A stretch of 64,000 bases of DNA from Escherichia phage vB_EcoM_SQ17. The stretch is taken from the sequence record MW882907, one strand, 5' to 3'. Every line of letters begins with the position of its first letter. Within the stretch, counting starts at the first letter, position 1. The notes under the pieces were generated by a model. That model searched no databases, was not told the DNA's origin, and saw nothing but the letters and a program-made list of their open reading frames with translations. The translations under genes were made by a program, and so were the position numbers. Below, piece after piece: positions 1-64,000 of this stretch.

Positions 1-2214
1 TTATTTGGCCGCTTCCACGGCCTTCATGAATTTAACGATTTGAGCGACCTGTTCTTTAGAAAGAGTACCACGTCGTCCCATGTATTCTGACACAATATGA
101 TAATTGGTTTCAAATTCAATAACCATTTTATCATCATTATCGTAAGCATTATCTTTAAGCTTATCGAAAATTTTAGCACACAATTCTAACTTCCTGTTCA
201 GTTCTCTGTTAGTAGCACCTGAGAATCGATTCCATCCCCAACGATTATTTACTGTTGAAAGTTTTGCAAAATCTTTACTGATTTCTTTGTTCTTAGAGCT
301 AAAATACTTACTAAGGAAGTTAAGCTCTTCATTACGAGTAATATGATTCAAATAAGGCTGTGCTCTACGACTTGGTGATACATACTCATCATAATCCACT
401 TTATCAATTAGCGTAATATAGTCATTAATTGATTTTTCGAACAAGCATTCTACTTCGCCAAGTTTACGAACTTTCTTAGCAATCTGTGGACGGACCACAG
501 TGAACTCTTTAATACCTGACAAATCAGCAATACGGGTCAAGAAATTGGAGTCATAGTTCAACCAACCTTTATCTGCGTCAAGACATTCAGCATTAGAACG
601 ATTACGAACTATAGCATAACCTTGGATTTCATCAGCTTCACTCGCTGGAATAAAGAGATCTTCTGATACCCAAACATCGTTTTCATTCTTAAAGAACCGA
701 TGAGCACTTGGGGATTTAGGACGAGGCCCATTAGAACGAGTTTTGACTTCAATCCATGGCTTAACGATTTGTAAAAGCTCTGAAGTCTTGTACATGTTAA
801 TGTTGTCGCCATCAAAGATAACTTTAAGGCGTTCCAGAAGTTTCATTGCATCTTCGTCTGTAGGGTCAACGAATAGTACGCTTTTACCAAAACCGCGTGG
901 AACTTTACCGGTTAATTTAACCTCGTCTTTAGACATTTCAATTGAATTAAGAGCTCGCATTAATGGAACACGTCCCTTAACGTCGTCAATAACAATTTCA
1001 ACGTTTTTAATATTGATGCCAATCAGACTGTTAATTGAAATAGTTGCAGATGAGCTACCACTTTCACGAATACGACGAAGACGAGGGTCTTCAATGATAT
1101 CGTATACGACGCCGAGATTACACCATTCGGGTCCCATTTTAAAACGTTTGTACAACTCAGAATAAGTTAGTTGTTCTTTAGAATATTTCAGAGATTCAAT
1201 ATTAGACCCAGCCTTTTCCATGTATTTACGAGCGGTATAGCCAAGAGAATCAATTTCACGGAACACATGACGCGGGTATTTACAATCAATCCATTTCTTA
1301 GAATCTTCAGCAAATAATTTTGCATCGATTTCTGCAACGCGTTTATGGATATTTGCTACTGTACGTTTATCAAATGACAATGCTTCACGAGACGGGGCTA
1401 CATCTAGTTCACCCATAGGGAATTTAATATAAGCTGTAGTGCATCGCGTCATCATCCATGTTTGTTCTTTAATAACACTTCCGATTGGATATACAATACC
1501 ACCATAAACAGCCATGATATTACCACGTTCACCCCATGGAGCTTCCTTGGCTAAATAAACATCATCGAATTCCGGGAAGTATTTGATATCTTTAACACCA
1601 CGAACTTCTGCAATATCGCCGAGAGGACGCATAACATAAGCAATTTCGGATGCGAACTTTTCAAAATCTTCTGGGTTAACTGGTACAACTACTTCTACAC
1701 CCGTACGGTCATCAGGACCCATCTTATCTACGAAGGTTGGCTTAATCTGTGGACCGCTGTCATCTTGATAAATTACATAACCACGAACTTCACCATTGTG
1801 ATAAGACGTAAGGTTAAACGTATCGGTATATGCTAGTGGAGCTTTAGAGCCGAGTCCGAATCCACCAATGAAATCGTTACTCGATGTTTTAGTTGAAGCA
1901 AAATATGAGTTATAAATTCCTGGCTCTTCGTCATTACCTCGAATGGTGAAATCACTCATACCAGGACCAAAGTCTCGAACTACAAAACGTGGGTCTAAAC
2001 GACCTGGAGCCTGAACAATAAACTTATCAGTGCAACCATTAAGAATTTGACCATCGATACAGTTTGTGATTAATTCACGTACACAAGCCAATTCTTTGTT
2101 TGTATAAAGGTCATTAGACAAAATCTTATAAACTTTGCTATTGCCTTGAATAGTAAATGCTGTGCTCTTACCGCCTGAACCAATAATCGTTTCTTTAGCC
2201 GTTTCAATAATCAT
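1..2214 (-). CDS. rIIA: rIIA protein (GHKL/Bergerat-fold ATPase-like N-terminus)
   Basis: 737 aa; translation aligns along its length with remembered T4 rIIA (MIITTEKETILGNGSK..., ...GGFGLGSK...); TAA stop at 1-3, ATG at 2212-2214; followed by rIIA.1-like ORF and gene 39 as in T4. Confidence 0.9.
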   Translation of the reverse strand: MIIETAKETIIGSGGKSTAFTIQGNSKVYKILSNDLYTNKELACVRELITNCIDGQILNGCTDKFIVQAPGRLDPRFVVRDFGPGMSDFTIRGNDEEPGIYNSYFASTKTSSNDFIGGFGLGSKAPLAYTDTFNLTSYHNGEVRGYVIYQDDSGPQIKPTFVDKMGPDDRTGVEVVVPVNPEDFEKFASEIAYVMRPLGDIAEVRGVKDIKYFPEFDDVYLAKEAPWGERGNIMAVYGGIVYPIGSVIKEQTWMMTRCTTAYIKFPMGELDVAPSREALSFDKRTVANIHKRVAEIDAKLFAEDSKKWIDCKYPRHVFREIDSLGYTARKYMEKAGSNIESLKYSKEQLTYSELYKRFKMGPEWCNLGVVYDIIEDPRLRRIRESGSSSATISINSLIGINIKNVEIVIDDVKGRVPLMRALNSIEMSKDEVKLTGKVPRGFGKSVLFVDPTDEDAMKLLERLKVIFDGDNINMYKTSELLQIVKPWIEVKTRSNGPRPKSPSAHRFFKNENDVWVSEDLFIPASEADEIQGYAIVRNRSNAECLDADKGWLNYDSNFLTRIADLSGIKEFTVVRPQIAKKVRKLGEVECLFEKSINDYITLIDKVDYDEYVSPSRRAQPYLNHITRNEELNFLSKYFSSKNKEISKDFAKLSTVNNRWGWNRFSGATNRELNRKLELCAKIFDKLKDNAYDNDDKMVIEFETNYHIVSEYMGRRGTLSKEQVAQIVKFMKAVEAAK

Positions 2215-2226
2215 ATTTTTCTCTCA

Positions 2227-2427
2227 TCACAAGTTACGTTTAAAAATTTCTGCTACTTCAAGAAGTTCTTCTTTAGTAGCTGTATCGGTTTGTATTTTAT
2301 ATCGAATTTCTTTAAAGCGTTCTTTAAAGGACTCTGCTGACTCGATATCAAAAAATCTTTGGATAAGCCGGAATTCCCGGAGCACAGCTTTATCAAAAAG
2401 TTCCAAGTCCACGTTATATGTTCTCAT
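2227..2427 (-). CDS. small conserved protein, rIIA.1-like by position
   Basis: 66 aa ORF immediately downstream of rIIA on the same strand; size and position match T4 rIIA.1. Confidence 0.45.
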   Translation of the reverse strand: MRTYNVDLELFDKAVLREFRLIQRFFDIESAESFKERFKEIRYKIQTDTATKEELLEVAEIFKRNL

Positions 2428-2519
2428 AATATTCTCTTCAGTAGATTCCTAGGGCACTATTACTAAAGACCATATAATCCATCATCTTATGTGTAATAGT
2501 ACCTCAGGCTATTCAGGAT

Positions 2520-3620
2520 TTACGCTGTGAAGATTTTATCCCACATCGCAACAACTGCATCTCGGTTATACTTCTTCCATACTGCTTCAGCACGTTTAAC
2601 TCGAGCTTCGTATGTGTCGGTGAATTCTAATACAGCTTTTGTGTAAAGCGCAACTACTTCTTTCTTAGGAGTAGAGGAATCAATTTCTACACGCACAGTA
2701 TCTGGGTCGTATTCGAATGTCGCATGAGGATAATCCTTAAAAACTAACTGGATTACAGGGACACCTTTAGAGATGGCTTCAATAGAACTATTCTCTACTG
2801 TACCTGTGTCAGGACATGTATTAATAAGTGCTTTAGCTGTTTTAAGACGTTCCATGATTTCACTGTGTGGAGCATCAATAATAACAGGATATTTAGCTGG
2901 TGGGGCCCATTTACTAGGACAGTATCCTACACCATTTTCGCCTAGTGCTTTAATAGCTTCAAGAGCAACATCAGTACGACGCATTTTAGTGTCATAACGT
3001 TGTGCACTAATAATCAGATCAGTCGCCGGGAGAACTTCAGGTTTCTCATTCAAACAAATAACCGGATAATCTTCGGCTTCAAACAAAGGATTTGCTCGCC
3101 AATAATCATAATCAATTTTGTCAGTCAGAGCTGAAGTCATATGGCAATATTTACGTTCAAATTCACGGAAGGCTTTAGTAGGAGCATAACTCTTACCACC
3201 ATTCTTATGAATTTGAATAGTCTGGTCCCAAATTTGAACAATGCCACGAGATACCGGTTCAAATGGTGTTGCCATAAAATTCTTATGAACTTTAGAGAGA
3301 CCTGCGTCTTTAATTGCCTGAACGGTTAGTTTAGTCGGTTCCATAGTAACAACAAAATCGTATTCATGGATGCCGGCTAGTTCAACAATCTTACGAGCCA
3401 TAGTATAACTCATACCTAGACTGAATTTAGTCAGATGACCAACAGGATGGTGTGTAACTTTCCAGTCACCAAACGTGTCATTATCAAAGCCGATATAATC
3501 AATATCAGCACCGATGGACACAAGATATTTTAACACATTTAAATGTACTGCTTCAAGGCCACCTTGTACACGGTCAGGATTAAATGGGACTGCACGAGAT
3601 GGGATAAACATAACTTTCAT
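2520..3620 (-). CDS. GT-B fold glycosyltransferase; candidate hydroxymethylcytosine-DNA arabinosyltransferase
   Basis: 366 aa; N-terminus MKVMFIPSRAVPFNPDRVQGGLEAVHLNVLKYL resembles GT4-type N-terminal nucleotide-sugar fold; C-terminal TGTVENSSIEAISKGVPVI resembles the GT4 ExxxxxxxE region; sits where T4 carries gene 60/mobA; transferase substrate is inference. Confidence 0.6.
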   Translation of the reverse strand: MKVMFIPSRAVPFNPDRVQGGLEAVHLNVLKYLVSIGADIDYIGFDNDTFGDWKVTHHPVGHLTKFSLGMSYTMARKIVELAGIHEYDFVVTMEPTKLTVQAIKDAGLSKVHKNFMATPFEPVSRGIVQIWDQTIQIHKNGGKSYAPTKAFREFERKYCHMTSALTDKIDYDYWRANPLFEAEDYPVICLNEKPEVLPATDLIISAQRYDTKMRRTDVALEAIKALGENGVGYCPSKWAPPAKYPVIIDAPHSEIMERLKTAKALINTCPDTGTVENSSIEAISKGVPVIQLVFKDYPHATFEYDPDTVRVEIDSSTPKKEVVALYTKAVLEFTDTYEARVKRAEAVWKKYNRDAVVAMWDKIFTA

Positions 3621-3629
3621 AATTAAGCC

Positions 3630-3665
3630 TTATTAAAATTAAAATGAAGCTCCCGAAGGAGCTTA
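3630..3665 (-). terminator. putative rho-independent terminator (hairpin AAGCTCC-TTCG-GGAGCTT, then U-rich tract on minus strand)
   Basis: inverted repeat at 3646-3664 read on minus strand, followed by cattttaatttt; overlaps stop of the HNH gene. Confidence 0.4.
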
Positions 3666-4475
3666 GGACATCCAACACATTTTATAACCTTTGCAGGTTC
3701 TATTAGGATTATTTAATGCTTTCAATATATTAGAAGACCCTATATCTAAATACTCCCTTAATTCATAAAGATAGTTAAAATCAATAGTTTCGCCTGTTTT
3801 TACACTTGTGATTCTTATAGGCCTTCTTTCATATTTAGATTTATACAACTCTCTAGTCTTGGCTTTAGTTTCTTCTGACCTAGGAGTGTATGGTTTAAAT
3901 CCTTTTGTTTTAAATGTTTCCATTCTTGATTTAGTTATTTTATCCTGGTGTTCTTTTGTTTTTACAGGTGCTTTTCGCCCATTCTCCCAAGATAACTTGT
4001 TGGCCTGTATTATTTTATCTATTGCTTCTTGCGTATGAGTTTTACCATAAAATGGATTTAATTCGCCTATACGTTGTGAAGCAATATGTGACATTAATTC
4101 TCTTGTTGCTTTAGTATGTTTTTTACCTTTAAACGGGTTGCCATTTTTAGCAATCCATTCTTTCATAAATCTAGAGTGCTCTTTAGAGAATTCTTGTTTA
4201 AGCCAATCATAATCTCTAGAATTTCTAGCTCCCATGTAAAAAGCTCTAATAGCCATAAGCATAGAACGGTTCTTATGAATTTTATAAAGCAATAAATGGG
4301 CGATAAAATGCTCTCTAGGGGTCATTTTAACTAGATTTGATTTAGCATTACTCCCGCCCATAGATTTAGGCAAAATATGGTGAGTTTCAGTATAATTAGG
4401 AATAATGCTGCGGTTTTTAGCCGCAGCGATAAGTTTATCATAAATTTTACGGTAATTCATTATCCTAGCATCCAA
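3663..4475 (-). CDS. HNH homing endonuclease, Mob-like, free-standing
   Basis: 270 aa; HHILPKSMGGSNAKSNLVKMTPREHFIAHLLL is a typical HNH core; lies between the glycosyltransferase and gene 39 where T4 has mobA; true start may be the internal ATG at 4458-4460. Confidence 0.75.
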   Translation of the reverse strand: MDARIMNYRKIYDKLIAAAKNRSIIPNYTETHHILPKSMGGSNAKSNLVKMTPREHFIAHLLLYKIHKNRSMLMAIRAFYMGARNSRDYDWLKQEFSKEHSRFMKEWIAKNGNPFKGKKHTKATRELMSHIASQRIGELNPFYGKTHTQEAIDKIIQANKLSWENGRKAPVKTKEHQDKITKSRMETFKTKGFKPYTPRSEETKAKTRELYKSKYERRPIRITSVKTGETIDFNYLYELREYLDIGSSNILKALNNPNRTCKGYKMCWMS

Positions 4476-6280
4476 TCTTTACGGAGTTCAGGGTCGTTAC
4501 CCATGAGCATTTCAAATAGTTCTTTCCAATTTTCAGGAAGTTTAACTACGTCGTACACAGGGTTTTGAATCATTTCTTTATATTCATCCCGCTGAAGTGA
4601 GCCCAATCCCTTGATGTATCGAATACTATGCTTAGGCAGTGTATCTTTAGCTTCTTCATACTCAGCTACAGTATAAAACCATTTTTGAGTTTTGCCAATT
4701 TGTGCAATAATTACAGGCGTTTTAACAAAGCGAATACGTCCTTGTTCAAACAATTCAGGCCAATTACTAAAGAAAGCAAGCAAAGCCGGGTAAATACTTC
4801 CAAGACCATCATGATCGGCATCGGTCATAATTGCAATATTACGATAGTTCGTATTCTCAGCCTTTTCACCAAGAATAAGACCTGTGATAGCACAGATATC
4901 AAAGAGCTCTTTGTTCTTCATCATATCAGCATATGACATACCCCAGCTATTCATCACCTTACCACGTAATGGGAATCCGCCGTGTAGTTCACGGTCACGA
5001 ACATCAATGAGATAACCAATTGCCGAATCACCTTCTGTTAAAAACAATGTCGTATCTGCATCTTTACCGCATTGGTTAGCTTTAATATGCTTATGAACCT
5101 TAGCTTTAGTTGCCTTTTTAGCTGCTTTAGTTTCTGCAGCCTTTTCTGCCGCCAATTTACGAGCTAATGCTGCTTCAACAATAGGCATAATCAAGGCTTC
5201 GTTTTTAAGAAGTGCCTGAGCAATTTTCTTAGCATCTAATTGGATATGATTACGAATATCACCATACGTCGACGTTAAACGTTCTTTAGTCTGAGAATCA
5301 AAACGCATGTTGCTCATGTCTCTAATAAACATCAACATTGTGAGGCATTCTTTAACACGAGCTTTAGTGACTTCAATACCCTTATATTTCTTTTTAATGC
5401 CGGGCAAAAGATGTTCGCAGATATCATCCATTACACATTCAACATGATGACCACCATTTTTAGTATGAATGTTATTCACATAAGTTAAATGACGGAAGCC
5501 GTCTGGTGATGTTGTGAATGCTATAGAGACTTTATCATTTTCTTGAATGATGTTATCTTCGCCAAATTGTTTAGCAAATCGTTTAAAATTACCATCAACC
5601 TTTTTACCATTAAATGTGAACTTGATATCAGGATAAACGACTGCCAATGTTTGAAGTCGGTCCAAAGTAATATCTAAATAAATTTGAGATAAATTATGCT
5701 CTTCAAATGAAGAGAAATCAGGAGTGAAGATTACTTTAGTGCCTTTACCTTTAGATTTCTTAGAAGACCATGATTTGTTTTCCATTCCGTTTGAACAGTT
5801 AACAGTGATTTCATTTTCGCCATCTGATGTGATGCCTGTAAACAACGTAGAGAAGATATTAGTTAAACTACTCCCGACGCCGTTCATACCACCGGTCTTA
5901 CGTTCAGAGTCATCACCAAAGTTACCACCGGCCTTTGGAATAGTCCAGGCAGCTACAGGACCTGGAATCTGTTCACCATTTTGGTCGGTGACCATTGCTT
6001 GAGGAATACCACGTCCGTTATCTTCAACAGAAACTTGATTATTTTTAATTTGCACATCAATTTTATTTGCAAACTTAAATGATGTACGAATAGCTTCATC
6101 AACCGAGTTGTCAATAATCTCATCGATTAATTTAACCAGACCAGGAACATATTCAACTTGTTGATATTTACCAAACAAAAAACGCTCGTGGGCTTCTTTA
6201 GCAGAAGAACCAATATACATACCACTACGTTTCTTAATATGTTCTACATCCGACAATACCTTAATTTCATTTTTAATCAT
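4460..6280 (-). CDS. 39: DNA topoisomerase II large subunit (GyrB-like), uninterrupted 39+60 fusion
   Basis: 606 aa; N-terminal KKRSGMYIGS GyrB signature, GHKL ATPase region, Toprim FLTEGDSAIGYL; length equals T4 gp39 plus gp60 without the bypass element. Confidence 0.9.
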   Translation of the reverse strand: MIKNEIKVLSDVEHIKKRSGMYIGSSAKEAHERFLFGKYQQVEYVPGLVKLIDEIIDNSVDEAIRTSFKFANKIDVQIKNNQVSVEDNGRGIPQAMVTDQNGEQIPGPVAAWTIPKAGGNFGDDSERKTGGMNGVGSSLTNIFSTLFTGITSDGENEITVNCSNGMENKSWSSKKSKGKGTKVIFTPDFSSFEEHNLSQIYLDITLDRLQTLAVVYPDIKFTFNGKKVDGNFKRFAKQFGEDNIIQENDKVSIAFTTSPDGFRHLTYVNNIHTKNGGHHVECVMDDICEHLLPGIKKKYKGIEVTKARVKECLTMLMFIRDMSNMRFDSQTKERLTSTYGDIRNHIQLDAKKIAQALLKNEALIMPIVEAALARKLAAEKAAETKAAKKATKAKVHKHIKANQCGKDADTTLFLTEGDSAIGYLIDVRDRELHGGFPLRGKVMNSWGMSYADMMKNKELFDICAITGLILGEKAENTNYRNIAIMTDADHDGLGSIYPALLAFFSNWPELFEQGRIRFVKTPVIIAQIGKTQKWFYTVAEYEEAKDTLPKHSIRYIKGLGSLQRDEYKEMIQNPVYDVVKLPENWKELFEMLMGNDPELRKDWMLG

Positions 6281-6323
6281 GTTGTCTCCTCGTTATGAAG
6301 GTATTCTATCATCCGAAATCTAA

Positions 6324-6346
6324 AGCAAAAAGGGCCGAAGCCCTTA
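6324..6346 (-). terminator. rho-independent terminator (AAGGGC-TTCG-GCCCTT + U-run on minus strand)
   Basis: perfect 6-bp stem with GNRA-like loop at 6330-6345 followed by T-run when read on minus strand; directly after stop of ORF 6344-6769. Confidence 0.5.
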
Positions 6347-6769
6347 TTTAAATTTAATTTTCTGAAGTGCATCAATTGCAGCCAAACGCCCTTGTTCACT
6401 TTTAACTGTAATGACCACATCACCTGATACGATCACCGAACCATCAACGAATTCTATAGAGCCTTTTTTGAAATCGACAGTTGTATCTGGTTCCGGAACT
6501 TCTTCAAAGAATTTAAATTCTGCACCATAAAGCAGAATATCACCTTGCATACTATGAATAGTTCGGCCATAATCGCCTACGGCTTCTACAGCAATAATCG
6601 AAACGCCGTAACCAATCATCTCTTCCACAATAAAATCTTTGGACAATAAAGTAGTATGCAGATTAGTATTAAGACGTTTACCAGTCGTATTAAGAAGTCT
6701 CAAGAAATTATCTTCCTGTCCTTTGATAATACGATATTTCTTACCAACTTCAAAACCTTTAAAAGCCAT
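6344..6769 (-). CDS. hypothetical protein (T4 goF/39.x region)
   Basis: 141 aa ORF in the conserved minus-strand array; no motif recognised. Confidence 0.5.
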   Translation of the reverse strand: MAFKGFEVGKKYRIIKGQEDNFLRLLNTTGKRLNTNLHTTLLSKDFIVEEMIGYGVSIIAVEAVGDYGRTIHSMQGDILLYGAEFKFFEEVPEPDTTVDFKKGSIEFVDGSVIVSGDVVITVKSEQGRLAAIDALQKIKFK

Positions 6770-6771
6770 AA

Positions 6772-6951
6772 TTAACCCTTCTTAAGTAAGTCGTAAAAAC
6801 CACCGTTCACATGTTTAGGAGCAGAAACCCGACGAGTAGACAGACGATGACATTCAGGGCAAACATCGTTTTCTCGTTCAGAAATCCTTTTAATTTTTTC
6901 ATATTCATGACCACAATCTTCAGATTGACATTTATAGTCGTATAACGGCAT
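6772..6951 (-). CDS. small zinc-ribbon protein (CxxC-x17-CPxC), 59 aa, absent from the ORF track
   Basis: hand translation MPLYDYKCQSEDCGHEYEKIKRISERENDVCPECHRLSTRRVSAPKHVNGGFYDLLKKG; fills the gap between two annotated ORFs; FmdB-like zinc ribbon pattern. Confidence 0.5.
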   Translation of the reverse strand: MPLYDYKCQSEDCGHEYEKIKRISERENDVCPECHRLSTRRVSAPKHVNGGFYDLLKKG

Positions 6952-6953
6952 TA

Positions 6954-7364
6954 TTATTCCTTAAAATGTGCTTTCAACATTTGATACAAAGACCATGCCT
7001 GGTCGTTATTTTCGATAGTAATCGTCATCACCGGAAATTCAGACAATTCGTCAAGTTCACTAGAATCTTGCTCTTCAGACGCTTGATATGGATTTTCAAC
7101 TTCGTCAAAGAACTCTGCTTCATTCGTGGAGAGCCAGATAAAGTTTTCATCAAGGATATCACCGCCTGTTGCGTATCCAACCGTGCCAGTAGATGTTAAA
7201 ATTTTAGTAGGACGTCCGAGATGGTCAACATCTAAAATTTTAAAAGGTTCCATACCTAAACGTCGTGCATAAATCCCATTATCAGTGTGGTCTTTAATAA
7301 ACTCTTCTTGGGCACGTTTATCTATAAATTGGTACCATGAGTTAACGCGGAATTTATTAGCCAT
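6954..7364 (-). CDS. hypothetical protein
   Basis: ORF track start at 7382 is a TTG; ATG at 7362-7364 is preceded by GGAAGGAAAC and overlaps the upstream stop as TAATG. Confidence 0.5.
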
Positions 7365-7591
7365 TAGTAAGTTTCCTTCCAATAAGTTGTACCGTTTTCA
7401 GTGATTTCACGGAAGATACCATAGATAGGCATTTCATCGCCGAGTTTTTCGTAAACGTAAACCACTTCAGTGTAGCATAAAAATTCGGTCCAGTTTTTCT
7501 GTACAACAACTAAATCAGGATTAAACAGAACATCTTCAAACTCATCGATGTTTGAATCAGTAGTTACGTTTTTAATGATTTGACGTTTCAT
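7364..7591 (-). CDS. hypothetical protein (75 aa)
   Basis: start reassigned to internal ATG at 7589-7591 preceded by AAGAGGAGAA; the longer ORF-track N-terminus reads through the promoter. Confidence 0.5.
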
Positions 7592-7648
7592 AATATTCTC
7601 CTCTTGTTTTGATAGGTCTATAGTATCATAGACCATAGTTGTTGTACA

Positions 7649-8173
7649 TCATTTTAGCAAAATAAAATCAACTTGTTCTGCCAATGAACGTCTAAACATT
7701 AATTGACAACTTCCGAGGATGAAATCAGGTGCTTCATAGACCGCGATGTAGTATCCTTTAGCTTTCAAGAGTTCAACATCCACCTGGTCATCAAACCATG
7801 CATAAACCGCGTCAACACTTTCAAATCCAAAATAGAACCCTTGAGCCCAATCTTCACTCAATTCAAATGTGTGCTCAATTCTATAGTATCTTAAGATATT
7901 TTGTTCAAGGAGTTTGTCTTCATTTACTGTAGGACGATTAGGGACATTATAGTTGTCGCCGTGATGGTAGAAGTTACCTGAGAGTATTCCATGCTTATCA
8001 AGGAACTCCCATGTTTCTTCAGAGTTGTCGGTGCCCGACCAACCATACGGCGAACGAGGTTCTTTATTCCAAGAGGTTTCCCAAATTCTGACGGCTTTAC
8101 CATCTTCGATAGCAATTCCTGGTAATGATTCACGTTGAGTACAAAAACTACGTTCTACGCGGTAAACTAACAT
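7649..8173 (-). CDS. hypothetical protein
   Basis: 174 aa; ATG at 8171-8173 preceded by CAACCAGAGGAGAA and an early promoter. Confidence 0.55.
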   Translation of the reverse strand: MLVYRVERSFCTQRESLPGIAIEDGKAVRIWETSWNKEPRSPYGWSGTDNSEETWEFLDKHGILSGNFYHHGDNYNVPNRPTVNEDKLLEQNILRYYRIEHTFELSEDWAQGFYFGFESVDAVYAWFDDQVDVELLKAKGYYIAVYEAPDFILGSCQLMFRRSLAEQVDFILLK

Positions 8174-8199
8174 ATTATTCTCCTCTGGTTGATATGGTT

Positions 8200-8228
8200 A
8201 TAATATCAAAACCGGAGGAGAAGTAAAC
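8200..8228 (-). promoter_or_regulatory. T4-type early sigma70 promoter (-35 GTTTAC, 17-nt spacer, -10 TATTAT)
   Basis: minus strand reads GTTTAC-ttctcctccggttttga-TATTAT; about 30 nt upstream of the ATG at 8173. Confidence 0.55.
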
Positions 8229-8232
8229 AACT

Positions 8233-8652
8233 TTATGCAAAAGATGCTGGACAATATTTTTTGATTTGGAACTCAGGAACTACCATGAACTGCCCAGCGA
8301 AAACAATGTTATAAAGCTTAACACCATCTTCTACCCATTGGTCCGAAATAAAACCAGCAACTTGATTCGTTGTCCACGGTGTTCCATCTGTCGCAGCGGC
8401 AATGGTGAACTCGTAGTCTTTTACAACTAAAACTGATCTGCCCAGTTTCCATTTGAACGCTTTTTCTTCTGGTTCAATAAATTGGCTTTTAACGTAACCA
8501 ATGTTACCATCGGCGTCACGAACTTTAACTTGGTTACGACCAAAAACCGGATCACTCACAGAAAGAACTTCAACCAACTTCCCGGCAACTTTAGAGCGAG
8601 AAGCAACAGATACATATACGTAATCACCTGTAGAGAGATTTACAATATTCAT
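8233..8652 (-). CDS. hypothetical protein, member A of a tandem paralog triplet
   Basis: 139 aa; C-terminal GFISDQWVEDGVKLYNIVFAGQFMVVPE shared with the two ORFs upstream. Confidence 0.6.
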   Translation of the reverse strand: MNIVNLSTGDYVYVSVASRSKVAGKLVEVLSVSDPVFGRNQVKVRDADGNIGYVKSQFIEPEEKAFKWKLGRSVLVVKDYEFTIAAATDGTPWTTNQVAGFISDQWVEDGVKLYNIVFAGQFMVVPEFQIKKYCPASFA

Positions 8653-8661
8653 AATAATTCC

Positions 8662-9117
8662 TTAAGCTTTACGAGGAGACACATAACGAGTGATTTCAGA
8701 TTCTTTAACAACTCGGAAGTCACCTAAGAATACGATATTGTATAACTTTTCACCATCTTCAACCCATTGGTCACTAATGAAGCCACACATAGTATCAGTT
8801 TTGCTTGGATAACCGTATTCATCGATGAAGTCAAATTCTTTATCAGTCTGGAATTCAACACCTTTACACAAGGCCCATTTGAACTGTGCATTAGGTTCAG
8901 TAGAAGCAAAATGAGCGCTCACAGGAGTTTCCAAGAATTTAGGACTTACGTAAGCGTGCTGAGTATCCTGACGTCCAAAACTAGGAATGATTCGAACTTT
9001 AACTTCTTTAATGCGTCCCATGCCATTTGTGCGAAGTCCTACCACTTCAACCAGACGACCTGCGGCTTTAGACCGGGATGCAGTTGATACACGCTTAATT
9101 TCACCAATAGTAATCAT
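8662..9117 (-). CDS. hypothetical protein, member B of a tandem paralog triplet
   Basis: 151 aa; GFISDQWVEDGEKLYNIVFLGDFRVVKE; N-terminal STASRSKAAGRLVEV also similar to member A. Confidence 0.6.
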   Translation of the reverse strand: MITIGEIKRVSTASRSKAAGRLVEVVGLRTNGMGRIKEVKVRIIPSFGRQDTQHAYVSPKFLETPVSAHFASTEPNAQFKWALCKGVEFQTDKEFDFIDEYGYPSKTDTMCGFISDQWVEDGEKLYNIVFLGDFRVVKESEITRYVSPRKA

Positions 9118-9146
9118 AATTTTTCTCTCTTTGTTAAATTGAATTC

Positions 9147-9176
9147 ATTATACTCCATCCATCCTTGGATGTACAA
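9147..9176 (-). promoter_or_regulatory. early promoter with inverted-repeat spacer (-35 TTGTAC, -10 TATAAT)
   Basis: minus strand TTGTAC-atccaaggatggatgga-gTATAAT upstream of ORF 8662-9117. Confidence 0.5.
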
Positions 9177-9178
9177 CA

Positions 9179-9673
9179 TTAATTTAGAATATTAACTACT
9201 GCACTACGTGGAACCACACTAAAATCACCGGCATGAACAACGTTCAGAAGTTCAACCCCATCTTCAATCCACTGGTCAGTTACCCATCCATTTACTGGAC
9301 CATCGAATGGGCGTCGAATTGAAACATATTTACACAATAAATCAGTAGGCTCAATAGGCTTAATCAGAGTACCGTACATACAAACGATATCCATATCAAA
9401 GTGGAGACCATCTTTAACAGGTGCTTCTTCAATCAACAGTTCAAAGTCGGTGCTTGGGATGGCAGTAGTAGAAATTGTACCGTATGAATTTTTAATTTCT
9501 AAGAATAACCAAGGGCCTTCAACTTGTTTAATGAAGTTAACAATAGTGAAACTATTACCTTGAGTGGCACCTAAAATTTCACAAAACTTTTCATAAGCTC
9601 GCACTGAAGCACCGTACCAGTTGATTTGTTTTTCGTCTTTCAGGATGTAAGTAGCCATAGTATTGATATTCAT
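9179..9673 (-). CDS. hypothetical protein, member C of a tandem paralog triplet
   Basis: 164 aa; GWVTDQWIEDGVELLNVVHAGDFSVVPR matches the shared C-terminal motif. Confidence 0.6.
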   Translation of the reverse strand: MNINTMATYILKDEKQINWYGASVRAYEKFCEILGATQGNSFTIVNFIKQVEGPWLFLEIKNSYGTISTTAIPSTDFELLIEEAPVKDGLHFDMDIVCMYGTLIKPIEPTDLLCKYVSIRRPFDGPVNGWVTDQWIEDGVELLNVVHAGDFSVVPRSAVVNILN

Positions 9674-9704
9674 AATGTTTTTCCTGTTTGGTTAAGATAG
9701 AAAG

Positions 9705-9734
9705 ATTATACTCCAACCATCCTTGGTTGTAAAC
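9705..9734 (-). promoter_or_regulatory. early promoter (-35 GTTTAC, -10 TATAAT) with CAACCA-N4-TGGTTG inverted repeat in spacer
   Basis: minus strand GTTTAC-aaccaaggatggttggag-TATAAT; about 48 nt nearly identical to the cassette at 52405-52455. Confidence 0.55.
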
Positions 9735-9739
9735 TGGTT

Positions 9740-10417
9740 TTATCGCTGTTTTACACTTAACGGGTCAGGATTCTCAGGGACATCTTCAAGGCCAAGCGCA
9801 TAACGCTGAGCATATTTTAACATCAAAATATCTTTAGCACAATCATGAATACTATCATGGGCAACGAATCCTTTTAGCGTACCCATCGGTAATGGACACA
9901 TACTTAATCCTCGTGTCAACGAGTAAGCTTCGATTGCCGTACGAATATCACGTTGAGCCCAGAATTTAACCGGTTCTAATTTATCAGTATCAATCTCTGG
10001 TTCAGGAACACCTTCATCACGATAGAGGTCACGAATCAAATCGACCAATATCGGGAAGTCAAAGCTCATACCACGGCACCACATCTGTGATTTCCATTGG
10101 TCAACTTTATTAGCTCGGCAATAATCTAAAAAGATTTTAATGCCTTCAAGCGTAGTGACATCGTCTTCAGACGGAGCCAAGTTTTTACGTGCTTCAGCCG
10201 ATTGTTCTTTCCACCATTTCATAGTGGATTTAGCGAAAACTCGCTTACCTTTCTGAGAAGCTAAATTAAATTTAATTCGCTTACCTCGTTGAACAAGTTC
10301 TTCAAATGATTCAACAACTTCAGGGTCGGAATTATATGCAATAACCGCAAGGTCAATAACAGCCGCTTTTGATGTATTGCCGAATGTTTCAAAATCTATA
10401 ATAACATCAGTGCTCAT
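9740..10417 (-). CDS. dexA: exonuclease A (DEDDh 3'-5' exonuclease)
   Basis: 225 aa; N-terminal VIIDFETFG exonuclease motif I; size and position immediately downstream of dda match T4 DexA. Confidence 0.85.
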   Translation of the reverse strand: MSTDVIIDFETFGNTSKAAVIDLAVIAYNSDPEVVESFEELVQRGKRIKFNLASQKGKRVFAKSTMKWWKEQSAEARKNLAPSEDDVTTLEGIKIFLDYCRANKVDQWKSQMWCRGMSFDFPILVDLIRDLYRDEGVPEPEIDTDKLEPVKFWAQRDIRTAIEAYSLTRGLSMCPLPMGTLKGFVAHDSIHDCAKDILMLKYAQRYALGLEDVPENPDPLSVKQR

Positions 10418-10426
10418 AATTTTCTC

Positions 10427-11740
10427 TCAAATAAAATGGACGTCAAACCGACCACGAGTTGTGCCAACATACAATAACTGTTTAGCTAATTCTGAATCAG
10501 CGTAATGGATACACGGTGTATAAACAAAGGCCGTGTCAACAGACATACCCTGGGCCTTATGGAAGGTTGATACTGGTAGTGCCTTCACCTTAGTGAACAT
10601 ACGTTTAGCATCCCAGAATTCGCTCCATGGGGCTTTACCACCTTTATTCCAAAATTTGTATGTTTCTGCGGTCTTAGCCAAAAACAAATTGAATTTATAA
10701 AGCTCTTCTTCAGAAGAAATAACCTTTATATCTTCGCGGATGTATTCTTCATCATCCCCATATGTTTCTACTGTAAGATTCCAGTATCGTATCATATATT
10801 CGCCTGAAACACCACGTGCTTTAACGAATGTAGACGTTTCTACAGCATCTCGAATACGAACGAATTGGCCGTTATTGAAAAGCATTTCGGTCATATTTTT
10901 ACCATCTAGCTTATATGTCTTAGTAAACGGCTCTTGTAGAACAATGACTTCGTCTTTAATAAATGGTTTTTCTGTTTCAAGAAGTTTTCGGCGAATAATT
11001 GAATTTAACTTGTCCACCGACTTATTTGTGAATGCCATCATTCGATTTTCGAAAAGGTCTTCAGGAGTTTTAACGACGTTAAAATAGTTCATCATATACG
11101 ATTTAAGGTCTGTATATCCGTGAACACCATGTCCATCAACTACTTTATCATAAATCCATTTGCCATTACGAATATCAGTCGCAACATCAATAATCGGTGC
11201 ATTGCTACGTTTAACTTCTGTAAGGTTGCATTGCACGAAGTCTTTGTGGGTGAAGAAAGGACTTAGATACGCAGTTGATTCACCTGGGTCTACCGGACGA
11301 ATCTGGCATCGGTCGCCGATTCCAATTACTGTACACCATTTAGGGATACTAGCTAACATTATTTTAAACAGAGAACGGTCGCACATTGACGCTTCATCAA
11401 ATAACAGTACACGGCACAAGGCTAAGTCGGGAACCTTTTTCTGTTCAAACAGTACGTTTTCTTCGTATGTAGTTGGGTTGATTTTAAGAATGCTATGAAT
11501 AGTCGATGCTTCTTGACCCGCAAGTTTGCTTAGAACCTTTTTAGCAGCATGTGTAGGGGCTGCTAAAATAATACCTGATTCTCCAGAAGAAATAAGGGCT
11601 TCAACGATGAATCTAGTAAGGGTTGTTTTACCTGTACCAGCAGGTCCATTAATAGTTACATGATGTTTCTTTTCTTTAATAGCTTCCATAACAACGTTGA
11701 AGGCGTTTTTCTGGCCTTCAGTCAAATCATCAAATGTCAT
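10427..11740 (-). CDS. dda: Dda DNA helicase (SF1B)
   Basis: 437 aa; Walker A GPAGTGKTT, Walker B LLFDEASM; N-terminus matches remembered T4 Dda. Confidence 0.9.
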   Translation of the reverse strand: MTFDDLTEGQKNAFNVVMEAIKEKKHHVTINGPAGTGKTTLTRFIVEALISSGESGIILAAPTHAAKKVLSKLAGQEASTIHSILKINPTTYEENVLFEQKKVPDLALCRVLLFDEASMCDRSLFKIMLASIPKWCTVIGIGDRCQIRPVDPGESTAYLSPFFTHKDFVQCNLTEVKRSNAPIIDVATDIRNGKWIYDKVVDGHGVHGYTDLKSYMMNYFNVVKTPEDLFENRMMAFTNKSVDKLNSIIRRKLLETEKPFIKDEVIVLQEPFTKTYKLDGKNMTEMLFNNGQFVRIRDAVETSTFVKARGVSGEYMIRYWNLTVETYGDDEEYIREDIKVISSEEELYKFNLFLAKTAETYKFWNKGGKAPWSEFWDAKRMFTKVKALPVSTFHKAQGMSVDTAFVYTPCIHYADSELAKQLLYVGTTRGRFDVHFI

Positions 11741-12048
11741 CGTAAAGTCCCTGCAATTGGAATACTAACAATACGTCCTGTGTCCAGGATTCGTTGATAC
11801 AATTTTTGCGTCTCCGCATCTAGTTTAACGTGTTTCATTTCAAGCTTATTAAACCAGAACTTACGCGGAGTTTCGACCATTCTTAGAACTCCCATTTTTA
11901 AATCCGTTTTATACTGTGTTTTCAAAGTATCGAAAACTTTATCTGCAATATCTTTTCTAAAAAATACTGCAGGACGATGCTCATCAAGTGGAACCGGGAC
12001 AGTAAATCCTTCCATATCTCGATAAACTATTGCATATACATAAACCAT
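11737..12048 (-). CDS. hypothetical protein (dda.1 position)
   Basis: 103 aa ORF, start overlapping the dda stop. Confidence 0.5.
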   Translation of the reverse strand: MVYVYAIVYRDMEGFTVPVPLDEHRPAVFFRKDIADKVFDTLKTQYKTDLKMGVLRMVETPRKFWFNKLEMKHVKLDAETQKLYQRILDTGRIVSIPIAGTLR

Positions 12049-12050
12049 AA

Positions 12051-12797
12051 TTAACCTTTAATCAGTTGGAATAATGATGCGCTAAGTGGTAAGCCACGTT
12101 TCAATTTTAATTTACCAATGAAACCAATCTTTTTAAAACGTTGCAGACCTTGGATAACTTTATCATATGTATCGAAAAGCGATTCAGCGTCAGTTAATTT
12201 AGTTTTAGTTTTCCAGTCAGAGCCTTTAAGAAGAACGTTGAGTTTAGTAAGTTCATGGCCTTCTGCTTGATGTGAGCCATTAATGCGTGCTTTCAAAGCA
12301 ACAATTCTAAGTTTAGATTCGTTAGATAAAGGTTGATTTTTCATCATGTTTGCCATATGCTTAACACGATTTTCACGTTTTGCTCGGATTTTTAAAATAG
12401 TACCATAAACCTTTTTAATTTGGGCCCATTTCTTCTCGTCGAGATTAAGTTTCTCTACTTTACGGGCAGAAGGATTAGCGATACGTCTTGCAATGGCATC
12501 ACGTTTCTCAATAAGTTCTTCTAATGTTAAATCAGAACGAGCCGTGTTATATTTTTTCTTAACTGGGATAACATTACCTTTAATGTAGCCGATATCATTA
12601 TTAAAACGTTCTAAGGATAATTTCTCACCTTCAACAGAGTTATTAAAAGATTCACCTGAGTAAGCGCAGACCTTTTGATCAAGAATGTTTTTAAGGTAAT
12701 TAAAGTCTAAGTTAAAATCCTTAGAGCGTCTCTTCGCAGAAGCTCTGGTGTGGTCAAGACGACGATTGATTTTGTTAATTTTATTATTTGACAACAT
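12051..12797 (-). CDS. basic hypothetical protein; Srd-like by size and position
   Basis: 248 aa, Lys/Arg-rich; T4 carries srd (about 251 aa) between dda.1 and modA; sequence identity not verified; weak HNH-like LERFNNDIGYIKGNV pattern noted. Confidence 0.4.
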   Translation of the reverse strand: MLSNNKINKINRRLDHTRASAKRRSKDFNLDFNYLKNILDQKVCAYSGESFNNSVEGEKLSLERFNNDIGYIKGNVIPVKKKYNTARSDLTLEELIEKRDAIARRIANPSARKVEKLNLDEKKWAQIKKVYGTILKIRAKRENRVKHMANMMKNQPLSNESKLRIVALKARINGSHQAEGHELTKLNVLLKGSDWKTKTKLTDAESLFDTYDKVIQGLQRFKKIGFIGKLKLKRGLPLSASLFQLIKG

Positions 12798-12949
12798 AAT
12801 ATTTTCCTCTGTCTTACGGACGTTAGGTCATTTAGCTGATAAGCTTATAATATCATGCCCTCAGGTAGTGTACACTCTTTTTTCATAAAATGCTTTAATT
12901 TTTTATGTGTTATAATGGTTCTGAGTTCCATCCGGTTATTCCAATTCAG

Positions 12950-13558
12950 TCAGTAACTGACAATAGACAGATTCCAGATTGTATAACGTCCATCTTGAAT
13001 AATAGAATCTACACGCAGTGTAGTCCCTATAGGGAGCATAAATTCACATTCGTCAGATATAAGTCTAGCATTAGACCGTCTTGTCGCTTCAGGGAAAGCT
13101 CCATTGAACTCACAAGATGGTGCAGCCAGAATCATATTAAGCATATGTTCACGGAAGTTGAAAGCAAATGGTGCATCTTTGATGCAGAACATATTAAATG
13201 TTCCGTAAAAATTATACGAAGCAAAGTTACGTGCTACACCGAACACTGGGCTGAAGCTCATTACTCTGTCAAATTTAATAATACTACCAATACCTTTATC
13301 ATCGAGTGTGGCCATAGTTTTCTTAGAGATTCCACGATACATTGTCTCAGGAACAGAAGACGTCCAATTTCTACGAACGATTGAACTTAACTCCTGTTGA
13401 ATACAGTCTGGCTTGTTTTCCATACACTGCCACAGTACACTTTGTTCAATGTCGCTGAATTGACTATCAATTTCGTACTGCAATACATCTTGATATTCGG
13501 GGTTTTGAGCACGACGAACCATTTCTTCAATTTCACACTCGTTATACGGCATAAACAT
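12950..13558 (-). CDS. modA: ADP-ribosyltransferase, ModA/ModB family (ModA position)
   Basis: 202 aa; paralog of the adjacent ORF; conserved YRG arginine motif and S-x-S region typical of R-S-E ADP-ribosyltransferases; ATG at 13556-13558 preceded by CCAGAGGAGAA. Confidence 0.6.
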   Translation of the reverse strand: MFMPYNECEIEEMVRRAQNPEYQDVLQYEIDSQFSDIEQSVLWQCMENKPDCIQQELSSIVRRNWTSSVPETMYRGISKKTMATLDDKGIGSIIKFDRVMSFSPVFGVARNFASYNFYGTFNMFCIKDAPFAFNFREHMLNMILAAPSCEFNGAFPEATRRSNARLISDECEFMLPIGTTLRVDSIIQDGRYTIWNLSIVSY

Positions 13559-13615
13559 TTAGGTTTCTCCTCTGGTTGATAAAAGTATAGTATCATCGTC
13601 GGTAGAGTTTGTACA

Positions 13616-14197
13616 CTAAAAATTCAACATTTTTAAATGAATGATTTTGTATAACCGAGATAAAGGGTCATATTCTAAGTCTTCAATTTCCACAATCTCA
13701 AATCTAGAGATACCTGAGACCATGTACTCTTGTTCAGATTCAATCATATCTAGGACGTCAACACGCTTTTCTTCCATAACATGCTTAGGGTTCTTCCCGG
13801 CAAGTACAATGTTAACCATGTTTTGGTAGTAATCAAAAATGAATGGAGCATTCCTGAGACTAAGAATAGTGTACGTCTGATATTCCCATCTCCCAGAGAA
13901 TTGACGAGCTGTACTGAAATCAGTTGTGAACGATGTTACTCGTCCAGGAGACCAATGACATCCAACAGAAAGAAGGGAAAGACGTTCTACTTCTTCTGGA
14001 GTTACACCACGGTAGAGTTCTACTGGTACTGTAGAAGTCATATGCTTACGAACAAGATGGTCTAATTCATAGTGGAAATCCGGGTCTTCCTTAGAATCGG
14101 TGCAAGCCCAGAGAATGTTTTGTTCTTGGCGGGTGAATTTGCTATCAATCAGATTTGTTAGGTATTCGCGTTCTTGAAGTTCAGATTGACATGTCAT
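13616..14197 (-). CDS. modB: ADP-ribosyltransferase, ModA/ModB family (ModB position)
   Basis: 193 aa; ELYRGV and FSTARQF motifs; paralogous to 12950-13558; A versus B assignment is positional only. Confidence 0.6.
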   Translation of the reverse strand: MTCQSELQEREYLTNLIDSKFTRQEQNILWACTDSKEDPDFHYELDHLVRKHMTSTVPVELYRGVTPEEVERLSLLSVGCHWSPGRVTSFTTDFSTARQFSGRWEYQTYTILSLRNAPFIFDYYQNMVNIVLAGKNPKHVMEEKRVDVLDMIESEQEYMVSGISRFEIVEIEDLEYDPLSRLYKIIHLKMLNF

Positions 14198-14413
14198 GAT
14201 AGACCTCCATTTAAAGATAAGCCTATCATAACACGAGAGGAGGGAATGTAAACTACTTTTTAAGCTTTCCTACTAAAGGTCCATCAGGACCAGGTTGTTC
14301 TAACATGAATAAGGATGCTTTAAAAAGCAATGTCAACCCTTTCACCATTCGATACCATGTCTCAAAGTCTTTTTCCTTGATTTCTAGTAAGAATTTCTCT
14401 TTAAATTTCTCTT

Positions 14414-14602
14414 TCATTTCCAAGGACTCCATGGTGGAGGGTCGTCATAATAAGAGGCAAGGTCTTTCAGGGCTTCAACAGGTAAACTAAAGCCGTGACG
14501 TTGTATAATACTATCTAGTTCATCAACAAGTTCACTACGATGCACTTTAGGAGCCTCAACTTCAGGCTCATCAAACATACTCATCAAGTCCATATTATTC
14601 AC
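14414..14602 (-). CDS. hypothetical protein
   Basis: 62 aa acidic ORF in the array. Confidence 0.4.
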   Translation of the reverse strand: MNNMDLMSMFDEPEVEAPKVHRSELVDELDSIIQRHGFSLPVEALKDLASYYDDPPPWSPWK

Positions 14603-15059
14603 CGAGATAAAAACTAGCAGGTTCAGAGAATGTTTCTAGTGCTACACCTTTTGTCTTAAAAAATTTCCAAATAGCCCGTTGCAAGTGGATTAAATCTGCT
14701 AATGATGTAATAAAGTATTTTTTGGCAAAATACTTATGGTCTCGCTTTTCAAACAAGTCTAAACGCTTTTCAGGATTCACATAAACTGCATTTTCCGTGG
14801 ATTCATAACCTAAGTCCTTTATGCCTTCTTCAAGACTAAACGGAGAATTTTTAGAATGAGTAATAGCTCCAACTCGCTCTACACGAATTTTGTAACCTTT
14901 AGGAATCTGCAATTTGCAGAATTCTTCTACGATATATTGCGGATTATTTAGACTTTTGTTAATGAGAATAGCTATTTCTAGTGGAGTCTTATCTTCCACT
15001 GGTATATGTTTAAATGACTTGGCTTCAAGCAAATACATTTTAAATAGCATAGCATCCAT
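14595..15059 (-). CDS. hypothetical protein (mrh region by position)
   Basis: 154 aa ORF; positional analogy to T4 mrh only. Confidence 0.45.
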   Translation of the reverse strand: MDAMLFKMYLLEAKSFKHIPVEDKTPLEIAILINKSLNNPQYIVEEFCKLQIPKGYKIRVERVGAITHSKNSPFSLEEGIKDLGYESTENAVYVNPEKRLDLFEKRDHKYFAKKYFITSLADLIHLQRAIWKFFKTKGVALETFSEPASFYLGE

Positions 15060-15265
15060 TATAATTTCCTCGATGGTTCACCCATATAAAGTTTTACAAT
15101 ACGTTCGCCTTCATCTTCGACGAGCTTTTCTTCATGTTTCTGGAATTCTTTAGCCATATTCTCTTCAAGAACATCCAACCAATCTTCTGGTTCGACTCCA
15201 TCATTCCAGCTTTTAAACCATCTTACCACTCTGTTCATTCGCAGCTCCCTGAGCTTGAACCACAA
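15059..15265 (-). CDS. hypothetical protein (srh region by position)
   Basis: 68 aa ORF. Confidence 0.4.
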   Translation of the reverse strand: MWFKLRELRMNRVVRWFKSWNDGVEPEDWLDVLEENMAKEFQKHEEKLVEDEGERIVKLYMGEPSRKL

Positions 15266-15483
15266 TCAGAATAACTTGACCCAGAATCACCAGGCCAAGA
15301 CGATACGTATGAATGATTATAATCGGAAGAGCTTGAAGCATTAACCTGTTTTGTTTTTGGACGAACAACTTCTTCCATCATTCCATCACCGATATATTCC
15401 CAACTTTTTTCGTGTGTATCAGGAATAGGCACCATGCCTTCGCCTGGTTTAGCAGCAAACAACTTCTTCAGTATCGTAAGCAT
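15235..15483 (-). CDS. hypothetical protein
   Basis: start reassigned to ATG at 15481-15483 preceded by GAGGAA; the longer ORF-track version overlaps the upstream gene by 110 nt. Confidence 0.4.
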   Translation of the reverse strand: MLTILKKLFAAKPGEGMVPIPDTHEKSWEYIGDGMMEEVVRPKTKQVNASSSSDYNHSYVSSWPGDSGSSYSDCGSSSGSCE

Positions 15484-15676
15484 TAATTGTTCCTCGAACA
15501 AAACGAACACCGCCGTCGTCCCAACGGATTTCGGCGTTAAATTTGATGTCTTCACCATCCATCATGAATGAGTGTACGACTACATCATCATAATATCCAA
15601 GACCGTATTTCAACGAAACTTCTTGAGCAATTAAAGCACCTAATGTGTTATTAGGTTTAATCCAACGATTTAACAT
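15449..15676 (-). CDS. hypothetical protein (75 aa)
   Basis: start reassigned to ATG at 15674-15676 preceded by CAAGAGGAGAA; early promoter -35 GTTTAC at 15729-15734. Confidence 0.45.
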   Translation of the reverse strand: MLNRWIKPNNTLGALIAQEVSLKYGLGYYDDVVVHSFMMDGEDIKFNAEIRWDDGGVRFVRGTINAYDTEEVVCC

Positions 15677-15743
15677 ATTGTTCTCCTCTTGAGTAAGTAA
15701 GAATATCTTAACACAGTTTTTAGTGGTTGTAAACTGTAGAAAC

Positions 15744-15772
15744 AAAAAAAAAAAGGAATCCCGAAGGATTCC
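15744..15772 (-). terminator. rho-independent terminator (GGAATCC-TTCG-GGATTCC + U11)
   Basis: perfect 7-bp stem with tetraloop followed by an 11-nt T-run on minus strand, directly downstream of soc. Confidence 0.65.
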
Positions 15773-15780
15773 TTGAATTA

Positions 15781-16017
15781 TTAACCACCTATTTGTGTAG
15801 GCGTAAACATTGCTGCGTTCTTGGTCTTCCAGTCAGCAGCATCAGAAACTACAGTAGAATATGCTGCCTTTTCTGATGGAAAGATTTGGTAATGAGAATC
15901 CGCAATCCGATGTTCGTTTGAATAAATCTCAAACGGCACAGAAACTTCCATACCTTTAACTTCTTTGCCTTCACCGGCAGGATGCGTAAAGGTTTTGATG
16001 TTTACATAACCACCCAT
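15781..16017 (-). CDS. soc: small outer capsid protein Soc
   Basis: 78 aa; GYVNIKTF ... HYQIFPSEKAAYSTV matches remembered T4 Soc. Confidence 0.85.
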   Translation of the reverse strand: MGGYVNIKTFTHPAGEGKEVKGMEVSVPFEIYSNEHRIADSHYQIFPSEKAAYSTVVSDAADWKTKNAAMFTPTQIGG

Positions 16018-16048
16018 AATTAACTCCTTTGTTGTTTAATTACAGGTG

Positions 16049-16056
16049 TATTTATA
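16049..16056 (-). promoter_or_regulatory. T4 late promoter TATAAATA upstream of soc
   Basis: minus strand TATAAATA about 32 nt upstream of the soc ATG, followed by AAAGGAG ribosome-binding site. Confidence 0.5.
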
Positions 16057-16062
16057 ACTTAA

Positions 16063-16584
16063 TCAGTAACCATTATCTTGGCGTTCAAAGTTGTGTTGGT
16101 TTTTCAAGTAGTAAAGTTTAAAGATTTCTTCAGCAGTAAGACCCAGACCTTGGAACATATTTAGAACGAAATGTAGGATATCAATCATCTCGAATTTAAT
16201 TTCAAGCTGGTCTTCAGGAGACAGTTCATCGATACGACGATTTCGATATTCAGCATGTTGTGCCTTCCATGGCTTCCATACAGAGCTAGCGGCTTTTTCA
16301 CCATTGCTCATACCACCAAGTGAAGTCAGCAGTTCACGGAATTCATCATCAATATAATCTTTCTGATTACGCAGCCAATCAACAACATCACCAGCAGTAG
16401 CCAATTCATCAGGATGTTTGTTATGTTCAGGCTTGTCATTTGCCAGACGAACCTGTAAAGATTTCTGCATATCAAGCATTACCTGCAGTGGGTCTTTATC
16501 TTCGTGAATCAGAGCATTAAAATAAGCTTCTTCTGCTTTATCAACACCAGAAATAAGTTGTGAACATTCGTTAAAGTGCGCCAT
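16063..16584 (-). CDS. 56: dCTP pyrophosphatase (MazG-like dCTPase/dUTPase)
   Basis: start reset to MAHFNEC (ATG 16582-16584, upstream AAAGGAAA); N-terminus and DPLQVMLDMQ block match remembered T4 gp56. Confidence 0.85.
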   Translation of the reverse strand: MAHFNECSQLISGVDKAEEAYFNALIHEDKDPLQVMLDMQKSLQVRLANDKPEHNKHPDELATAGDVVDWLRNQKDYIDDEFRELLTSLGGMSNGEKAASSVWKPWKAQHAEYRNRRIDELSPEDQLEIKFEMIDILHFVLNMFQGLGLTAEEIFKLYYLKNQHNFERQDNGY

Positions 16585-16673
16585 TATTTTTCCTTTCAAT
16601 TCAGTATAAGAGAGTTTAATTCTAACATTAATTTTATAAAGCGTAATAAATAATAGGTAACTAAGGAGATATT

Positions 16674-16871
16674 ATGTTTAAACTTCCATCGTTAATCAAC
16701 GCTATTAAAGGCAATAAAAAGAAAACTGCTATCGCTGCAATAGTTGTAGGTGGCATTATTTCATGGAACTTCGGGATTGCGCCATTGTTAGTTGCCCATG
16801 GTGTTATGGTTCCTTCTGTTCCATTGGATACTGTAGTTGATTTGGCCTTTGCTATTATAGGGCTTGTTTAA
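16674..16871 (+). CDS. small hydrophobic protein, the only convincing plus-strand gene
   Basis: 65 aa with two predicted membrane-spanning segments; AAGGAG six nt upstream of ATG; lies in the minus-strand intergenic gap between gene 56 start and gene 61 stop. Confidence 0.45.
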   Translation: MFKLPSLINAIKGNKKKTAIAAIVVGGIISWNFGIAPLLVAHGVMVPSVPLDTVVDLAFAIIGLV

Positions 16872-17890
16872 ATCTTCGAATAACGAGATAATCTCATTTT
16901 AGCATGCAACCCACTTGAAATATTCTGTTTCATATATTCTAAAATTTCTTGTGGTGTTGCATTTTCTTTCATTACCATATCATTCACATCCTTTGATCTC
17001 CATGGAGCTCGGTCCCAGAACATGACACGTTCGCCTGCATCAACTAATCGCTTCATGCGAGCTATAGTATCCGGATGCCTAGGTTCATTATCCATTACCC
17101 ATACCCGACGTTCTTTAAATGGTACCACATCTAAATCTATTGAGCCGCCTGTAATAGCGATTGCATTGGGTATGAATAAACTATCAATAGGGCCTTCCAT
17201 TACCCAGACGTCTCCTTCCTTAACACGTTCAACACCATAAATTTTTGTTGCAGACTCAAACGCTTTAATAGTGATATATTTCTGAGGAGCATCTTTACGA
17301 AGTGCACGTCCTTGGAATGACTCGGCCTTCCCGTCTTTATTAAAAATAGGAATCACTAAACGTGGTTCGGGAATCTCTTTCTTATACGTACCAGGTTGAA
17401 TCTTATTGACCAATTTAGGCCATTCTAATGTGAACCATAGTCTATTCCATGATTCTTTAGGAATACACCGAGACTTAACATATTTCACAATAGGATGCTC
17501 TTCAGGCAGTTTGTCCAGACGAGAACAAGACGGCAAAGAATTTATAGTCTTTTTCTCTGGCTCCGGCTTAGCTTCAGGAACCTTTTCAATCTTTGGTTCC
17601 ATTCTAGTTTTTTCTTTACGGACTTCCATTAGATATTCGCGATAAAGCTCTTCATCATACTCTTTTAAGTATCCTGAAATTGTATTGTGGTATTGACAGT
17701 TATAGCAATGTACATTACCAGGAGTACCGCCATAATACCATCCACGAGCTTTCATTGCATCTGTCTGGGAGTCGCCACAAACTGGACATCGAAATGTTAA
17801 TTTAAATGTGCTTGAATTATTGATTTGTCTAAAACGAGGTAGGTGAGAAAACGCACGATAAGCAAATTCATTATCTATCCATTCAGCCAT
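16868..17890 (-). CDS. 61: DNA primase
   Basis: 340 aa; zinc finger CPVCGDS...CYNC and Toprim region; collinear with remembered T4 gp61. Confidence 0.9.
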   Translation of the reverse strand: MAEWIDNEFAYRAFSHLPRFRQINNSSTFKLTFRCPVCGDSQTDAMKARGWYYGGTPGNVHCYNCQYHNTISGYLKEYDEELYREYLMEVRKEKTRMEPKIEKVPEAKPEPEKKTINSLPSCSRLDKLPEEHPIVKYVKSRCIPKESWNRLWFTLEWPKLVNKIQPGTYKKEIPEPRLVIPIFNKDGKAESFQGRALRKDAPQKYITIKAFESATKIYGVERVKEGDVWVMEGPIDSLFIPNAIAITGGSIDLDVVPFKERRVWVMDNEPRHPDTIARMKRLVDAGERVMFWDRAPWRSKDVNDMVMKENATPQEILEYMKQNISSGLHAKMRLSRYSKI

Positions 17891-17929
17891 AGTATTCTCC
17901 AGAGGCCTTAAATTAATAAGGCCATCATA

Positions 17930-18424
17930 TCACAACTTATTAATATTTACTTTAATTCGCTTTCTTTTCTTGGAAGGAATTTGTTCTGGACCTTTATTTA
18001 CGACTGCACCTGTAGTTGTTCCTGATGCAATAGCTTGAGGACTACCGCCTGAATCACCAGCAACCATATCCTCAAATAAAGGGAGTTCTTTAAATATTTC
18101 TTTCTGTTGTTCTTCCGTAATGTTATAGCGTGAAGCTACAGCACTCCAGGCAGACATCATTGAGGCCATTCCATTAAGACCCGGAACAGTGCTCATCATT
18201 CGCTTCATTGAACGAACTGAAGCATGAAAAGGTGTATACGCCGCTTTCTCTTCGGGAGTAGAAGGACGTTTAAGAACACTTCCACGTTCATCGATGATTT
18301 TGGCTTCGTATGCTTTCCATTCGGTAAAAGGTTTTTGCATTAGTCGAATAAACTTATATGCATAAACAGAATCTATTGCAGTGTTAATAATACCCATAGG
18401 TACCTCCTGAGTATATTTAATCAA
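17930..18424 (-). CDS. hypothetical protein (61.1 position)
   Basis: 164 aa ORF. Confidence 0.5.
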   Translation of the reverse strand: MIKYTQEVPMGIINTAIDSVYAYKFIRLMQKPFTEWKAYEAKIIDERGSVLKRPSTPEEKAAYTPFHASVRSMKRMMSTVPGLNGMASMMSAWSAVASRYNITEEQQKEIFKELPLFEDMVAGDSGGSPQAIASGTTTGAVVNKGPEQIPSKKRKRIKVNINKL

Positions 18425-18614
18425 TTACAAAGATTGCTTTGTCACCATTTATATCTGTGACTTCATATGTAGTGCCTTCATACTGTGGAATATTCCAAAT
18501 TACACCATCATTAGCTTTTACGCTAATATGGCATTGGTGTTTTGAAACAACTTCATAATCTTCAAAACTTGTAAAAACACTAATTTTAGAACCAGTGCAA
18601 ATTGCAGTAGTCAT
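18417..18614 (-). CDS. hypothetical protein
   Basis: 65 aa ORF. Confidence 0.4.
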   Translation of the reverse strand: MTTAICTGSKISVFTSFEDYEVVSKHQCHISVKANDGVIWNIPQYEGTTYEVTDINGDKAIFVID

Positions 18615-18615
18615 T

Positions 18616-19275
18616 TTAACCTCGATTCATAAATGCATTAAATATTTGGTCATCAACAGAAATTTCTAATTCGACTTCAATTGCTTCAGCCTTTTCTTCA
18701 GGTGGTAATTCGTATCCACACACTACAATTTTTTCATCGATATCAAAATACACAGAAGCAATATGATTAATGTTATTTTCGGTTAAGTCTAAATCAACAT
18801 CAACATCTTTTTGACCTACACTTAAAGGATAACTAATACGGGTTATTTTATTATCTTTAACAAAGAGTCCACCAACATACTCTGTACTACGTTTGAAGTT
18901 TACACGTTTCCGAAATGAAAGATATGATGCATCTTTACCGTGAGCTCGGCTCATAGGACATAATGAATAACTAGAATAAGAGATGTCAAATCCTACACCT
19001 TCAATATGAGCCAACGTGTCATGATTAAACCAATTATAATCATATGCCAAATCCATTATATTGTAATATGTGAAAGGCACCGGATTAACATCATATGTTG
19101 TACCTTTAAAATCTGCCCAGGCAACGATTTCGTTATCTTTAACAATTACAAAAATTACACCAATATGATATCCGTTATTATTTTCATTCGGCGTTATATT
19201 ATAACATTGTGCATTAGGAAATTTACCATATTTAAATGGCGCATTTTTGTGCATATAATAAATCATATTATTCAC
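18616..19275 (-). CDS. hypothetical protein (61.2 position)
   Basis: 219 aa ORF. Confidence 0.5.
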   Translation of the reverse strand: MNNMIYYMHKNAPFKYGKFPNAQCYNITPNENNNGYHIGVIFVIVKDNEIVAWADFKGTTYDVNPVPFTYYNIMDLAYDYNWFNHDTLAHIEGVGFDISYSSYSLCPMSRAHGKDASYLSFRKRVNFKRSTEYVGGLFVKDNKITRISYPLSVGQKDVDVDLDLTENNINHIASVYFDIDEKIVVCGYELPPEEKAEAIEVELEISVDDQIFNAFMNRG

Positions 19276-19561
19276 CTGTGATTTCGGTTACGATATCTTT
19301 GTTATCGAAATTAGGGTCACAATACAAAACATAATTGTACTGCATGATACCGCCAGACTTAAGTTGTTCAACAACTTTATTAACCATATTAGGACGGTCT
19401 CGTTTAGTGATGTTCATGATATCAGAGAAGATTTGTTGTTCAACATCTTCTTGATTTGCAGTCATTGACCACTCACAGAGGTCTTTATCATAACCTGCCG
19501 TAACTGGAGCTGGTGCACATGATACTGCGAGTAAGATTGCTGCCAATGATAACCTTTTCAT
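19268..19561 (-). CDS. sp: Spackle periplasmic protein (superinfection exclusion, gp5 lysozyme inhibitor)
   Basis: 97 aa; signal peptide then AGYDKDLCEWSMTA ... SGGIMQYNYVLYCD matching remembered T4 Sp. Confidence 0.85.
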   Translation of the reverse strand: MKRLSLAAILLAVSCAPAPVTAGYDKDLCEWSMTANQEDVEQQIFSDIMNITKRDRPNMVNKVVEQLKSGGIMQYNYVLYCDPNFDNKDIVTEITGE

Positions 19562-19624
19562 TTTAACTCCTTAGTTGATTTGATAGGACTACTATACTAT
19601 AGTCCATCTATAATGTAAACAAGT

Positions 19625-19873
19625 TTATTCTTTTTCGCGAATAATAATTACTTGTTGAGGCTGCTGAGCAGATTTCTTTTCGGCAACGATAGACCAAATT
19701 AAAGTTCCAATCCAACCAACCATCGTCCAGTTAAAGAGTAAAGCTACAAAGAAGATTGCTGTTGTGCTTTTTGTGCCACGAATAAGTGCGATTACCCAAG
19801 GCAACATGTAAATGATGATTGAACCAATACCTGCGATTAAAACTGCTACTGAACTAGCCACGAATAATTCCAT
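19625..19873 (-). CDS. small integral membrane protein
   Basis: 82 aa with three hydrophobic segments. Confidence 0.5.
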   Translation of the reverse strand: MELFVASSVAVLIAGIGSIIIYMLPWVIALIRGTKSTTAIFFVALLFNWTMVGWIGTLIWSIVAEKKSAQQPQQVIIIREKE

Positions 19874-19934
19874 GTTAATTTCCTCTTGATTTGTTATGTT
19901 TATAGTATCTTATTTTAACTTTGGTGTAAACCAA

Positions 19935-20303
19935 TTAATTAAATTTGTTTAAACGTTCAATACACTGGACGTAGCTATTTGCGATTTGTTTCTGGGTAGG
20001 CTCTTTACCAGTTGTTTCAACATAGCGAATGAATGCGATTTCAGTAGCCTGTAGACAATGTTCTTTAACGCGTTGTTCTTTTGACAATGCTACAGTATCA
20101 GAATCACGATAACGTTGAGCATGGGCATCAGCTTGAATCATTCGATTACCTACAGTAACCGGGTCTTCCACTTCAACTTTAGGTTGTTCATATTGTTTAA
20201 CATTCGGATTGTAAATCAGTTGGCCGACGTTATTAGGAATAAAGCCGTGGGCACCACATCCGGTTAATCCAAATACCATTGCTAAAGCGATTAATTTTTT
20301 CAT
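19935..20303 (-). CDS. predicted lipoprotein
   Basis: 122 aa; signal peptide with lipobox LTGC. Confidence 0.55.
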   Translation of the reverse strand: MKKLIALAMVFGLTGCGAHGFIPNNVGQLIYNPNVKQYEQPKVEVEDPVTVGNRMIQADAHAQRYRDSDTVALSKEQRVKEHCLQATEIAFIRYVETTGKEPTQKQIANSYVQCIERLNKFN

Positions 20304-20373
20304 TTCAATTTCCTCTGTAGTTGATAGAAAGATAGTAACACAGTATGTGGTGCTTGTAAACAGTTATTTAAAA

Positions 20374-20562
20374 TTATTGAAAATCTGCTTCGAAAACTTT
20401 CTCGTCATTAACAAATGCTTTAACTAATGCGTTGTTCACTTCAGCAAGTTGTACCGTAACCCACTCGATTTCTTCGCGATCACCTGATAACATGATATCT
20501 TTAGTGAACATCTCACCGCTTTTAAACCAACCGATAAAAGTAACTTTAGTTAATTTGTTCAT
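20374..20562 (-). CDS. dmd: Dmd, antitoxin against RnlA/LsoA mRNA endoribonucleases
   Basis: 62 aa; VTFIGWFKSGEMFTKDIM ... NNALVKAFVNDEKV matches remembered T4 Dmd (gene 61.5). Confidence 0.8.
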   Translation of the reverse strand: MNKLTKVTFIGWFKSGEMFTKDIMLSGDREEIEWVTVQLAEVNNALVKAFVNDEKVFEADFQ

Positions 20563-20876
20563 ATTTCCTCACAAAATGCCCATTCAGCGTGATAAACTGT
20601 AGCACCTTTAGTATTATTCATTTGAACTACGTCTACCGGAGAAATTACTCGATAGAGACGTGGTTCACCTCCATAAGAGCGTGCTGCTCGTCCTGCATAA
20701 ATCTTTGCTAAACCGATATCTTCAGTAAAGAATACACGATCCAAGTTTTTCTTACGTCCGGTTTCAGACAGAACTCCTGTTTCCTCAGGAGGACAAAGCA
20801 TGTTTTCGATGTTAGCTGAACTACTTGAACCGTGATAAAAAATCTTAAATTCTGCTTTACAATCGATGGTTTTCAT
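20559..20876 (-). CDS. hypothetical protein
   Basis: 105 aa; contains FYHGSSS motif; ATG preceded by CCAAGAGGAGAA. Confidence 0.5.
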   Translation of the reverse strand: MKTIDCKAEFKIFYHGSSSSANIENMLCPPEETGVLSETGRKKNLDRVFFTEDIGLAKIYAGRAARSYGGEPRLYRVISPVDVVQMNNTKGATVYHAEWAFCEEI

Positions 20877-20964
20877 TTTGTTCTCCTCTTGGTTGGTGTA
20901 AGTACATCATATCATGCCTAGAGGAAGATGTAAACCCCGAAAGGAGACCGAAGTCTCCTTTTTA

Positions 20965-22407
20965 TTAAAATTTTAACTCATTGGCTAAGCTATCTAGGTC
21001 AGCACGTGTTGCTTTGGCTTTACCTACGCGTTCCGTACGATTCATCTCTGCCTGACGCATCTGAGCACCTGCGTTTTCATTTACTGTGTTAGATGTGTTC
21101 ATGCCTTCTTGCTCAATCTCAATCCATTTTTGGTTGCCTTTACGTACACCCATCAGGAATTTATTCCACTTATTCTTATCACCGTATCGTGATTTGATTT
21201 GTTTGATAAGTTGTTGTTCAGCTTGTGCAAGTTCTTCGGTTTCAATTACAGCCAACATGAAATCTGCTGTTGCTGGTAAACCTGCTGATTCTGCAATATC
21301 GCTCATGTTCATATCCGAAGCATCCCATGCTGCACGTCCTACTTGAGCTGCAGTCCATAGAACTGTTTCAGATTCTACTGCTAATGCACGAAGTTCTTCT
21401 GCGATAGCTTTAACTAATGTGTAGCTATTTTCAGTGTAAACTCTGATACGACAAGACCCACAAATACCTAAGTAATCAACCATGATTACAGATGGCACAA
21501 AGTTCTTCTTGAGTTTCAATTCATTAAGCAATGCACGGAATGTATTAGCATTAGCTCCGCCAGTAGGATACTGTTTAACTACTAAACGTCCTAATGTTGT
21601 TTTTGAACGCCATTTTTCCATCTTGGCTTTATATTCGGCATAAGATACGTTACCATCATCGATATCATCGAGCGATACGTCAAGCATGTTTGCATCTATA
21701 CGCTTAGCACAAACTTCTTCAGCCATTTCCATGGAAATATAAAGAACATTATGGCCTGTTTGAAGATAATCTGCAGCAAGTGAACAAAGGCCTAAAGATT
21801 TACCGACGTTAACACCAGCCATTAAAACGTTTAGTGTACCGGTTTCAGCACCACCTTTAGTGATTTTATTCAAAATGTTTAATTTGAACGGGACCTTACG
21901 TGCTTTGTTCAGATAAGAAAGCCAGCGGGCTTCATAGTCTTCCATCCAGTCATGTCCAACATAACTATCAAACGAAATTGAAAGTGCTTGACGCATAATA
22001 TCAGGAATAGCTCCTACATCAGGCATTTTCTTGTTACGTTGTTCTGGAGGTAGTTCAGCATTAGACTGAATCTCAATGATTTTGGATGTAGCATTATACA
22101 TCGCTTTTTGCTGGACGTATTTCTCAGTTTCTTTAACCAACCATTCGTGGTCTTCAGGAGTATCAGCCAATTTTTCAATTAGGTCTGAAGTTCCTTTATA
22201 TTCGGCTTCAGTTAAAGAACTGTTATCTAAAGCCACCTTTAATGCGTTGATAGACGGCATTGCATTATATTCGTTAACGTGGCTCTTTATAATTTTAAAG
22301 ACATTTTTTGCCGGTCCACGCTCAAAATACTCAGAATCCATATAAGGCCAGACCTTAGAAAAATAAGCCTGGTCATATACTAGATGAGACAAAATAATTT
22401 CTACCAC
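20965..22407 (-). CDS. 41: replicative DNA helicase (DnaB-like)
   Basis: 480 aa; Walker A GVNVGKS, DnaB-family architecture; position between gene 40 and dmd as in T4. Confidence 0.9.
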   Translation of the reverse strand: MVEIILSHLVYDQAYFSKVWPYMDSEYFERGPAKNVFKIIKSHVNEYNAMPSINALKVALDNSSLTEAEYKGTSDLIEKLADTPEDHEWLVKETEKYVQQKAMYNATSKIIEIQSNAELPPEQRNKKMPDVGAIPDIMRQALSISFDSYVGHDWMEDYEARWLSYLNKARKVPFKLNILNKITKGGAETGTLNVLMAGVNVGKSLGLCSLAADYLQTGHNVLYISMEMAEEVCAKRIDANMLDVSLDDIDDGNVSYAEYKAKMEKWRSKTTLGRLVVKQYPTGGANANTFRALLNELKLKKNFVPSVIMVDYLGICGSCRIRVYTENSYTLVKAIAEELRALAVESETVLWTAAQVGRAAWDASDMNMSDIAESAGLPATADFMLAVIETEELAQAEQQLIKQIKSRYGDKNKWNKFLMGVRKGNQKWIEIEQEGMNTSNTVNENAGAQMRQAEMNRTERVGKAKATRADLDSLANELKF

Positions 22408-22416
22408 GATAACTCC

Positions 22417-22779
22417 TTAAAAGAATTTAAATTTTTTCTTGGTCCGTTCATTAAAAGCTTGTTGTACTTGCATTGTAACACATTTTTCAACATGTGGCGC
22501 AAGTTCTGCTTTTCTGTCCTGGTCAAGAACTGCAAAGTCCATTACGATTTTACCATCAACCCAGTCTAGTTTTGTAATATAGACTATATGATGGGAACCG
22601 TCTTCAAGTGTAATCAGAATCTCTTGAATGACATTTTCCATTGCTGAACGGACAATTTTAAGAGATTCATTAAACACTCGTTCTTTGCGAATGTCCTCCC
22701 CTTCCAAAGAAGGGGATTCATCAACGATTTCTAGATTTAAATCATCGAGATTATTCATCGAAATCTTCCATTTCGTCAA
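22417..22779 (-). CDS. 40: head vertex assembly chaperone gp40 (by size and position)
   Basis: 120 aa ORF between uvsX and 41. Confidence 0.6.
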   Translation of the reverse strand: MTKWKISMNNLDDLNLEIVDESPSLEGEDIRKERVFNESLKIVRSAMENVIQEILITLEDGSHHIVYITKLDWVDGKIVMDFAVLDQDRKAELAPHVEKCVTMQVQQAFNERTKKKFKFF

Positions 22780-23923
22780 GGTCGTTTTCTATATCTGCTG
22801 CAGACGGAGCATCAGAAGTTTTAACCGGAACTTTAGTTGTTGCTTTGCAATTAATAAGGTCGTTAACAGCGTCATCAACTTCTTTAATAGAAGAGATAGC
22901 ACCTAGTTTATATTTAGTTTCAATTGCATCTCGGAAAGGTTTGTGTTTAAACAACGGTCCCCAGAATTCTACACAATCAGTAGCTTTAGCACGCCATGAT
23001 TTTTCTTCACGAATCATTTCGCCTGTTTCTTCGTCAAGGAATTCTCGAGCATACCACCCTGCTTTAGGCTTAACTACAAAACCAATTTCAGTTGCCATTT
23101 CTAACAAGCCACTGAATGGGTCAATACCGCCATCAAAATTAACCGTGATCGGGAAAGTAGATTTTTCTTTAACGGTGCGAGATTTTTCTGCTTTCAACGT
23201 GAAGTCATAACCGGTCAATTCTGTACCTTCTTTAACCTGACGTTTAGAGATAAAGAATACAGTGTTAGCAGAGTAAAGAATACCTGTGCCACCGCCCATA
23301 ATCTCTTTAGGATATAGTCCGCCGATTTCCATTGCTGTATGGTTGATTGCAACACATGGAATATCTTTAATAGTCAGATAAGGAGTCACAATGCGGAACA
23401 GAGATTTAAGTGCCTTAGCACGAGACATATCACCTACAACTTTCTCGTTCAACGCATCTTCGGTTTCTTTCTTAGATGCAGTATTACCAATCGAGTCGAT
23501 AAAGATAATAACTTTATCACCGCGTTCAATCGCGTCAAGCTGATTAGTCATATCAACTTTAAGTTGTTCGACAGATTGAATCGGAGTATGAACTACACGG
23601 TCTAAATCAACACCCATTGAACGAAAATAAGATTCTGAAGCACCAAATTCTGAATCATAGAACAAACAAATTGCATCTTTATATTTCTTCATATACGCTG
23701 CAACCATAGTTAGTCCAAACAACGTTTTAAAGTGTTTAGAAGGAGCAGCAAAAATAGTTAAGCCTGATTGCAACCCGGCATTCAGTGCACCACCTAATGC
23801 AATATTCAACATCGGAATACGAGTAGGGACTTCATCGCGATTATTAAACAACTTAGACTTAGTCAAGTCTGCAGTCATTTTAGAAGTAGAAGCTTTAATC
23901 AGACGAGATTTTAAATCAGACAT
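22751..23923 (-). CDS. uvsX: UvsX recombinase (RecA-like)
   Basis: 390 aa; N-terminus MSDLKSRLIKASTSK... matches remembered T4 UvsX; RecA core motifs present. Confidence 0.9.
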   Translation of the reverse strand: MSDLKSRLIKASTSKMTADLTKSKLFNNRDEVPTRIPMLNIALGGALNAGLQSGLTIFAAPSKHFKTLFGLTMVAAYMKKYKDAICLFYDSEFGASESYFRSMGVDLDRVVHTPIQSVEQLKVDMTNQLDAIERGDKVIIFIDSIGNTASKKETEDALNEKVVGDMSRAKALKSLFRIVTPYLTIKDIPCVAINHTAMEIGGLYPKEIMGGGTGILYSANTVFFISKRQVKEGTELTGYDFTLKAEKSRTVKEKSTFPITVNFDGGIDPFSGLLEMATEIGFVVKPKAGWYAREFLDEETGEMIREEKSWRAKATDCVEFWGPLFKHKPFRDAIETKYKLGAISSIKEVDDAVNDLINCKATTKVPVKTSDAPSAADIENDLDEMEDFDE

Positions 23924-24022
23924 TGTATTTTTCCATAGGCATCATTATATTTTACTCATGTTTAAAAGATAAGACGATTATATACTAAGGGTTATACAGC
24001 ATTTAAAACTTTAAACAGGCTC

Positions 24023-24571
24023 TTAACGAGCCCATTTGATAATTTCTGTAATCAAATAATTACGTTCGCTTGCATTAAATCCTATAACTTTGTTAGCACC
24101 GTCATGATTAAGTAATTGATACGTTTGGATTTTGTTATGAATTGCAAACTCTTCAAAATATGAAATGACTGTATTAAAACCGAATGAAGACAAAGTAATA
24201 AGGTCGTCTTCAAAACTTTCAGTCATTTCGTTACGTGTTAAAATAATTGTGAACACATCATGGTTTTGGCAAAGACGAACATAATCCTGTTCATAAACGT
24301 CAAGAACCGAGTCCGCATCTTGTCGAATACGTCCATAAACCCAGTTACTAATATATCCACGGTCTAACAGATAAATCTTAGTAGAGTCTAAATAATTCAA
24401 CATCGTTTCGAAACAGCCAACTTCATTTCGAGACTTAACATCGAAACGTCCATCAACTGTTCGTTTAGGGAAATCAATCTTTATATATCTTTCACTAATT
24501 TCCATTATGTCATTAATGAAAGTTGTTTTACCAGCATTATCCGGGCCATCTACTAAAATAATTTTAGCCAT
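24023..24571 (-). CDS. P-loop nucleoside/nucleotide kinase-like protein at the beta-gt locus
   Basis: 182 aa; Walker A GPDNAGKTT and LLDRGYIS resembling the thymidylate-kinase DRY motif; occupies the position of T4 beta-glucosyltransferase. Confidence 0.55.
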   Translation of the reverse strand: MAKIILVDGPDNAGKTTFINDIMEISERYIKIDFPKRTVDGRFDVKSRNEVGCFETMLNYLDSTKIYLLDRGYISNWVYGRIRQDADSVLDVYEQDYVRLCQNHDVFTIILTRNEMTESFEDDLITLSSFGFNTVISYFEEFAIHNKIQTYQLLNHDGANKVIGFNASERNYLITEIIKWAR

Positions 24572-24572
24572 T

Positions 24573-25472
24573 TTATTCCTCGATTACGACATCTTCATAT
24601 TTAGGTATATTATACGGTGAAGAAATTAAAGCGTTAAAGTAGATGAACTCGCCAAGACCTGGATGGAATACTTCTTCAGGATTTTCGAAATATTGAATCT
24701 TCGGCCGTCCTTTAAGAATTTGATAGTACTCAGTTTTAGTTGGATTAAAAATTCGAATCAGCGCTTCTTCAGGATACTTATTTCTGTCGAAGCTATTATT
24801 TGGATCGGTTATATAAAGCGGTTGACCTAATTGAATTGCACATTCAACCACTTGTTCAAAACGATAACACGGGTCACTAATTCGAAATGGATGAAAAATA
24901 CCATCTAGATGAATAGGAGCCAAATCACCTACAAGACGCTGCATGATGGAAGGACGTATAACTTTCTGCGTTACGATAATCTTATTACCATCTGCACCTG
25001 CGTTAACCAGCACTTCTTTTTGACGTTCATTCAACACAGTAGTTTGAAGTGAACGATTAACAGACAACATGTCGGTTTTTAAGAATTCGTCAATATAAAA
25101 ACGTGGTTTATTAGGGTCTGCAGTGATATTGAAATTGAATTCTACGTCAAAAGTGCCGTCATATCCAGTGATATCTGTGATTAGAAAATCACAATCATAA
25201 TAATCAATTAATGAATCAACCACAAATTCATTTTCAGACCAGAAATATTTACGAGTGTTATATGCGTTATCTTTATACCATAATGGAACAAACTTAAATT
25301 CTGGGAAAAGACGTTCACATTCTTTAATATCAGATGCATTACGTGGATATGTAATCACATCACCCGGATTAGCACGGTGCAAATGAAGTTGGAAGTTGCC
25401 ATCCTTAAGGATAGCATACTGTCCAGTTTCATAAGACCGCATACTCAAGATAGGTACGCGGAAAATAGCCAT
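24573..25472 (-). CDS. hypothetical protein at the beta-gt locus
   Basis: 299 aa ORF with no recognised motif. Confidence 0.5.
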   Translation of the reverse strand: MAIFRVPILSMRSYETGQYAILKDGNFQLHLHRANPGDVITYPRNASDIKECERLFPEFKFVPLWYKDNAYNTRKYFWSENEFVVDSLIDYYDCDFLITDITGYDGTFDVEFNFNITADPNKPRFYIDEFLKTDMLSVNRSLQTTVLNERQKEVLVNAGADGNKIIVTQKVIRPSIMQRLVGDLAPIHLDGIFHPFRISDPCYRFEQVVECAIQLGQPLYITDPNNSFDRNKYPEEALIRIFNPTKTEYYQILKGRPKIQYFENPEEVFHPGLGEFIYFNALISSPYNIPKYEDVVIEE

Positions 25473-26188
25473 TAGTCAAGGAATCCTTTAACATAATCAA
25501 AATCACGTTCAAACACATGGGCACTTACCATGGTATGAGTATAATCACCAACTTCTACACCACATTCGTTAGCGATATAATGAAGTAATTTTCCTTGGAG
25601 ATAAAAATCCAGCTGCATAACAACAGCACAGTTCTGAGAACGCATATGACAGTGGGTATAAAGCTTACCATCACGAATATAATAAGTCACTGAGTCAGTA
25701 CATGGATATTCAAGCGTTTCATCCGAATCAAGCAAAGCCTGATCTGAACTTTCTAGAATTTGGAACACAACTCTTCGAGAGTTAGGTTTCTCTTTAAGTT
25801 CTTTGAGAAGAGCTGGTAACTGGGCCGCAATTCGTGGACCATAGAAAGTGTTGAAGTTTGCAGGCAAAGCATCTGATTTAGGTTTAGAAATAAATTTAGC
25901 AACGTTAGGATATGCCTTAAATGCTTCTTCTGCATCAGTACCACCAGAAATCATAAACTTCCAGAAATCTTCAGCATATCCATAAGAGATGCGATTAATA
26001 CGTGGGTCGGTCATTTTGAATGATGATGGAGTGTCAACAACTACTGTCATAGACCCAATTTCATTACAACGTCCAATACGAGAATCAGTTACGAATTCCG
26101 GGTTTTCTAAAATTTCACGATTGACTGCTTTAAATGCGGTTTGAAAATCTGCGGCTTTGATATATTTCATTGTGTTATGTTTTCCCAT
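25472..26188 (-). CDS. 42: dCMP hydroxymethylase (thymidylate-synthase family)
   Basis: 238 aa; EYPCTDSVTYYIRDGKLYTHCHMRSQNCAVVMQLDFY aligns with remembered T4 gp42 active-site region DFMCTNTVQYLIRDKKINAVVNMRSNDVVFGFRNDY. Confidence 0.8.
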   Translation of the reverse strand: MGKHNTMKYIKAADFQTAFKAVNREILENPEFVTDSRIGRCNEIGSMTVVVDTPSSFKMTDPRINRISYGYAEDFWKFMISGGTDAEEAFKAYPNVAKFISKPKSDALPANFNTFYGPRIAAQLPALLKELKEKPNSRRVVFQILESSDQALLDSDETLEYPCTDSVTYYIRDGKLYTHCHMRSQNCAVVMQLDFYLQGKLLHYIANECGVEVGDYTHTMVSAHVFERDFDYVKGFLD

Positions 26189-26204
26189 GTTTACCTCAAT
26201 ACAA

Positions 26205-26232
26205 TTTATTATATACTCAATTCGTAAAGCTT
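26205..26232 (-). promoter_or_regulatory. possible MotA-type middle promoter upstream of gene 42
   Basis: minus strand AGCTTTAC about 11 nt upstream of TATATAAT; approximates the MotA box TGCTTtA plus -10 geometry. Confidence 0.3.
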
Positions 26233-26466
26233 ATTTGAATTTCTTGACAATGTTGATATAACGTAAAGCTTCAGCATCGATACTTCCAAGAACACTATGA
26301 AGAAATGCATCAGCGTAGTATTCCAATTAAACAGGTTCTTTAATCACTTTAGCCGCTTTAGTTTCAAACAGGCCCATCAGGGCCTTTTTAAGAATTTGTT
26401 CGTTGCTGTTAATTTTCGTAGTCAAAATCTCTTCATTAAGTTGGTGGTTAAAAGTTTTTCTAGAAA

Positions 26467-27627
26467 TCATTCTGGGTACCTCAAAGCGTCGTCAGAGTTA
26501 GTTATATCAATAATAGATATAGAGTTTTCTGATAACCCATTTTTAGATAACTGACGTTTATAATATCTTTCACAATATGTACACGTCGTCCCGCAGATTT
26601 CATTAGCACAATCGAAATCTGGATGTTTGAACCACCTTTTTTCTAAAAAGCCATCTAACAAAGAGGTTTCAATATTTACCGTATGTGAAAACTCAGTCTC
26701 ATTTTCAAGAGTGAAAATGGTCTCTAAAGGCTTCCATAATTCTAACAAATTACCTTCAAATTTTTCAGAAGCATAAGCTTCAAGAACTTTCAAAATGTAG
26801 TCTGTGCTACCTGTACGTCCTGAAACTTTGAATTGAGTGATACCAATATCATTATAAAGTTTCAAATCTTGAGGACGAACAAAACGAGTTCTCAACCAGT
26901 TAAATGGGTCTGTATCACGAGCTTTAATACAATGTTGCATTGGATATCCATTTAAAGATTTGGCATCATCTACTGTAACATCGGTGCTATGGAAAATATA
27001 GCAAGAGTCACGATAACTACAATGTGTTGTATACCCTTTACCAGCATTAGAACAGAACTCATTTACAAGAACTTCAAATATTATATTGTTCTTATTACAA
27101 AACTCTGCTGCACGCTTCAGGAAAGAAACTGAACGGTTCTTATGAATTCCGCAGCAGACCTTTTTGATATTATACTGGTCATGCAAGTATTTGATTTGAG
27201 TTACAGCATCGACATGTAGAATTGTTGAAACTTCAATCTCAATGTCTTTATTGACTTCACGAACAATTTCCATAACAACAGGGTTAGCGATAGTAATACG
27301 CCATACGCCTATTGACCAAAGATACTGAACATAATCCTGAATAGCTTTCTTCTTCCACTCAACTAGTTCTCTTTTTGAACCAGGATTTATCGTGTTGAGT
27401 GTATAGTTAAAGCAAATACCTAATTCGTTACAACGTTTAACGTAATCTTCTAACATCTTTTTGTCAACGTCAGGAAGCCTAAAATCAGGTCTGGCTGCTA
27501 CAAAAGCCATTTCTCTTGTAGAGCCGTATACTTCGTTTATCAAGCTATTAGGATAAGTTTTATTGAGCTCTACGATTTTATCAAGAAGAGCTAAATCAAA
27601 ATTCGTTCCGATTTTAAAAGTATTCAT
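26467..27627 (-). CDS. Cys-rich protein of unknown function, first gene of the sugar-nucleotide cassette
   Basis: 386 aa; clusters NEFCSNAGKGYTTHCSYRDSC and FDCANEICGTTCTYC suggest metal or Fe-S binding; faint resemblance to peptidase U32 signature; no T4 counterpart here. Confidence 0.55.
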   Translation of the reverse strand: MNTFKIGTNFDLALLDKIVELNKTYPNSLINEVYGSTREMAFVAARPDFRLPDVDKKMLEDYVKRCNELGICFNYTLNTINPGSKRELVEWKKKAIQDYVQYLWSIGVWRITIANPVVMEIVREVNKDIEIEVSTILHVDAVTQIKYLHDQYNIKKVCCGIHKNRSVSFLKRAAEFCNKNNIIFEVLVNEFCSNAGKGYTTHCSYRDSCYIFHSTDVTVDDAKSLNGYPMQHCIKARDTDPFNWLRTRFVRPQDLKLYNDIGITQFKVSGRTGSTDYILKVLEAYASEKFEGNLLELWKPLETIFTLENETEFSHTVNIETSLLDGFLEKRWFKHPDFDCANEICGTTCTYCERYYKRQLSKNGLSENSISIIDITNSDDALRYPE

Positions 27628-27682
27628 TTTTTACATCTCGCGTTAATTGATGCGATGGTTTTTGCAGGTCTTACTTAAATTA

Positions 27683-28084
27683 TTATAGATTCGGTTTATA
27701 TGATTTAAATGTTTCGAATTCGCCTTTATTCATAAGAGCTTTGAATTCGTCAGGACGCATAGCTTTGTCATCGATAATCCAATCATATACTGGTTTATGT
27801 GTTAGCAAATTATGGTACTTCAATCCAATGTTTGCCAAGTTCTGAATCAGACTCGGGAGAATGTCAATTGCTATACGACCAGGACCGACTGACTTCATAC
27901 CGCGAGCAGTGTAAAGCGTTATTGTATGCCCTGCATCATACAGGGCATTAATGGCAGACACCATTTCGACGTCTGGTTTGAAGTTCACGTAATCACGATT
28001 GTTATTCCACTCTGTTATACAATCATCGACATCAAAACAAAGATTAAGCATGTTTTCTACACGGTGCATTAGATTCGTTCCCAT
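27683..28084 (-). CDS. HAD-superfamily phosphatase (KdsC/GmhB-like small sugar-phosphate phosphatase)
   Basis: 133 aa; motif I FDVDDCIT (DxDxT), motif II TLYTARG, C-terminal DWIIDDK; alternative ATG at 28067-28069. Confidence 0.65.
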   Translation of the reverse strand: MGTNLMHRVENMLNLCFDVDDCITEWNNNRDYVNFKPDVEMVSAINALYDAGHTITLYTARGMKSVGPGRIAIDILPSLIQNLANIGLKYHNLLTHKPVYDWIIDDKAMRPDEFKALMNKGEFETFKSYKPNL

Positions 28085-29754
28085 TGATGAGTGATATCGC
28101 CACCGATTGGACGATAGGAAACACCAGTTTCTTTATCAGTTAGTACCCATTTACCAGGATTTTTTGTAATCAGAGTAGCCGTTACAGGTTCTGCTACGTC
28201 ATAACTAATAGAACCGTCCTGAAGTACACGGCCCATGTTACGTAATTGCTTAGTCAGAAGTTCCATACCTTTATAATATGCGGCTACCGCTTTAAGTGGA
28301 TTATTCTTGAAATAACCACCTAATGCAATCCAGATAATTGCTACAGCCAAATGATGATACTCGTTAAACGAACTCATCTTTCCATATTTGTAAACTAATG
28401 GATTGATGTTAATAGTCACATTACAAGTTGTTTCATCAATAGTAAACTGCCCCCAGGTCGGATTAGCGTTGAATTCATCATAACCTGAAACAGCATAAAG
28501 CACTTTAGCTTCATCATACAATTTTGGCCCATAAATCTTGGTTTCGCCAAAATATCCACGAGGGTCGATAAACTTGACTTCGCCATTATCAGTAATCATA
28601 GTATTACTGAAGTTCGGGTCACCATGAATAACAGAGTACTGTCCCTGAGAACGGTTATGATAACGAATAAGGTGTTCTAAAGCTTGTTTCAGCATTGGCT
28701 TCAGACGCCCAATCTTAGTGTAGTTCACATGTGTGATTTTACCAAATGAATCAATCAATGGTTGAATACTTTCACAACGATCAATAACTTTAGTATAGAA
28801 TTCTTTAGTGAAATCACGACGAACAGTTTCAGGACTTACAAAATAAGTGTCTGTGCTGAATTTCAGTGCATCTAAAATTGCATCAACAATTTGTGGACGA
28901 GCAAGACTCGATTTGGATTTAATATATTCAAATGCCGGCTTACCTTTAATGCGTTCCATTTCAAAGTTATTTTCATTAACAGAAACTAACTGAGGAACTG
29001 AATCTGATTTCACTTTAAGATACCATGAAATCTCATCTTTCTGAAGAGCTCGGCCTTGTTCGGTTAATGCGAATTTAGTTACAGTTTCTTCACCAATTTC
29101 AACGGCATTAAAACTACGATTAAGTTCACGAACTTCATGAGCCTTTTCAAGTTTAGGCATATCACCTAAATCAATTAGATTCATAAGCTCTGATTTATTG
29201 AATGCGCTGCCGTAAAGGAATTCTACGAAATCACGTCCTTTGCAGTATTCATGAATTTCCTCATCAGTAGAACCCATATAGAATTCCCAGTCTTTGAACT
29301 GATAAATTCCTACAACATTACCACCTGTTGAACCTACGTTAGTGATATTTTCGCCGTCGAAATTATATCGACATTCGTCACCCTTAACATAGATTGCGTT
29401 AACATTCCAAGACCATGAACCAAAATCAGGAATAATATCACACCAGTTAACAATTACATTATGGCCGTCTAAATCTTTGTGTAATTTAGCAAGAGCATAA
29501 GCAGAACCATACGCTTCATCAACTGTACGAATAGTCACATTGAACCCTTCTTGCTCACAATAAGCTCGAACAGTTTCAGCAAATTTTGAATGAACTACTA
29601 CAATAATTTCATCTGCGCCAAGGTCAGAATAAATTGTATACAAATTGCTCAGAATAGTGTCTTGTTTATAGTTAACAAGCACCTTAGGAATATGATGCGT
29701 TATTGGATACAAACGAGTTGCCAGTCCAGCACCAAGAATAACAGCTTTTTTCAT
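28069..29754 (-). CDS. bifunctional sugar-1-phosphate nucleotidyltransferase (N-terminal) and APH/choline-kinase-like sugar kinase (C-terminal)
   Basis: 561 aa; N-terminal ILGAGLATRL sugar nucleotidyltransferase signature; C-terminal IHGDPNFSNTMITDNGEVKFIDPRG kinase catalytic loop (HGD...N, IDxx). Confidence 0.75.
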   Translation of the reverse strand: MKKAVILGAGLATRLYPITHHIPKVLVNYKQDTILSNLYTIYSDLGADEIIVVVHSKFAETVRAYCEQEGFNVTIRTVDEAYGSAYALAKLHKDLDGHNVIVNWCDIIPDFGSWSWNVNAIYVKGDECRYNFDGENITNVGSTGGNVVGIYQFKDWEFYMGSTDEEIHEYCKGRDFVEFLYGSAFNKSELMNLIDLGDMPKLEKAHEVRELNRSFNAVEIGEETVTKFALTEQGRALQKDEISWYLKVKSDSVPQLVSVNENNFEMERIKGKPAFEYIKSKSSLARPQIVDAILDALKFSTDTYFVSPETVRRDFTKEFYTKVIDRCESIQPLIDSFGKITHVNYTKIGRLKPMLKQALEHLIRYHNRSQGQYSVIHGDPNFSNTMITDNGEVKFIDPRGYFGETKIYGPKLYDEAKVLYAVSGYDEFNANPTWGQFTIDETTCNVTININPLVYKYGKMSSFNEYHHLAVAIIWIALGGYFKNNPLKAVAAYYKGMELLTKQLRNMGRVLQDGSISYDVAEPVTATLITKNPGKWVLTDKETGVSYRPIGGDITHQWERI

Positions 29755-29795
29755 GTTGTGGTCCTCATTGGTAAGTAGGAGTATTGTACACTATT

Positions 29796-29939
29796 CTAGT
29801 TAAAGCATTCATACTTTGCTTGTAGTCCAATCATAATCCATCCGATTACAAGTGTTGGAATCATTACTGGAGCCGTTAAGCTCCAGTAGATAGTCATGAC
29901 AAGCATCAATAGTAAAAGTCCTATTGTTATTGCTTTCAT
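29796..29939 (-). CDS. small membrane peptide (47 aa), translationally coupled, absent from ORF track
   Basis: ATG overlaps the TAA of the isomerase gene (TAATG); translation MKAITIGLLLLMLVMTIYWSLTAPVMIPTLVIGWIMIGLQAKYECFN is strongly hydrophobic. Confidence 0.35.
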   Translation of the reverse strand: MKAITIGLLLLMLVMTIYWSLTAPVMIPTLVIGWIMIGLQAKYECFN

Positions 29940-30571
29940 TATTCGCCTCGTAACATGGCACCTAGTGCACCACCAGGGTGGAACTTAAGGAAGTCATTAG
30001 AGGTAAATCCACGCTCAGATGAAAGGTTGATAGCAAAAGTATCGATAAGCGCTAACAACAATGTAGTGGACATGGTCGGAGCCAGAGAATTCTCATCAAC
30101 CTCTACTGCGATGCCTGTACAGAAAGAGTAATCAAAAAGGGCTTCATTTTCTTGTGGAATGTCTGGGTTACAATGCAACAGAATCTGTTTGACGTTCGGA
30201 CGAATCATTTTAAGATGCTTAGCCACGCCTATCATTTCTTCAGTTTTACCGGAACGACTAATATGAATCAACACATCATTAGGCGCAATGAATCCTGCAT
30301 CACCGTGAGAATAATGCCCAGTGTTCAAGTACATACTCGGGATACCGAGTGAAGCAAATGTCTCAGAAGCTTTAGTTGCAATATTAGCATTCTTACCAAC
30401 ACCTGTAATAATTACTCGGCTTTCATAATTACTAAGTCCTGGGCGTCGAAGAGTTTCTAGAATAGCATTATAACGAGCAGGGTTTTGACTAATTACTTTG
30501 GCCATAGCGGCCAAAGAAGAAGCTTGTTTTATGATTGCGTCAATAGCGATAGTAATAGGAGTAGTTTTCAT
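29939..30571 (-). CDS. D-arabinose-5-phosphate isomerase, KdsD/GutQ-like single SIS domain
   Basis: 210 aa; ITGVGKNANIATKASETFASLG, HISRSGKTEE, LAPTMSTT and FHPGGALG align with the KdsD SIS domain hallmarks (GxGKSG, SNSG, LAPTSSTT, HPGGALG). Confidence 0.8.
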   Translation of the reverse strand: MKTTPITIAIDAIIKQASSLAAMAKVISQNPARYNAILETLRRPGLSNYESRVIITGVGKNANIATKASETFASLGIPSMYLNTGHYSHGDAGFIAPNDVLIHISRSGKTEEMIGVAKHLKMIRPNVKQILLHCNPDIPQENEALFDYSFCTGIAVEVDENSLAPTMSTTLLLALIDTFAINLSSERGFTSNDFLKFHPGGALGAMLRGE

Positions 30572-30611
30572 ATTTCTCTCATTTAATTAGTTTACCGTCC
30601 ATGTCATTATA

Positions 30612-33323
30612 TCAAAAATCGAACATATCGAACAGAGATGCTTTCTTCTCGTAATCGAGTTTCGCTGCTGATGTGAATCCTTCAAGTGGTTTAATAAATG
30701 TTTTCTCAAGGAGAACAGTGTAGTCCATCCAATGAAGTACATCGTCTTTAATTAAATCTGTGATTTCAGTACCAGAAGGCCATGCGATACATTTATCACC
30801 GAATGGGTTTCCTTCACGTAAAGGCAGAACATATACTTTTTCACCTTCTACAACTTGCGGTGCATCGATATTACCTTTGATAGCCCGGTTATACGTCAGA
30901 ATTCCACGAATATGGAACGGGCATTTGGGACCAGGGAATCCACCTACATCATATTTAGCAATGTTATTCGCAGAAGATACCGACGCGATGCTAATATAAT
31001 TCAATTGACGGAATTCTTTTTCAAACTCTTTAAAATATTCTTGTAATGATTCTTCACCTTCTTGAAGCATACGACGAATACATTCTTTAAGAGCTTTCTG
31101 TACTGCTTTAGGAGTCGAAGATTTCTGAGTCTCTAGACCCATGATTTTGAGTTTAGGCTCAGCGTAACGAGTACCTTCCATATCCCACACGTTTAATGCA
31201 TAACGTTTCTTACCAGTCCAGAATCCACCAATACCTTTAGAACCGAGTGGAGGCCCAGCGATAGCTTCTCGGTCCATGAACATTAAGTGTTGTTTATTGT
31301 TCATGTATTCACACATTTCACGGAAACCTCTATCAATAGCAGGTTCCATACGTTCACGTGCAAACTTATCTAAGAAGTCTACCCAATGGTTGGTATCACG
31401 GAATTTAGATTCACCAACCTTATCGATAATTTTATCAGCAGATACGTAAATAGAGTCTGTATCACCATAAAGAACGAAAGCTTCACCTTCTGTACCGCAA
31501 ACTTCATTCAGATATTCATTAACTTTACGTTCAATCCACTGTAAAGCCATTTGCCCGAATGTTGTGATTGCAGTAGCATTACGCAAATCATAATAACGGA
31601 ACCAAACGTTGCCAAGTGCACCATAAAGTGAGTTGATAAGCAATTTACGGTTAATTTGGGCAGTCATACCTGCAACTTCAGTACGTTGAGCTCTAAACAA
31701 CATTTCATTAAGAGATTTAGCAGACAACTTTTTAATCTTTTCTTTAATCTCATCGCTGAAGTCGAAACGATAATCAACATCTAATGGTTCGTCAACAGAA
31801 AGATTAGGATTATGCAATGCCTCTTTAATTATTTCACCATTACGTTGAGCTGCAAGCATGTAACCTTTATGTTCTTTACGTTGATTAAAGACTTTAGTGA
31901 TTTCAGTTGGAACTACACCATCACGGTCTTTATAATACATCATGCCGTTAGGAGAACAACTGTACACATCAGAAGGACGTTCAGCAACAGCGTTAATATA
32001 ATCATGCAATGGAGCTACTTTAAACGTTCCTGCTATTGTTTCTGGGCTAATATTCACTTGGCGAATAATACTTGGATACAGAGATGTAAGGTCGAAACTC
32101 ATTACATATTTGTATCGATTTGGAATAGGTTCCTTAACAAAAGCGCCGGGATAAGGTTGAACCGGGTGAGAACGACCTTGTGGAATCACCTTGTTCTGCT
32201 CTTTAAGGCTATTAAAAATAATAGCATCCCATGTTTTAATTGGGCTAAACACAGATTGAATCTGTATCTTAGCATAATAACCCATGTCCAAACTCAAGTT
32301 GATGAACTGACGCTTAGCATCAATTTGCAATACACGATACACGTCGATAATGTTATAAGAAATATATCGTTGGTGATTGCTTTCACGAAGCTTAGAAATA
32401 GGGCCGTCATATTTCAGTTTACCAACGTTCAATTCAAATTCTGAAATGTAATCCAGAGAATATGACGGTTGATTGGTAAAAGAGAATTTTTTGTAAAGGT
32501 CAATGTAATCAAGAACAGAGATACCGAACAATGTAATGATTTCACGAGAACCATACATGTTTTCAATAACTTTAACACGAGTTTTACGATGTGGTGATAA
32601 ACGTTTCGCAGTAGATTCGCCAAAAATATTCTTGATTCGGTTATACACATATGGAATATCAAATGACTCAACGTTCCATCCAGTCAAAATGACAGGAGTT
32701 TTCTGTTGCCAGAAGTTGAGATATTCCATCAACAATTCTTTTTCGTTATAGAACGGCATATAAATGATTTTATCGATAATTTCAGATGGAACTTCATCTC
32801 CACCTTGTTCTTGAAGCTTAGCCGCAATTTCGATAGACCATTCTTCTACATTACCATATGGAGAATTCAATAGATCAAATACGTAGAACCTGTCGTCAAT
32901 TGAGTCATAATGGGTGATAGCATCAATCGGATGTTTTGCTTGTGATGGCTCAGGGAACCCATCCGGAGATGTTACTTCGATGTCGAAGTTAGCCACACGA
33001 ATTTTTGTATGGTCGTATTTGATTTCATAGTTATAAGTGTCAGACAAATACGCCAATTTGAAATCGTCCATGCCAAGTGCTTCAAGACCGATATCTTCCA
33101 TGCGTTTAATCCATTGTGAGGCATCACGCATATTAGCGAACAACTTACGAGTACACGGCTTACCGTAGATATCGAAATATTTCGTAGCCTGACTTTCCGG
33201 ACAATGAGCAAACAGTGATGGTTTATATTCTACTTCACGAGTACGTTCACGGCCGTTAGAATCGATGTAACGTTCAAAAATTGAATCACCAATCTGTTCA
33301 ACCGTTAAGTAAAATTCTTTCAT
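30612..33323 (-). CDS. 43: DNA polymerase (family B) with 3'-5' exonuclease
   Basis: 903 aa; exo motifs FDIE and YNIIDV, polymerase motifs DxxSLYPS, KxxxNSxYG, YGDTDS; position upstream of regA. Confidence 0.95.
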   Translation of the reverse strand: MKEFYLTVEQIGDSIFERYIDSNGRERTREVEYKPSLFAHCPESQATKYFDIYGKPCTRKLFANMRDASQWIKRMEDIGLEALGMDDFKLAYLSDTYNYEIKYDHTKIRVANFDIEVTSPDGFPEPSQAKHPIDAITHYDSIDDRFYVFDLLNSPYGNVEEWSIEIAAKLQEQGGDEVPSEIIDKIIYMPFYNEKELLMEYLNFWQQKTPVILTGWNVESFDIPYVYNRIKNIFGESTAKRLSPHRKTRVKVIENMYGSREIITLFGISVLDYIDLYKKFSFTNQPSYSLDYISEFELNVGKLKYDGPISKLRESNHQRYISYNIIDVYRVLQIDAKRQFINLSLDMGYYAKIQIQSVFSPIKTWDAIIFNSLKEQNKVIPQGRSHPVQPYPGAFVKEPIPNRYKYVMSFDLTSLYPSIIRQVNISPETIAGTFKVAPLHDYINAVAERPSDVYSCSPNGMMYYKDRDGVVPTEITKVFNQRKEHKGYMLAAQRNGEIIKEALHNPNLSVDEPLDVDYRFDFSDEIKEKIKKLSAKSLNEMLFRAQRTEVAGMTAQINRKLLINSLYGALGNVWFRYYDLRNATAITTFGQMALQWIERKVNEYLNEVCGTEGEAFVLYGDTDSIYVSADKIIDKVGESKFRDTNHWVDFLDKFARERMEPAIDRGFREMCEYMNNKQHLMFMDREAIAGPPLGSKGIGGFWTGKKRYALNVWDMEGTRYAEPKLKIMGLETQKSSTPKAVQKALKECIRRMLQEGEESLQEYFKEFEKEFRQLNYISIASVSSANNIAKYDVGGFPGPKCPFHIRGILTYNRAIKGNIDAPQVVEGEKVYVLPLREGNPFGDKCIAWPSGTEITDLIKDDVLHWMDYTVLLEKTFIKPLEGFTSAAKLDYEKKASLFDMFDF

Positions 33324-33404
33324 TTAATTTCCTTTAGACGAGTTATTGTCTTTTGTTTGTTGATGAACTTATTATACTCCAAATGGGACCGAAGTCCCAT
33401 TGCT

Positions 33405-33773
33405 TTAATTACCAATTGTATATTTTGCTTTCAAAGTCCAGTCATCTTTCTGTTTAAAAGAGATAACACGGAAGTTATTAGTCAGGCCAAACAGATCTTC
33501 ACGAGCAGAGTCTTCAATAACAATCAATCCCCAGTCTTCAAGCAACTGAGCAATCGAATCACGTCGCTGATAGTCTTCACCGTCAATATCAACCTGACGT
33601 CCGTCCATACGCAACATTTCTTTAAAGTGGACGATGTAATATTTACCCTGCTTTTGGAGGATATGACAAGACTGGTAAAGGACTTTATCCTTGTTATTAG
33701 CGATGCCCATACGGGTCAAAGTCTCTTTGACTTTCAGAAAATCTTCAGGGTTCTTCAATTTAATTTCAATCAT
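33405..33773 (-). CDS. regA: RegA translational repressor
   Basis: start set to MIEIKLK (ATG at 33771-33773); near-identical to remembered T4 RegA across most of its length. Confidence 0.9.
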   Translation of the reverse strand: MIEIKLKNPEDFLKVKETLTRMGIANNKDKVLYQSCHILQKQGKYYIVHFKEMLRMDGRQVDIDGEDYQRRDSIAQLLEDWGLIVIEDSAREDLFGLTNNFRVISFKQKDDWTLKAKYTIGN

Positions 33774-33775
33774 TT

Positions 33776-34339
33776 TTACCATTCCAATGCTAATTTTTTA
33801 AATTGTTTTTGTTCTTTCACATTTTTTGTAACTTCTTTGAGAAACTCATCAGTGACCATGGCCTTCAGTTCTTTAAGGACTATTGGCAACTTGTTATTTT
33901 TTTCAAGGAGCCGCTTATACTCAGTAGCATCATTCATGTTGATTGTGTAATGTTTCATCAACAGTTTGATAACTAGTAACTCTGAAGTGTCTTCGACTAG
34001 TTTAGCCCATTTAGAGAATCGACGACCACGTGGAATTGCCGCCATCATATAGTTGAAGTGCGCTTCATCACTTAATTCAGAACCGACTAAGTTCATCATG
34101 TAAACAGCTGGCATACATTCTGGGAACTGGGATAATGAGTTCTCAACCATAAATTTTGAGTAGTCGACCTGAGCAATTGACATAGATTTCTTTTCATTAA
34201 TAGCATTAATGATTTTAAAGAATTCATTCTCAGGTTTTTCTTTAAACATATCAGCACATTTTTGAATCGCATCAGCGTCATTAGACTTCCATGCAATTTG
34301 GTGCTCGTTAAGCTGGACGTCATCATCGAATAAGTTCAT
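33776..34339 (-). CDS. 62: clamp loader small subunit
   Basis: 187 aa, same length as T4 gp62; position between 44 and regA. Confidence 0.8.
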
Positions 34340-34340
34340 A

Positions 34341-35303
34341 TTATTTCCAAGTCAGTTCGCAGGTCAGTTGAAGAAGCATATACATAACATGTAATTCAAT
34401 ATTACTTGCTAATCCATGAAACTTATTGTTTTCGCCTGCAATTTCGTAAAGCGAAATAATACTTTTACCAGGTGCAACTTGGTCATAACATTCTGAAACT
34501 AATTTATCGATGAACCATGAATAATCTGCGGCATATTTTGGAGCTAATGCACGAAGTTGTTTGATATCTTTGTTCTTCATTGCTTCGATAACATCAGAGA
34601 CTGTGCCACGGTCATTAGTTACGATAGACAAAATACCCGCATCAAGAACACCTTTAGACGAGTACTGGTCTAATTGACCAATTGTACGACGAAAGTCCGG
34701 GAAGTTCTTTTTAACCAGAGCTGCAACAACTTTCATATCAGCGATTTCGATATTTTCATTCTTACAGATTTCAACCATACGATGAATCATTTTCTTCATC
34801 ATCGAGATTTTATCTTCTTCGGTTGGACGACCGAATTCGATAACTCGGCAACGACTACGTAATGGTTCAATAATTCCATCGATGTTGTTAGCAGTAATAA
34901 CAATAGAGCAGTTACTAGAGAATTCTTCCATAAACGTACGAAGGTGACGTTGTGATTCGGCGAGGCCACTACGGTCAAATTCATCAATAACAATAACTTT
35001 AGGCTTGCCTTCCATTGAGACTGAACGAGCGAATGCAGTTAACGGTCCCCGTACAAAATCAATCTTACAATCAGAACCGTTGACGAACATCATTTCAGCG
35101 TTGATATCATTACATAATGCTTTTGCTACGGTTGTTTTACCTGTACCAGGAGAAGGAGAGTGCAAAATAATATGAGGAAGTTTTCCTTTAGATACTAAAG
35201 ACTTGAATGTTTCATGGTCATACGCAGGCAGAATACATTCGTCAATGGAAGAAGGACGATATTTCTGTTCTAGAATGTGTTCTTTGGAATTGATAGTAAT
35301 CAT
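34341..35303 (-). CDS. 44: clamp loader ATPase subunit (AAA+)
   Basis: 320 aa; Walker [11 protein letters not shown], Walker B IVIDEFD, SRC motif LRSRCR. Confidence 0.9.
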
Positions 35304-35378
35304 GTAATTTTCCTCATTATCATTAAACTGGAGGATTTCTCCTCCATAATCGTATCACAATAAACGTAAAGCTTTGAC

Positions 35379-36065
35379 TTAGAAGTCGTGAGTAGAATCG
35401 GCTTCCATCGCAATAACATAACTTACTTGAGAGCTTTCAAACTTGGCTGCAACTTTATCACCAGCTCCCCACAACATTACTTTATAGTTACCTGGCTGGA
35501 TTTTCATATTAGCCATATTGATTACGAAGTTAAAATTGTTAGAACCGTCATAATCGGTAAGAGTCAAAGAATACTTAGGACGAGTTAGTCCAGAATCTTC
35601 AACTTTATTGTAACCATTGATAACAATTTTACCATCTTTATTTGTAATAGCAATTGTATCAATCTGAAGACCACGTGAAACTCGAAGCAATTGTTGAAGG
35701 TCTTCAGCTTTAATTTCAGTAATCACAGAAGCCACTGGGAATTGAATTGGCTTATTAGGAAAAACAATGGTGCTCTTGTCAGCGGCAGGCCAATAAACCG
35801 TGGAACGTGTATCTGCAATTTTAATATTGCCATCAGTGTGCATTGAAATTTCAGCATCATCAGACACTAGACTCAAAATGCTTAAGAAGCTATTCAAATC
35901 ATAAAGTGCTACGTCAAAATCAATTTCATCAGAGATATTTGCTTCCGCATAAGTGGTGCCATTAACTGCACGAGTCATAATAAATTTACCTTGACTCAGC
36001 AGAATGCCGGAGTTAATAGAGGCAAAGTTTTTCAGAATAGCGATAGTATCTTTAGACAGTTTCAT
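35379..36065 (-). CDS. 45: sliding clamp
   Basis: start set to MKLSKDT (ATG at 36063-36065); 228 aa closely matching remembered T4 gp45. Confidence 0.9.
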   Translation of the reverse strand: MKLSKDTIAILKNFASINSGILLSQGKFIMTRAVNGTTYAEANISDEIDFDVALYDLNSFLSILSLVSDDAEISMHTDGNIKIADTRSTVYWPAADKSTIVFPNKPIQFPVASVITEIKAEDLQQLLRVSRGLQIDTIAITNKDGKIVINGYNKVEDSGLTRPKYSLTLTDYDGSNNFNFVINMANMKIQPGNYKVMLWGAGDKVAAKFESSQVSYVIAMEADSTHDF

Positions 36066-36107
36066 TTTATTTCCTTTCAAGACAATTCAAAGTTTATAAC
36101 AAATTTA

Positions 36108-36524
36108 TTATGCAGCAACCATCTGCTTTTTAATAGCTTCAGGCAGTGATTCAATATATTCTGGAATTTTAGAAGCAACAATTTCACCAGCTGCAATTAG
36201 TTGTTCGTCGGCATCAACACAGTAGAAATCTTCCAGACGCTCAGAACCATCTTTATCAAGAACGATTTTTCCGCCAGCTTCAATAGAATCTTTATAGTGC
36301 TTACGCATCAGATGAATCCACATATCAGATACATCGTTATCAATAAAACCATAAATCATAAAACGAGTTTCTTGTGGCAAAGATTGGAGTTTTTTGGCAC
36401 TTGCGTCATCACAATGCAGGACCCATGCTTTACGAACACGATTATGGTTATGTGGGTTAGCGTCAGTACGGATAGAAGTAACTTTCAGATCAGCAGCAGT
36501 GAAACCTTTAGCAGTAGTAAACAT
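36108..36524 (-). CDS. rpbA: RpbA-like RNA polymerase-binding protein (by position)
   Basis: 138 aa ORF between genes 46 and 45. Confidence 0.5.
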   Translation of the reverse strand: MFTTAKGFTAADLKVTSIRTDANPHNHNRVRKAWVLHCDDASAKKLQSLPQETRFMIYGFIDNDVSDMWIHLMRKHYKDSIEAGGKIVLDKDGSERLEDFYCVDADEQLIAAGEIVASKIPEYIESLPEAIKKQMVAA

Positions 36525-36536
36525 ATTATTTCTCTC

Positions 36537-36737
36537 TTATTCGTAGAAGTCGGTAACTGTCCATGCGGAATTGCGATTAGACATTATTTTATTATACTCA
36601 TCTTTAAAAGCAGATTTGAGCATTTGTTCAGTAACAATATGTTCTTCACCTGAAAACGTATTGGTCAAAACATATTTTTTAATTTCAGGGACAACGAGAA
36701 GATGTTGTCCGGTTGAATACTCCATGTTGTTCTCCAT
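36537..36737 (-). CDS. hypothetical protein (45.2 position)
   Basis: 66 aa ORF. Confidence 0.45.
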   Translation of the reverse strand: MENNMEYSTGQHLLVVPEIKKYVLTNTFSGEEHIVTEQMLKSAFKDEYNKIMSNRNSAWTVTDFYE

Positions 36738-36779
36738 TTAATTTGATGTGGTCATTATAACCACATCGTGTTAAAGCGT

Positions 36780-38468
36780 TTATGAAACAGTCATTACAGT
36801 AAATCGTCCAACTTTGCTCATTTGAAGATGTTGTCCATAAGCTTGTGGGTCATGGTCTCTGTGACTAATTATAAACACGTTTGCATCGGTTAGAGAGTTA
36901 AGAATTGTTGAAATAGCTTTAATACCTTCAGAATCAGTCGCGGAATCCATGACTTCGTCCATAATTAATGTATTGATTCTAACACCAGAGACCTTTTCAG
37001 CAATATCTCGCCATGTAAACAACAATGCGATATCGATACGCGCTTTTTCGCCTTGACTAAATGAAGCATAACTGAACTCTTCACGGCCACGTGATTTTAT
37101 AGATTCATTGAATTCTTCATCAATAGAAAACACGTAATCAGCTTCCATGATTTTAAGATAATGGTTAATCTGCTTGTTGAACAGAGGCACATATTTTTTA
37201 ATGATAGCACCTTTAATACCAGAATCTTTTAACATATCTGTGATAATACCACGATGGTATTTTTCAAGAACGATATCAGATTTTGTTTTAATGATTTTAT
37301 CAAGTTCTTTTTGAAGCAAAGCTATCTCATCGGCATGGTCGATAAATTCCGCTGAGGCTTGTTCTATTGCAGCTTTAACTTTCTTAGCTTTATCAATAGT
37401 GGCAATCATTGCTTGTTTCTTGGTACGAATATCAGATGCAAGGTCCTGTTTAGTCTTAACATTAGCTCTATATTCGTCCACTAGGACACTCAGATTATCT
37501 CTGTGACATGTAAGTTGCTCGAATGAGTGATTACATTCGTGAAGCTTATCGGTAATCTTAGAGACAATAGGATCACCCTGGTGCAACTGTGATGCACAAG
37601 TAGGACATGTGCCACCGTCATGATACATCTTAATAACTTTGTTATATGAGTCGATTTTAGATTTAATCAAGAATGCTTCTTGTCCGATCTTGTTGAATGC
37701 CTCAGTAGGGTCTTCATCAAGAACGATATTAAGTAGACGCTCGTTAGCTTCTTCGATTTCTGCTTTTAATGAACGAGCTTCTTTGGCTAGGTCGTCATAC
37801 ATATTCTGTAGACGCGCTACATTATCACCAGATAATTTCTTTTGACGTTCGATATTCTCGTTATAAATCTTAATTTGTTGGATAATACCATCTTTCTTGG
37901 CGTCGAGAACTTGTCCCTGGGAATTAAGTTCTCGAACTTGAGACTTATTGATTTTATCCATTTCAGCGAGTGTGCCGACTTCTAAAAGGTCTTCGACAAG
38001 TTTTCTACGAGCAGGGGTGCTAAGAGCCATGAAAGGGGTATACCCTGCCGTCCCAAGCACAACGATTTGTTTAAAAGACGCGTATGACATTCCGATGCTA
38101 CGTTCAAATTCTTCTTGGAAGTCACGACTGCTGGCAGATTCATCGAGACGAACACCGTCAACGGAGATTTCGAAAATATTGGGCTTTTGGCCACGTTTAA
38201 TGAAGTATTTTTTACCATCGAATTCCATCCAAAGCTCAACTAAGAGCTCTTTCTTGTTCGTGCTATTAATGATTTGCCCTTTCTTAACATCACGAAATGG
38301 TTTACCGAAAAGTCCGAAAGTAATGGCTTCTAACATCGTAGATTTACCACCACCATTTTTACCTGTGATTAAGGTCTTTTGGACTTTATCTAATTGGATA
38401 TCGATAAAATTTTGCCCAACAGACATTATATTTTTATAACGAACACGATTTAATTTAAATGTTTTCAC
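36780..38468 (-). CDS. 46: recombination endonuclease subunit (Rad50/SbcC-like ATPase)
   Basis: 562 aa; Walker A GKNGGGKST, coiled-coil middle with CPTC zinc hook, C-terminal signature and Walker B LIMDEV. Confidence 0.9.
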   Translation of the reverse strand: MKTFKLNRVRYKNIMSVGQNFIDIQLDKVQKTLITGKNGGGKSTMLEAITFGLFGKPFRDVKKGQIINSTNKKELLVELWMEFDGKKYFIKRGQKPNIFEISVDGVRLDESASSRDFQEEFERSIGMSYASFKQIVVLGTAGYTPFMALSTPARRKLVEDLLEVGTLAEMDKINKSQVRELNSQGQVLDAKKDGIIQQIKIYNENIERQKKLSGDNVARLQNMYDDLAKEARSLKAEIEEANERLLNIVLDEDPTEAFNKIGQEAFLIKSKIDSYNKVIKMYHDGGTCPTCASQLHQGDPIVSKITDKLHECNHSFEQLTCHRDNLSVLVDEYRANVKTKQDLASDIRTKKQAMIATIDKAKKVKAAIEQASAEFIDHADEIALLQKELDKIIKTKSDIVLEKYHRGIITDMLKDSGIKGAIIKKYVPLFNKQINHYLKIMEADYVFSIDEEFNESIKSRGREEFSYASFSQGEKARIDIALLFTWRDIAEKVSGVRINTLIMDEVMDSATDSEGIKAISTILNSLTDANVFIISHRDHDPQAYGQHLQMSKVGRFTVMTVS

Positions 38469-39330
38469 TTAAATTTTTCCTCATGAATTCAGAAACTAAA
38501 GCCTGTAAAGAACTTTGTATAGGATATCCTAAATTGACTAAATTTTTAGAAAAAGTCACATATTTAGGTTTGTTCATTTTAACCCATTCAACGTAAAGCA
38601 TATCAAAATTTTCCCAATGATATCCTTTTCTTCTAGATTTCAAATGAGTGTCTCTAACTTTAGGATTTTTCCAACTGCGTGAAACTCCAGCCGATAATGA
38701 TTCTCTATATTCGGCTGTTTTAGATATTTTACGACAAGCATCCAAATGTTTTTGTTTATTAATAGGGTCACTAAACCACTTTTGGGTCATAATAGAGACG
38801 GTTTCTTTAAATTCCTTTGAACTTGTCATAATTCTGTGTTTCTTTAAATTTTCCGGATTTTTAAACCATGCTTTTAAAGCTTGACTAATCTTAATTCTAT
38901 TATCCTGATTGGAATAGTATAATGTCATTTTTATAGAATTAACTTTACAAACATTTTCGAATTCTAAAGAATACACCTCGGCTATATTATTTAGTTCATG
39001 CGTTGTACAATTTAAATTAAATCGCCCGGTATACATTCTTTGAAGCGCGTTAATCATCTTGTGGTTGCCAGTTTTTGCCAAAATGCTATGTGCAATAAAA
39101 TGGTTATAATGACTTAAATGACACAAGTTCCATTTACATGTTTTAAAATCTGGAAAAATAGATTTTGGTAGTATATGGTGAACCTGAGTCAGTCCTTTTA
39201 CTTTATTAGTGGAATTAGTTTTTATAAAGTTTAAATACTCATCAAGTCCTTCCCACGAAGGGAAGGAGGTTTTAAGAATTTTATAAATTTGAGTTTCATA
39301 ATCAGTCTTCGTCATTATACGCGTCCTCAA
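38455..39330 (-). CDS. HNH homing endonuclease with NUMOD-like repeats, inserted between genes 47 and 46
   Basis: 291 aa; VHHILPKSIF ... NHFIAHSILA HNH core; repeated basic modules (KNPENLKKH, KWFSDPINKQKH, SWKNPKVRDTH). Confidence 0.75.
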   Translation of the reverse strand: MRTRIMTKTDYETQIYKILKTSFPSWEGLDEYLNFIKTNSTNKVKGLTQVHHILPKSIFPDFKTCKWNLCHLSHYNHFIAHSILAKTGNHKMINALQRMYTGRFNLNCTTHELNNIAEVYSLEFENVCKVNSIKMTLYYSNQDNRIKISQALKAWFKNPENLKKHRIMTSSKEFKETVSIMTQKWFSDPINKQKHLDACRKISKTAEYRESLSAGVSRSWKNPKVRDTHLKSRRKGYHWENFDMLYVEWVKMNKPKYVTFSKNLVNLGYPIQSSLQALVSEFMRKNLSENI

Positions 39331-39559
39331 TACATGCTTCAGCCATTTTAAGAATAGAGCCAGGAGTATCGTTGTCCATTATATTAAAGCTAAATTCAAT
39401 AGCCCAGTCGGTGCAGACATGAACTGCTTTAACTTCATTGCCTTCAACGCGTAATGGCTCAATCCAATACTTGATAGTGTTCTCGAATCCATCATCGTCT
39501 TTAACGTCCATTTCAACTTCAAGTCGAAGCCCAGCATTATTAAATTCATCTAAAGTCAT
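39302..39559 (-). CDS. hypothetical protein
   Basis: 85 aa acidic ORF between gene 47 and the HNH gene. Confidence 0.45.
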   Translation of the reverse strand: MTLDEFNNAGLRLEVEMDVKDDDGFENTIKYWIEPLRVEGNEVKAVHVCTDWAIEFSFNIMDNDTPGSILKMAEACIEDAYNDED

Positions 39560-40575
39560 TGTGTTGCCTCAATATAAAGTTCGTTGGAATATTTGACCAG
39601 CGCTTCTCTGTCTTCGTCTGAGATATCTGGAATCGCGTCAATATATTCTTTAATGATATCTTGAAGTGATTTAATCTCGATTTCCTGGTCGTCATCAGAT
39701 TCAACACTGTTATCAACTTTAGAAACCATACGAAGAGAGTGAACTACTTTTTCAAGTTCGGATTCAAACTTAGTCAACTCTAAATCAATTTCTGATACTA
39801 TAACACGTAAGGCTAGATTAGTATAATCAGAATAATTGATTTTGCCTTTAAACGGATAAGTGATTCGTCGATGCCATGTTGTTTCATTAGGAATAAATTC
39901 CATACGTTCAACATCAGTGTCAAATACCCAGAATCCGCGTGGGTCGTTTTCATCACCTGCAGTAAGGGTCCATGGTGTCCCAATATATTTAACGTTAGCA
40001 GCTTCAGAGATTGTGTGGAAGTGGCCGGACCAGACTTGTTTATAGGTCTTTAAGAAATCAGGTTCAAGCCCATGAGACTTCATTCCTTTATAGAAATAAA
40101 AACCATTCAGTTCCCAGTGCCCAACACAATACGCTGCGGAAGAAGTCTTGATGTGCTCTAAGATTTCACCTGTATTTTCTTCGCACATCCATGGAACGAT
40201 ATCAATCAGACATCCGTCAAAATCTACGGTAGTTGGATGCTCGTAAATAGTAAAGTTTTCAAATTGAGTTAACAATTCAGAAACAGTGTTAGGTGTTATT
40301 GTATTCTTAAACGCCATGTCATGGTTTCCTATCGTGACATGAACGTGAATGCCTGCTTTAGAAATCATATCAACGATTTCACGATTGAATTCCATTGTAC
40401 GATGTGTTATTGCTTTACGGACGTCAAACCAATCACCGTACTGAATCCAAGTTTTAATCCCGTGTTTCTTAGAGTATTCAATTGCTTGACGAATACCATC
40501 ACGTTGAATATCTTGAACCCATGGGTCATCTTGTTTGACTCCGATATGGAAGTCGCCTAAGTGCAAAATTTTCAT
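39556..40575 (-). CDS. 47: recombination endonuclease subunit (Mre11/SbcD-like phosphoesterase)
   Basis: 339 aa; calcineurin-like motifs LGDFH, GDWFD, GNHD, GHWE..GH. Confidence 0.9.
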   Translation of the reverse strand: MKILHLGDFHIGVKQDDPWVQDIQRDGIRQAIEYSKKHGIKTWIQYGDWFDVRKAITHRTMEFNREIVDMISKAGIHVHVTIGNHDMAFKNTITPNTVSELLTQFENFTIYEHPTTVDFDGCLIDIVPWMCEENTGEILEHIKTSSAAYCVGHWELNGFYFYKGMKSHGLEPDFLKTYKQVWSGHFHTISEAANVKYIGTPWTLTAGDENDPRGFWVFDTDVERMEFIPNETTWHRRITYPFKGKINYSDYTNLALRVIVSEIDLELTKFESELEKVVHSLRMVSKVDNSVESDDDQEIEIKSLQDIIKEYIDAIPDISDEDREALVKYSNELYIEATQ

Positions 40576-40621
40576 ATTATTTCCTCATTAGTTAATTCAT
40601 TCTATCATCCGTTTATAAAGC

Positions 40622-40646
40622 AAAAAAAGGAACTCCGAAGAGTTCC
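40622..40646 (-). terminator. rho-independent terminator (GGAACTC-TTCG-GAGTTCC + U7)
   Basis: perfect 7-bp stem and tetraloop followed by a T7 run on minus strand, upstream of gene 47. Confidence 0.55.
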
Positions 40647-40858
40647 TATCCACATAGTACACCGTACAGAGGCTCATTTGAACTTTTAAATCGAATGGGC
40701 TTGTATGTAATAGTTCCTTCGGCTTTAGCTTTATCATAAGACTCTTTAAAACGTCTCATTCTTTCTGCTTTGCCTTTACGGATTTTATCGAAATTTTCAG
40801 AAGTCGGGATGTTCGTCATGCATAAGCACCTCTCAGAAAATACCTAAATCGATTTCTC

Positions 40859-41080
40859 TCATCGTTTCCACCATTTCTTAACTTGAAATGAATCAACCCA
40901 CACGAGTTGTTTTGGGTCTGCCTTTACAATAGGCGGACAAATTTCTGTAATAGAACCGTCGTGATATTCCTTTTCAGAGATTTTAACACAAAGAGGACCT
41001 CCCAATTTAAGGGTGAACCCTGCGTTCAGCTTCAGTCGTTTAAACTTTGTTTGAACTAGCGCCATTAATGATGTCCTCAA
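40859..41080 (-). CDS. hypothetical protein
   Basis: 73 aa ORF in the region where T4 carries alpha-gt. Confidence 0.4.
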   Translation of the reverse strand: MRTSLMALVQTKFKRLKLNAGFTLKLGGPLCVKISEKEYHDGSITEICPPIVKADPKQLVWVDSFQVKKWWKR

Positions 41081-41363
41081 TAGCCTGACGAGTAGTAACC
41101 CACTGGATTTTAATTAACTTGTCATTGTATGGTTGTCGTAGAATATCCCGAGATTTCTTAATAGCATATTCGTAAGCTTCGAAGTTGTTTTGAATTGCTG
41201 CTTCTTGAGCATGAGCATAAAGACGGTTTAGTTCAAAACGATTCTTTTTAAGAATCTTTTCGGATTTTTTACGTGCTTCAGCTTCATTTTTCTTTTGGAT
41301 TTCTTGTAGCATTTTAGCTACTGCATCTTCTGCTTCTTTATTTTCAATAATCTCGGTAGTCAT
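41040..41363 (-). CDS. hypothetical protein
   Basis: 107 aa ORF, Lys/Glu-rich. Confidence 0.4.
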   Translation of the reverse strand: MTTEIIENKEAEDAVAKMLQEIQKKNEAEARKKSEKILKKNRFELNRLYAHAQEAAIQNNFEAYEYAIKKSRDILRQPYNDKLIKIQWVTTRQAIEDIINGASSNKV

Positions 41364-41364
41364 A

Positions 41365-41574
41365 TTATCTCATTAAATTAAAATAAAAACGTCCATCCTC
41401 TTCAATACAGAACTCATACTCAACCGGAGTCCCATTTATCGAAAATGACACGTCATGTGGGTTCAAAGGGTCGATGTCAAAATTAATTTTAAATTCACGA
41501 CCCAACAGTTTTACCAAATAAGGGATTGCTTCGTCAAAAGGTTCTTCTAAGTAGTTAGAGATGTCAATTGTCAT
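41365..41574 (-). CDS. hypothetical protein
   Basis: start moved to internal ATG to limit overlap with gene 55. Confidence 0.4.
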
Positions 41575-42139
41575 CCTCATATAAAAAATCCAAACTAGGC
41601 GAATCGCTAACAACTTCCTTCTTTTCAGCCCCAGGAGCTTTATAAGCGGATTCTTCATAATGCGTCATTTTATCGTAGATGTCTTGAATAAACGTTTCAT
41701 CTACCAACGCTACCATATCATCGTCATGACTGTCGTAGACATTATGAACGAAGTAACTATATTTCTTTGCAACTTCCTTACGTTCTTTTTTGATACGTTG
41801 GACAAAAGCATTAAAACAAGCTCGAGTTATGTATGCATGTGGGTTATTGTACTTAGTTTCGTCGAAATTATGAAGTCCCTTAATAGAGGCTTCAATCCCA
41901 TCTGCAATCATCTCCTGCTTCCAAGACTGGGTATATCCTGAAAAGTTGAAACGTTTGGACAGGCCTTCGGCGATAAGCATAATTGCTAAACCGATGGTAT
42001 CATTCTGACGAATAATTTTGTTTGGGTCTTTATTATTTAAGAGCTCCTTTTTCCACTCGATTATAGCGGCGAGAAGCTCTTTATTATTCACATAGTTATT
42101 TTTAGGTTTTTGTTCAGTCATAAGTACCTCTTGGCTCAA
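41564..42139 (-). CDS. 55: late-transcription sigma factor
   Basis: 191 aa; NYVNNKELL ... [33 protein letters not shown] matches remembered T4 gp55. Confidence 0.85.
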
Positions 42140-42193
42140 TTCATAGGTCTATTATATCATAATATTTAGAGACCTATCTTAAAGCACGAGATA

Positions 42194-42463
42194 CTATCGG
42201 AGCAAACAATAAGCCTGAAACACTTTTTCCATTAAACGTTTGAACTCATGGATATCGATATAAAGCTCAGTAAGACCGGCATTATAAAGAAAATCTAAAA
42301 AGTTCTCATGTGTTTCGTTATAGTCGCCTTCGTTTAATTGAGATACATGAGTTTCCCAAAAACCAACACCTTTAACGAATGGAAAATACGTGACTTTCAT
42401 GTATTCGTCAACATAAAATTCGCCCAGCTTTTCTTCAGTTATACTGATTCGAGTTAATTTCAT
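42194..42463 (-). CDS. hypothetical protein
   Basis: 89 aa ORF in the array. Confidence 0.4.
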   Translation of the reverse strand: MKLTRISITEEKLGEFYVDEYMKVTYFPFVKGVGFWETHVSQLNEGDYNETHENFLDFLYNAGLTELYIDIHEFKRLMEKVFQAYCLLR

Positions 42464-42687
42464 TCTAGTTCCTTTGCTGCTTCAAGAGCAGCATCCAACG
42501 AATCAAATTGGTCAACGAAATCAATATTCAACGCATCGTCAACCGTAGCATATAACCACCATTGTTTGAATTCGTATTCTAGAATAAATCCAGGACCTTC
42601 AATCTGAGGAAGACCTAGACTATTTGTACCAACTTCGTAACCAGCTAGACGCAGGTCATTAATCAAAGTTTCTGTTAATACGCTCAT
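42460..42687 (-). CDS. hypothetical protein
   Basis: 75 aa ORF; start overlaps upstream stop. Confidence 0.4.
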   Translation of the reverse strand: MSVLTETLINDLRLAGYEVGTNSLGLPQIEGPGFILEYEFKQWWLYATVDDALNIDFVDQFDSLDAALEAAKELE

Positions 42688-43055
42688 TTTACCGCCTTAA
42701 CAATTTTCAGGTCAACGAATTTTTTCTTACGTTGATTTTTCATACGACGGATAGTTTTTTCAGAGATTTCATGTTTCTGATAAGCTTTAGATTCAACACC
42801 AAATGCAGCAACGTCAAATTCAGAAAGAATATATTGTACTAGAATTTCGCGAATAGAATTACGTCCAATTTTCTGGTCGTGTTTTTGCATGATTTCATAA
42901 AGACGGAATTCCCACGCGTCAAGAACTTGAGGAGTAACAATATTGCCGGATTCAAGAAGAGCAACAACTTTATCGAAAGCGAAAGAATTAACTACATTTT
43001 TGATTTTAGTAGACATATTATTTTCCTCGGTTGTTTTATTATCCAATGAGAGCAT
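42684..43055 (-). CDS. hypothetical protein
   Basis: 123 aa ORF. Confidence 0.4.
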   Translation of the reverse strand: MLSLDNKTTEENNMSTKIKNVVNSFAFDKVVALLESGNIVTPQVLDAWEFRLYEIMQKHDQKIGRNSIREILVQYILSEFDVAAFGVESKAYQKHEISEKTIRRMKNQRKKKFVDLKIVKAVK

Positions 43056-43082
43056 TATACTCTGCTCTCAAGAGTTTGTGCA

Positions 43083-43322
43083 TTATTTCGTGATAAGATA
43101 ATGTAAATAGTTTGCTTGACGAACACTGATATCAACACCCATATCAAAGATACCTTTATAGAACGGGTATTTGTTTTCAGTAGAATCTAGACTAAAAGCC
43201 TTTCCACCACAACTAACGGTAATAGCATCAGTTAAAGTGTCATATACAAACTTAATAGTTGAACCATTCACTACGACTTCAAGACGTTTTTTCGATGTAG
43301 TAATGTCTAATTCTTGTTCCAT
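43083..43322 (-). CDS. hypothetical protein
   Basis: 79 aa ORF. Confidence 0.4.
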   Translation of the reverse strand: MEQELDITTSKKRLEVVVNGSTIKFVYDTLTDAITVSCGGKAFSLDSTENKYPFYKGIFDMGVDISVRQANYLHYLITK

Positions 43323-43385
43323 GATATTTTCCTCATTTTAAGACGATAGGAAGATAATAACATGTCTTCCTATCGTTGTACATTA

Positions 43386-43598
43386 TTAACCGAACTTTTT
43401 AGCGCCTTTCCAGCCTTCGTACATAACTGCACAAGTCAGTAATACAGCGTGCTGGCATTCTTTGTATTTGTAAATCCAGAACCAGCGTAAGAAGTCTTCG
43501 TCCTCAACGCCGTTGAGTTTCATATTGGCAAAGAATTCGGCACGTTCTTCACGAAGTTGCCATGACACAATATTTTCAGGATTCATTTTGTGTTCCAC
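43386..43598 (-). CDS. hypothetical protein
   Basis: 70 aa ORF. Confidence 0.4.
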   Translation of the reverse strand: MEHKMNPENIVSWQLREERAEFFANMKLNGVEDEDFLRWFWIYKYKECQHAVLLTCAVMYEGWKGAKKFG

Positions 43599-43810
43599 GC
43601 CCCATTTTCATCGATGAACTTAATCCAGTCATTTACAGACCATTTAGTTGTATCACCCTTTGGATTAGCATTTAAAGTATATAATCCCTGCTTAAAAAGC
43701 ATTCGTTTGATATTCATAATTTCCTCAACTGTAACGATAACATTCGTTAGCTTTACGTTTGGCTTCAGTATGAGAAGTATTATAATCATAATCTTCTTTA
43801 CTGTAAACAT
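43583..43810 (-). CDS. hypothetical protein
   Basis: 75 aa ORF. Confidence 0.35.
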   Translation of the reverse strand: MFTVKKIMIIILLILKPNVKLTNVIVTVEEIMNIKRMLFKQGLYTLNANPKGDTTKWSVNDWIKFIDENGAWNTK

Positions 43811-44045
43811 CCTTTTTCAACTTACGAACTTCTTTGCGAAGTTGTCGATTCATTTCATTCTTGACTTCAGAATCAACGCCTTTCATACGTTTCCATTTAT
43901 CTGAGCGGAAAATGTTTTCAACCATGTCTTTGTGGCTAACACCGTCAGGAGCTTTACGTTTACCAAAATAGTCGTAATCACGAACTTTCAAATCTTTACG
44001 ACGATACGTTTTACCCATAAGTACCTCAGAGGTTGATTGATACAA
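43725..44045 (-). CDS. basic hypothetical protein
   Basis: 106 aa Lys/Arg-rich ORF; likely starts at an internal Met. Confidence 0.35.
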   Translation of the reverse strand: MYQSTSEVLMGKTYRRKDLKVRDYDYFGKRKAPDGVSHKDMVENIFRSDKWKRMKGVDSEVKNEMNRQLRKEVRKLKKDVYSKEDYDYNTSHTEAKRKANECYRYS

Positions 44046-44394
44046 TGCGTTTGATAAAATTCACTTCACTTACTGAAAGGTCTTTAAGACCGATTGATTC
44101 TAAACGCTGAGTAAGCGTCAACATTGGGATATAGTCCCAATGTGTTTTAGACGTTTGATAAGTACGGACGCCATTAGCAATTTCAACGTTCAAATCAGAA
44201 ATGGTAATGAACACCAGACGTTCGTTGTTTACATTAAGAGTTAGAACAACTTTCTTTGAATCCAAACTAATCATTTTATTTTCCTCTATAGTAGATGGTT
44301 TAATCTTAACACATCTATTGAGGATGTAAACTGTTTTATGAAAATATTTTCGATTTGAGAGGGGCACAAGGAGATAGTGAAGTGAAGATTCCAA
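44026..44394 (-). CDS. hypothetical protein
   Basis: 122 aa ORF. Confidence 0.4.
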   Translation of the reverse strand: MESSLHYLLVPLSNRKYFHKTVYILNRCVKIKPSTIEENKMISLDSKKVVLTLNVNNERLVFITISDLNVEIANGVRTYQTSKTHWDYIPMLTLTQRLESIGLKDLSVSEVNFIKRIVSINL

Positions 44395-44439
44395 TGGATT
44401 ATATTAGAAGTGAGATAAAGAAGACCAGGCGGCACCTGG

Positions 44440-44766
44440 TCAATCTTCTATGATATCAGAGTCATATCCTAATGAAATCAAGGACTTTTTAAACTCTGCA
44501 ATATTCTTTTGTTTCTTATCATTTAAAAATATGACAGGATAACGAATATTAAGTGAAGTGAATCCTGCACGTTTAGCAAGAGATACGATTAAAGGACGGT
44601 CATATTCAATCTTACCATTATTAGTGAGGACTTTATAAAATGTATAAGGAGCATTGAGCTCCTTTAAAAGTTTTGTAACAGTATAACATCCTGGACAACG
44701 TCCTACTTCTTCAGGGATGCCATAAATTTCAATCTTGTTCTTTAAGTTCGAGTTTTGTTCCACGAG
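44440..44766 (-). CDS. glutaredoxin/NrdH-like redoxin with CPGC active site
   Basis: redoxin fold motif IEIYGIPEEVGRCPGCY; no in-frame ATG anywhere in the domain; proposed GTG start at 44764-44766 preceded by AAGGA; overlaps upstream ORF. Confidence 0.5.
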   Translation of the reverse strand, partial: LVEQNSNLKNKIEIYGIPEEVGRCPGCYTVTKLLKELNAPYTFYKVLTNNGKIEYDRPLIVSLAKRAGFTSLNIRYPVIFLNDKKQKNIAEFKKSLISLGYDSDIIED

Positions 44767-45046
44767 AAATAATTCCTTGGTAAGCCCAATAAGGAGGATT
44801 AACAGAATCCTCGCCAGAGTTTTCTTCAGGAAAATAAACCTGGATAACAAATCCGGATTCATCAAAGGTAAAATAAACCGTAGGCAGTTCACCTAACAAT
44901 TCGGCACGAGCATTAATTTCTTCGAGATCTCGTTCACGTCCGGCCCAAAAACTAGGATTTAGACTACATTCATAAAAATAATAGTCATTACCGAACATAT
45001 CAAAACCTTTCCAACTCTCTACCACATACTGCTCAAAACTAATCAT
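44729..45046 (-). CDS. hypothetical protein
   Basis: 105 aa acidic ORF. Confidence 0.45.
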   Translation of the reverse strand: MISFEQYVVESWKGFDMFGNDYYFYECSLNPSFWAGRERDLEEINARAELLGELPTVYFTFDESGFVIQVYFPEENSGEDSVNPPYWAYQGIISRGTKLELKEQD

Positions 45047-45048
45047 AA

Positions 45049-45264
45049 TTAAGCCTTTTTATCAAGAACAGAATTCAGTTTATTAGTAATTTTGTCCAAA
45101 CGTTCATTGAATTCGCTGGAGGATAAACCCTTTTCAGGAGAAATTAAACTAATCACGAAAAATACAGCAGTAAAAGGAATAAGAAAAATAGCTCCAACTG
45201 CCATAAACAGAAAGAATGTTACAGTTGTAAGAAAATCAGCTAAACCTTTACGAAATTTATACAT
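45049..45264 (-). CDS. small membrane protein
   Basis: 71 aa with two hydrophobic segments. Confidence 0.4.
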   Translation of the reverse strand: MYKFRKGLADFLTTVTFFLFMAVGAIFLIPFTAVFFVISLISPEKGLSSSEFNERLDKITNKLNSVLDKKA

Positions 45265-45374
45265 ATTTACCCTTAATTAACTAAGCATTGATAAGCACTA
45301 AACTATATTGCGAATAAAATTCTGGACCAAAACGAAAAATCATATCATTTATAGTATCCATAATGTAATTCAAT

Positions 45375-45845
45375 TTAATCATGTTTCCACACCCCATCGG
45401 TATTTGACCAAAGTCGCTGATTATCTGATCCTCGCCACAGCTTTTTAGTCGGAAGATTTTTCTCATACTTCCCATCAATAATAACATCAACATATTTAAG
45501 CATTTCTAGTTGTTTAATATCTTCAAACTTATATCCTGTCCACAACCAAATGCTTTTATTAGGATAAAGATTTTTTACTGTTTGAACGATGCAATGAACA
45601 ACATCTCGGTTATCAGGATAGAGAGGGTCACCTCCGGTTATAGTCAATCCTTCTATATAATCATTATTCAAGCATTCAATTAATTGTTCTAGTGTCTCTC
45701 CAGTGAATGGAATGCCATTTCTAGCATTCCATGTTGATTTATTATAACACCCTTCGCATTTATGCAAACAACCTGTAACGAAAAGAACGACCCTGCATCC
45801 AGGGCCATTCACAAAATCGCAAGGATAAAATCTATCATAATTCAT
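45375..45845 (-). CDS. nrdG: anaerobic ribonucleotide reductase activating protein (radical SAM)
   Basis: 156 aa; CDFVNGPGCRVVLFVTGCLHKCEGCYN with the CxxxCxxC radical-SAM cluster motif; directly downstream of nrdD. Confidence 0.85.
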   Translation of the reverse strand: MNYDRFYPCDFVNGPGCRVVLFVTGCLHKCEGCYNKSTWNARNGIPFTGETLEQLIECLNNDYIEGLTITGGDPLYPDNRDVVHCIVQTVKNLYPNKSIWLWTGYKFEDIKQLEMLKYVDVIIDGKYEKNLPTKKLWRGSDNQRLWSNTDGVWKHD

Positions 45846-47150
45846 TGGTGTTTAACCCTATGCATGATTTCTTTATTTTTACCGAGATTAAATCCGCGTT
45901 CGTTCGGATTTCCCAAATAACCGCATGTTCTTCTTATAGTATTCATCTTTTTAGGATCACTTTCTCCACAAACTGAACAAACAAATCCGTTTTCAGTAGG
46001 AGTCATTTCATGGGTACTTCCACATGTAAAACATTTATCTACTGGCATATTAACACCAAAATAATCTAAATGTTGTGCAGCATAATCCCACACGGCCTCA
46101 AGACCTTTTAGGTTATTTTTCATATCAGGAAGTTCAACATAAGAAATGTGACCGCCTGTCGCAATGAAATGATATGGGGCTTCGCGAGAAATCTTTTCAA
46201 ACGGAGTAATATTTTCTTCTACTGAAACATGGAAACTATTAGTGTACCAGCCTTTATCAGTAACATCTTTTACACTTCCATATTTTTCGGTATCAAGTTT
46301 ACAGAAGCGATAGCACAGGTTTTCAGCAGGAGTAGAATACAAACTAAAAGCGAATCCGGTTCTTTCAGTCCATTGTTTAAGATGAATATTCATTTTAGTT
46401 AAAATTTCTTGTCCAATATCACGACCGACAAGAATATTCAATTCGTGAATACCAATGTATCCCAAAGACACTGAACTTCTACCGTTTTTAAATAACTCAA
46501 TTATATCGTCATCAGGTTTAAGACGAACACCGAATGCACCTTCTTGGTAAAGAATAGGAGCAACAGTAGCTTTAACACCCTTTAAAGAACTAATTCTGCA
46601 CATCAATGCTTCAAAACACAGATCCATTCGTTCATTGAATAATTCAACAAATTTCTGTTCATTGAATTGTGTTCCAATATAAGAATCTAACGCAATACGA
46701 GGAAGATTCAGTGTTACAACACCAAGATTATTACGTCCATCAAGAATTTCATTACCAGTCGAATCTTTCCATACACTCAAGAAACTACGGCAACCCATTG
46801 GAGAAACAGGAACAGATGAACCAGTGATAGCTTTATTATTCTTAACTGAAATAATATCAGGATACATTCTTTTGCTTGCACACTCTAGAGCAAGCTGCTT
46901 AATATCGTAGTTCGGGTCGTCTTTATAAAGATTGACACCCTCTTCAACGAACATAACAAGTTTAGGGAAAATAGGAGATATCCCATTGCGACCAAGACCT
47001 TTAATACGATTTTTCAGAATTGCTTTTTGAATCATTCGTTCAGTCCAGTCAGTTCCCGTACCAAATGTAATTGTTACAAAAGGCGTTTGTCCATTAGAGC
47101 TGAAAAGTGTATTTACTTCATCATTATATTCAGCATGAGTCGCAAATTCA
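45842..47150 (-). CDS. nrdD: anaerobic ribonucleotide reductase NrdD, exon 2 (3' splice boundary approximate)
   Basis: about 440 aa of class III RNR C-terminal region including the C-terminal zinc site CFTCGSTHEM...CSVCGE and glycyl-radical tail RTCGYLGNP; upstream limit set near the homing endonuclease stop. Confidence 0.7.
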
Positions 47151-47918
47151 TGCCCGTTTATATGAAACAACAAAATTTGGATAGTCCATAGATATGCAAC
47201 GTTCTTTTATAGTGCTAGGATGAAAATTTAGCGCTTTAGCTGCTTCTATATAAGACGTATACTTAATACCGTCAACAACCACATATTCAGGAACTTTATG
47301 AATAGTAGTCTTAATACTCAAAACAAGAGGATGAGTTTCGACTTCACTTTCAGTGCAATTTAAATATTCCGCTGCTTTTTTAAAACTTCTAAAAGTTTTA
47401 TTTTTAAGCTTTATCGATACTTGTTTTTTACTTTTTCGACTATTGATATTATTTTGCACATGTTCCTTAGATCTTCCGTTTTTAGCATAATATTCAGCTA
47501 CAGAAGATTTTATATTGTTTTTATGAGATTCGGATAACACTTTACCCTTATGAGCATCTCTTAATTTTTGAATATGTTCTTCAGTATCCGGATGCTTATA
47601 AAACTTTTTACCGCCTATGGATTTATTTAAACACTTTTTGCTATAAAAATATTTACGTATGACCTCTTCTTCATGTTTTAATGCATCTTTATAACTATCA
47701 AATGTTTTTAAAATTATCCATTTAGTAGGTGTATCAGTTTTTAAGCGTTCATTTATATACTTAGATGACGTTGTGTAAGTTTTCCAGTTTGTGGGCTTGT
47801 TTTTAATTGTTCTAAATTTTTTATAACCGATATAAATGTCACCATTAGAAAACTTAACTAAGTATGTAAATGCGTCTTTATCTTTTATTTTAGTACAACG
47901 TCTTTTTATCCATTTCAT
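47148..47918 (-). CDS. GIY-YIG homing endonuclease encoded within the nrdD group I intron (I-TevII-like)
   Basis: 256 aa; YLVKFSNGDIYIGY GIY-YIG motif; NUMOD3-like basic repeats; ATG preceded by GAGGTGAAACA; T4 has an intron ORF of similar size at this position. Confidence 0.75.
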   Translation of the reverse strand: MKWIKRRCTKIKDKDAFTYLVKFSNGDIYIGYKKFRTIKNKPTNWKTYTTSSKYINERLKTDTPTKWIILKTFDSYKDALKHEEEVIRKYFYSKKCLNKSIGGKKFYKHPDTEEHIQKLRDAHKGKVLSESHKNNIKSSVAEYYAKNGRSKEHVQNNINSRKSKKQVSIKLKNKTFRSFKKAAEYLNCTESEVETHPLVLSIKTTIHKVPEYVVVDGIKYTSYIEAAKALNFHPSTIKERCISMDYPNFVVSYKRA

Positions 47919-48165
47919 TGTTTCACCTCGTATTCATAAGATAATCTTATTTATACAAGATGACTGCTGCATGTCGCCATGCAGATTAGACTATATCTTC
48001 ATCTTTCGATGCCGGCCGTTTCGAATAGCATTAGCTTCTATTCTACACCGCTACATTCATCACGGTTAGTCGTTAGGCATTTAGTTCAAAAGAACATTTA
48101 GCACGGGATTGTCTACTAGAGAGGTTCCCCGTTTAGACCGGTTTTACATGAGCCTGAATTAAATT
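47150..48165 (-). mobile_element. group I self-splicing intron interrupting nrdD (boundaries approximate)
   Basis: nrdD reading frame is split into two ORFs separated by about 1 kb that contains about 240 nt of non-coding structured sequence (47920-48160) plus a homing endonuclease ORF; same arrangement as the T4 nrdD intron. Confidence 0.6.
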
Positions 48166-48704
48166 AACTCATACGCCTGGAATGCATCGTATACGTCTTT
48201 TTCTGTTTTAGATTGGGCGTAATTCAACGCATCAGCGATTTGCCATTTTTCTGCATCTTCAACATGTTTAGCGTATGTGCGTTTAACATAAGGAGAAAGT
48301 ACTTTATCTACATTAGCAAATGTAGTTCCGCCGTACTGGTGTGAAGCAACTTGTGCAGTAATTTGTGCCATAATTGCAGTAGCAACACCAATCGATTTAG
48401 GCGTTTCAATTTGAGCATTACCTAGCTTAAATCCGTTTTCAAGCATTCCTTTTAAATCTACTAAACAACAATTAGTAAATGGAAGAGCAGGGGAATAATC
48501 AATATCATGGAAATGGATAATTCCACTTTCATGTGCTTTCATAATAAAAGACGGGACCATATTTTTGGCAATGTGCTTAGACACAATACCAGCCATAAGG
48601 TCCCGTTGAGTTGGAAAAACACGAGAATCTTTATTAGCATTCTCGTTCAAAAGATCTTTATTAGTTTTATGAATTAATCCTTCAATTTCTTTTTCAATTT
48701 TCAT
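48159..48704 (-). CDS. nrdD: anaerobic ribonucleotide reductase NrdD, exon 1 (5' splice boundary approximate)
   Basis: 181 aa N-terminal segment; in-frame stop at 48159-48161 lies inside the intron; start abuts gene 49 stop. Confidence 0.7.
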   Translation of the reverse strand: MKIEKEIEGLIHKTNKDLLNENANKDSRVFPTQRDLMAGIVSKHIAKNMVPSFIMKAHESGIIHFHDIDYSPALPFTNCCLVDLKGMLENGFKLGNAQIETPKSIGVATAIMAQITAQVASHQYGGTTFANVDKVLSPYVKRTYAKHVEDAEKWQIADALNYAQSKTEKDVYDAFQAYELI

Positions 48705-49174
48705 TTTAAACTCTTTTTAAGCTGCTTTTTGAATGAAGCTATTAATTGTGTTTTGGTATCAGATTCATTATATTCAAATCCTCTTTGAAGCATCTCAGCC
48801 ATCATTTCCTCTTTACCTAGTCTTGAGAACTCTTTAGTTTTGTCTGGAACAAAATTAGGATGGATATTATTATCAGAATAATCTTGTTTCAAATAAGCAA
48901 GAAGAGCTTCAAGCCATTCGAGGTAGTCGACATCACGTCCTTTAAGACCGGAACGGTTGAACTTATGCTTCATTTGACCTTCTGCTGCATTGCACAGATT
49001 ACAGAGTAACCCACGAACTCTACCTGCTTTTGGCCCGTTTAATTCATGGTCGTGGTCAAGATGGTTACCTTGAACATCAGGGTCTAATTCACGGTGGCAA
49101 ATAGGACACTTACCATTCTGTGCATCATAAAATTTTTGTTTTTCTTCTTTGTATAATTTGCCAGATAATAACAT
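48701..49174 (-). CDS. 49: endonuclease VII (Holliday junction resolvase)
   Basis: 157 aa; nearly identical to remembered T4 gp49 (MLLTGKLYKEEKQKFYDAQNGKC..., zinc-binding CxxC pairs). Confidence 0.9.
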   Translation of the reverse strand: MLLSGKLYKEEKQKFYDAQNGKCPICHRELDPDVQGNHLDHDHELNGPKAGRVRGLLCNLCNAAEGQMKHKFNRSGLKGRDVDYLEWLEALLAYLKQDYSDNNIHPNFVPDKTKEFSRLGKEEMMAEMLQRGFEYNESDTKTQLIASFKKQLKKSLK

Positions 49175-49202
49175 AATAAACCCTTACCATATTAGATAAG
49201 GG

Positions 49203-49210
49203 TATTTATA
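49203..49210 (-). promoter_or_regulatory. T4 late promoter TATAAATA upstream of gene 49
   Basis: minus strand TATAAATA about 30 nt upstream of the gene 49 ATG. Confidence 0.45.
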
Positions 49211-49212
49211 AT

Positions 49213-49392
49213 TTAATAAATGTTATAAAAGTCACGATGGAAACGTTTGTATTGGCGAATCATTCTTTTAGTAGGACGTGTTACCGAAATGATTGAAGTC
49301 CTCATGTTCGGATTGTTTGGAGCACCAATTATAACAAATTTCCAAGATTTTTGTCCGTTTGTTCTTTCGCCAAAAAATAATGCAGTTTTCAT
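49213..49392 (-). CDS. small basic protein (59 aa), paralog of 49817-49987; absent from ORF track
   Basis: hand translation MKTALFFGERTNGQKSWKFVIIGAPNNPNMRTSIISVTRPTKRMIRQYKRFHRDFYNIY; shares TNG/KNG ... RPTKR..R..KR.HR.FY with its paralog. Confidence 0.45.
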   Translation of the reverse strand: MKTALFFGERTNGQKSWKFVIIGAPNNPNMRTSIISVTRPTKRMIRQYKRFHRDFYNIY

Positions 49393-49401
49393 AATAAGCC
49401 C

Positions 49402-49815
49402 TTAACTTAAACGTCTTTCTAAATATTCAATGTATTCCGCTGCGGCTTGCATCAGATTACCTTCATAACCGTCATTATTTTCTTGGGCGGCTAATTTAGC
49501 TAAAGCATAAGAAATACGTTCACCTTCGAATTCGCCAAGTCCACCATCACAAACTACTTGGTCAATTTCTTCGAGTTCATCTATTGAATGGGATTCCCAG
49601 AAGCACCAAAGAGAAGTATCACGGTCATAGATGCAAAGTTTCTCACCTGTGTTCAACATCACTTCGATAATGCCATGGTCGCCATAACCATCTTCGGTAG
49701 TAGTACCAATTACCTTGATGATCGTATCTTTCTTTAATTCAGGAAACTTATCTTGGAGTTCTTCGTCTTCTTTAACAATCTTGAACCATTTACCGCGAGT
49801 TTCAGAAATATTCAT
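49402..49815 (-). CDS. hypothetical acidic protein
   Basis: start set to internal ATG at 49813-49815 (MNISETRGKWFK...); flanked by the two small basic paralogs. Confidence 0.5.
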   Translation of the reverse strand: MNISETRGKWFKIVKEDEELQDKFPELKKDTIIKVIGTTTEDGYGDHGIIEVMLNTGEKLCIYDRDTSLWCFWESHSIDELEEIDQVVCDGGLGEFEGERISYALAKLAAQENNDGYEGNLMQAAAEYIEYLERRLS

Positions 49816-49816
49816 A

Positions 49817-49987
49817 TCAATATTCTCTATAAAAGTTACGATGAGAACGTTTAGCTTTGCGAAGCTGACGTTTAGTAGGACGAACTGTAAATGGTTGTCC
49901 AGAGAAAAAATTCGGATCGGTTTTAATAAGCAAATACCAATCATGCTTGCCATTTTTTAATAAACGGTATAATAATTTAACTTGCAT
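49817..49987 (-). CDS. small basic protein (56 aa), paralog of 49213-49392
   Basis: start set to ATG at 49985-49987 (MQVKLLYRLLKNGKHDWYLLIKTDPNFFSGQPFTVRPTKRQLRKAKRSHRNFYREY). Confidence 0.45.
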   Translation of the reverse strand: MQVKLLYRLLKNGKHDWYLLIKTDPNFFSGQPFTVRPTKRQLRKAKRSHRNFYREY

Positions 49988-50115
49988 AATAATCTCTTCC
50001 CATTTCCATATCAATTAATTCATTTATTGAAGGTTCATCATAACACGTTTCTTCGTCATTGTAAACTGTTTCGACGTCTGGCTCGACTGTCTCCCATCGA
50101 GCCGAATACCACGGT

Positions 50116-50472
50116 TTAACCCCGGAGTTTATTGAGCTCTTCATAATCAATCCAGGATTCTAGCCCTGACGGCAGGTCACATTCAATGTTCCACAGAAGC
50201 TCTTCAATGGCTTGCAGGCGATTATATTCTTCAACGGTAATGGTAACCATTGGTGCAACCGGTTCTGCCTTTTTAACCATCATATCGTTCATCAGGACGT
50301 AAAGGTCATCACGAACAACAGTGTCGCTCCAACCCCATGATTTGGCTTCGTAAGCTAATGATGAAGGGAGCACATTTAAAACTTCAATAATAGTTGGAGC
50401 ATCAGGACCAAGTTCATTGGCACAAACTTCGTATACATCTTGGAAATCTTTAAGATTTAATGAATATGTCAT
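50116..50472 (-). CDS. hypothetical protein
   Basis: 118 aa ORF directly downstream of nrdC. Confidence 0.5.
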   Translation of the reverse strand: MTYSLNLKDFQDVYEVCANELGPDAPTIIEVLNVLPSSLAYEAKSWGWSDTVVRDDLYVLMNDMMVKKAEPVAPMVTITVEEYNRLQAIEELLWNIECDLPSGLESWIDYEELNKLRG

Positions 50473-50732
50473 TTAAAATATTCTCGTAGTTGGTCAAAGC
50501 CACCGATCGAAGTTCCATCAGGAGCAAACACTTGAGGCATAGTCAATCCGACTTGTGATTCACGTCCAAGCTTAACCAGAAGCTCAGCAATTTTCTCATC
50601 ATCAAAAACACCTTTTTCCGGCATAACATTAATGAATTCGAATGGTTGTTTCTTAACAGTCAGCAATCGTTTCGCATTATCACAATAAATGCATTTATGA
50701 ATAGTAGAGTCATACCCGTACACTTTAAACAT
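50469..50732 (-). CDS. nrdC: phage thioredoxin/glutaredoxin NrdC
   Basis: start set to MFKVYGYD; near-identical to remembered T4 NrdC including the CIYC active site. Confidence 0.85.
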   Translation of the reverse strand: MFKVYGYDSTIHKCIYCDNAKRLLTVKKQPFEFINVMPEKGVFDDEKIAELLVKLGRESQVGLTMPQVFAPDGTSIGGFDQLREYFK

Positions 50733-51138
50733 TATTTTTCCTTTCATCGATTAAATATGCAATGCCAAATACAATACATGTAATAAAACCTGTGATACAG
50801 ATAGAAACCAACAACACTGTACCAAAGAACCAAATCAAGTTATCTTTAGTAGTTTGTTTGATATCCATCTCACGAATTTCTATAGCTATCGTATCACCTT
50901 TATTCAGAAGCGTATAAAACGATGGCGATACACGCATGTCAAAAACTCGTCCTTGCTCATCTTTATAGACTGCAATAAATTCTAATTTAGAATATTTTCC
51001 TGTAGATTGGCCTGAGATTAATTCCACTACCTCCACAGGAATTACTTTAGTTTCCATGTAAGTATTCTGGCTGTTCCAAATGAATGGAATGATGGCAAAA
51101 ACTAAAGCTGCAATAAAACAACGAAGGCTATATCTCAT
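50725..51138 (-). CDS. membrane protein
   Basis: 137 aa with N- and C-terminal hydrophobic segments. Confidence 0.5.
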   Translation of the reverse strand: MRYSLRCFIAALVFAIIPFIWNSQNTYMETKVIPVEVVELISGQSTGKYSKLEFIAVYKDEQGRVFDMRVSPSFYTLLNKGDTIAIEIREMDIKQTTKDNLIWFFGTVLLVSICITGFITCIVFGIAYLIDERKNNV

Positions 51139-51443
51139 TATAATGTTCTCTCAAATTTGTGGAAGCATTTACGGCATTTCAATTTCAAGTTATCGGTGGT
51201 CCAGTTAACCAGCTGGACTTGGATAGTTCCACATTCCGGGCATGGATGTTTTGCTGCCGATTTGGCAGCATTTTCACGTCGTTCAACCATTTTCATTATT
51301 TCGTTCCATGCCGGAGGAACGAACTCTTCTTCACCGTGGATTTTATCTCGCTGAACAAATTCAATCTTTGAACTATCGTCAATAAACTTAACCAAGCCAT
51401 GATTAGTGCTCATATCAATATCCTCTAAAAGACGTAGTTTCAT
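51138..51443 (-). CDS. zinc-ribbon protein
   Basis: 101 aa; CPECG ... CRKC four-cysteine ribbon at the C-terminus. Confidence 0.5.
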   Translation of the reverse strand: MKLRLLEDIDMSTNHGLVKFIDDSSKIEFVQRDKIHGEEEFVPPAWNEIMKMVERRENAAKSAAKHPCPECGTIQVQLVNWTTDNLKLKCRKCFHKFERTL

Positions 51444-52393
51444 TATAACACCTCAATGACATTTCGTAAACCATCAGCTTTTGCATTCAGAGCTTTTAAT
51501 GATTTAGTTTGTTTTGCAATCTGGGCTTCGACTTCTTTCAGACGAGATTTGAGATATTCGCGTTCTTCTCTTAAATTATCAACTTTTTCTACTTTAGGTT
51601 CTTTAATAGGCTTAGGCTTATACTCGTTAGGGTTCTTCAACTTAATTTGAATGCGAGAACTGTATAACATTGAATCGTTATCTTCGGATTCGTCGAACGT
51701 TTCAACAACATCCATAGTCTCTAACAATGTAATAAGTTTATAAGACAACGAACGAATAGTTTTGTTGTGCTTATTAATTTCTTCGGCTTTCATGGTACCG
51801 AGATTACGTGAGTAGTAATAAGGAACCTGGATATCAATTGACAATGATGCGTTACCATTACCAGTTGGTTTGAATACTGCAGTAACCCAATCTTTAACAT
51901 GAACTTTATTTGTACGACCATCACCGCCTGTGAATAATTTACGTGAATGTTTAAAAAGCATATTCACTTGATTATTAAATTCACAAGCAAATTTATCAGC
52001 AAATTTAGTTTCAGGAATGGTAGATAACCAATCAGCCAAATGAGTCTTTTTAACATCATTAACAATAGTGAATTCAACCAAATCGGTTTTAGATGTCACA
52101 GATTTAATAAAGCTCGGCTTCATAAAGTTTTTAATGTTATCGCGAGCTACAGTAGAAGATAATAAACGAGAACGTTTGAACCATTGAAGCAGTGTCCCTA
52201 ATGAATGAGAATATGCATTCTGAGTATCTTTACAGATATGATTTTCTTGGCCTGTGTATGTACCAAAATCGCGAAGAATACCACTTACTACAACTCGGTG
52301 TGGAACATCAAATCCTAATGAACCAGAAGCACGTTGGGCATGAACGTTAGCGATAAGACCTGCAAAATAATCAATGTAATGTGAACGTGTCAT
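51443..52393 (-). CDS. hypothetical protein with C-terminal coiled coil
   Basis: 316 aa; heptad-rich C-terminal 60 aa; own early promoter. Confidence 0.5.
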   Translation of the reverse strand: MTRSHYIDYFAGLIANVHAQRASGSLGFDVPHRVVVSGILRDFGTYTGQENHICKDTQNAYSHSLGTLLQWFKRSRLLSSTVARDNIKNFMKPSFIKSVTSKTDLVEFTIVNDVKKTHLADWLSTIPETKFADKFACEFNNQVNMLFKHSRKLFTGGDGRTNKVHVKDWVTAVFKPTGNGNASLSIDIQVPYYYSRNLGTMKAEEINKHNKTIRSLSYKLITLLETMDVVETFDESEDNDSMLYSSRIQIKLKNPNEYKPKPIKEPKVEKVDNLREEREYLKSRLKEVEAQIAKQTKSLKALNAKADGLRNVIEVL

Positions 52394-52420
52394 AATATTT
52401 TCCTCTCGTTAAGATAGAAA

Positions 52421-52450
52421 GATTATACTCCAACCATCCTTGGTTGTAAA
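52421..52450 (-). promoter_or_regulatory. early promoter cassette, near-identical copy of 9705-9734
   Basis: minus strand GTTTAC-aaccaaggatggttggag-TATAAT with the same flanking leader as the copy at 9.7 kb. Confidence 0.55.
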
Positions 52451-52455
52451 CTGAT

Positions 52456-53391
52456 TTATGATTTTAATGCATTCATTGCGTTAAAAAGTTTAGAGTACTG
52501 CAACTGGAGCTTGGTAACTACTTGTTGAGCATCACGAAGCTTAGCTTGTGCTTTGTCAAGTTCAACAGACAGTTGGTCCACAGTGGCTTTGATTTGATTA
52601 TAATAGTAATCTTCGGCAGGAAGAAGACCGTTAGAGATTTCCAGTTTAGTCGACGGTGAAGTGTATATAGATGGAGCAGTAAAATATGCACCTTGAACTT
52701 CAGCATTGCCAATTGGGGTTGTAGTAATTGACGCTTCGAACGTTGCATTTTCCTTTTTAAGATTTTGATAGTATTCAGAGTCTTTGTGCCACCATGGCGC
52801 AGGAACCTTTTTACCAATAGATACACGAGCCTGGATAGCGATATGGCCCTTATTCTTGATAGGGTTGATAATATTAAGCTCACGAGAATAAATTGCTTTA
52901 ATCTGGTGGATATTATCACCTAACACTTCCAACGCTTGGTGGAATACACGAGCAACGTTATCATTCTTAGGTTTATACGTAAGAGTGAACTCGTTCTCAC
53001 TGATAACCATGATTTCTAACTTATCGTAAGTATATTTCAAATGTTTCATGTTAATTGCTTGAGGACGAATACGAGAAGCAATGGCCATCAGATTGTTAAG
53101 GTTATTCCTGAACTGCTTAGCGAAATATTGTCCTTCACCGCCAATACAAAAATTACGAAGTTTCTGTTTGGCTAATAAACGGCTGAACTCACCATTTTTA
53201 ATGAACTCTTTAACGGGTGTGTTAGTAACGCATTCAAATTGAGTAAACTTACGAGAATTAATCCCATAATATGAACAGATTTCCTCAATCTCTTCAGGAG
53301 TCTTTACAGGCATACGGATAGGATTAGGTCCTGGGGTATATGCGTTCGAGGTAAATTCTTTGATAAGTTCTCTACGTGTAATAGAAGCCAT
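52456..53391 (-). CDS. hypothetical protein with C-terminal coiled coil
   Basis: 311 aa; C-terminal VDQLSVELDKAQAKLRDAQQVVTKLQLQYSKL. Confidence 0.5.
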   Translation of the reverse strand: MASITRRELIKEFTSNAYTPGPNPIRMPVKTPEEIEEICSYYGINSRKFTQFECVTNTPVKEFIKNGEFSRLLAKQKLRNFCIGGEGQYFAKQFRNNLNNLMAIASRIRPQAINMKHLKYTYDKLEIMVISENEFTLTYKPKNDNVARVFHQALEVLGDNIHQIKAIYSRELNIINPIKNKGHIAIQARVSIGKKVPAPWWHKDSEYYQNLKKENATFEASITTTPIGNAEVQGAYFTAPSIYTSPSTKLEISNGLLPAEDYYYNQIKATVDQLSVELDKAQAKLRDAQQVVTKLQLQYSKLFNAMNALKS

Positions 53392-53417
53392 TTTATATTC
53401 CTCATGTTGAAAAATTT

Positions 53418-53446
53418 ATTATACTCCAACCATCCTTGGTTGTACA
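53418..53446 (-). promoter_or_regulatory. early promoter cassette with inverted-repeat spacer (-35 TGTACA, -10 TATAAT)
   Basis: minus strand TGTACA-accaaggatggttggag-TATAAT upstream of ORF 52456-53391. Confidence 0.5.
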
Positions 53447-54442
53447 TCATTCCTTAAGAAGTTTTACTACTTGAATAAGATTAGCTCGTTCCGTTTTATT
53501 TTTACCATTTAAGCCTGCTAATCGTGAGATTTCATCGTCAGTCTGTTGAATAGTTACATTAAGTTCGTTAATCAAAGCTTCAAAGTATTTGATTTGCTCA
53601 GCATGTTTTGATTCAAATTTCTGAACCGGAATAACGTCTTGGTTTAGTTCATCAATAAGGTCTTTAAGAGCATCTTCTTGGTTGATATCATATTCAACTT
53701 CTTTTATTTCTTCAACGAGCTCGTCTTTATATCTAACGTCTTTTAGTCCTGGTGCTGGTCCTGAAATCTCTTCTTTAAGAGTACAAACATATCCAATACG
53801 GTATCCAATGCCGTCTCGCTTGATAACAACTTCGTCGATAAATCCACAATGTTTAAGACCAGAGCCGATTAGGTCAAAATATCCTTGACGTCGTCCTTCA
53901 AACGTTACACGAACTACTAAGACAGTTTTACCTGCAACCTTTTGAAGCTCACATTTATAAAAGTCTGTTGAACCTGAATAACGTGGATGAGTTTTAAAGT
54001 TCATCTGACGATCTAGGCCCATTTGTAAGCGTGCTGATACGGCCATAAAACGTGTTTGGTTCTCGTTAAGATGAGCAACAATCCATTTCAAAGGCATTTT
54101 ACACTGTTCACGACCGAACAAATCAGTACGTCCTAGATTACGCAGAATGTTGTTAGAGTTAATCATCGACAGAACGTTAAGTTTATTCAGCGCGCTGAAG
54201 ATTCCATCGGCCATTGATTTTCCGTAACCTTTACACGCTTTAATAAGCGCTCGCGGTAGATTAGTATAAATTTCAGACGGCATATGAAAATCAAATTTAC
54301 TAGTCAGTAATTGATGAACTTGGATAGCAATTTGCTCATAATTAAGTGCTCTGCGATCATTATGGTCTTTAAACCATACTTTAATCTGTGAAGCACATAA
54401 ACCGTTAATTTCATGTTTTACCGCATCAGATGTAATGCTCAT
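53447..54442 (-). CDS. hypothetical protein with C-terminal coiled coil
   Basis: 331 aa ORF. Confidence 0.5.
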   Translation of the reverse strand: MSITSDAVKHEINGLCASQIKVWFKDHNDRRALNYEQIAIQVHQLLTSKFDFHMPSEIYTNLPRALIKACKGYGKSMADGIFSALNKLNVLSMINSNNILRNLGRTDLFGREQCKMPLKWIVAHLNENQTRFMAVSARLQMGLDRQMNFKTHPRYSGSTDFYKCELQKVAGKTVLVVRVTFEGRRQGYFDLIGSGLKHCGFIDEVVIKRDGIGYRIGYVCTLKEEISGPAPGLKDVRYKDELVEEIKEVEYDINQEDALKDLIDELNQDVIPVQKFESKHAEQIKYFEALINELNVTIQQTDDEISRLAGLNGKNKTERANLIQVVKLLKE

Positions 54443-54504
54443 AACTATTTCCTCAGATTGAATTGGAACTCAAAACCATTATAACCCGTCCTTGGGTAAA
54501 GCGT

Positions 54505-55032
54505 TTATGCGTGAACCGTCTTTAAACGTTCTTCAAATTTCCGAAGAGTACTAATACGTTCTGCTTTCTGTTTTGTATAGTTTGCAATACGTTCTGAAGT
54601 GAGAGCGTATCGTTCATTTACTGTTTCTTTCATGAAGTCAGGGATTTCACGAGAAGCTTTAATTTCATCAAACTTATCGAGTACTGCCTGGTCTTCAGCG
54701 ATTAAATTTTCGTACATCTCGATATCTTTCTTGATAAACTCGATATCTTCCTGTGTTACTTTGGATAAACGAGATGCTTTATCCTTTTTGTACTGCTCGT
54801 TAGTTTCACGAGACCAGAATAATGTACGTTTTTTGTTAGTGTTTTTGTAGACTTCCACAATTCCAACTGAATCGATGATAGCAATCCAATTCCAGCGAGA
54901 TTTGAAAATCTGACCTCCGTCCACGGTAATCTCGTTACCATAAGCAACGTCATTAAAGAACTTGCTTTGTGCTTCAGATTTAAATTTACCGTCGTTATAA
55001 TTTACCAGGTTGAAAATATCTTTAGCGTTCAT
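54505..55032 (-). CDS. hypothetical protein
   Basis: 175 aa ORF. Confidence 0.5.
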   Translation of the reverse strand: MNAKDIFNLVNYNDGKFKSEAQSKFFNDVAYGNEITVDGGQIFKSRWNWIAIIDSVGIVEVYKNTNKKRTLFWSRETNEQYKKDKASRLSKVTQEDIEFIKKDIEMYENLIAEDQAVLDKFDEIKASREIPDFMKETVNERYALTSERIANYTKQKAERISTLRKFEERLKTVHA

Positions 55033-55090
55033 GTTTTACCTCCAGTAGTTGATAGGTCTATAATAACATAACCATAGACCTTGTAAACAA

Positions 55091-55480
55091 CTAAAAGAAA
55101 CTTTTTTCGGTATTTTTTCCACTGAACCAAACCGATTTAGGAATTTTCTGTAATTTTTCAGATTTAAGTTTCTCTTCCTGTTCTTTCTTGTATGCATCCT
55201 TGTCGTACTGGAACAACTCTAGGGCATTCTTTTGTAGACGGTCTAAGGTAATTAAGGCTTTAGTTTTTCCTTTCAAGGAAGAGTCCTGGCGAACCTCCTC
55301 GCTATATTGCATCGTAGAACTAACCATACGATGAGCATACAGTTCGACTGCGGCTTTAATTTTTTGCATAAAATCCATAACATAGCCCTCTTTGATTTGT
55401 ACAACATTATTTTTAAATATTTCTATGCCCTCAGTAGGTTCCTGGTGTCCTTCTTTGAGGTAAGCCATATGATTATTCAT
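55091..55480 (-). CDS. hypothetical protein
   Basis: 129 aa ORF. Confidence 0.45.
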   Translation of the reverse strand: MNNHMAYLKEGHQEPTEGIEIFKNNVVQIKEGYVMDFMQKIKAAVELYAHRMVSSTMQYSEEVRQDSSLKGKTKALITLDRLQKNALELFQYDKDAYKKEQEEKLKSEKLQKIPKSVWFSGKNTEKSFF

Positions 55481-55517
55481 CTTTATGGCTTTTGTTACCT
55501 CAGAACTTCCTATAAGC

Positions 55518-56519
55518 TTATTTCAGTAAAGTAACTTCAGAGATTTCCTCCCAACCATCTTTATCAGTTGAAATAAAATCTGCTACGTAAAGAGCCGTAC
55601 GTAATGATACATTGCGAAGACGAGATACGTTAGCCTTCATCCAGGACAATGCTTTATACGTTTCTGCATCTGTCAGACCACGTTTCTGCATCATGTCAGT
55701 AGATAATATTACATCTTCAACTCGAACCATAATCTCTTCATTAGAGTGTACTCCAAGGTCGAGATACACTGAACGAGATACTAAAGCTTGAAGGTGTGGG
55801 GCAAGTTTCGAACCGCGTTCTAACTCTTTATCGATATCAACGTTTGTAATGAAAACGATAGTACCTTCAAACTCAAATTCTTTATCAATACCCTTATCAT
55901 CGAGATAAGATGACGCAGTGCTCCAACAAACTTTGCGTTTATCTCCAGTATCTAATGCTGCTTTAAGAAGGTTCAAGATGTCCATATCTGAGAATACGTC
56001 AACGTCGTCGATTAAGAGAACGCTGTCTGCATCACGGTTGAGCCAAAGTTGTTCGTAAAGGCCAATACCAGAGATTTTACCATTAATGCTTTTGTATTTG
56101 ATGAAACCGTTATCATTAGCATTATTAAGTGCTTTATCCAGAGAATACGTCTTACCAATACCAGCTGCACCTGAAATAATGAGTGAACGAATTTTGCCAT
56201 CGATAATGCCATTCGTCATCATGTTCATTACTTTAAAGCGTTTGTTGATACGAGTTTTCATATCTTCAGTGCTTTCAACAACTGCAACTGGTGATGTCTC
56301 AGCTCCTTCCATTATGATGTCTGATTTGAAGACCCATACTCCACGTTCAGAACCATCGATCATAACGAAAATTTTACCGTCACCTAAGTGGGAACATTCA
56401 GGATTAAGCTTTGCCGGGAACCATGTCTTTGTGGCAACATAAGAACCAGAGATTTCGTTATTACGATAGATACCTTTTTTGATTTGAACGTTGAACATTT
56501 TATTCTCCAATTTACTCAT
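55518..56519 (-). CDS. P-loop ATPase (AAA-like)
   Basis: 333 aa; Walker A GAAGIGKT and Walker B LLIDDVD. Confidence 0.6.
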   Translation of the reverse strand: MSKLENKMFNVQIKKGIYRNNEISGSYVATKTWFPAKLNPECSHLGDGKIFVMIDGSERGVWVFKSDIIMEGAETSPVAVVESTEDMKTRINKRFKVMNMMTNGIIDGKIRSLIISGAAGIGKTYSLDKALNNANDNGFIKYKSINGKISGIGLYEQLWLNRDADSVLLIDDVDVFSDMDILNLLKAALDTGDKRKVCWSTASSYLDDKGIDKEFEFEGTIVFITNVDIDKELERGSKLAPHLQALVSRSVYLDLGVHSNEEIMVRVEDVILSTDMMQKRGLTDAETYKALSWMKANVSRLRNVSLRTALYVADFISTDKDGWEEISEVTLLK

Positions 56520-56567
56520 TTCGTTTCGATAGGTCTATAATAACATGTTTAAAGCAAAAGTAAACAA

Positions 56568-56783
56568 TTATTTGCGACGAGATTTTTTGGTAAGAGGTTG
56601 AAAGAACACTGCTTTACCTGCAGGAGTCAAAGTAACTCGTAATGCATTACCTATTCCCAAGGATGCTTTAACTAAACCTTTAGCTTTCAGTTCACCGAAT
56701 GCTTGACGCTGGTCTGCATCACGAGTGTTAACCATAAGACCTTTATCACCTGCTTCACGAATCATTTCTAACATTTTGGTTTT
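56568..56783 (-). CDS. hypothetical protein (71 aa)
   Basis: start set to internal ATG (MKTKMLEMIREAG...) preceded by CAAGAGGAGAA; the ORF-track extension runs through the promoter. Confidence 0.45.
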   Translation of the reverse strand, partial: KTKMLEMIREAGDKGLMVNTRDADQRQAFGELKAKGLVKASLGIGNALRVTLTPAGKAVFFQPLTKKSRRK

Positions 56784-56871
56784 CATTTTGTTCTCCTCTT
56801 GTTTTGATAGGTCTATAATAACATATCCTAAAAGCATGTACACTACTTTTTAAAAATATTTTGACCCCCTA

Positions 56872-56889
56872 AAGGGCCCGAAGGCCCTT
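56872..56889 (-). terminator. terminator-like hairpin (AAGGGCC-TTCG-GGCCCTT) without an immediate U-run
   Basis: perfect 7-bp stem and tetraloop immediately after the stop of ORF 56891-57880. Confidence 0.35.
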
Positions 56890-56890
56890 A

Positions 56891-57880
56891 TCATTTATAG
56901 TATGAATTGTGGTTTTCTAAGTAGACTTGCTCAAGGAAATCATCCCAGAAACTCATATCTACTTTTTGTTGCATACAGTTCTTAGCGGCTTGTTCTGACG
57001 CATGTTCAACTTGGTCAACTATATCTTCTAAGAATTCCTGTACGGTTTTAAACGTATGTTTACCAAGCTTAACATCGAGAATAAATGGAGCATCCTGAAG
57101 TGGGTAAACCAGGTCTCCGGTTTTGTAAATTTCCAATAGTTGAAGTCCACCGCGACATGCATGACTCAGTGCTTTCCAGTCAATACCTTCGTTAGCTTCT
57201 GCCTTACGAGCACGTTCACCATAGTTCTCTTCTAGTTTAACAAGGATGGCATTGAACTCTTTATTGGTTAACGTGTCTTGGAATTTACGGTCCAACAGAT
57301 TATAGAATGTTTGCTTACCTGTTTTCTCGTTTTCGGTTTCAACCCATGAAGCAAATTCACCTACAGGCAGAACATTCTTCATATGTGATAAACGAATTAC
57401 TGCACCATTATCAAAGTATTGTCCCCATTCATTAGAACGTTTAAGGGCTTGACGAAGAACAGCCAGTCGAGAACCCTTGACACCGTATTTAGAAGCTTGC
57501 TTACGGACATACCCTAAATAAGATTTCATGTTAGTGGTATAGAAACGAGACCTGTTATCTTGAATATACTTCCATACATCAGGCAAATCAGATTTAACTA
57601 CTAAACTTGGTGGAGTGTGAAGCATATCTAATGCGACAGTTTCGCCATCCGCAGCTAGTTTAAAGAAATATTTGAGACTATACAACTCATGGTCCACGTC
57701 GTCTTTTGTGTTCTTCGAAGCGGTGTTGTTAGTGTTCTTGCTCATATGTTCTTTAACGTTACCTGTCAAGATATCACGAGCATGAGGGACGTAAATTTCT
57801 TTAAAATCAACGTCAGATTCAGGAGTAGACGTTCCATAAAGGTGGCTACCAAAGTAGCCTTTCATAATTGTTTTCATCAT
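56891..57880 (-). CDS. Pol-beta-superfamily nucleotidyltransferase of unknown specificity
   Basis: 329 aa; N-terminal GS-x9-SDVDF nucleotidyltransferase motif (FGSHLYGTSTPESDVDFKEIYV). Confidence 0.55.
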   Translation of the reverse strand: MMKTIMKGYFGSHLYGTSTPESDVDFKEIYVPHARDILTGNVKEHMSKNTNNTASKNTKDDVDHELYSLKYFFKLAADGETVALDMLHTPPSLVVKSDLPDVWKYIQDNRSRFYTTNMKSYLGYVRKQASKYGVKGSRLAVLRQALKRSNEWGQYFDNGAVIRLSHMKNVLPVGEFASWVETENEKTGKQTFYNLLDRKFQDTLTNKEFNAILVKLEENYGERARKAEANEGIDWKALSHACRGGLQLLEIYKTGDLVYPLQDAPFILDVKLGKHTFKTVQEFLEDIVDQVEHASEQAAKNCMQQKVDMSFWDDFLEQVYLENHNSYYK

Positions 57881-58350
57881 TTAGCCTTATATTCAAGAGT
57901 AGGACAGACTTTTTCTTTACGAGCTTTAAGGTATTCACCTATTAATGATTTCTTACGTTCAATAGGCTCTAGTCCATTTTTAATTCGTTCTTGGTTTTGT
58001 GCAATGAACTCAATTTCTTTATAATATTTTCTGTCGTTATATTTGTCTAACAACCAAGACGGACCAATTACCAACCCGGCAGCAATAAAAGCCATGACTG
58101 CTACAATTAAAATGCCTACACCAATTGAGGCTGGAACTAATGTCCATAGACTGCTAAAAACAAAGAATTTAGTTAAAATTTCCTGGCCAATGATTACGAC
58201 TGCTGCTAAAATCGCAAATCCAATAATTGAAACAGCCAATACTGGGATTAACGTTTTCCAAAAATAAGCACACAATGTTTTCGGGCGATTCCATGTACTA
58301 TTGAACGCGGCATAAATTTTAAAGTGCCAAGAGTTTTCATTGATAATCAT
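57877..58350 (-). CDS. integral membrane protein
   Basis: 157 aa with about four hydrophobic segments. Confidence 0.5.
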   Translation of the reverse strand: MIINENSWHFKIYAAFNSTWNRPKTLCAYFWKTLIPVLAVSIIGFAILAAVVIIGQEILTKFFVFSSLWTLVPASIGVGILIVAVMAFIAAGLVIGPSWLLDKYNDRKYYKEIEFIAQNQERIKNGLEPIERKKSLIGEYLKARKEKVCPTLEYKAK

Positions 58351-58359
58351 AATAATTCC

Positions 58360-58902
58360 TTATTTCAAAGTCGGGATAATAGAATCAAGATAAGCTTTAA
58401 GAGCAACTGCTTCATCTTTGTCTAATGTAATGATATGTTGACGAAGGTCATCAATTTGACGAATAACTACGACATCACCATCTTCATAAGAAGGATTAAC
58501 GCCTAGGACTGTTGTAGAGTCAGGGTTGGCCAGATTTGTAATAAAAGCATTACGGCATTTAGCCCATTGAAGTTTGGCCTTTTTGGCTGTTTCAGATTCC
58601 ATTAATTCTTTCACCTTAGTGACGAATGTTTTCCAATTATTAATAGAAAAACATTCGTCTTCAGTTTCGATATTAACCCCACTATAAAGTCCATGATAAA
58701 AACGAACTTGAAGGTCTTCGTCAATGTTAATTACAGATGCATGGCCCGGTGGATTGAGTTTCAAAATCTTGTCCAGTTCCATAGGAAGAATAGTAACCGC
58801 ATCATCTTCTTGTGTCAGAACGTAAGCACAACCACGTTTTTCTATACATAAATCACCAAACAACTCAGTCGTTTCAATTACAGTTTTCATATTATTCACC
58901 AA
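58360..58902 (-). CDS. hypothetical protein
   Basis: 180 aa ORF. Confidence 0.5.
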   Translation of the reverse strand: MVNNMKTVIETTELFGDLCIEKRGCAYVLTQEDDAVTILPMELDKILKLNPPGHASVINIDEDLQVRFYHGLYSGVNIETEDECFSINNWKTFVTKVKELMESETAKKAKLQWAKCRNAFITNLANPDSTTVLGVNPSYEDGDVVVIRQIDDLRQHIITLDKDEAVALKAYLDSIIPTLK

Positions 58903-59235
58903 TTAAAGTTTCAACAAAATTCACCAAAGCATTCTGGCAAGCATCAACCTGATTTTCATAAAAGTCTCCGCTATCATTTACCGCATGATAAGCTACATCA
59001 TTCAAATCTGAATCGGCTTCACGTAAGTCACGGATAAGGTCCATCAATTTATTAGCTTGTTCACGGGTCATTTTACCATACTCGTTTCAATAAGATTCAC
59101 CATGCCGTTTACCATGTTATAAGTAAACATCGGATAATTGTATTGTACTACAATATAAGCGATAAGCAAAAGTTTCATTTTGTTCTCCATTTGTTTTGGT
59201 AGGACTACTATAACATAGTCCTATCAAGTTGTAAA

Positions 59236-59469
59236 CTACCGATTATGTTTTAAATGTTGATAAAGTTCTTCAACTTGTTTAGGGTCCAAAACAATTAAGT
59301 CATTTTCTTGGCGAAGATAAATCCATCCCTTATCCCCAGGACCATTTTTACAAAACATCACCACCATATCATCATCTTCAGCGCTTTCAGGTAAAAGTTC
59401 AAGTACACCGTCTTCAGATTTTCCAGTATAATCGTAAAGCATAATGTCCTCACATAATCTCGTTAACAT
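59236..59469 (-). CDS. hypothetical protein
   Basis: 77 aa acidic ORF. Confidence 0.45.
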   Translation of the reverse strand: MLTRLCEDIMLYDYTGKSEDGVLELLPESAEDDDMVVMFCKNGPGDKGWIYLRQENDLIVLDPKQVEELYQHLKHNR

Positions 59470-59629
59470 ACATTTGCAATTCAGTGTGCGTATCAGCCAT
59501 CTTTTTCATAGCTCTGTTAATATCGATGTCTCCATCTTCGCAACCATGAGCATTTTCCCAATCAGACACCGCATTAGCATACTCTTCAATCAAAAACATT
59601 AACTTAGAAATTTTTTCTTTACGTGACAT
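59450..59629 (-). CDS. hypothetical protein (60 aa)
   Basis: start set to ATG at 59627-59629 preceded by GGAGAA. Confidence 0.4.
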   Translation of the reverse strand: MSRKEKISKLMFLIEEYANAVSDWENAHGCEDGDIDINRAMKKMADTHTELQMYVNEIM

Positions 59630-59656
59630 AACGTTCTCCTCTAGTAAGTAAGGTCT

Positions 59657-59685
59657 ACTATAACACAACCTGAGGAGAAGTAAAC
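59657..59685 (-). promoter_or_regulatory. early promoter (-35 GTTTAC, -10 TATAGT)
   Basis: minus strand GTTTAC-ttctcctcaggttgtgt-TATAGT upstream of ORF 59450-59629. Confidence 0.45.
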
Positions 59686-59693
59686 TGCTAAAT

Positions 59694-59724
59694 GCAAAAA
59701 AGCCCCAACCTTTCGGAAGGGGCA
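59694..59724 (-). terminator. rho-independent terminator downstream of rI
   Basis: minus strand GCCCCTTCC-gaaa-GGTTGGGGC hairpin followed by TTTTTT. Confidence 0.5.
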
Positions 59725-59730
59725 GGTAAA

Positions 59731-60033
59731 TTAGATAGATTTAGGCTCTAATTTTATTTTCATGAACTCTGCAAATTGTCTGGCAGTTTTTATGCCTTGT
59801 TCATGACATTCAAATGCATCATCACAGGGGCTATTTTTGTAATGCTTTGCCATATACTTATAAAATTTTTCAGAATTCTCAACATTTTGAATTTCGAACA
59901 AAGTATATACGTTTTTAATCCCTGATTCCATAAAGTTGTCAAAGTACGGGTCTACATATGCAGTGCCAACGATAGGAGTTGTTGCTGCAAAAAACCCCAG
60001 CATCGCCACAATGGCTATCGCTCTTAAGGCCAT
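59731..60033 (-). CDS. rI: RI lysis-inhibition regulator (antiholin partner)
   Basis: 100 aa; N-terminal signal-anchor then DPYFDNFMESGIKNVYTLFE ... SPCDDAFECHEQG matching remembered T4 RI. Confidence 0.85.
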   Translation of the reverse strand: MALRAIAIVAMLGFFAATTPIVGTAYVDPYFDNFMESGIKNVYTLFEIQNVENSEKFYKYMAKHYKNSPCDDAFECHEQGIKTARQFAEFMKIKLEPKSI

Positions 60034-60045
60034 ATAGGCCTCCTG

Positions 60046-60258
60046 TTAATTTTGGCCAGTATTTATTTTTCGCCTTTGGACGGCCTTAACATCTGCGAGG
60101 TATTTTTCCAGCTTGCGCTTGCGTGTATAATCTGCTTTAGAACCGGTTTGACGGATATCCTCATTTAAATGAGAAATAGAATGTCCTAATTCTCTTCGGA
60201 TTTCATCCAATTGGGTTACAGTAAGATTACGAAGTTGTCTTTCGTTTAATTGCTGCAT
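60046..60258 (-). CDS. hypothetical protein
   Basis: 70 aa basic ORF. Confidence 0.45.
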
Positions 60259-60285
60259 ATATACCTCTTGGTTAGATATTAGTAT

Positions 60286-60867
60286 TTATAACAACCCTGT
60301 CAAATCATTCCAATGCTTCCGGCATAATGACACATATCTATCGGTGTCACCAATTTCAATTTGACTGCCATCTGTAATTGGAAGTCCGTCTTCCGTGACT
60401 CTAGCTACCATTGTGGCCTTTTTACCACAATGACAGACACCTTTAAGTTCAACAAGCTTATCAGCAATAGCCATTAATGCTTGAGAACCTTCAAATAGAT
60501 TACCTTTAAAATCTGTTCGTAGTCCATATGCCATTACCGGCACATTGTATACGTCAACAATACGACTAAGTTGATACACCTTTTCAGTAGTTAAGAACTG
60601 AGCTTCGTCAACAAATACACAATGAATATCCTTTTGTGCTGCAGCCCATTTATAGAATTCAAAGATATCCATGTCTTTTGTAATTATATTGGCGTCCTGA
60701 CGAATACCAATACGGGAGACTATTTCACCTTTTGAATCGCGAGTATCAATAGCCGGTTTAAGAACTAATACACCCATGCCACGTTCTTTATAGTTATGTG
60801 CGGCAGTAAGTAATGAAGCAGACTTACCAGCGTTCATAGCGGCATATGTAAAAATTAAACTAGCCAT
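60286..60867 (-). CDS. tk: thymidine kinase
   Basis: 193 aa; near-identical to remembered T4 Tk; P-loop AAMNAGKS and C-terminal zinc ribbon. Confidence 0.9.
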   Translation of the reverse strand: MASLIFTYAAMNAGKSASLLTAAHNYKERGMGVLVLKPAIDTRDSKGEIVSRIGIRQDANIITKDMDIFEFYKWAAAQKDIHCVFVDEAQFLTTEKVYQLSRIVDVYNVPVMAYGLRTDFKGNLFEGSQALMAIADKLVELKGVCHCGKKATMVARVTEDGLPITDGSQIEIGDTDRYVSLCRKHWNDLTGLL

Positions 60868-61057
60868 AAGAGTCCTTAGTTAAATTTTCTAAATATGTTT
60901 CTAAATCATTTTCAGCTTTATCGATAGATTTTACTAATTCGTAGTATGTTTCAGCATCTCCATAATCCGAAGCCAATTCAAAAGATAAATCTCGTTCTAA
61001 ACTAATAATTTCGCTGATTAAAAATCGTATTTCATTCTTTTGTTCGCGAGTAATCAT
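60860..61057 (-). CDS. hypothetical protein
   Basis: 65 aa acidic ORF. Confidence 0.4.
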   Translation of the reverse strand: MITREQKNEIRFLISEIISLERDLSFELASDYGDAETYYELVKSIDKAENDLETYLENLTKDSYG

Positions 61058-61260
61058 AAGGAATTTATATAATCAATAAGTTCTTGTTCTTTATCGTCGA
61101 AATCTTTACACAGTTCTTCGTATTCGTCGGTATTAAAAGGACCGCATTCATCGCAAACTTTTTCCAATTCACTATTTTTATCCATAACTTCGTGAATAAG
61201 AGAAAATAGTCTGTCTTTTTGTTCTTTACTTAAACTCATAACCATGTAACCTTTAAGCAA
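61054..61260 (-). CDS. hypothetical protein
   Basis: 68 aa acidic ORF. Confidence 0.4.
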   Translation of the reverse strand: MLKGYMVMSLSKEQKDRLFSLIHEVMDKNSELEKVCDECGPFNTDEYEELCKDFDDKEQELIDYINSL

Positions 61261-61463
61261 TATTCTTCTACATGTTGTTTACGACCTTTCTTATCAATAA
61301 AGGTATATTCAACGAATGTTCCGATGTAGTCTTTATCTACATCATGTGGACTATTAATTGGGCATTTAGTACGGCAAATGCGTTCCCATTGACGAATAAT
61401 TACTGCCTTATTCTTTGGGTCATATGGATGTGGATAATGTATATTCATAATAATGGTTCCCAA
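61236..61463 (-). CDS. hypothetical protein
   Basis: 75 aa ORF. Confidence 0.4.
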   Translation of the reverse strand: MGTIIMNIHYPHPYDPKNKAVIIRQWERICRTKCPINSPHDVDKDYIGTFVEYTFIDKKGRKQHVEEYCLKVTWL

Positions 61464-61942
61464 TCAACAATCACAATTTCTAGTTTAGTGGAATACGTAT
61501 CTAAAATCTCTTCGATGATATCCCAGTTTCCGCCACCGATACCTGCACCAATTCTTGGCATATAAATTACAGGCTTTGTTATCTTATTCTTTCCGAATTC
61601 ATTTAATTCTATTATACAATTCATTAAAGCAGAGTACTCAAAATTAGGTCCTGGCTCAAACTGTGTATAAAGATTAAAGCAATAAGCTTTATGTGTCTTA
61701 AAATATTTTTCATAAACCGAATAAGTCCCGAGTTTAGACTCGTCTCCGAATTCGGTTTGAAGTTTATCGGCTTCCAGAATTTTTGGATAAGCCTTTGCTA
61801 ATTGTCCTGCCACACCAGCGCCCATTGTATGAAAACAATTACACCCATGAGCGATATTATTACCTTTAGAAAACAGGGCGACAATATCGCCCTTGATATA
61901 GTTTTTAATCACTTGCTGCAAGTCCTCTAGTATAAGAGTCAA
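61445..61942 (-). CDS. macro-domain protein (ADP-ribose binding or hydrolysing)
   Basis: 165 aa; HGCNCFHTMGAGVAGQLA and RIGAGIGGGNW match macro-domain signature blocks. Confidence 0.6.
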   Translation of the reverse strand: MTLILEDLQQVIKNYIKGDIVALFSKGNNIAHGCNCFHTMGAGVAGQLAKAYPKILEADKLQTEFGDESKLGTYSVYEKYFKTHKAYCFNLYTQFEPGPNFEYSALMNCIIELNEFGKNKITKPVIYMPRIGAGIGGGNWDIIEEILDTYSTKLEIVIVDWEPLL

Positions 61943-62252
61943 CTAGGCGGTCCACCATAGAATTGCATGCTGCCTTATCTTTAGGTTCCGCCACCGAGCA
62001 TTCTAATATTTGCCATTTTTTATAGTATCTTTTAATTAAGGTAGACGCCTTGAACCTACTAGACGCCCCATCTTTTTCTCCGTCTTTATACGCATATAAC
62101 AATTTTTGTGAAAAATCTACTTTACACTCTTGACTTTTACCACAATAATCAGACGCTGTTCTGTTTGTATACTCCGTTACATCAGTATATGTAGTATTAG
62201 CAAGAGCGTTAAATGAAACCAAGCCAACTATTAAAGCCAACATTTTGGTCAT
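61905..62252 (-). CDS. secreted or periplasmic protein
   Basis: 115 aa with N-terminal signal peptide. Confidence 0.45.
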   Translation of the reverse strand: MTKMLALIVGLVSFNALANTTYTDVTEYTNRTASDYCGKSQECKVDFSQKLLYAYKDGEKDGASSRFKASTLIKRYYKKWQILECSVAEPKDKAACNSMVDRLVDSYTRGLAASD

Positions 62253-62791
62253 TCTTTTATTTCCAGTAGTTTGGTTGATTTAAGGTAATTAGCCTTTTCT
62301 AGGACTTCAGAAGCATATTTACTTCCAGCACTTGTCTTCCATCCCGCATTATATGAGGATATAGCTTTTCTTATATCCCCGTTATGTATATTTAACCAAT
62401 AAGAAAATTCGATATAAGCCCATCTGGCTGAATTAGACCGCTTAGATAGCATTTTCTTAATTTGGGCATCAGTCATATTATAACCAAGCTGGTTAATTCT
62501 TGCCCTCATTGTTGGTAGATAATTTTGGAACATTCCATACGCATGGTGACCTTTCTTATCTTTAAGATTAATACCGGCAGATGATTCCTGCCATAGTATT
62601 GCGGCCATTATGTATCCAAGTCCTTTCTTATGCATATTTTCATGCGTTTTAAATTTTCCATCCTTAGAAAACTGTTCCCCAAACTGATAAGCATAATTCA
62701 AGTTATCGAGTTGGACATTACTAAAAGTATGCTCGGAGCTATGTGCTGATAACGAAAGAGCAAATAGACCAGCGAGTAGTGCTTTTCTCAT
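62249..62791 (-). CDS. periplasmic lytic transglycosylase (SLT domain)
   Basis: 180 aa; signal peptide; catalytic ES-motif LWQESS and downstream SYNAG. Confidence 0.6.
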   Translation of the reverse strand: MRKALLAGLFALSLSAHSSEHTFSNVQLDNLNYAYQFGEQFSKDGKFKTHENMHKKGLGYIMAAILWQESSAGINLKDKKGHHAYGMFQNYLPTMRARINQLGYNMTDAQIKKMLSKRSNSARWAYIEFSYWLNIHNGDIRKAISSYNAGWKTSAGSKYASEVLEKANYLKSTKLLEIKE

Positions 62792-62799
62792 GTTTACCT

Positions 62800-63258
62800 C
62801 TAGATTTTAATCACTGCTTTAGAAGCTTTTCCTGGTAGTCGTTTACTGTTAATAATAGCCATTCTGCATTGAAGAGTCTTCATTTTGAATGCTGGATTTT
62901 CGCGACAAACTGTAAGTCCTAACCAAAGATTTCCGTCAGTTATTTCTAAACGGCCTGGACGATATTCGACACCTTCGACAAAATCTTCGTCAACATCTGG
63001 ACGTGCCGGCATTGATAAAAATTCTGCAACTTCTTTAACATGATTTTTTACTTTACGAAATAATTCAAAAACGTAGTTCTCATCTATTTCTCTCTGGATA
63101 GCACGATCTAAGAGATGTTGAGAATACTTGATATGAAAGCCTGGTAGTCCAAGAGACTTTGCAGCATCTTTTATACCGGCATTTATTTTGCGGAACTCCG
63201 TTTCAAAGATTCGACGGAGTTTATTACGGCGGATAAAAACGTCAGAATTGATAGTCAT
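62800..63258 (-). CDS. regB: RegB sequence-specific endoribonuclease
   Basis: 152 aa; near-identical to remembered T4 RegB (MTINTEVFIRRNKLRR ... RMAIINS.RLPGKASKAVIK). Confidence 0.85.
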   Translation of the reverse strand: MTINSDVFIRRNKLRRIFETEFRKINAGIKDAAKSLGLPGFHIKYSQHLLDRAIQREIDENYVFELFRKVKNHVKEVAEFLSMPARPDVDEDFVEGVEYRPGRLEITDGNLWLGLTVCRENPAFKMKTLQCRMAIINSKRLPGKASKAVIKI

Positions 63259-63287
63259 TTTTGATTTCTCCTCTAGTTGACAGGACT

Positions 63288-63316
63288 ATAGTAACACATC
63301 TAGAGGAGAAGTAAAC
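63288..63316 (-). promoter_or_regulatory. early promoter upstream of regB (-35 GTTTAC, -10 TACTAT)
   Basis: minus strand GTTTAC-ttctcctctagatgtgt-TACTAT, followed by GAGGAGA ribosome-binding site. Confidence 0.5.
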
Positions 63317-63320
63317 AACT

Positions 63321-63536
63321 TTATTGATAAAATGGAGTTAAAGCCCAAGATTCTTTAGATACCATATCGGCGAAATGCCTCATCTCTTCGATTTGGCGCC
63401 GACGCTGGTCGGCATAGTCTTCTTCGCCTTCTTCCTTACAATCTTCAAGGTCTTCTTCAAGATACTTTAAGTATTCACTACAAATTTTGTTGACCTTTTC
63501 TTGAAAGTCCAATAACCCAGTAATAGTAGAAGCCAT
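63321..63536 (-). CDS. hypothetical protein
   Basis: 71 aa acidic ORF. Confidence 0.45.
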   Translation of the reverse strand: MASTITGLLDFQEKVNKICSEYLKYLEEDLEDCKEEGEEDYADQRRRQIEEMRHFADMVSKESWALTPFYQ

Positions 63537-63802
63537 TAGTATTTTTCCTCAGGTCGAAATACTGCACGACATGCCCACATACTGGCTTCTTTTAGATGTT
63601 GCTTAGCATACTTAAGAGCCTGCACTGCATCCATATCTTCTTTGGTTTGTTGCTCTGTTTCATTTTCTTTCAAGATATACGCTTCTTCAATCAGAGCATC
63701 AAACATCAATCCAAGACGGACTTCGGCATCTTTAATAGCGTTCACTTTACCGATTTTATCGTCGGTATGCGGCTTGTAGCCTTTGATGTCTTCAATCGAC
63801 AT
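63536..63802 (-). CDS. hypothetical protein (88 aa)
   Basis: start set to ATG at 63800-63802 preceded by GAGGAA; the ORF-track N-terminal extension looks non-coding. Confidence 0.4.
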   Translation of the reverse strand: MSIEDIKGYKPHTDDKIGKVNAIKDAEVRLGLMFDALIEEAYILKENETEQQTKEDMDAVQALKYAKQHLKEASMWACRAVFRPEEKY

Positions 63803-64000
63803 AAGGAATTTCCTCATCGGTGGCAAGGTCATATTCGACCAATTGGATAGGCTCATTAATACCATATCCACGTACAGTGATATCAGTTGTCGGATAGTTT
63901 CCAGTAATATCACCCATTCTAAATGCTTCAGTGAATGATTGCTCGCCTGAGCAACTAAACCAGGCGGCAAAACATTTTAAAACATCTTCAGACCCTTCTA

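Follow-up and report, generated by a model that had tools for sequence, protein, structure and literature searches.

We found that the window analysed here, a stretch of 64,000 nucleotides from the RB69-like Escherichia phage vB_EcoM_SQ17 (MW882907), encodes at 3663..4460, on the minus strand, an apparent free-standing HNH homing endonuclease of the Mob family, and that the 800-nt block that carries it appears to home to the 3' terminus of gene 39, which encodes topoisomerase, together with two co-converted tracts of that gene, denoted A and B; we put the probability of this reading at roughly 80%. A Mob-like HNH gene lying between a glycosyltransferase gene and gene 39 had been proposed at this place in an earlier note on the same DNA, and both the identification and the location were borne out. 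The gene (hereafter HEG) is already labelled 'homing endonuclease' in several GenBank records, is mentioned once in the literature, as ORF 117 of phage phiC120, without analysis (PMC8022965), and is an ordinary selfish element of the known T4 Mob type. The novel, and unproven, parts of the picture are the nuclease-initiated transfer from Mosigvirus to Tequatrovirus and the role of tracts A and B as immunity patches.

The open reading frame spans 3663..4475 of the minus strand as originally listed, and its existence is not in doubt, but the TTG at 4475 with which it had been begun was discarded in favour of the ATG at 4460, given that the N-terminus MNYRKIY is common to T4 MobC, MobD and MobE and to every homolog. 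The ATG at 4460, which is used in all database annotations of HEG, is almost certainly the true start as judged from these comparisons, and yields a protein of 265 amino acids plus stop; the annotations of NRG-P0074 and fPS-90 give the gene identical boundaries. The earlier note further described an overlap with both neighbours, of which only the one at the start stands: the HEG start and the gene 39 stop share one base in TAATG, whereas the HEG stop codon (3663-3665) is separated from the downstream gene by a 42-nt spacer (3621..3662). This spacer holds a terminator-like hairpin, AAGCTCCTTCGGGAGCTT (3647..3664, minus strand), which follows gene 39 in the phages with an empty site and follows HEG here. 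Upstream lies the insertion host, gene 39 (4460..6280, minus strand), a fused 39+60 gene for the 606-aa large subunit of topoisomerase II, whose product matches PHROG 543 'DNA topoisomerase II large subunit' with E 5e-287. The downstream neighbour, outside the mobile block, is a 366-aa reading frame (2520..3620, minus strand) identified by matching coordinates as the homolog of RB69 ORF003c, a putative arabinosyl-hmC transferase (PMC6024577). HEG is thus located between gene 39 and ORF003c/rIIA.1, in neither an intron nor an intein and with the gene order otherwise kept; its GC content is 32.2%, compared to 37.1% for gene 39.

Alignment with the T4 Mob proteins, which had been suggested as a check, gave the following matches: in blastp searches, MobE with an E value of 8e-25 (52.6% identity over amino acids 1-76), MobD with 5e-23 (37.9% identity over 169 amino acids) and MobC with 6e-13, and, in a tblastn search, the mobA region with 1.6e-9 (53% identity over amino acids 1-45). 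The protein also matches PHROG 655 'homing endonuclease' with E 1e-55, and its N-terminus fits the Mob pattern MNYxKIYxxLI. The predicted HNH catalytic region, amino acids 24-56 (TETHHILPKSMGGSNAKSNLVKMTPREHFIAHL; 4293..4391, minus strand), contains an HH..N..H motif, TETHHILPKSMGGSNAKSNLVKMTPREHFIAH, with the predicted general-base histidine and metal-binding Asn/His; across an alignment of 55 homologs, N42, H51 and H55 never vary, while H27 and H28 are kept in at least 90% of the sequences. This motif lines up with the HNH motif of McrA, which was also the sole match, and a marginal one (E 0.41), in a search of PDB sequences. Mob-type HNH proteins are borderline to the Pfam HNH models, and HEG follows suit, scoring 17.9 bits on HNH_4, under the 22-bit cutoff, and not passing the curated HNH profile; a homolog, L100, reaches 20.2 bits on PF01844 against a cutoff of 21.4. 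Matches to the NCBIfam models TIGR01453 (amino acids 109-253) and IscB were all sub-threshold as well. The NUMOD3 model (PF07460), by contrast, is matched with 36.5 bits against a cutoff of 20.4, in two stretches that correspond to two predicted DNA-binding repeats at amino acids ~109-151 (4008..4136, minus strand). The C-terminal region, amino acids 185-261 (3678..3908, minus strand), matches phrog_1310 with E 1.5e-4 and is modelled as two short strands and two helices; to judge by the model, it is probably a further DNA-binding module, and in the homolog L100 there is a weak match to PF22083, I-HmuI_NUMOD-like. The AlphaFold model (pLDDT 83) predicts a beta-beta-alpha arrangement formed by E25-28, E43-46 and H48-62, and its local Foldseek matches are HNH domains. 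By homology, then, HEG belongs to the Mob family of HNH homing endonucleases, and its product is presumably catalytically active.

Alignments delineate an 800-nt block (3669..4468, minus strand) that is missing from the empty-site relatives RB69, ST0, JK45, pEK20 and L013, such that the span measures 3701 nt in these phages and 4501 nt in the HEG carriers; the comparison of the insertion site across relatives that the earlier note had called for thus shows filled and empty sites that differ by exactly this block. The block lies within the final four codons of gene 39, after codon 604 of 606 (the W-M codons). The empty site reads ..AAAGAATGGATGTCCTAAGCTCC, and the filled site has the junctions ..AAAGATTGGATG/CTAGGATAATG.. 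and ..TGTTGGATG/TCCTAAGCTCC on the two sides of the 798-nt reading frame. The cassette itself supplies CTAGGATAA (4460..4468, minus strand), which provides the new final two codons and the stop of gene 39 (..DWM-LG*) and also contains an AGGA Shine-Dalgarno-like motif for HEG. A 6-nt direct repeat, TGGATG, marks the junctions: the left copy (4469..4474, minus strand) comprises the W-M codons of gene 39, and the right copy, along with the following TCC TAA (3663..3674, minus strand), is the old end of gene 39 (WMS*), which now closes HEG. Gene 39 of ST0 and JK45 ends in ..GAATGGATGTCCTAA, homologs of HEG end in ..KWKY.. at the point equivalent to WMS*, and a native ..WMLG* end of gene 39 was found at none of 56 T4-like loci, with the exception of the footprint allele L012 (see below). 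Because HEG reads out through the old gene 39 end, the essential gene 39 is left intact. The supposition that HEG and its target belong to intergenic DNA accordingly has to be abandoned: the block sits at the very end of the gene 39 reading frame, and it is the coding end of that gene that is likely to hold the target.

Upstream of the block, two short tracts of gene 39 differ sharply from the RB69 sequence: tract A (4565..4604, minus strand), with 14 substitutions in 40 nt (QRDEYK, EKSEYR in RB69), and tract B (4475..4517, minus strand), with 10 substitutions in 43 nt (MGNDPELRKDWM at the amino acid level, MGDDSELRKEWM in RB69). The haplotype that combines the two is found in 34 records, of which 27 contain HEG, six a 19-nt footprint and one a precise empty site, so that HEG or its footprint accompanies A and B in 33 of the 34; in the records outside this haplotype, identity does not exceed 92.4%. 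The haplotype of the classic empty sites is A-minus/B-minus and, when translated, agrees with other genera. Tracts A and B might serve as immunity patches. They could also be an ordinary hitch-hiking lineage haplotype, since NHEP36 combines the A and B flank with a clean empty site.

In at least five Tequatrovirus genomes, HEG is embedded in a block of Mosigvirus origin whose downstream end lies 48 nt inside ORF003c. In fPS-90 and FL12, gene 39 is of the Tequatrovirus type as far as a crossover 355-408 nt short of the junction; past it, the sequence is 97-100% identical to the window, and this identity continues through HEG and the hairpin and over the opening 48 nt of ORF003c. The downstream joint, common to all five Tequatrovirus carriers examined, is a 6-nt microhomology (CTGACC) to the resident gene 39 tail, which is kept as a remnant, and the upstream crossovers vary among the five, from about 160 to 415 nt; the Mosigvirus-type flank that moved along with HEG thus amounts to ~160-415 nt upstream and 90 nt downstream. 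The HEG copies of the two genera differ at 6-15 of 798 nt, whereas gene 39 over the same stretch is 64-83% identical, and such near-identity in genera with diverged gene 39 indicates that the spread was recent. At the level of sequence, these comparisons show that HEG moved from Mosigvirus to Tequatrovirus with co-conversion of its flanks. A further proposal, that marker exclusion could spread the adjacent glycosyltransferase along with HEG, found no support and was rejected: Mosigviruses have ORF003c whether or not they carry HEG, and in the one documented cross-genus transfer the block stops 48 nt into it, so the gene was not carried. The RB69-like Mosigviruses and the T4-like Tequatroviruses have been reported as not exchanging DNA (PMC6024577); with a natural jump at hand, the view of RB69-type phages as genetically isolated needs qualifying, inasmuch as Tequatrovirus genomes do acquire DNA from the arabinosyl-hmC Mosigviruses in nature. 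Conceivably, although we advance this tentatively and at somewhat less than even odds, HEG is a self-protecting cassette that swaps the 3' end of the topoisomerase gene, acts on both arabinosyl-hmC and glucosyl-hmC DNA and is thereby a driver of gene flow from Mosigvirus to Tequatrovirus.

The cut itself probably falls in the final ~160 nt of gene 39, a segment to which the search for the cleavage site is thereby narrowed. An 18-mer, CTTCGTAAAGAATGGATG, is common to the HEG-less alleles of Mosigvirus and Tequatrovirus; it was rejected as a sufficient target because four of the five Tequatrovirus carriers still have it in their remnant.

The sequence of events that we envisage is as follows. 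HEG, with no obvious promoter of its own, would probably be read from gene 39 transcripts, and the overlap at TAATG would couple its translation to that of gene 39, with local folding of the RNA and a hairpin inside the gene dampening it. When a HEG-less phage infects the same cell, the protein would bind via its NUMOD3 and C-terminal modules and nick or cut the gene 39 3' region of that phage; the break would be mended by copying the HEG-carrying genome, and repair would install HEG plus the two diverged gene 39 patches, tracts A and B, which, and/or the insertion itself, may guard the carrier against self-cleavage. One could argue instead that HEG initiates nothing and is a passive passenger, a nuclease that is dead or was never site-specific, spread by the ordinary homologous and illegitimate recombination of co-infecting T-even phages. 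T-even phages do recombine at high frequency, the microhomology at the Tequatrovirus entry joint might equally be a product of general recombination, and two HEG copies, those of AV118 and ECO111 5-P, are frameshifted; both frameshifts coincide with a homopolymer run of A and may have arisen in sequencing. We nevertheless consider this explanation improbable: nine of the 11 copies examined are intact 798-nt reading frames with all catalytic residues, the same site is occupied in 21 phages and other phage groups have homologs with 42-45% identity at this end of the gene, and the varied upstream crossovers behind one fixed downstream joint are as expected of repeated break-initiated conversion. 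Moreover, the relatives MobE (PMC2790892) and MobA (bioRxiv 2022.08.31.505936) are experimentally active.

With respect to expression, a search upstream of HEG for an exact T4 late promoter (TATAAATA) or a MotA box found neither, and sigma-70-like matches near HEG are no commoner than in shuffled sequence. The octamer TATAAAGA (4575-4582), which is created by tract A, was considered as a promoter element and, being only a one-mismatch match, is treated as unsupported. Within HEG, 33 nt after the ATG, there is a stem-loop, GCTGCGG-CTAAAAA-CCGCAGC (4407..4427, minus strand), a candidate attenuator; in T4 mobE, a hairpin 27 nt downstream of the AUG has been tested and is a weak terminator (PMC2790892). 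As the HEG copies are nearly identical, covariation cannot test such RNA structures. Two features, the structure around the initiation site and the coupling of HEG translation to that of an essential early gene, suggest that HEG is integrated into the expression of the phage, and free-standing T4 homing endonucleases cause marker exclusion, a possible benefit to the carrier (PMC2988022), so one might suppose that HEG is a domesticated gene kept for the good of the phage, for instance, for exclusion of competitors, regulation of gene 39 or ORF003c, or cutting of host or foreign DNA. This appears very unlikely, given that most close relatives, RB69 among them, are without HEG, that frameshifted and deleted alleles occur in otherwise viable isolates, and that the distribution is sporadic rather than clade-wide.

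In accord with homing to gene 39, HEG at 98.9% or higher amino acid identity was found in 27 records (21 phages), always after gene 39. Rather than being fixed in all relatives, which would have been at odds with the mobility presumed in the earlier note, it shows presence/absence polymorphism: among the Mosigvirus-type records, ~19 of ~151 contain HEG and about 130 do not, the flanks of the two sets are 97-98% identical, and RB69, ST0 and most other Mosigviruses lack exactly these 800 nt. In six other phages, the 19-nt footprint alone remains. A plain deletion of the present HEG allele was rejected as its source, as three extra substitutions would be needed, and the footprint allele probably derives from an older HEG variant. 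In other T4-like contigs, the homologs with 42-45% identity (P0002-P0004) directly follow a gene 39 of full length, and one of these contigs has also kept a duplicated gene 39 tail; the HEG lineage thus appears to be dedicated to the 3' end of this topoisomerase gene. A single site, therefore, records the full life cycle of a homing endonuclease: naive and empty, invaded with a replaced gene end, frameshifted, reduced to a footprint and transferred between genera. That HEG was instead ancestral, every empty site being a deletion, is hardly credible: losses do happen, as seen from the footprint alleles and from one allele that may be a precise excision product, and the TGGATG repeat could mediate precise deletion, but the HEG copies differ by at most 2% compared to ~17-36% for host genes between genera, the flanks in the Tequatrovirus carriers are those of Mosigvirus and include 48 nt of a gene that Tequatrovirus lacks, and the classic empty sites are A-minus/B-minus with their protein-level match to other genera.

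Among the characterized systems, T4 MobE resembles HEG in its N-terminal HNH domain (the 52.6% identity over 76 amino acids), in a start that overlaps or abuts an upstream essential gene with no promoter of its own evident, in the stem-loop ~30 nt after the start codon, a tested weak terminator there (PMC2790892) and a candidate here, and in spread with co-conversion of flanks. However, MobE consists of 141 amino acids and is encoded between nrdA and nrdB, whereas HEG, with 265 amino acids and two NUMOD3 repeats, occupies another locus with another target gene, is placed inside the end of the upstream gene, whose stop codon it reuses, and is known here from sequence. The MobA element shares with HEG the host gene, that of the topoisomerase II large subunit, and the protein family; it likewise carries its own diverged copy of the displaced host-gene segment (compare 'homR') and lengthens the upstream ORF by a short C-terminal extension (bioRxiv 2022.08.31.505936), and 'hit-and-run' footprints are common to both. 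The differences are nonetheless substantial: MobA is inserted at D490/G491 and the HEG block after codon 604 of 606; gene 39 is here one unbroken 606-aa reading frame, with TOPRIM_C reaching residue 603 and no gene 60; and the coding gap, 50-nt bypass cassette and N-terminal extension that characterize MobA (bioRxiv 2022.08.31.505936) have no counterparts here. The C-terminal extension is 2 codons (Leu-Gly-stop) as opposed to about 44 amino acids in MobA, and the element is 800 nt compared to about 1100 nt. The T4 genes segF and segG, whose products cause localized marker exclusion, are likewise free-standing genes beside a conserved gene, and a break in the HEG-less allele is repaired with co-conversion of flanking markers (PMC2988022), but SegF and SegG have the GIY-YIG rather than the HNH fold and mapped cleavage sites, as opposed to the putative region here. 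I-HmuI, an HNH nicking endonuclease encoded in an intron of Bacillus phage SPO1 (PDB 1U3E), has a modular layout like the one predicted for HEG, with an N-terminal HNH beta-beta-alpha unit, then NUMOD-type DNA-binding helices and a C-terminal module; HEG, in contrast, is not intron-encoded, its sequence does not match the PDB entry significantly, and the local structural match of its model to I-HmuI is weak, at Foldseek rank 18 and not significant. Finally, HEG aligns over its full length, with 30.9% identity, with TH1_110 of the Shewanella phage Thanatos-1, which is located in a split topoisomerase gene.

The HEG of the window (minus strand, 3663..4460) is, as judged from its sequence, a real, intact and recently mobile homing endonuclease gene of the Mob-like HNH family; this kind of gene is already known, and the present one occupies a site that is not described for T4 itself. 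The comparative record around this gene is unusually complete, and its most noteworthy by-product is a transfer from Mosigvirus to Tequatrovirus. The genome is of the RB69-like (Mosigvirus) type and the window opens at its rIIA end, with the minus-strand order gene 39 (4460..6280), HEG, a 366-aa ORF (2520..3620), rIIA.1 (2227..2427) and rIIA (1..2214), and the closest DNA match is Shigella phage phi25-307 (98.4%). The 366-aa ORF has no match in Pfam or NCBIfam; it is the homolog of RB69 ORF003c, a putative arabinosyl-hmC transferase (Thomas et al. 2018, PMC6024577), so that its earlier label, glycosyltransferase, is reasonable. Since its coordinates are those of ORF003c in RB69 (AY303349; window 1..3620 compared), the window begins at the conventional Mosigvirus genome start, and the first indel that distinguishes it from RB69 is the HEG. 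TTG 4475 was rejected as the HEG start because ATG 4460 yields MNYRKIYDKLI.., the N-terminus of T4 MobC, MobD and MobE and of all homologs. The earlier note had both ends of the HEG overlapping its neighbours: the ATG indeed overlaps the gene 39 stop by one base (TAATG), but the stop codon (3663-3665) is separated from the ORF003c start by a 42-nt spacer with the hairpin AAGCTCCTTCGGGAGCTT.

Alignment of the window with HEG-less relatives (ST0, JK45, RB69, pEK20 and the IMG/VR sequence L013) gave the empty site as ..CGTAAAGAATGGATGTCCTAAGCTCC and the filled site as ..CGTAAAGATTGGATG joined to CTAGGATAATGAAT..(HEG)..TGTTGGATG joined to TCCTAAGCTCC. The extra DNA is 800 nt long (3669..4468), is bounded by the 6-nt direct repeat TGGATG and is located within gene 39, at a distance of four codons from the original stop; the insertion is thus not strictly intergenic. 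The block supplies the replacement final codons of gene 39 (Leu-Gly-stop), which is still a full 606-aa ORF, as well as the AGGA motif just upstream of the HEG start, and the old gene 39 end (TGG ATG TCC TAA) now closes the HEG reading frame (..CWMS-stop). The GC content is 32.2% in the HEG vs 37.1% in gene 39.

The Mob-like HNH identity is borne out by local blastp alignment with the T4 Mob proteins, namely, MobE (52.6% over aa 1-76, 8e-25), MobD (37.9% over 169 aa, 5e-23) and MobC (29%, 6e-13); identity to the degenerate T4 mobA region is 53% over aa 1-45. The protein also matches PHROG 655 ('homing endonuclease') at 1e-55. Of the Pfam profiles, NUMOD3 is found as two repeats and passes its cutoff (36.5 vs 20.4 bits), and HNH_4 stays below its own (17.9 vs 22 bits). 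When the protein is aligned with 54 homologs from databases, three residues never vary (N42, H51 and H55) and five are conserved in at least 90% of the sequences (H27, H28, P31, G35 and G36); this is the HH..N..H signature. In the AlphaFold2 model (mean pLDDT 83), residues 25-62 form a strand-strand-helix unit, after which come a series of helices and, at the C-terminus, a small beta/alpha unit; the family assignment is based on sequence rather than on a fold search.

The same protein (at least 98.9% identity) was found by tblastn in 27 GenBank records from 21 phages, directly after gene 39 in every record, and the next-best matches were at most 45% identical. The junction region matched 159 records, eight of them from Tequatrovirus, and 19 of the other ~151, Mosigvirus-type records carry the HEG (all record counts, not dereplicated); thus, the gene is not conserved at this position in all relatives but shows the presence/absence polymorphism implied by its earlier description. 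The copies differ at only 6-15 of 798 nt. Two are frameshifted, AV118 (+1, stop at codon 117), with an extra A in the A-run GGTAAAAAACAT (window ~4110..4120), and ECO111 5-P (-1, 1 nt shorter, stop at codon 122). The two frameshifts lie close together, that of ECO111 5-P being placed by its stop codon, and reflect either real decay at a mutational hot spot or homopolymer sequencing errors.

Within the 332 nt of gene 39 upstream of the junction, 24 of the 25 differences from RB69 fall into two patches, tract A (4565-4604; 14 substitutions, QRDEYK instead of EKSEYR) and tract B (4475-4517; 10 substitutions, MGNDPELRKDWM instead of MGDDSELRKEWM). In all, 34 records match the A+B haplotype at no less than 97.9% identity, among them all 27 HEG carriers; the remaining Mosigviruses are at most 92.4%, mostly ~85%, identical to it. 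Six A+B phages without the HEG (TH12, LF82-4, phiEC1, OLB35, TH58 and CCU7) keep a 19-nt insert, CTTGGTTAATTGAT(G/A)GATG, that still encodes Leu-Gly-stop before the repeat position, and a metagenomic contig (L012) has this footprint with tract B only. We read these footprints as probable alleles of HEG loss. NHEP36, the single A+B phage with a clean empty site, either arose by a precise excision at the TGGATG repeat or belongs to the naive lineage that first received the element. Tract A also changes GAATATCGTGAA into GAATATAAAGAA (window 4575..4582, minus strand), and the resulting TATAAAGA, which precedes the HEG start by ~115 nt, differs at one position from the core of the T4 late promoter (TATAAATA); this near-match may be a coincidence.

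At least five HEG carriers (fPS-90, FL12, F1, BYEP01 and CJY920) are Tequatroviruses, in which gene 39 is followed by rIIA.1, without ORF003c; FN, with record coordinates nearly matching those of F1, is probably a sixth. By sliding identity, fPS-90 and FL12 have a gene 39 that matches a Tequatrovirus reference at 91-100% up to ~355-408 nt before the junction; beyond this point, the match is to the window, at 97-100% through the HEG and the hairpin. The Mosigvirus block includes the first 48 nt of ORF003c and ends there (..AATCCTGACC), at a joint with microhomology (CTGACC) to the resident gene 39 tail (GCTGACC followed by TTCGTAAAGAATGGATGAGCCAGTAG), which persists downstream as a remnant. This joint is common to all five examined carriers; the upstream switch points differ (~405, 360, 413, 405 and 160 nt). 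The pattern fits a single entry from a Mosigvirus donor followed by further homing or recombination within Tequatrovirus, the direction being fixed by the ORF003c fragment. The entry would have involved homologous invasion on the upstream side and microhomology sealing on the downstream side, where the recipient lacks homology. Such an event qualifies the statement that RB69 is unable to recombine with T4-type phages (PMC6024577). The suggestion that the glycosyltransferase spreads together with the HEG found no support: carriers and non-carriers both have ORF003c, its sequence in the examined stretch has no haplotype linked to the HEG, and it is cut short in the cross-genus block.

Given that in each of three lineages the start of the remnant falls in the last ~30 nt of gene 39 and that the smallest converted tract (CJY920) extends ~160 nt upstream, the protein probably cuts within the last ~160 nt of gene 39, with tracts A and B as obvious candidates for target and immunity patches. 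An 18-mer, CTTCGTAAAGAATGGATG, occurs in alleles without the HEG in both genera, and carriers differ from it at two positions; as a sufficient target, the 18-mer was ruled out, being still present in the remnant of four of the five Tequatrovirus carriers. The role suggested for the two tracts is drawn by analogy from the diverged 'homR' of MobA elements, which insert at D490/G491 (bioRxiv 2022.08.31.505936). The window element itself is not a MobA element: it lies at codon 604 of an undivided gene 39 and has no bypass cassette. A MobA-type arrangement is seen in Shewanella phage Thanatos-1, which also carries a pentose cytosine modification: TH1_110 (270 aa, Mob-like HNH, 31% identical) lies between the two parts (1469..3004 and 4075..4326) of a split topoisomerase large subunit gene (region 1469..4326).

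The association of this HEG lineage with gene 39 seems to be older, judging by the three closest non-identical homologs from a large protein database, which are 42-45% identical over the full length; all three are encoded in other T4-like contigs, immediately behind a full-length gene 39. In the Logan SRR21291448 contig (L096; 45%-identical HEG), the HEG overlaps the gene 39 stop and is followed by a duplicated gene 39 tail (CTTCGTAAAGAGTGGATGAATCAATAG), which is a remnant like that of the Tequatrovirus carriers; in another compared sequence, L099, it lies past the gene 39 terminator hairpin, without a remnant. In L096, a 235-aa Endonuclease_7 protein is also encoded immediately upstream of gene 39 (1144..1851), so that gene 39 is flanked there by nuclease genes on both sides.

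Upstream of the HEG, no T4 late or MotA-type promoter was found, and sigma-70-like matches were at background level. The predicted fold of the start region (-75 to +60), in which both the AGGA and the AUG are paired, is more stable than that of shuffled sequences (z = -3.0), and a 7-bp stem-loop (4407-4427), followed by a U-rich stretch, lies 33 nt past the ATG. In T4, mobE has no promoter and is co-transcribed with nrdA; a hairpin 27 nt past its AUG was tested and is a weak terminator (PMC2790892). Hairpins of unrelated sequence occupy the equivalent position in T4 mobE, L096 and Thanatos-1; none is clear in L099, the compared sequence L100, mobC or mobD.

Additional ORFs were observed in related phages. 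In Escherichia phage AV118, a 135-aa ORF (4778..5185) overlapping the gene 39 start is made up of three NUMOD3 repeats and lacks a nuclease domain. It is probably what is left of another homing endonuclease at the gene 39 5' end; AV109, AV114, AV115 and AV116, which have the same longer span, probably carry it as well. Shigella phage JK45, whose record is classified as Tequatrovirus, yet whose region, ORF003c included, is 97.5% identical to Mosigviruses, has a 136-aa ORF without a Pfam match between rIIA.1 and ORF003c (1021..1431). The window itself contains a second Mob-like HNH ORF (38455..39315, minus strand, ~286 aa; ..VHHILPKS..WNLCHLSHYNHFIAH..), the second ORF past a 339-aa one that is presumably gp47; an 85-aa ORF (39302..39559) lies between them. 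With the HEG as tblastn query, this second HNH ORF matches at 40.7% over aa 24-80 (E 2e-6), and its C-terminus (YHWENFDMLYVEWVKMNKPKY..LGYP) resembles that of T4 MobD.

Follow-up and report, generated by a model that had tools for sequence, protein, structure and literature searches.

Putative early promoter cassettes with a spacer hairpin in an RB69-like phage

Four copies of a putative early promoter cassette

The window, meaning the whole 64,000-nucleotide stretch of DNA that was analysed, is 97-99% identical to the Mosigviruses SSE1, pEK20 and JS09, and its source is read as an RB69-like T-even phage (Mosigvirus). Genes around all four repeats described here are on the minus strand throughout, in the order dda, dexA, motB.1, motB, a motB-like ORF and motB.2 near 9 kb, and nrdC.6-like, nrdC.5-like and nrdC.3 near 52 kb. 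The features are as follows.

8662-9117, minus strand: motB, 151 aa, downstream of copy 2 and putatively driven by it; paralogous to the ORFs at 8233-8652 and 9179-9673
9147-9175, minus strand: copy 2, between motB.1 and motB; -35 TGTACA at 9170-9175, hairpin CATCCA-AGGA-TGGATG at 9156-9171 (compensated allele), -10 TATAAT at 9147-9152
9179-9673, minus strand: motB.1-like gene, 164 aa, between copies 1 and 2; missing in phages VIPECOMC06 and AV118
9705-9734, minus strand: copy 1, between dexA and motB.1; -35 GTTTACA at 9728-9734, hairpin CAACCA-AGGA-TGGTTG at 9714-9729, GGAG, -10 TATAAT at 9705-9710
51443-52393, minus strand: nrdC.3, 316 aa, downstream of copy 3 and putatively driven by it
52422-52451, minus strand: copy 3, between the nrdC.5-like gene and nrdC.3; -35 GTTTACA, hairpin at 52431-52446, -10 at 52422-52427
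52456-53391, minus strand: nrdC.5-like gene, 311 aa, between copies 3 and 4; missing in p000v, F2, WFK, AV114 and PTE-Eco05
53418-53446, minus strand: copy 4, between the nrdC.6-like and nrdC.5-like genes; -35 TGTACA at 53441-53446, hairpin at 53427-53442, -10 at 53418-53423

Two tandem triplets of paralogues occupy these neighbourhoods, at 8233-8652, 8662-9117 and 9179-9673, and at 51443-52393, 52456-53391 and 53447-54442. The motB-like ORFs have in common the C-terminal motif GFISDQWVEDG..LYNIVF, and the nrdC.3/.5/.6-like ORFs, with 16-21% identity to nrdC.3, have a common terminal motif, L.N/Q-A/V...L. In the RB69 reference NC_004928, nrdC.5 (extracted locus 1949-2973) has a C-terminus unlike that of the 311-aa ORF of the window (52394-53391), leaving a gap of 122 nt where the window has coding sequence; the reference seems to carry a frameshift or a sequencing error here.

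The original prediction described near-identical cassettes at distant loci, and a repeat search found just that: four copies, at the coordinates and of the kind described, with none expected by chance. Three sites, 9706-9731, 52423-52448 and 53419-53444, are exact matches to a 26-nt core, TTATACTCCAACCATCCTTGGTTGTA, and 9148-9173 matches it with two mismatches, both on paired positions, that keep the inverted repeat; 100 dinucleotide-preserving shuffles yielded no match to it. The exact three-copy core is one base longer (A at 9705), or 27 bp. The repeat finder, which grouped the four copies as one family, gave 98% identity over 50 nt for 9691-9740 versus 52408-52457, and 68% identity to the reference over 50 nt for the 9.1 kb and 53.4 kb copies, in which the core is exact or near-exact. 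The palindromic spacer also stands, with CAACCA-N4-TGGTTG exact in three of the four copies (9714-9729, 52431-52446, 53427-53442). Copy 2 holds a compensated form that had gone unremarked, CATCCA-TCCT-TGGATG, in which both arms are changed and complementarity is preserved. A 60-nt cassette query was found in 209 phage records, almost all of them Mosigviruses, at two to four places each, with a partial match in Dhakavirus-like phages. Because T4 is not among the 209 matching records, the exact cassette is lineage-specific.

Read on the minus strand, every copy (4/4) consists of GTTTACA or TGTACA, a 17-bp spacer and TATAAT, copies 1 and 3 having GTTTACA, and copies 2 and 4 TGTACA, which differs from TTTACA at one position. 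In their regions the copies rank highest as sigma-70-type matches, with 11/12 and 10/12 positions in agreement. Each cassette occupies an intergenic gap of 55-66 nt, and its -35 starts 0-5 nt past the upstream stop codon; in copy 4 it abuts the upstream TGA stop (53447-53449) directly. The order is upstream stop, -35, 17-bp spacer, -10, a leader of about 22-26 nt, SD and ATG, and the predicted start precedes the ATG by 21-26 nt. T4-type early promoters have an A-rich UP-like region around -40 to -44; in the window, the 12-20 nt upstream of copies 1 and 3 are rich in A (gcgataaaacca, aaatcataaatca), those of copies 2 and 4 less so, and the stretch belongs to the 3' end of the preceding gene. 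In copy 1 the conserved 5'UTR extends to about 9691. The copies lie directly 5' of motB.1, motB, nrdC.3 and the nrdC.5-like gene, in the correct orientation.

The early signature of T4 has GTTTAC at -36 to -31 (PMC1524935), and the same paper (Nolan et al. 2006, Additional file 3) lists the predicted RB69 early promoters Pe:8387, Pe:8947, Pe:51019 and Pe:52042. Each is orthologous to one of our four copies: Pe:8947 to copy 1, Pe:8387 to copy 2, Pe:51019 to copy 3 and Pe:52042 to copy 4, with an offset of about 788 bp between window and RB69 near 9 kb, and with Pe:51019 and Pe:52042 sitting in the RB69 gaps nrdC.5|nrdC.3 and nrdC.6|nrdC.5. In the record of phage NBG1 the dexA|motB.1 copy is annotated as a promoter. 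The T4 GenBank and RefSeq records have no promoter features in the nrdC region, and a literature search on T4 start-site maps or Mosigvirus 5' ends returned nothing relevant. Host sigma-70 RNA polymerase would start about 7 nt past the -10 of each copy and, as consensus and context suggest, the copies would drive motB.1, motB, nrdC.3 and the nrdC.5-like gene. The four repeats are thus very probably copies of one T4-type early promoter cassette on the minus strand. The early-promoter call of the original prediction agrees with the -35, spacing and -10 of the T4 early consensus, with the placement 5' of early-gene orthologues, and with the RB69 orthologues predicted as promoters; as a consensus-based reading it is well founded, and as a prediction it is already in print.

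Gene gain and loss between the copies

Copies 3 and 4 lie 996 bp apart and bracket the nrdC.5-like gene. Phage p000v is without this gene, and at its junction the downstream side is of the 52.4 kb type and the upstream side of the 53.4 kb type; because the flanks derive from different copies, the crossover is placed inside the common 27-bp core. Of a 1251-bp query, phages F2, WFK, AV114 and PTE-Eco05 retain the same 255 bp as p000v. In VIPECOMC06 and AV118, dexA is joined straight to motB, with motB.1 absent, through a single chimeric cassette whose hairpin and -35 side come from copy 1 and whose leader comes from copy 2; here the crossover falls within ATTATACTCCA, the -10/GGAG segment, outside the hairpin. 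Precise gain or loss of the gene between two copies is therefore seen at two loci in at least seven genomes (at least five without the nrdC.5-like gene, two without motB.1), which as natural indels may be insertions or deletions and, since genomes may share ancestry, need not be independent events. Three junctions were read, and all three hold a chimeric cassette.

The copies have 11-27 bp of exact identity in common and so should offer the phage recombination system patches of homology. An exchange between adjacent copies would delete or insert the intervening gene and leave expression of its neighbours intact. In all likelihood the copies are recombination substrates of the kind described for PeSL (promoter-early stem-loop) cassettes, for which modular shuffling was reported in RB49/phi1, T4/PST and KVP40/nt-1 by Arbiol et al. 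(PMC2839356) and Comeau et al. (PMC4122927). That dispersed repeats might serve gene shuffling had been proposed from the window, and comparison of gene order among relatives upholds it: the gene between copies goes missing, and every junction read is a chimera. The role is nothing new in kind, but it provides clean natural examples for the RB69 group, in which 11-27 bp of promoter identity suffices for a gene to be gained or lost with its neighbours still expressed.

Gene gain and loss exactly at the cassettes, together with short inverted arms flanking an asymmetric core, might also describe the site of a site-specific recombinase that moves gene cassettes, and Arbiol et al. left a dedicated recombinase open (PMC2839356). 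This is very improbable. In the motB.1 deletion both arms of the hairpin come from one parent and the crossover is outside the hairpin, evidence against a site-specific exchange at the loop, and no special enzyme is needed, because T4-type recombination works with less than 50 bp of homology (cited in PMC2839356).

A further sequence difference was observed among the copies. Downstream of the -10 in the 52.4 kb copy (52416-52421), the window and RB69 have CTTTC, as in the 9.7 kb copy, and other Mosigviruses (including OZ035759) have GAATC, which is near the 9.1 kb copy. This difference suggests patchy gene conversion among the copies.

A spacer hairpin with a constant loop and complementary arms

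The spacer palindrome is one form of a wider stem-AAGGAY-stem hairpin found just 5' of the -10. Arms of further alleles, in mRNA sense, and a related promoter of the window are:

Dhakavirus-like phages: CATCC and GGATG
Gaprivervirus: CTTCC and GGAGG
T4, upstream of nrdC.3: AGCC and GGCT
T4, upstream of nrdC.4: TGCCAC and GTGGTA
T4, upstream of nrdC.7: TTATACC and GGTATAA
Mosigvirus, upstream of the nrdC.6-like gene: ACCC and GGGT
54478-54505, minus strand: related promoter 5' of the nrdC.6-like gene, predicted from sequence alone; CGCTTTA (MotA-box-like), N13 and TATAAT, with hairpin ACCC-AAGGAC-GGGT

The promoter at 54478-54505 is not in the RB69 middle-promoter list of Nolan 2006. Since two hairpins, those of nrdC.7 in T4 and of the nrdC.6-like gene in Mosigvirus, follow the MotA-box-like CGCTTTA, the hairpin occurs also in apparent middle promoters. 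At T4 nrdC.3 the -35 and -10 are degenerate (TTTAAA, TATAAA), yet the hairpin is preserved, one pair having changed from A-U to G-C on both sides. Genome-wide scans found eight hairpin sites in a Mosigvirus, versus 1.15 in shuffles, and at least four in a Tequatrovirus; T4-like phages have at least five, counting nrdC.3. Every hairpin site found is on the early strand and closely follows a stop codon, with an SD and ATG downstream of it. The distance from upstream stop to loop end is 15-21 nt, the hairpin begins 4-10 nt past the stop, and its position relative to the -10 shifts by 0-4 nt between promoters. The palindrome had been proposed as common to one regulon; it is not peculiar to the four copies, as the same hairpin is present in other early and MotA-box-like promoters of Mosigvirus, Dhakavirus, Gaprivervirus and T4.

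Two regions of T4 bear on this class as separate observations. Near-identical hairpin-spacer promoters, GTTTACTTT[A/G]CCACAAGGATGTGGTATAAT, precede rIIA.1 and nrdC.4, at a distance of about 47 kb from each other (OZ209023, extracted locus about 2450 and 49887). The motB leader (NC_000866, extracted locus 643-791) has a GGGACC...GGTCCC repeat around TATAAT, followed by a second, degenerate GGAGTATAAA that resembles the Mosigvirus cassette. A 9-bp AGGA hairpin at 62664 of the window (minus strand) is inside a 180-aa ORF and was placed outside the class, and an Rfam search of 8000-10500 and 51000-55200 gave no relevant hit at E<=1. In IMG/VR, a pattern of 17 bases found 16 loci, Dhaka-like and Gapriver-like alleles included; with 14 fixed bases, the matches listed were mostly chance, and an NrdC.3-based locus search found four to seven loci. 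Because IMG/VR has few coliphage T-evens, an annotated phage collection was used.

Among 14 distinct variants (an earlier covariation set had 10), neither the AAGGA loop nor the C-G pair that closes it ever varies. Beyond them come pairs that are C-G or A-U, and two further pairs occur with four pair types each and are paired in 14 of 14. Overall 92.9% of cells are paired, against 26-49% in controls with the partner slid by one to three columns, and none of 500 shuffles reached the observed score. The variants were first gathered with a stem filter, a bias that later scans partly corrected: in a scan without the filter, every intergenic AAGGAY site ahead of a -10-like hexamer has a stem of 4-8 bp, and almost all chance hits in coding DNA lack one. 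The spacer palindrome is therefore probably a hairpin under selection, in which the AAGGAY loop is constant and the arms are free in sequence but complementary.

Only two wobble pairs were seen, both in mRNA sense only (CTTCC/GGAGG, and G.U at T4 nrdC.4 versus A-U at rIIA.1), too few for mRNA-sense action to be firm. If the A/Y flanking the loop is counted as a pair, three independent U-to-C changes pair only antisense. The assignment of a strand of action from wobble pairs was dropped, the cases being few and the answer hinging on a loop of 4 or 6 nt.

These variants bear directly on the proposal, made with the original prediction, that the inverted repeat could be an operator. On this reading a dimeric phage or host regulator would bind between -35 and -10 and control the motB and nrdC genes as one regulon. 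Dyad symmetry in the spacer is in the classic operator position, the motif recurs ahead of several early genes, and the invariant centre CC-AAGGAY-GG of the 14 variants suggests sequence-specific recognition. That centre is asymmetric, however, and fits a dimer poorly; the outer arm positions vary among A-T, T-A, G-C and C-G and still remain complementary, which a base-reading protein would not demand; the CTTCC/GGAGG allele is asymmetric as duplex DNA and pairs as RNA; and the element moves relative to the -10 and is found in MotA-box-type promoters as well. With arms that change freely yet stay complementary across all 14 variants, an operator is not favoured, and we consider it quite unlikely.

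Templated quasipalindrome correction, known from T4 mutagenesis, could in principle give arm covariation without selection. The palindrome might accordingly have no function of its own, having been inherited by duplication of promoter and gene and kept by such correction and by gene conversion. Much of the repetition is indeed by descent, since the downstream genes are tandem paralogues (three motB-like; nrdC.3/.5/.6-like), and the copies swap sequence patches, as after the -10 at 52.4 kb, while the thermodynamic stability of the hairpin is unremarkable. Against this, the hairpin is kept between orthologues only 54% identical (nrdC.3, T4 versus Mosigvirus) and between paralogues of about 20% identity; it also stands ahead of unrelated genes, namely rIIA.1, a 65-aa ORF, a 54-58-aa ORF and a 166-aa ORF; and an invariant loop is inexplicable by correction of arms. 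A palindrome without function is thus unlikely, if less so than an operator, and a selected hairpin is the preferred reading.

Proposed role of the hairpin and comparison with known systems

The hairpin is small, with a stem of 5-6 bp and, in isolation, a weak folding energy of -6.9 kcal/mol. In a context of 80-90 nt it folds no better than shuffles (z -0.03 to -0.85), and at the 9.7 kb copy another fold is preferred in context. Pairing of the spacer with the downstream SD is absent in the cassette. The loop is SD-like, and in the Mosigvirus cassette GGAGUAUAAU comes next. Two candidate elements at the hairpin were set aside. A RegB site at GGAGUAUAAU is no more than a possibility, agreeing at only 3-4 of 7 positions with the target consensus GGAG-RAYARAA (PMC3014915), and the T4 nrdC.4 and nrdC.7 versions are without GGAG. 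A mini-ORF from the AUG in AAGGAUGG was rejected because ACG replaces this AUG in three lineages and because its length and sequence are unconserved.

Because the hairpin is upstream of the local start site, it can exist as RNA only on read-through transcripts, and these are expected because no terminators separate these genes. The hairpin would act as RNA on transcripts from upstream promoters, where it would mark a cistron boundary as a processing or stability signal, a weak attenuator or a site of 30S binding, possibly through its SD-like loop. We hold such RNA-level action on read-through transcripts to be a tentative proposal, at somewhat under even odds. The original prediction's alternative of an RNA hairpin common to the regulon fares accordingly in part: covariation favours a hairpin, but the hairpin is not on the local transcript and is not specific to the four copies. 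Taken together, a promoter cassette that is also a recombination substrate and that carries a selected hairpin with a role on read-through RNA has, in our estimate, a probability of about 0.6.

If the hairpin does act on read-through RNA, one gene would have two differently handled mRNAs, local and polycistronic. A bolder reading, which we regard as unlikely though somewhat less so than a palindrome without function, makes the AAGGAY hairpin a dedicated cis-acting RNA signal of T-even phages, its loop read by a factor and some 5-8 early genes per genome placed under shared post-transcriptional control. Candidate readers of the loop would be 30S (anti-SD), a nuclease such as RegB or RNase E, or a phage protein; the factor would set processing, stability, anti-termination or translation at each cistron boundary, and the hairpin would be placed inside spacers because the gaps between genes are too small to hold it elsewhere.

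The hairpin might instead be the terminator half of a classical PeSL, stopping or attenuating upstream transcription so that each gene uses its own promoter. A PeSL is a promoter plus a stem-loop, lacZ fusions showed termination by the RB49 stem-loop (PMC2839356), and the present hairpin does begin within 10 nt of the upstream stop codon. Yet no U-tract follows its short stem, a terminator scan of the promoter regions does not call it, it folds weakly, and published PeSL stem-loops are upstream of the promoter, not in the spacer (PMC4122927, Fig. 3 legend). We judge a terminator to be improbable, slightly more so than an operator, and retain the selected hairpin, with action on read-through RNA as its tentative role.

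Other promoters of the window hold complementarity of different kinds. At the promoters at 8228 (8178-8246, minus strand) and 59685 (59635-59703), and similarly at 63266-63334, a spacer TTCTCCTC is complementary to the SD GAGGAGAA about 30 nt downstream (8 bp exact; p about 0.01 each versus shuffled spacers), and through this predicted pairing read-through transcripts could hide the ribosome site, local transcripts not. At the promoters at 55088, 19620 and 59236 (minus strand) the -10 is inside AGGTCT...AGACCT, GGACT...AGTCC and TAGGACT...AGTCCTA, respectively, inverted repeats that could form only on read-through RNA. The leaders at 52394-52421 and 53392-53417 (minus strand) have predicted hairpins in which the SD (GAGAGGAAA, GAGGAAU) forms part of a small stem, on its 3' side, and in this folding model the ribosome site may be partly masked even on local transcripts of both leaders.

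Promoters and shuffling are already known, and the hairpin seems undescribed; no description of a spacer hairpin was found in the literature searched. The hairpin is the more useful result, being conserved in T4 as well as in RB69-like, Dhaka-like and Gapriver-like phages and always inside the spacer after a stop.

Several known elements invite comparison. The nut boxB of lambda is a small hairpin with a conserved purine-rich loop and a free stem, sited at operon junctions on nascent RNA, and the cassette hairpin resembles it by analogy, being likewise small, with a conserved purine-rich loop and free stems. To our knowledge there is no N-like factor in T-even phages, and the CGCTTTA beside two of the hairpins is more simply read as a MotA box. 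In T4, promoters of the genes e, soc, 49 and I-TevI lie in hairpins that sequester the ribosome binding site. There, as proposed here, the structure forms only on transcripts started upstream of the promoter, so that local and read-through RNAs differ; those hairpins pair with the SD, whereas the cassette hairpin is self-contained and has no SD pairing.

The closest likeness is to T4-type early promoters as predicted in RB69 (Nolan et al. 2006), with which the copies agree in -35, spacing, -10, and position and orientation before early-gene orthologues. The text of that paper (PMC1524935) does not mention the near-identity of the four promoters, and the words spacer, hairpin and stem-loop are absent from it. 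PeSLs (Arbiol 2010, Comeau 2014) are likewise repeated intergenic early promoters with a stem-loop, SD and ATG, and the likeness, known for our cassette from its sequence, extends to plastic regions, to indel borders between close relatives and to gene loss between neighbouring copies. Mini-circles arising by exchange between adjacent copies are also among the traits of PeSLs. The cassette differs in that its stem-loop lies inside the 17-bp spacer and not upstream of the promoter, is short and without a U-tract, and has an invariant AAGGAY loop. A PeSL-type upstream stem-loop would be impossible here because the -35 starts 0-5 nt past the stop and leaves no room. The repeats are thus members of the T4-type early promoter class that behave like PeSL cassettes minus one defining feature, the position of the stem-loop.

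Follow-up and report, generated by a model that had tools for sequence, protein, structure and literature searches.

Two adjacent genes for Mod-type ADP-ribosyltransferases

The two genes located at positions 12950-14197 of the window (that is, the whole stretch of 64,000 nt under analysis) are very likely (probability about 0.85) the Mosigvirus orthologs of the early genes modB and modA of T4, each encoding a single-domain mono-ADP-ribosyltransferase (ART) of about 200 amino acids, C3/VIP2-like and carrying an R-S-ExE motif. The homology to the T4 enzymes, the integrity of the catalytic set, the fold and the conservation of the gene order all come from the analysis presented here. The pair itself is already known, being annotated in many near-identical Mosigvirus genomes, and the family is a textbook one: T4 ModA and ModB have been known since the 1990s.

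The interval contains exactly two ORFs, both on the minus strand and separated by 57 bp (Table 1); for the 202-aa gene, either the ATG at 13558 or a second ATG at 13552 might represent the start codon. The gene downstream of the pair is srd, which represents a synteny anchor common to T4 and the window and is followed, on the same strand, by dda.1 (Pfam Phage_Y01A) and by dda (Dda helicase SH3 domain, E 5e-50). Upstream of the pair there are small ORFs of the modA.2 type, together with an Mrh-like gene. The position of the pair, hence, matches the T-even order mrh/modA.2 ... modB, modA, srd, dda.1, dda, as it appears in the maps of T4 and JS09.

The scan for promoters disclosed a promoter-like site lying 27 nt upstream of the start codon of the 193-aa (ModB-like) gene, with 10/12 matches to the consensus and an extended -10 TG. 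This site is a candidate early promoter, from which the sigma-70 host RNA polymerase (RNAP) might transcribe the pair; its consensus matches are to be regarded as suggestive only, since the number of sites retrieved by the entire scan does not exceed chance (7 sites vs. 6.7 in shuffled sequence). Overall, the promoter and terminator scan of the region yielded nothing informative.

Table 1. Position of the Mod gene pair and of the other features of the window discussed in the text.
Feature	Position	Strand	Evidence
srd (Srd anti-sigma factor), downstream of the pair	12051..12797	(-)	phrog_1400, E 5e-99
202-aa ADP-ribosyltransferase, second gene of the pair	12950..13558	(-)	ORF, phrog_832, BLASTP, AF2, synteny
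193-aa ADP-ribosyltransferase, upstream gene of the pair	13616..14197	(-)	ORF, phrog_832, BLASTP, AF2, synteny
Promoter-like site: TTTACA, 16 nt, TG-n-TATGAT (TGtTATGAT)	14225..14252	(-)	consensus scan
Mrh-like gene, upstream of the pair	14595-15059		
AdfA (anti-DarT factor A)	18616-19275		Pfam PF23813, E 2e-121
105-aa ORF, just downstream of gene 41	20559-20876		
Macro-domain protein, T4 Tk.4/AdfM ortholog	61445..61912	(-)	tblastn, Pfam Macro

Family membership

The proteins encoded by the two genes share 33% identity over 147 residues (BLASTP, E 1e-26), and both of them match phrog_832 ("RNA polymerase ADP-ribosylase"), with E values of 1.5e-37 (202 aa) and 5.1e-38 (193 aa). Their identity to the T4 enzymes is in the range of 26-37%. 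In the BLASTP comparisons, the 202-aa protein matched T4 ModB with E 2e-33 (106 bits) and T4 ModA with E 5.7e-20 (70.5 bits); the corresponding values for the 193-aa protein were E 2.7e-27 (37.5% identity, 89.7 bits) and E 1.5e-9 (41.6 bits). The family profile, in turn, assigned 170 bits to T4 ModB and 100 bits to T4 ModA. As far as domain databases are concerned, PF26816 is the precomputed Pfam domain on the database homologs of both proteins; the Pfam-A and NCBIfam scans retrieved no family for either protein, the Pfam-A copy scanned being one without PF26816. The likeness to the Mod family is more than chance, and the two proteins belong to the T4 Mod family of R-S-E ARTs by sequence over the ~200-aa domain, by catalytic set, by fold and by position. 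The preliminary description of the interval, i.e., two adjacent paralogs of the ModA/ModB type belonging to the R-S-E class, is, therefore, borne out by the ORFs, by their mutual similarity and by their matches to phrog_832 and to both T4 enzymes.

Catalytic residues

The catalytic positions were identified by aligning the pair with T4 ModA and ModB, with 22 database homologs and with 66 family members. The 202-aa protein harbors R75-G76, S101-F102-S103 and E170-x-E172, and the 193-aa protein R63-G64, S89-F90-T91 and E155-x-E157; the equivalent residues are R72, S96 and E163/E165 in T4 ModA (whose catalytic numbering is that of the present alignment only) and R73, S99 and E171/E173 in T4 ModB. 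None of these positions has been lost: upon alignment with T4 ModA and ModB, as the preliminary description had proposed, Arg, Ser and Glu turned out to be all kept in both proteins. They are also strongly conserved in the family as a whole, the Arg, the Gly and the first Ser each being found in 66/66 members and each Glu of the ExE in 65/66. [quoted passage not shown] The motif has the ExE rather than the QxE form, which predicts specificity for arginine. No significant sequence alignment was obtained between the pair and T4 Alt (BLASTP, E 0.43-1.6), and the family profile gave with Alt a non-significant match of 36 residues (E 0.24), at the level of the Alt E-M-E motif.

Predicted fold

The AlphaFold2 (AF2) models, built from 24-sequence alignments, reached a pLDDT of 95.0 and a pTM of 0.88 for the 202-aa protein, and a pLDDT of 90.2 and a pTM of 0.84 for the 193-aa one. 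Both models show the canonical topology of R-S-E ARTs: an N-terminal bundle of helices precedes the first strand, on which the Arg is predicted; the S-x-S/T falls on strand 2, the core strand that follows, and the ExE at a helix-to-strand junction just ahead of strand 5.

When the models were compared with the PDB by means of Foldseek, the matches with a probability of 1.00 were R-S-E ARTs only, namely C3bot, iota Ia, CDTa, VIP2, Vis, Certhrax, C3larvin, HopU1, XopAI and Tre1; C3bot, CDTa, Tre1 and Vis were matched by the 202-aa protein, and Certhrax, Ia, CDTa and C3 by the 193-aa one. Among viral models (BFVD), the best matches of the 202-aa protein were the ModB of Serratia phage CBH8 (TM 0.85) and the ModA of Shigella phage Sf22 (TM 0.86), with an Alt model further down the list; the Foldseek probability of the matches to viral ModA, ModB and Alt models was likewise 1.00. 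The sequence searches of the PDB returned noise only (nucleophosmin, Cas9 and trigger factor, E >= 0.016), that is, no close relative with a solved structure.

Relatives, existing annotation and distribution

The 3.1-kb region embedding the pair shares 98-99% DNA identity with more than 140 Mosigvirus genomes, such as those of vB_EcoM-172859UKE1, JS09 and moskry, and phage WFL6982 encodes a protein 100% identical to the 202-aa one. The same genes are found in RB69 (NP_861708/NP_861709), JS09 (YP_009037486/YP_009037485) and moskry (moskry_37/moskry_38). In JS09, the counterparts of the 202-aa and 193-aa proteins are labelled, by reference to RB69, "ModA RNA polymerase ADP-ribosylase" and "ModB ADP-ribosylase", respectively; the moskry record names both of them "ADP-ribosylase", and some Mosigvirus records report the pair as "hypothetical protein". 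In some records, a small ORF located beside the pair is mislabelled "molybdenum ABC transporter", apparently due to a mix-up with the bacterial modA.

As for the distribution of the family, which the literature counts, under the name "Mod family of the RSE clade", as one of the ART families met most often in viruses (PMC9503650), tblastn disclosed its presence in 1078 phage records. Two copies are present in Tequatrovirus, in Mosigvirus and in phages whose homologs are ~55-58% identical (e.g., IME281 and vB_EcoM_FB); a single copy is present in several T4-like phages of Klebsiella, Serratia and Enterobacter. An exhaustive profile search yielded 127 clusters at 50% identity, including ART modules embedded in very large proteins of 1000-4000 aa.

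Assignment of the two genes to ModA and ModB

Since the order of the T4 genes is modB-modA-srd, the positional counterpart of modB is the 193-aa gene, and that of modA is the 202-aa gene. In terms of raw scores, both window proteins are nearer to T4 ModB than to T4 ModA. A bootstrapped neighbour-joining tree of 66 members recovered four clades with a support of 96-100%, corresponding to T4 ModA, T4 ModB, the 202-aa proteins and the 193-aa proteins; its deep nodes, having bootstrap values of 3-20%, do not resolve the relations of the four clades. A four-point, distance-based quartet test on the same four clades joined ModA to the 202-aa proteins and ModB to the 193-aa proteins in 457/500 bootstraps (91%). 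Long-branch attraction does not explain this outcome, because the two longest branches, i.e., those of T4 ModA and of the 193-aa clade, were not paired in the quartet.

The 193-aa protein, therefore, sides with T4 ModB by score (89.7 vs. 41.6 bits), by quartet and by position, and its gene, the positional ortholog of T4 modB, is probably also its true ortholog. In the case of the 202-aa protein, quartet and position point to ModA, the BLASTP score is higher with ModB and the neighbour-joining tree takes neither side; on the strength of the quartet and of the gene order, its gene, the positional ortholog of T4 modA, can likewise be regarded as a probable true ortholog. Given the low support of the deep nodes, synteny and the quartet are the two lines of evidence that point to the RNAP alpha subunit as the target of this protein. 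The duplication that gave rise to the two Mod genes is probably older than the split between Tequatrovirus and Mosigvirus, and T4 ModA is probably the fast-evolving member.

Alternative explanations

The distance from T4 might raise the idea that catalysis has been lost in one protein or in both, which would then be pseudo-enzymes retained for binding only. Apart from that distance, nothing was found in favor of this idea, which can be considered extremely improbable: the R, S and ExE residues, invariant or nearly so in the family, are present in both proteins, the fold is confidently predicted, and most of the codon differences from close relatives are synonymous. The ratio of synonymous to non-synonymous differences is, for the 193-aa gene, 12:4 with respect to JS09 and 8:1 with respect to moskry, and, for the 202-aa gene, 7:3 with respect to moskry; this codon comparison is low-powered. 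A different matter is whether two active ARTs act on the same targets as their T4 counterparts. The labels ModA and ModB might be positional only, with targets not matching those of T4 one-to-one, as would be the case if both enzymes were ModB-like (acting on the translation apparatus and performing RNAylation) or if one of them were chiefly an anti-defence enzyme. The higher scores of both proteins with T4 ModB, the N-terminal EQSVLWQCME of the 202-aa protein (identical in T4 ModB and absent in ModA) and the existence of four separate clades joined by weak deep nodes are all consistent with this possibility, as are the emerging ties of T-even ARTs to the evasion of defence systems: screens against Mokosh type I have pointed to Alt and to the ModA ortholog of Bas37 (bioRxiv 10.1101/2025.11.20.689424). 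The quartet, whose pairing is not accounted for by long-branch attraction, and the gene order shared with T4 argue in the opposite direction, so that a divergence of targets appears unlikely overall, in whichever of its forms. If it did occur, the enzyme at the ModA position, given its ModB-like features, could act on something other than RNAP alpha, for example as another enzyme engaged in RNAylation or directed at translation, or as a dedicated counter-defence ART. The window would then harbor an expanded kit for ADP-ribose warfare made up of two R-S-E ARTs, AdfA, the macro-domain protein AdfM and, perhaps, an Arr-like mini-ART of 105 aa.

The preliminary description had also mentioned a macro-domain protein elsewhere in the window, suggesting that, together with the Mod pair, it might write and read or erase ADP-ribose marks. 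Such a protein does exist: it matches Pfam Macro (28.4 bits over a cut-off of 22, E 1.7e-6, on 61445..61942), and the window indeed holds ART "writers" along with a macro domain bearing the conserved features of its family. The mechanically called ORF extends to a TTG at 61942; the homology to T4 starts at the GTG at 61912, and from there the protein is 84.5% identical to T4 Tk.4 over 155 aa (tblastn). A writer/eraser (or reader) circuit acting on the same marks is, nevertheless, not supported and very improbable, because the macro gene is distant, is a Tk.4/AdfM ortholog and belongs to a type not known to act on arginine linkages. Indeed, it lies 47 kb away from the Mod pair, in a different gene block, between tk and vs, so that writer and eraser are not linked in the genome. 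Besides Tk.4, the protein matches PDB macrodomains, including TARG1 and that of DarG (5m31), and shows a weak match to the NCBIfam DarG family. The Mod enzymes make N-glycosidic arginine-ADP-ribose, a linkage that is reversed by hydrolases of the ARH/DraG type, and arginine-linked ADP-ribose is not known to be a substrate of macrodomains. ARH1 was used in the study of T4 ModB (PMC10468400). On the other hand, tk.4 has been shown, by transposon screening and by a clean knockout, to be the only gene that T4 needs against DarTG2, and the authors renamed it adfM, proposing that its product removes ADP-ribose from DNA (bioRxiv 10.1101/2025.11.20.689424). By analogy, the role of the distant macro gene is probably to counter host defence and not to erase Mod marks, and the "erasing" functions of the window would be aimed at DNA ADP-ribosylation imposed by the host, not at the arginine marks left by Mod enzymes.

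A 105-aa ORF downstream of gene 41

Homologs of a 105-aa ORF of the window, with 60-100% identity, are encoded by 609 T4-like phage genomes, ranging from phages of Escherichia to those of Acinetobacter, Aeromonas and Vibrio. Neither Pfam nor PHROG assigned a function to this ORF, and its sequence and profile searches against the PDB gave no match; a few records name its homolog "putative ADP-ribosyl transferase". The alignment of the family has as invariant residues H15-G16 (within a YHG motif), Y60, R63 and E103, and 3/24 members match weakly the Pfam family Arr-ms (best E 0.026). The hhalign comparison with Arr-3, for which a sequence 100% identical to annotated arr-3 genes was used, placed FYHGS on FYHGT over 45 columns (probability 43%, E 2.4e-4). 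Judging from these sequence features, the product of the ORF may be a minimal Arr-like ART of the H-Y-E clade.

Proposed role and significance

In T4, the target of ModA is Arg265 on the two RNAP alpha subunits, whose modification blocks the contacts with the UP-element and with CRP, and ModB modifies translation proteins (PMC2988021); moreover, ModB joins NAD-capped RNAs to S1 and L2 (PMC10468400). By analogy with these enzymes, from which the specificity for the targets would be carried over, the two window proteins would be produced early after infection and would use NAD+ as the donor of the ADP-ribose that they attach to arginines in host proteins. The ModA-type enzyme would act on Arg265 of both RNAP alpha subunits, and the ModB-type one on translation proteins such as S1, possibly using also NAD-capped RNA ("RNAylation"). 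The outcome would be the reprogramming of host transcription and translation in favor of the phage, with the macro-domain gene and the AdfA gene forming a separate module directed against the DarT-type ADP-ribosylation of DNA by the host.

As a discovery, the finding has little weight, being correct but ordinary. Its value lies in a clean annotation, which indicates R75/E172 and R63/E157 as catalytic residues for mutagenesis, in the caution that ModA/ModB labels are largely positional beyond Tequatrovirus, and in a correction, in that the macro gene should be read as a probable anti-DarT2 counter-defence gene and not as an eraser of Mod marks. The question of how far the Mosigvirus targets correspond to those of T4 gains some interest from the ties now being drawn between T-even ARTs and the evasion of defence systems.

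Comparison with known systems

The C3-like and binary-toxin ARTs (C3bot, iota Ia, CDTa, VIP2, Vis, Certhrax and Tre1) share with the pair the fold (Foldseek E 1e-5 to 1e-6) and the R / S-T-S / ExE architecture. However, identity is 9-17% and TM 0.4-0.55, and these enzymes, which bacteria secrete as toxins, act on eukaryotic or bacterial targets and are not early proteins of a phage. T4 Alt (682 aa, packaged in the virion) belongs to the same R-S-E clade and is grouped with the Mod proteins in PHROG 832; yet it is a large multidomain head protein whose likeness to the pair is structural only, and no alt gene is present in the 64,000-nt window.

T4 ModA (NP_049635, 200 aa), acting on Arg265 of both RNAP alpha subunits, has family and motif in common with the 202-aa protein, and the two genes occupy the same position, immediately upstream of srd. 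Their identity is only 30%, and the 202-aa protein carries S-F-S and EQSVLWQC where T4 ModA has S-A-S and SEIELLIHC. T4 ModB (NP_049636, 207 aa), whose targets are S1, EF-Tu and trigger factor for ADP-ribosylation and S1 and L2 for RNAylation, is of the same family as the 193-aa protein, with the same fold and R-S-ExE motif, and its gene likewise lies upstream of modA; the 193-aa protein differs from it in a shorter N-terminus and in lacking an insertion of ~8 residues (YTYEDTDG) ahead of the ARTT helix. The T4 modB and modA genes overlap by 4 nt, whereas the two window genes are separated by a short intergenic region. Lastly, the ModA and ModB of other Mosigvirus phages have the same order and the same lengths as the pair described here, from which they do not differ in substance.

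Counter-measures against DarT

The window encodes two counter-measures against DNA ADP-ribosylation by host DarT: the anti-DarT factor AdfA, which in PHROG is classified as of unknown function and whose gene is flanked by a gene 61.1-like ORF and by spackle, and the macro-domain protein orthologous to T4 Tk.4/AdfM. The latter gene has two candidate start codons. The mechanical ORF opens at a TTG codon (61942), but the homology with the T4 protein begins at a GTG codon (61912); with the GTG start, the gene would share 8 nt with the end of the vs-like ORF that lies upstream (61905-62252).

Features surrounding the Mod genes and other ORFs of the window
Feature	Coordinates	Strand	Remarks
Intergenic region upstream of srd	12798-12949	-	TGTACA...TA-rich -10-like element
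Intergenic region between the two Mod genes	13559-13615	-	TGTACA...TA-rich -10-like element
Small modA.2-type ORF	14414-14602	-	Adjoins the Mod pair; phrog_1647
AdfA, anti-DarT factor A	18616-19275	-	Pfam PF23813, E 2e-121
105-aa ORF	20559-20876	-	Directly downstream of the gene 41 helicase
Macro-domain gene, T4 Tk.4/AdfM ortholog	61445-61942 (mechanical ORF)	-	

A possible small ADP-ribosyltransferase

The 105-aa ORF is found in 609 records of T4-like phages infecting many host genera, with 60-100% identity. Pfam and PHROG give no function for it, and searches of PDB sequences returned no match; a few public records label it "putative ADP-ribosyl transferase". Its invariant residues are YHG (H15-G16), Y60, R63, and E103. 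The Arr family comprises rifampin ADP-ribosyltransferases; three of the 24 members of the ORF family matched Pfam Arr-ms, weakly (best E 0.026), and the hhalign alignment to Arr-3, over 45 columns, is weak as well (probability 43%, E 2.4e-4). The ORF may represent a mini ADP-ribosyltransferase of the H-Y-E type.

Annotation and organization of the Mod region

The sole match of the modA.2-type ORF is a PHROG family of unknown function, and many GenBank records (e.g., moskry_40) name it [quoted passage not shown]. This label is evidently an annotation error that has spread, the phage modA having been mistaken for the bacterial modA. The ModA-like gene (12950-13558, minus strand) contains two in-frame ATG codons, at 13558 and 13552. 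The homologs from other genera and the T4 alignments start with the second of these, so the N-terminus annotated for the 202-aa protein may be two codons too long.

A -10-like element lies in each of the two intergenic regions; a consensus scan, itself performing at chance level, flagged the one upstream of srd (12874-12847, 9/12 matches with TG), srd being the next gene downstream of the Mod pair. Together with the contrast with T4, these elements suggest that in Mosigvirus each gene might have its own promoter: modB and modA have a 4-nt overlap in T4, whereas in the window the two Mod genes are separated by an intergenic region.

Follow-up and report, generated by a model that had tools for sequence, protein, structure and literature searches.

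Why one short gene should run against the direction of its neighbors is the question raised by an open reading frame (ORF) in Escherichia phage vB_EcoM_SQ17. We analyzed a 64,000-nucleotide stretch of this genome (sequence record MW882907), hereafter the window. It begins at rIIA, as does the standard T4 map, and a 2-kb slice around the ORF is 97.6 to 98.5% identical to listed Mosigvirus (RB69/JS09-like T-even) genomes, for example ST0 and PTK. The initial annotation had described a lone plus-strand gene with a strong ribosome-binding site, lying between gene 56 and gene 61, and this was borne out. The ORF is intact, with 65 codons and the product MFKLPSLINAIKGNKKKTAIAAIVVGGIISWNFGIAPLLVAHGVMVPSVPLDTVVDLAFAIIGLV, and it is preceded by a good Shine-Dalgarno sequence (Table 1). 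In Shigella phage JK45, whose record also starts at rIIA and whose copy of the 65-aa protein is 100% identical to that of the window, the first 64 kb has 120 annotated coding sequences; 119 lie on the minus strand, and this ORF is the sole plus-strand one. The analysis that follows establishes that the gene is real and conserved, that it keeps its position, and that its product has the character of a membrane protein. Taken as a whole, the account that we favor on balance is that of a Tevenvirinae-specific inserted late gene, which would encode a single-pass inner-membrane microprotein of the late envelope program.

Table 1. Features of the ORF, its product, and its surroundings, in window coordinates
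Feature	Coordinates	Strand	Basis or remark
Candidate T4-type late-promoter octamer AATAAATA	16645..16652	+	A(-13) variant of TATAAATA; 21 nt before the ATG
Predicted late transcription start	16657..16659	+	16652 taken as -6, which would put +1 at about 16658
Shine-Dalgarno sequence AAGGAG	16663..16668	+	5 nt upstream of the ATG
CDS of the 65-aa protein (RB69ORF029w / PHROG 2024 family)	16674..16871	+	ATG start, TAA stop; stop codon included
Residues 3-11, N-terminal amphipathic helix, then basic KGNKKK (12-17); predicted cytoplasmic	16680..16706	+	AlphaFold2
Residues 15-41, long transmembrane helix	16716..16796	+	AlphaFold2, hydropathy, published transmembrane prediction 21-41
Residues 42-61, loop, then short acidic helix 51-61; predicted periplasmic or interfacial	16797..16856	+	AlphaFold2, conservation
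Gene 56 (dCTPase/dUTPase), neighbor	16063..16584	-	dUTPase_2/NTP pyrophosphohydrolase; phrog_173
Gene 61 (DNA primase), neighbor	16868..17890	-	phrog_47, E = 5e-102
Convergent stop codons (ORF and gene 61), overlapping	16868..16871	.	4 nt; no intrinsic terminator found between

The length of the ORF is not significant by itself, as about 20 plus-strand shadow ORFs of at least 90 aa are present in the window. This ORF occupies a gap free of minus-strand genes. A search for homologues, which the initial annotation had proposed as a check, was productive: tblastn with the 65-aa protein matched 692 phage records, with coverage of 80% or more in 685, and the protein belongs to PHROG 2024, the RB69ORF029w family. 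We then compared the window with 18 loci from Mosigvirus, Tequatrovirus, and Gaprivervirus. The ORF is intact in all 19 sequences from these three genera, each with an AGGAG or GGAGG Shine-Dalgarno sequence, and such a sequence is found in all homologues with unchanged spacing to the ATG. Nei-Gojobori dN/dS values were 0.10 to 0.14 within Mosigvirus, 0.07 to 0.22 within Tequatrovirus, and 0.27 to 0.47 within the Gaprivervirus group. Between genera, dS is saturated (pS of 0.56 to 0.81) and pN is 0.32 to 0.38. Variable columns number 45, 19, and 56 at codon positions 1, 2, and 3, so that position 2 varies least. Since the ORF fills an otherwise uncovered gap, has a strong Shine-Dalgarno sequence, and is under purifying selection across genera, it is a genuine protein-coding gene.

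Two other explanations for the conservation of this spacer were considered and rejected. A minus-strand promoter or origin element fits poorly with the dN/dS values, the conserved Shine-Dalgarno sequence and start codon, and the motif conserved at the protein level. A gene in a minus-strand frame has no start and no Shine-Dalgarno sequence, is interrupted by a stop in Gaprivervirus, and shows the wrong pattern of first- and second-position variability. As a separate observation, both the window and T4 have a nearly uninterrupted antisense frame whose third codon positions coincide with those of the ORF; it is a shadow ORF, and it could mislead gene callers.

The gene is already catalogued as a hypothetical protein. 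It is RB69ORF029w in RB69 and RB32ORF030w in RB51, and PHROG 2024 carries the label "unknown function." The RB69 copy, at 16061-16258 (+) and likewise between 56 and 61, is the same gene and differs from the window copy by three amino acids, with no structural difference. The reference genome of T4 (RefSeq NC_000866) omits the ORF, and yet an intact 66-codon homologue is present at 17738-17938 (4739-4939 of our locus L003), in a 310-bp gap between dam and gene 61. RefSeq NC_010105 of JS98 omits it as well, with a homologue at 374-574 of locus L028; other T4 and T4-like records do annotate it. A literature search on the ORF names, on unannotated small proteins of T4, and on T4 transcription start sites and ribosome profiling returned nothing relevant. 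What comparison of the sequences appears to add is a probable late-expression class, a distribution across Tevenvirinae with its boundary and a likely insertion history, a definition of the conserved motif, and the omission from the T4 and JS98 annotations.

How widely is the gene distributed, and how did it come to lie where it does? The protein matches the phrog_2024 profile with E = 2.6e-27, residues 1-65 aligning with profile positions 1-65 of 65, and a profile search gave 74 related proteins. An exhaustive profile search of 1.84 billion representatives produced only nine matches, all small phage proteins of the same type, with no hint of a cellular homologue. This search, together with tblastn using the remote matches, yielded remote members in Dhakavirus (JS98), Jiaodavirus (JD18), Kanagawavirus (CIP9 and KLB31), Gelderlandvirus (Melville), Moonvirus (CF1), and Marfavirus (pzk-kv8). 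At least nine Tevenvirinae genera, three core and six remote, therefore carry the ORF. It is on the plus strand in each, it converges on the end of gene 61, and it lies between 56 and 61 wherever the record names the flanking genes. In T4, as in the window, the ORF and gene 61 converge with overlapping stop codons.

Outside this subfamily the junction looks different. Genes 61 and 56 are 14 nt apart in Krischvirus GEC-3S and 7 nt apart in Pseudotevenvirus Miller, both without the ORF, and no opposite-strand ORF is annotated at the 61-56 junction of Aeromonas phage 31.2 or Acinetobacter phage DLP2. Judged from these four outside phages, the ORF appears to be specific to Tevenvirinae and absent beyond it. 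The simplest reading of this pattern is that a small, independently expressed module was inserted once into the 61-56 junction, in an ancestor of Tevenvirinae. The arrangement resembles that of a moron: the flanking genes are adjacent in relatives without the insert, and the insert comes with its own predicted late-type promoter.

The 61-56 junction (16585-16871 in the window) is also an insertion hotspot in its own right. In T4, dam sits between gene 56 and the ORF. In Yersinia phage vB_YenM_P8, a homing endonuclease gene is found between the ORF and gene 61. A Tequatrovirus from IMG/VR (locus L012) has unrelated sequence immediately upstream of its GATAAATA box. In Jiaodavirus JD18 (locus L019, about 2196-2211), a GC-rich hairpin of the CUUCGG type, GGGGCTTCGGCCCC, separates the ORF from gene 61. 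A hairpin 3′ of the ORF was seen only in Jiaodavirus and is absent from Mosigvirus and T4, in which the two stop codons overlap.

We then considered when such a gene would be expressed. Late promoters of T4 carry TATAAATA at -13 to -6 (PMC1524935). Among 50 listed T4 late sites, the octamer is perfect in 32 and carries A at -13 in 9, and clockwise transcripts of T4 are late only (PMC2988020). In RB69-type phages, A or T is common at -13 (PMC1524935). The octamer upstream of our ORF, AATAAATA, makes up 3 of the 18 published RB69 late promoters and is the commonest documented variant. It is the sole plus-strand WATAAATA in the window, where this motif occurs 6 times against 17.9 expected. The heptamer ATAAATA is about 5-fold depleted, with 6 occurrences on both strands of the window versus 30.9 ± 5.2 expected. 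All six (at 16049, 16646, 47948, 49203, 60060, and 60283) lie 21 to 31 nt upstream of ORF starts. The other five ORFs preceded in this way are soc, an I-TevII-like homing endonuclease, gene 49 (endonuclease VII), a 70-aa ORF between tk and rI, and rI; by analogy with T4, these five sites would be late promoters too. The scarcity and placement of the heptamer suggest that spurious late promoters are selected against in the early region.

The site upstream of the ORF is conserved across the family. Of 11 lineages sampled, 9 have an ATAAATA core 14 to 22 nt before the ATG, within flanks that have diverged. The octamer is AATAAATA in Mosigvirus, RB51-type Tequatrovirus, and Dhakavirus; GATAAATA in T4-type Tequatrovirus; CATAAATA in Gaprivervirus, Jiaodavirus, and Kanagawavirus KLB31; and the perfect TATAAATA in Kanagawavirus CIP9 and Marfavirus pzk-kv8. 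Gelderlandvirus (Melville) and Moonvirus (CF1) have a weaker match, ATTAAATA, with 6 of 8 positions. From the position, rarity, and conservation of the site, we consider it likely that the ORF has its own T4-type late promoter, AATAAATA. With the transcription start placed as in Table 1, the 5′ untranslated region would be about 16 nt long, with the Shine-Dalgarno sequence inside it.

This arrangement has a counterpart in the T4-type late genes of the early region, soc, gene 49, rI, and the intron endonucleases. These are also small genes among early genes, and they carry the same class of octamer 24 to 31 nt upstream, compared with 21 nt for the ORF. They keep the counterclockwise orientation of their neighbors, whereas the ORF alone is clockwise, and its promoter match is weaker in the flanks than theirs. 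Because it is clockwise, the ORF cannot be read from the upstream early and middle promoters. The initial annotation had placed the gene under separate control. The part of this claim that holds is that the gene has its own expression signals and runs against neighboring transcription; the control itself is best read, as a prediction, as that of a late promoter.

The gene could also be real and not late, being transcribed early or constitutively from an unrecognized host-type promoter, with the match to AATAAATA a coincidence. A published hidden Markov model scan of RB69 predicted 31 late promoters, including that of soc, and none upstream of RB69ORF029w. Moreover, the flanks of the site, where known late promoters have an AT-rich segment downstream of the octamer, score poorly against the RB69 late-promoter profile. 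With a position weight matrix built from the 18 published RB69 late promoters and anchored on the core motif, the octamer by itself places 16645-16652 joint 5th of about 128,000 positions; once 6 to 14 flanking positions are added, the site falls to between 22nd and 88th of about 128,000, well below the soc promoter. In addition, the base at -13 is A, G, or C, and never T, in Mosigvirus, Tequatrovirus, and Gaprivervirus, the best-sampled genera. Against this, we found no plus-strand sigma70-like site in 16000-17500, and the published early-promoter predictions for RB69 contain none for RB69ORF029w and none on the plus strand anywhere near it. The heptamer is strongly avoided elsewhere in the window, and here it is conserved across genera and perfect in two. 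On this evidence, expression at another time seems rather unlikely, and we retain late expression as the preferred reading.

A weak sigma70-like site is present on the minus strand at 16699-16671 (TTGATT-17-CATAAT), inside the 5′ end of the ORF and pointing to gene 56. It may serve as the promoter of that gene, in which case it would face the putative late promoter.

What kind of protein does the gene encode? AlphaFold2, run on an alignment of 39 sequences (mean pLDDT of 84.5, pTM of 0.61), predicted helices at residues 3-11, 15-41, and 51-61. Kyte-Doolittle hydropathy has peaks at residues 20-41 (1.93, with the maximum at residues 22-41) and 44-62 (1.80). For RB69ORF029w, a 2006 study (PMC1524935, Additional File 2) had already predicted a single transmembrane segment, residues 21-41, without a signal peptide. 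The initial annotation had called the product a two-helix membrane protein. The membrane assignment stands; the AlphaFold2 model and the published prediction replace the two helices with one transmembrane helix plus short flanking helices. Helix 51-61, with 11 residues, is too short to cross a bilayer. A hairpin topology that uses the second hydrophobic peak, 44-62, is possible. Since five lysines fall within residues 3-17, the positive-inside rule points to a cytoplasmic N terminus; combined with acidic positions 52 and 56, these lysines would favor an N-in, C-out topology.

The most conserved residues are in the predicted membrane helix and just beyond it. In an alignment of 13 members, drawn from ten lineages, W31, P37, and G43 do not vary, and N32, A39, P47, and G63 are conserved in at least 90% of members, with N32 standing beside the invariant W31 in 12 of the 13. 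Position 52 is D or E in all 13, and D56 is present in the closer genera. The conserved core, W-N-x4-P-x-A-x3-G-x3-P-x4-[DE], covers the outer half of the transmembrane helix and the loop that follows it. The N-terminal tail is variable in remote genera. Some lineages have an AxA-like motif (AIA, ALA, or ASA) before H42-G43, and others have T or F at the -1 residue. A cleaved signal peptide with an AxA-HG site was also considered; this motif is not conserved, and the published SignalP result for RB69ORF029w is negative.

Searches of Pfam, NCBIfam, PADLOC, and PDB sequences with the 65-aa protein gave no match, and Foldseek found no matching fold in the PDB. Against BFVD, Foldseek returned significant matches only to the protein's own family, including a member labeled "Holin." There is no paralogue in the window, as an hmmsearch of the family profile against all six-frame ORFs matched only the ORF itself.

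We propose the following account. A small module would have entered the ancestral 61-56 junction in reverse orientation. A late promoter dependent on gp55, gp33, and gp45 (AATAAATA, 16645-16652) would drive clockwise transcription late in infection, while the neighbors are early or middle genes. The product would be a 65-residue inner-membrane microprotein with a basic cytoplasmic N-terminal helix and one transmembrane helix; on the periplasmic side, its last residues, about 24 of them, would make up a loop followed by a short acidic helix. Single-pass microproteins such as MgrB, AcrZ, and SafA regulate larger membrane proteins; they are about 50 to 70 aa long, with one transmembrane segment and very short soluble parts. 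The ORF product is similar to them in size and in its single membrane segment, an analogy that involves no relation in sequence or fold. Its most likely mode of action would be self-association through the transmembrane helix or, through the same helix, binding to a larger membrane protein of phage or host, as with other single-pass microproteins. An Asn conserved inside a transmembrane helix is a feature associated with helix-helix association, and because such an Asn is present here, we favor a microprotein that binds itself or a partner.

The process in which this protein would take part is a matter of analogy. Our leading guess, offered as speculation, is the late envelope program, that is, lysis timing, lysis inhibition, or protection of the envelope. 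T-even phages have several envelope-directed proteins, among them T4 Imm, Sp, and the holin T with its antiholin RI, and homologues of imm, sp, and rI are in the same window. RI and T have a periplasmic globular domain, and the ORF product has none. One specific form of the proposal is that the protein is an unrecognized component of T-even late biology whose conserved Trp-Asn...Pro helix binds a phage or host membrane protein, for example the holin/antiholin machinery or a membrane-bound protease or defense protein of the host; the effect would be to tune the timing of lysis or to protect the cell late in infection. As the T4 reference annotation omits the ORF, this would amount in effect to a new T4 gene. 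We regard this version as doubtful.

The functions suggested by earlier labels have to be weighed against this account. The initial annotation had proposed an exclusion or immunity factor, that is, a protein that alters the inner membrane or periplasm to block DNA entry by later phages. The predicted product is indeed a small inner-membrane protein, its ORF is 2 to 3 kb from the annotated sp (19268-19561) and imm (19625-19873), and the gene is restricted to Tevenvirinae, most sampled members of which have sp annotated near gene 61. The family-profile hmmsearch, however, detected no sequence relation to Imm, Sp, or any window ORF, and PADLOC, Pfam, and NCBIfam offered no match. The predicted timing and the strand differ as well: imm and sp are in the minus-strand early block with predicted RB69 early promoters, whereas the ORF has a late-type promoter only and would appear late. 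Exclusion by T4 is set up within minutes of infection, and a late gene would be redundant for it. The proposed role is thus unsupported, and we consider it improbable. A holin, a pinholin, or another direct effector of lysis is suggested by a few database records, since UniProt lists the OE5505 homologue as "Holin" and phage KP1079 has a "putative holin"; a small, membrane-spanning, and probably late protein would fit such a function. But these labels come with no experimental evidence that we found, most records say "hypothetical protein," and there is no match to a Pfam holin family and no holin-like fold match beyond members of the protein's own family. The C terminus, ...DLAFAIIGLV, is hydrophobic and without basic residues, unlike the charged, hydrophilic tail typical of holins. 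In all genera examined the neighbors are the dCTPase and primase genes, with no endolysin or lysis gene, and T-even phages already possess an unrelated holin, T. A direct lytic function consequently has a similarly low probability in our judgment.

It is also conceivable that selection acts on RNA or DNA and that the ORF is incidental, the functional element being either an origin activity or a clockwise late transcript that is antisense to both gene 61 and early 61-56 read-through RNA. No intrinsic terminator-like site was found in 16000-17500, so that a late transcript would read past the ORF and into gene 61, antisense to it. T4 transcribes both strands at several sites, at different times (PMC2988020). 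In T4, the annotated origin oriA sits at the beginning of gene 56, about 1 kb away from that phage's copy of the ORF, and its activity is reportedly higher later in infection. The pattern of variation speaks against such an explanation, as the amino acid sequence is under purifying selection while synonymous sites are saturated between genera, and the Shine-Dalgarno sequence and start codon are conserved. Antisense coverage is not conserved either: the hairpin of JD18 and the homing endonuclease of P8 come between the ORF and gene 61. A role for the RNA could accompany that of the protein but cannot stand in for it, and we regard selection for RNA or DNA function with an incidental ORF as highly improbable. 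The preferred reading remains a late, single-pass membrane microprotein.

If this reading is correct, expression studies and knockout screens based on the T4 or JS98 annotation never interrogate a conserved gene that is under selection. Inversion inside the early block would give a single gene a strictly late program, with only a late promoter reaching it, and the gene would be a short and tractable candidate for a late membrane function. None of this challenges the current understanding of these phages; many small ORFs of T4-like genomes are uncharacterized, and that either strand of T4 can be transcribed late is textbook knowledge.

Three other regions of the window are of interest. At 18616-19275 (-) is a 219-aa homologue of T4 gp61.2 (phrog_3781); 61.2 of RB69 and T4 has been linked to counter-defense against DarTG. 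An I-TevII-like homing endonuclease ORF at 47148-47918 (-) interrupts the nrdD region and has a perfect TATAAATA upstream, at 47948-47955. Finally, the minus-strand genes at about 26467-30571 are annotated in JK45 as a peptidase, a phosphoheptose isomerase, a GlmU-like bifunctional protein, and an arabinose-5-phosphate isomerase; this cluster, just upstream of the DNA polymerase gene, looks like a Mosigvirus-specific sugar/nucleotide-sugar module.
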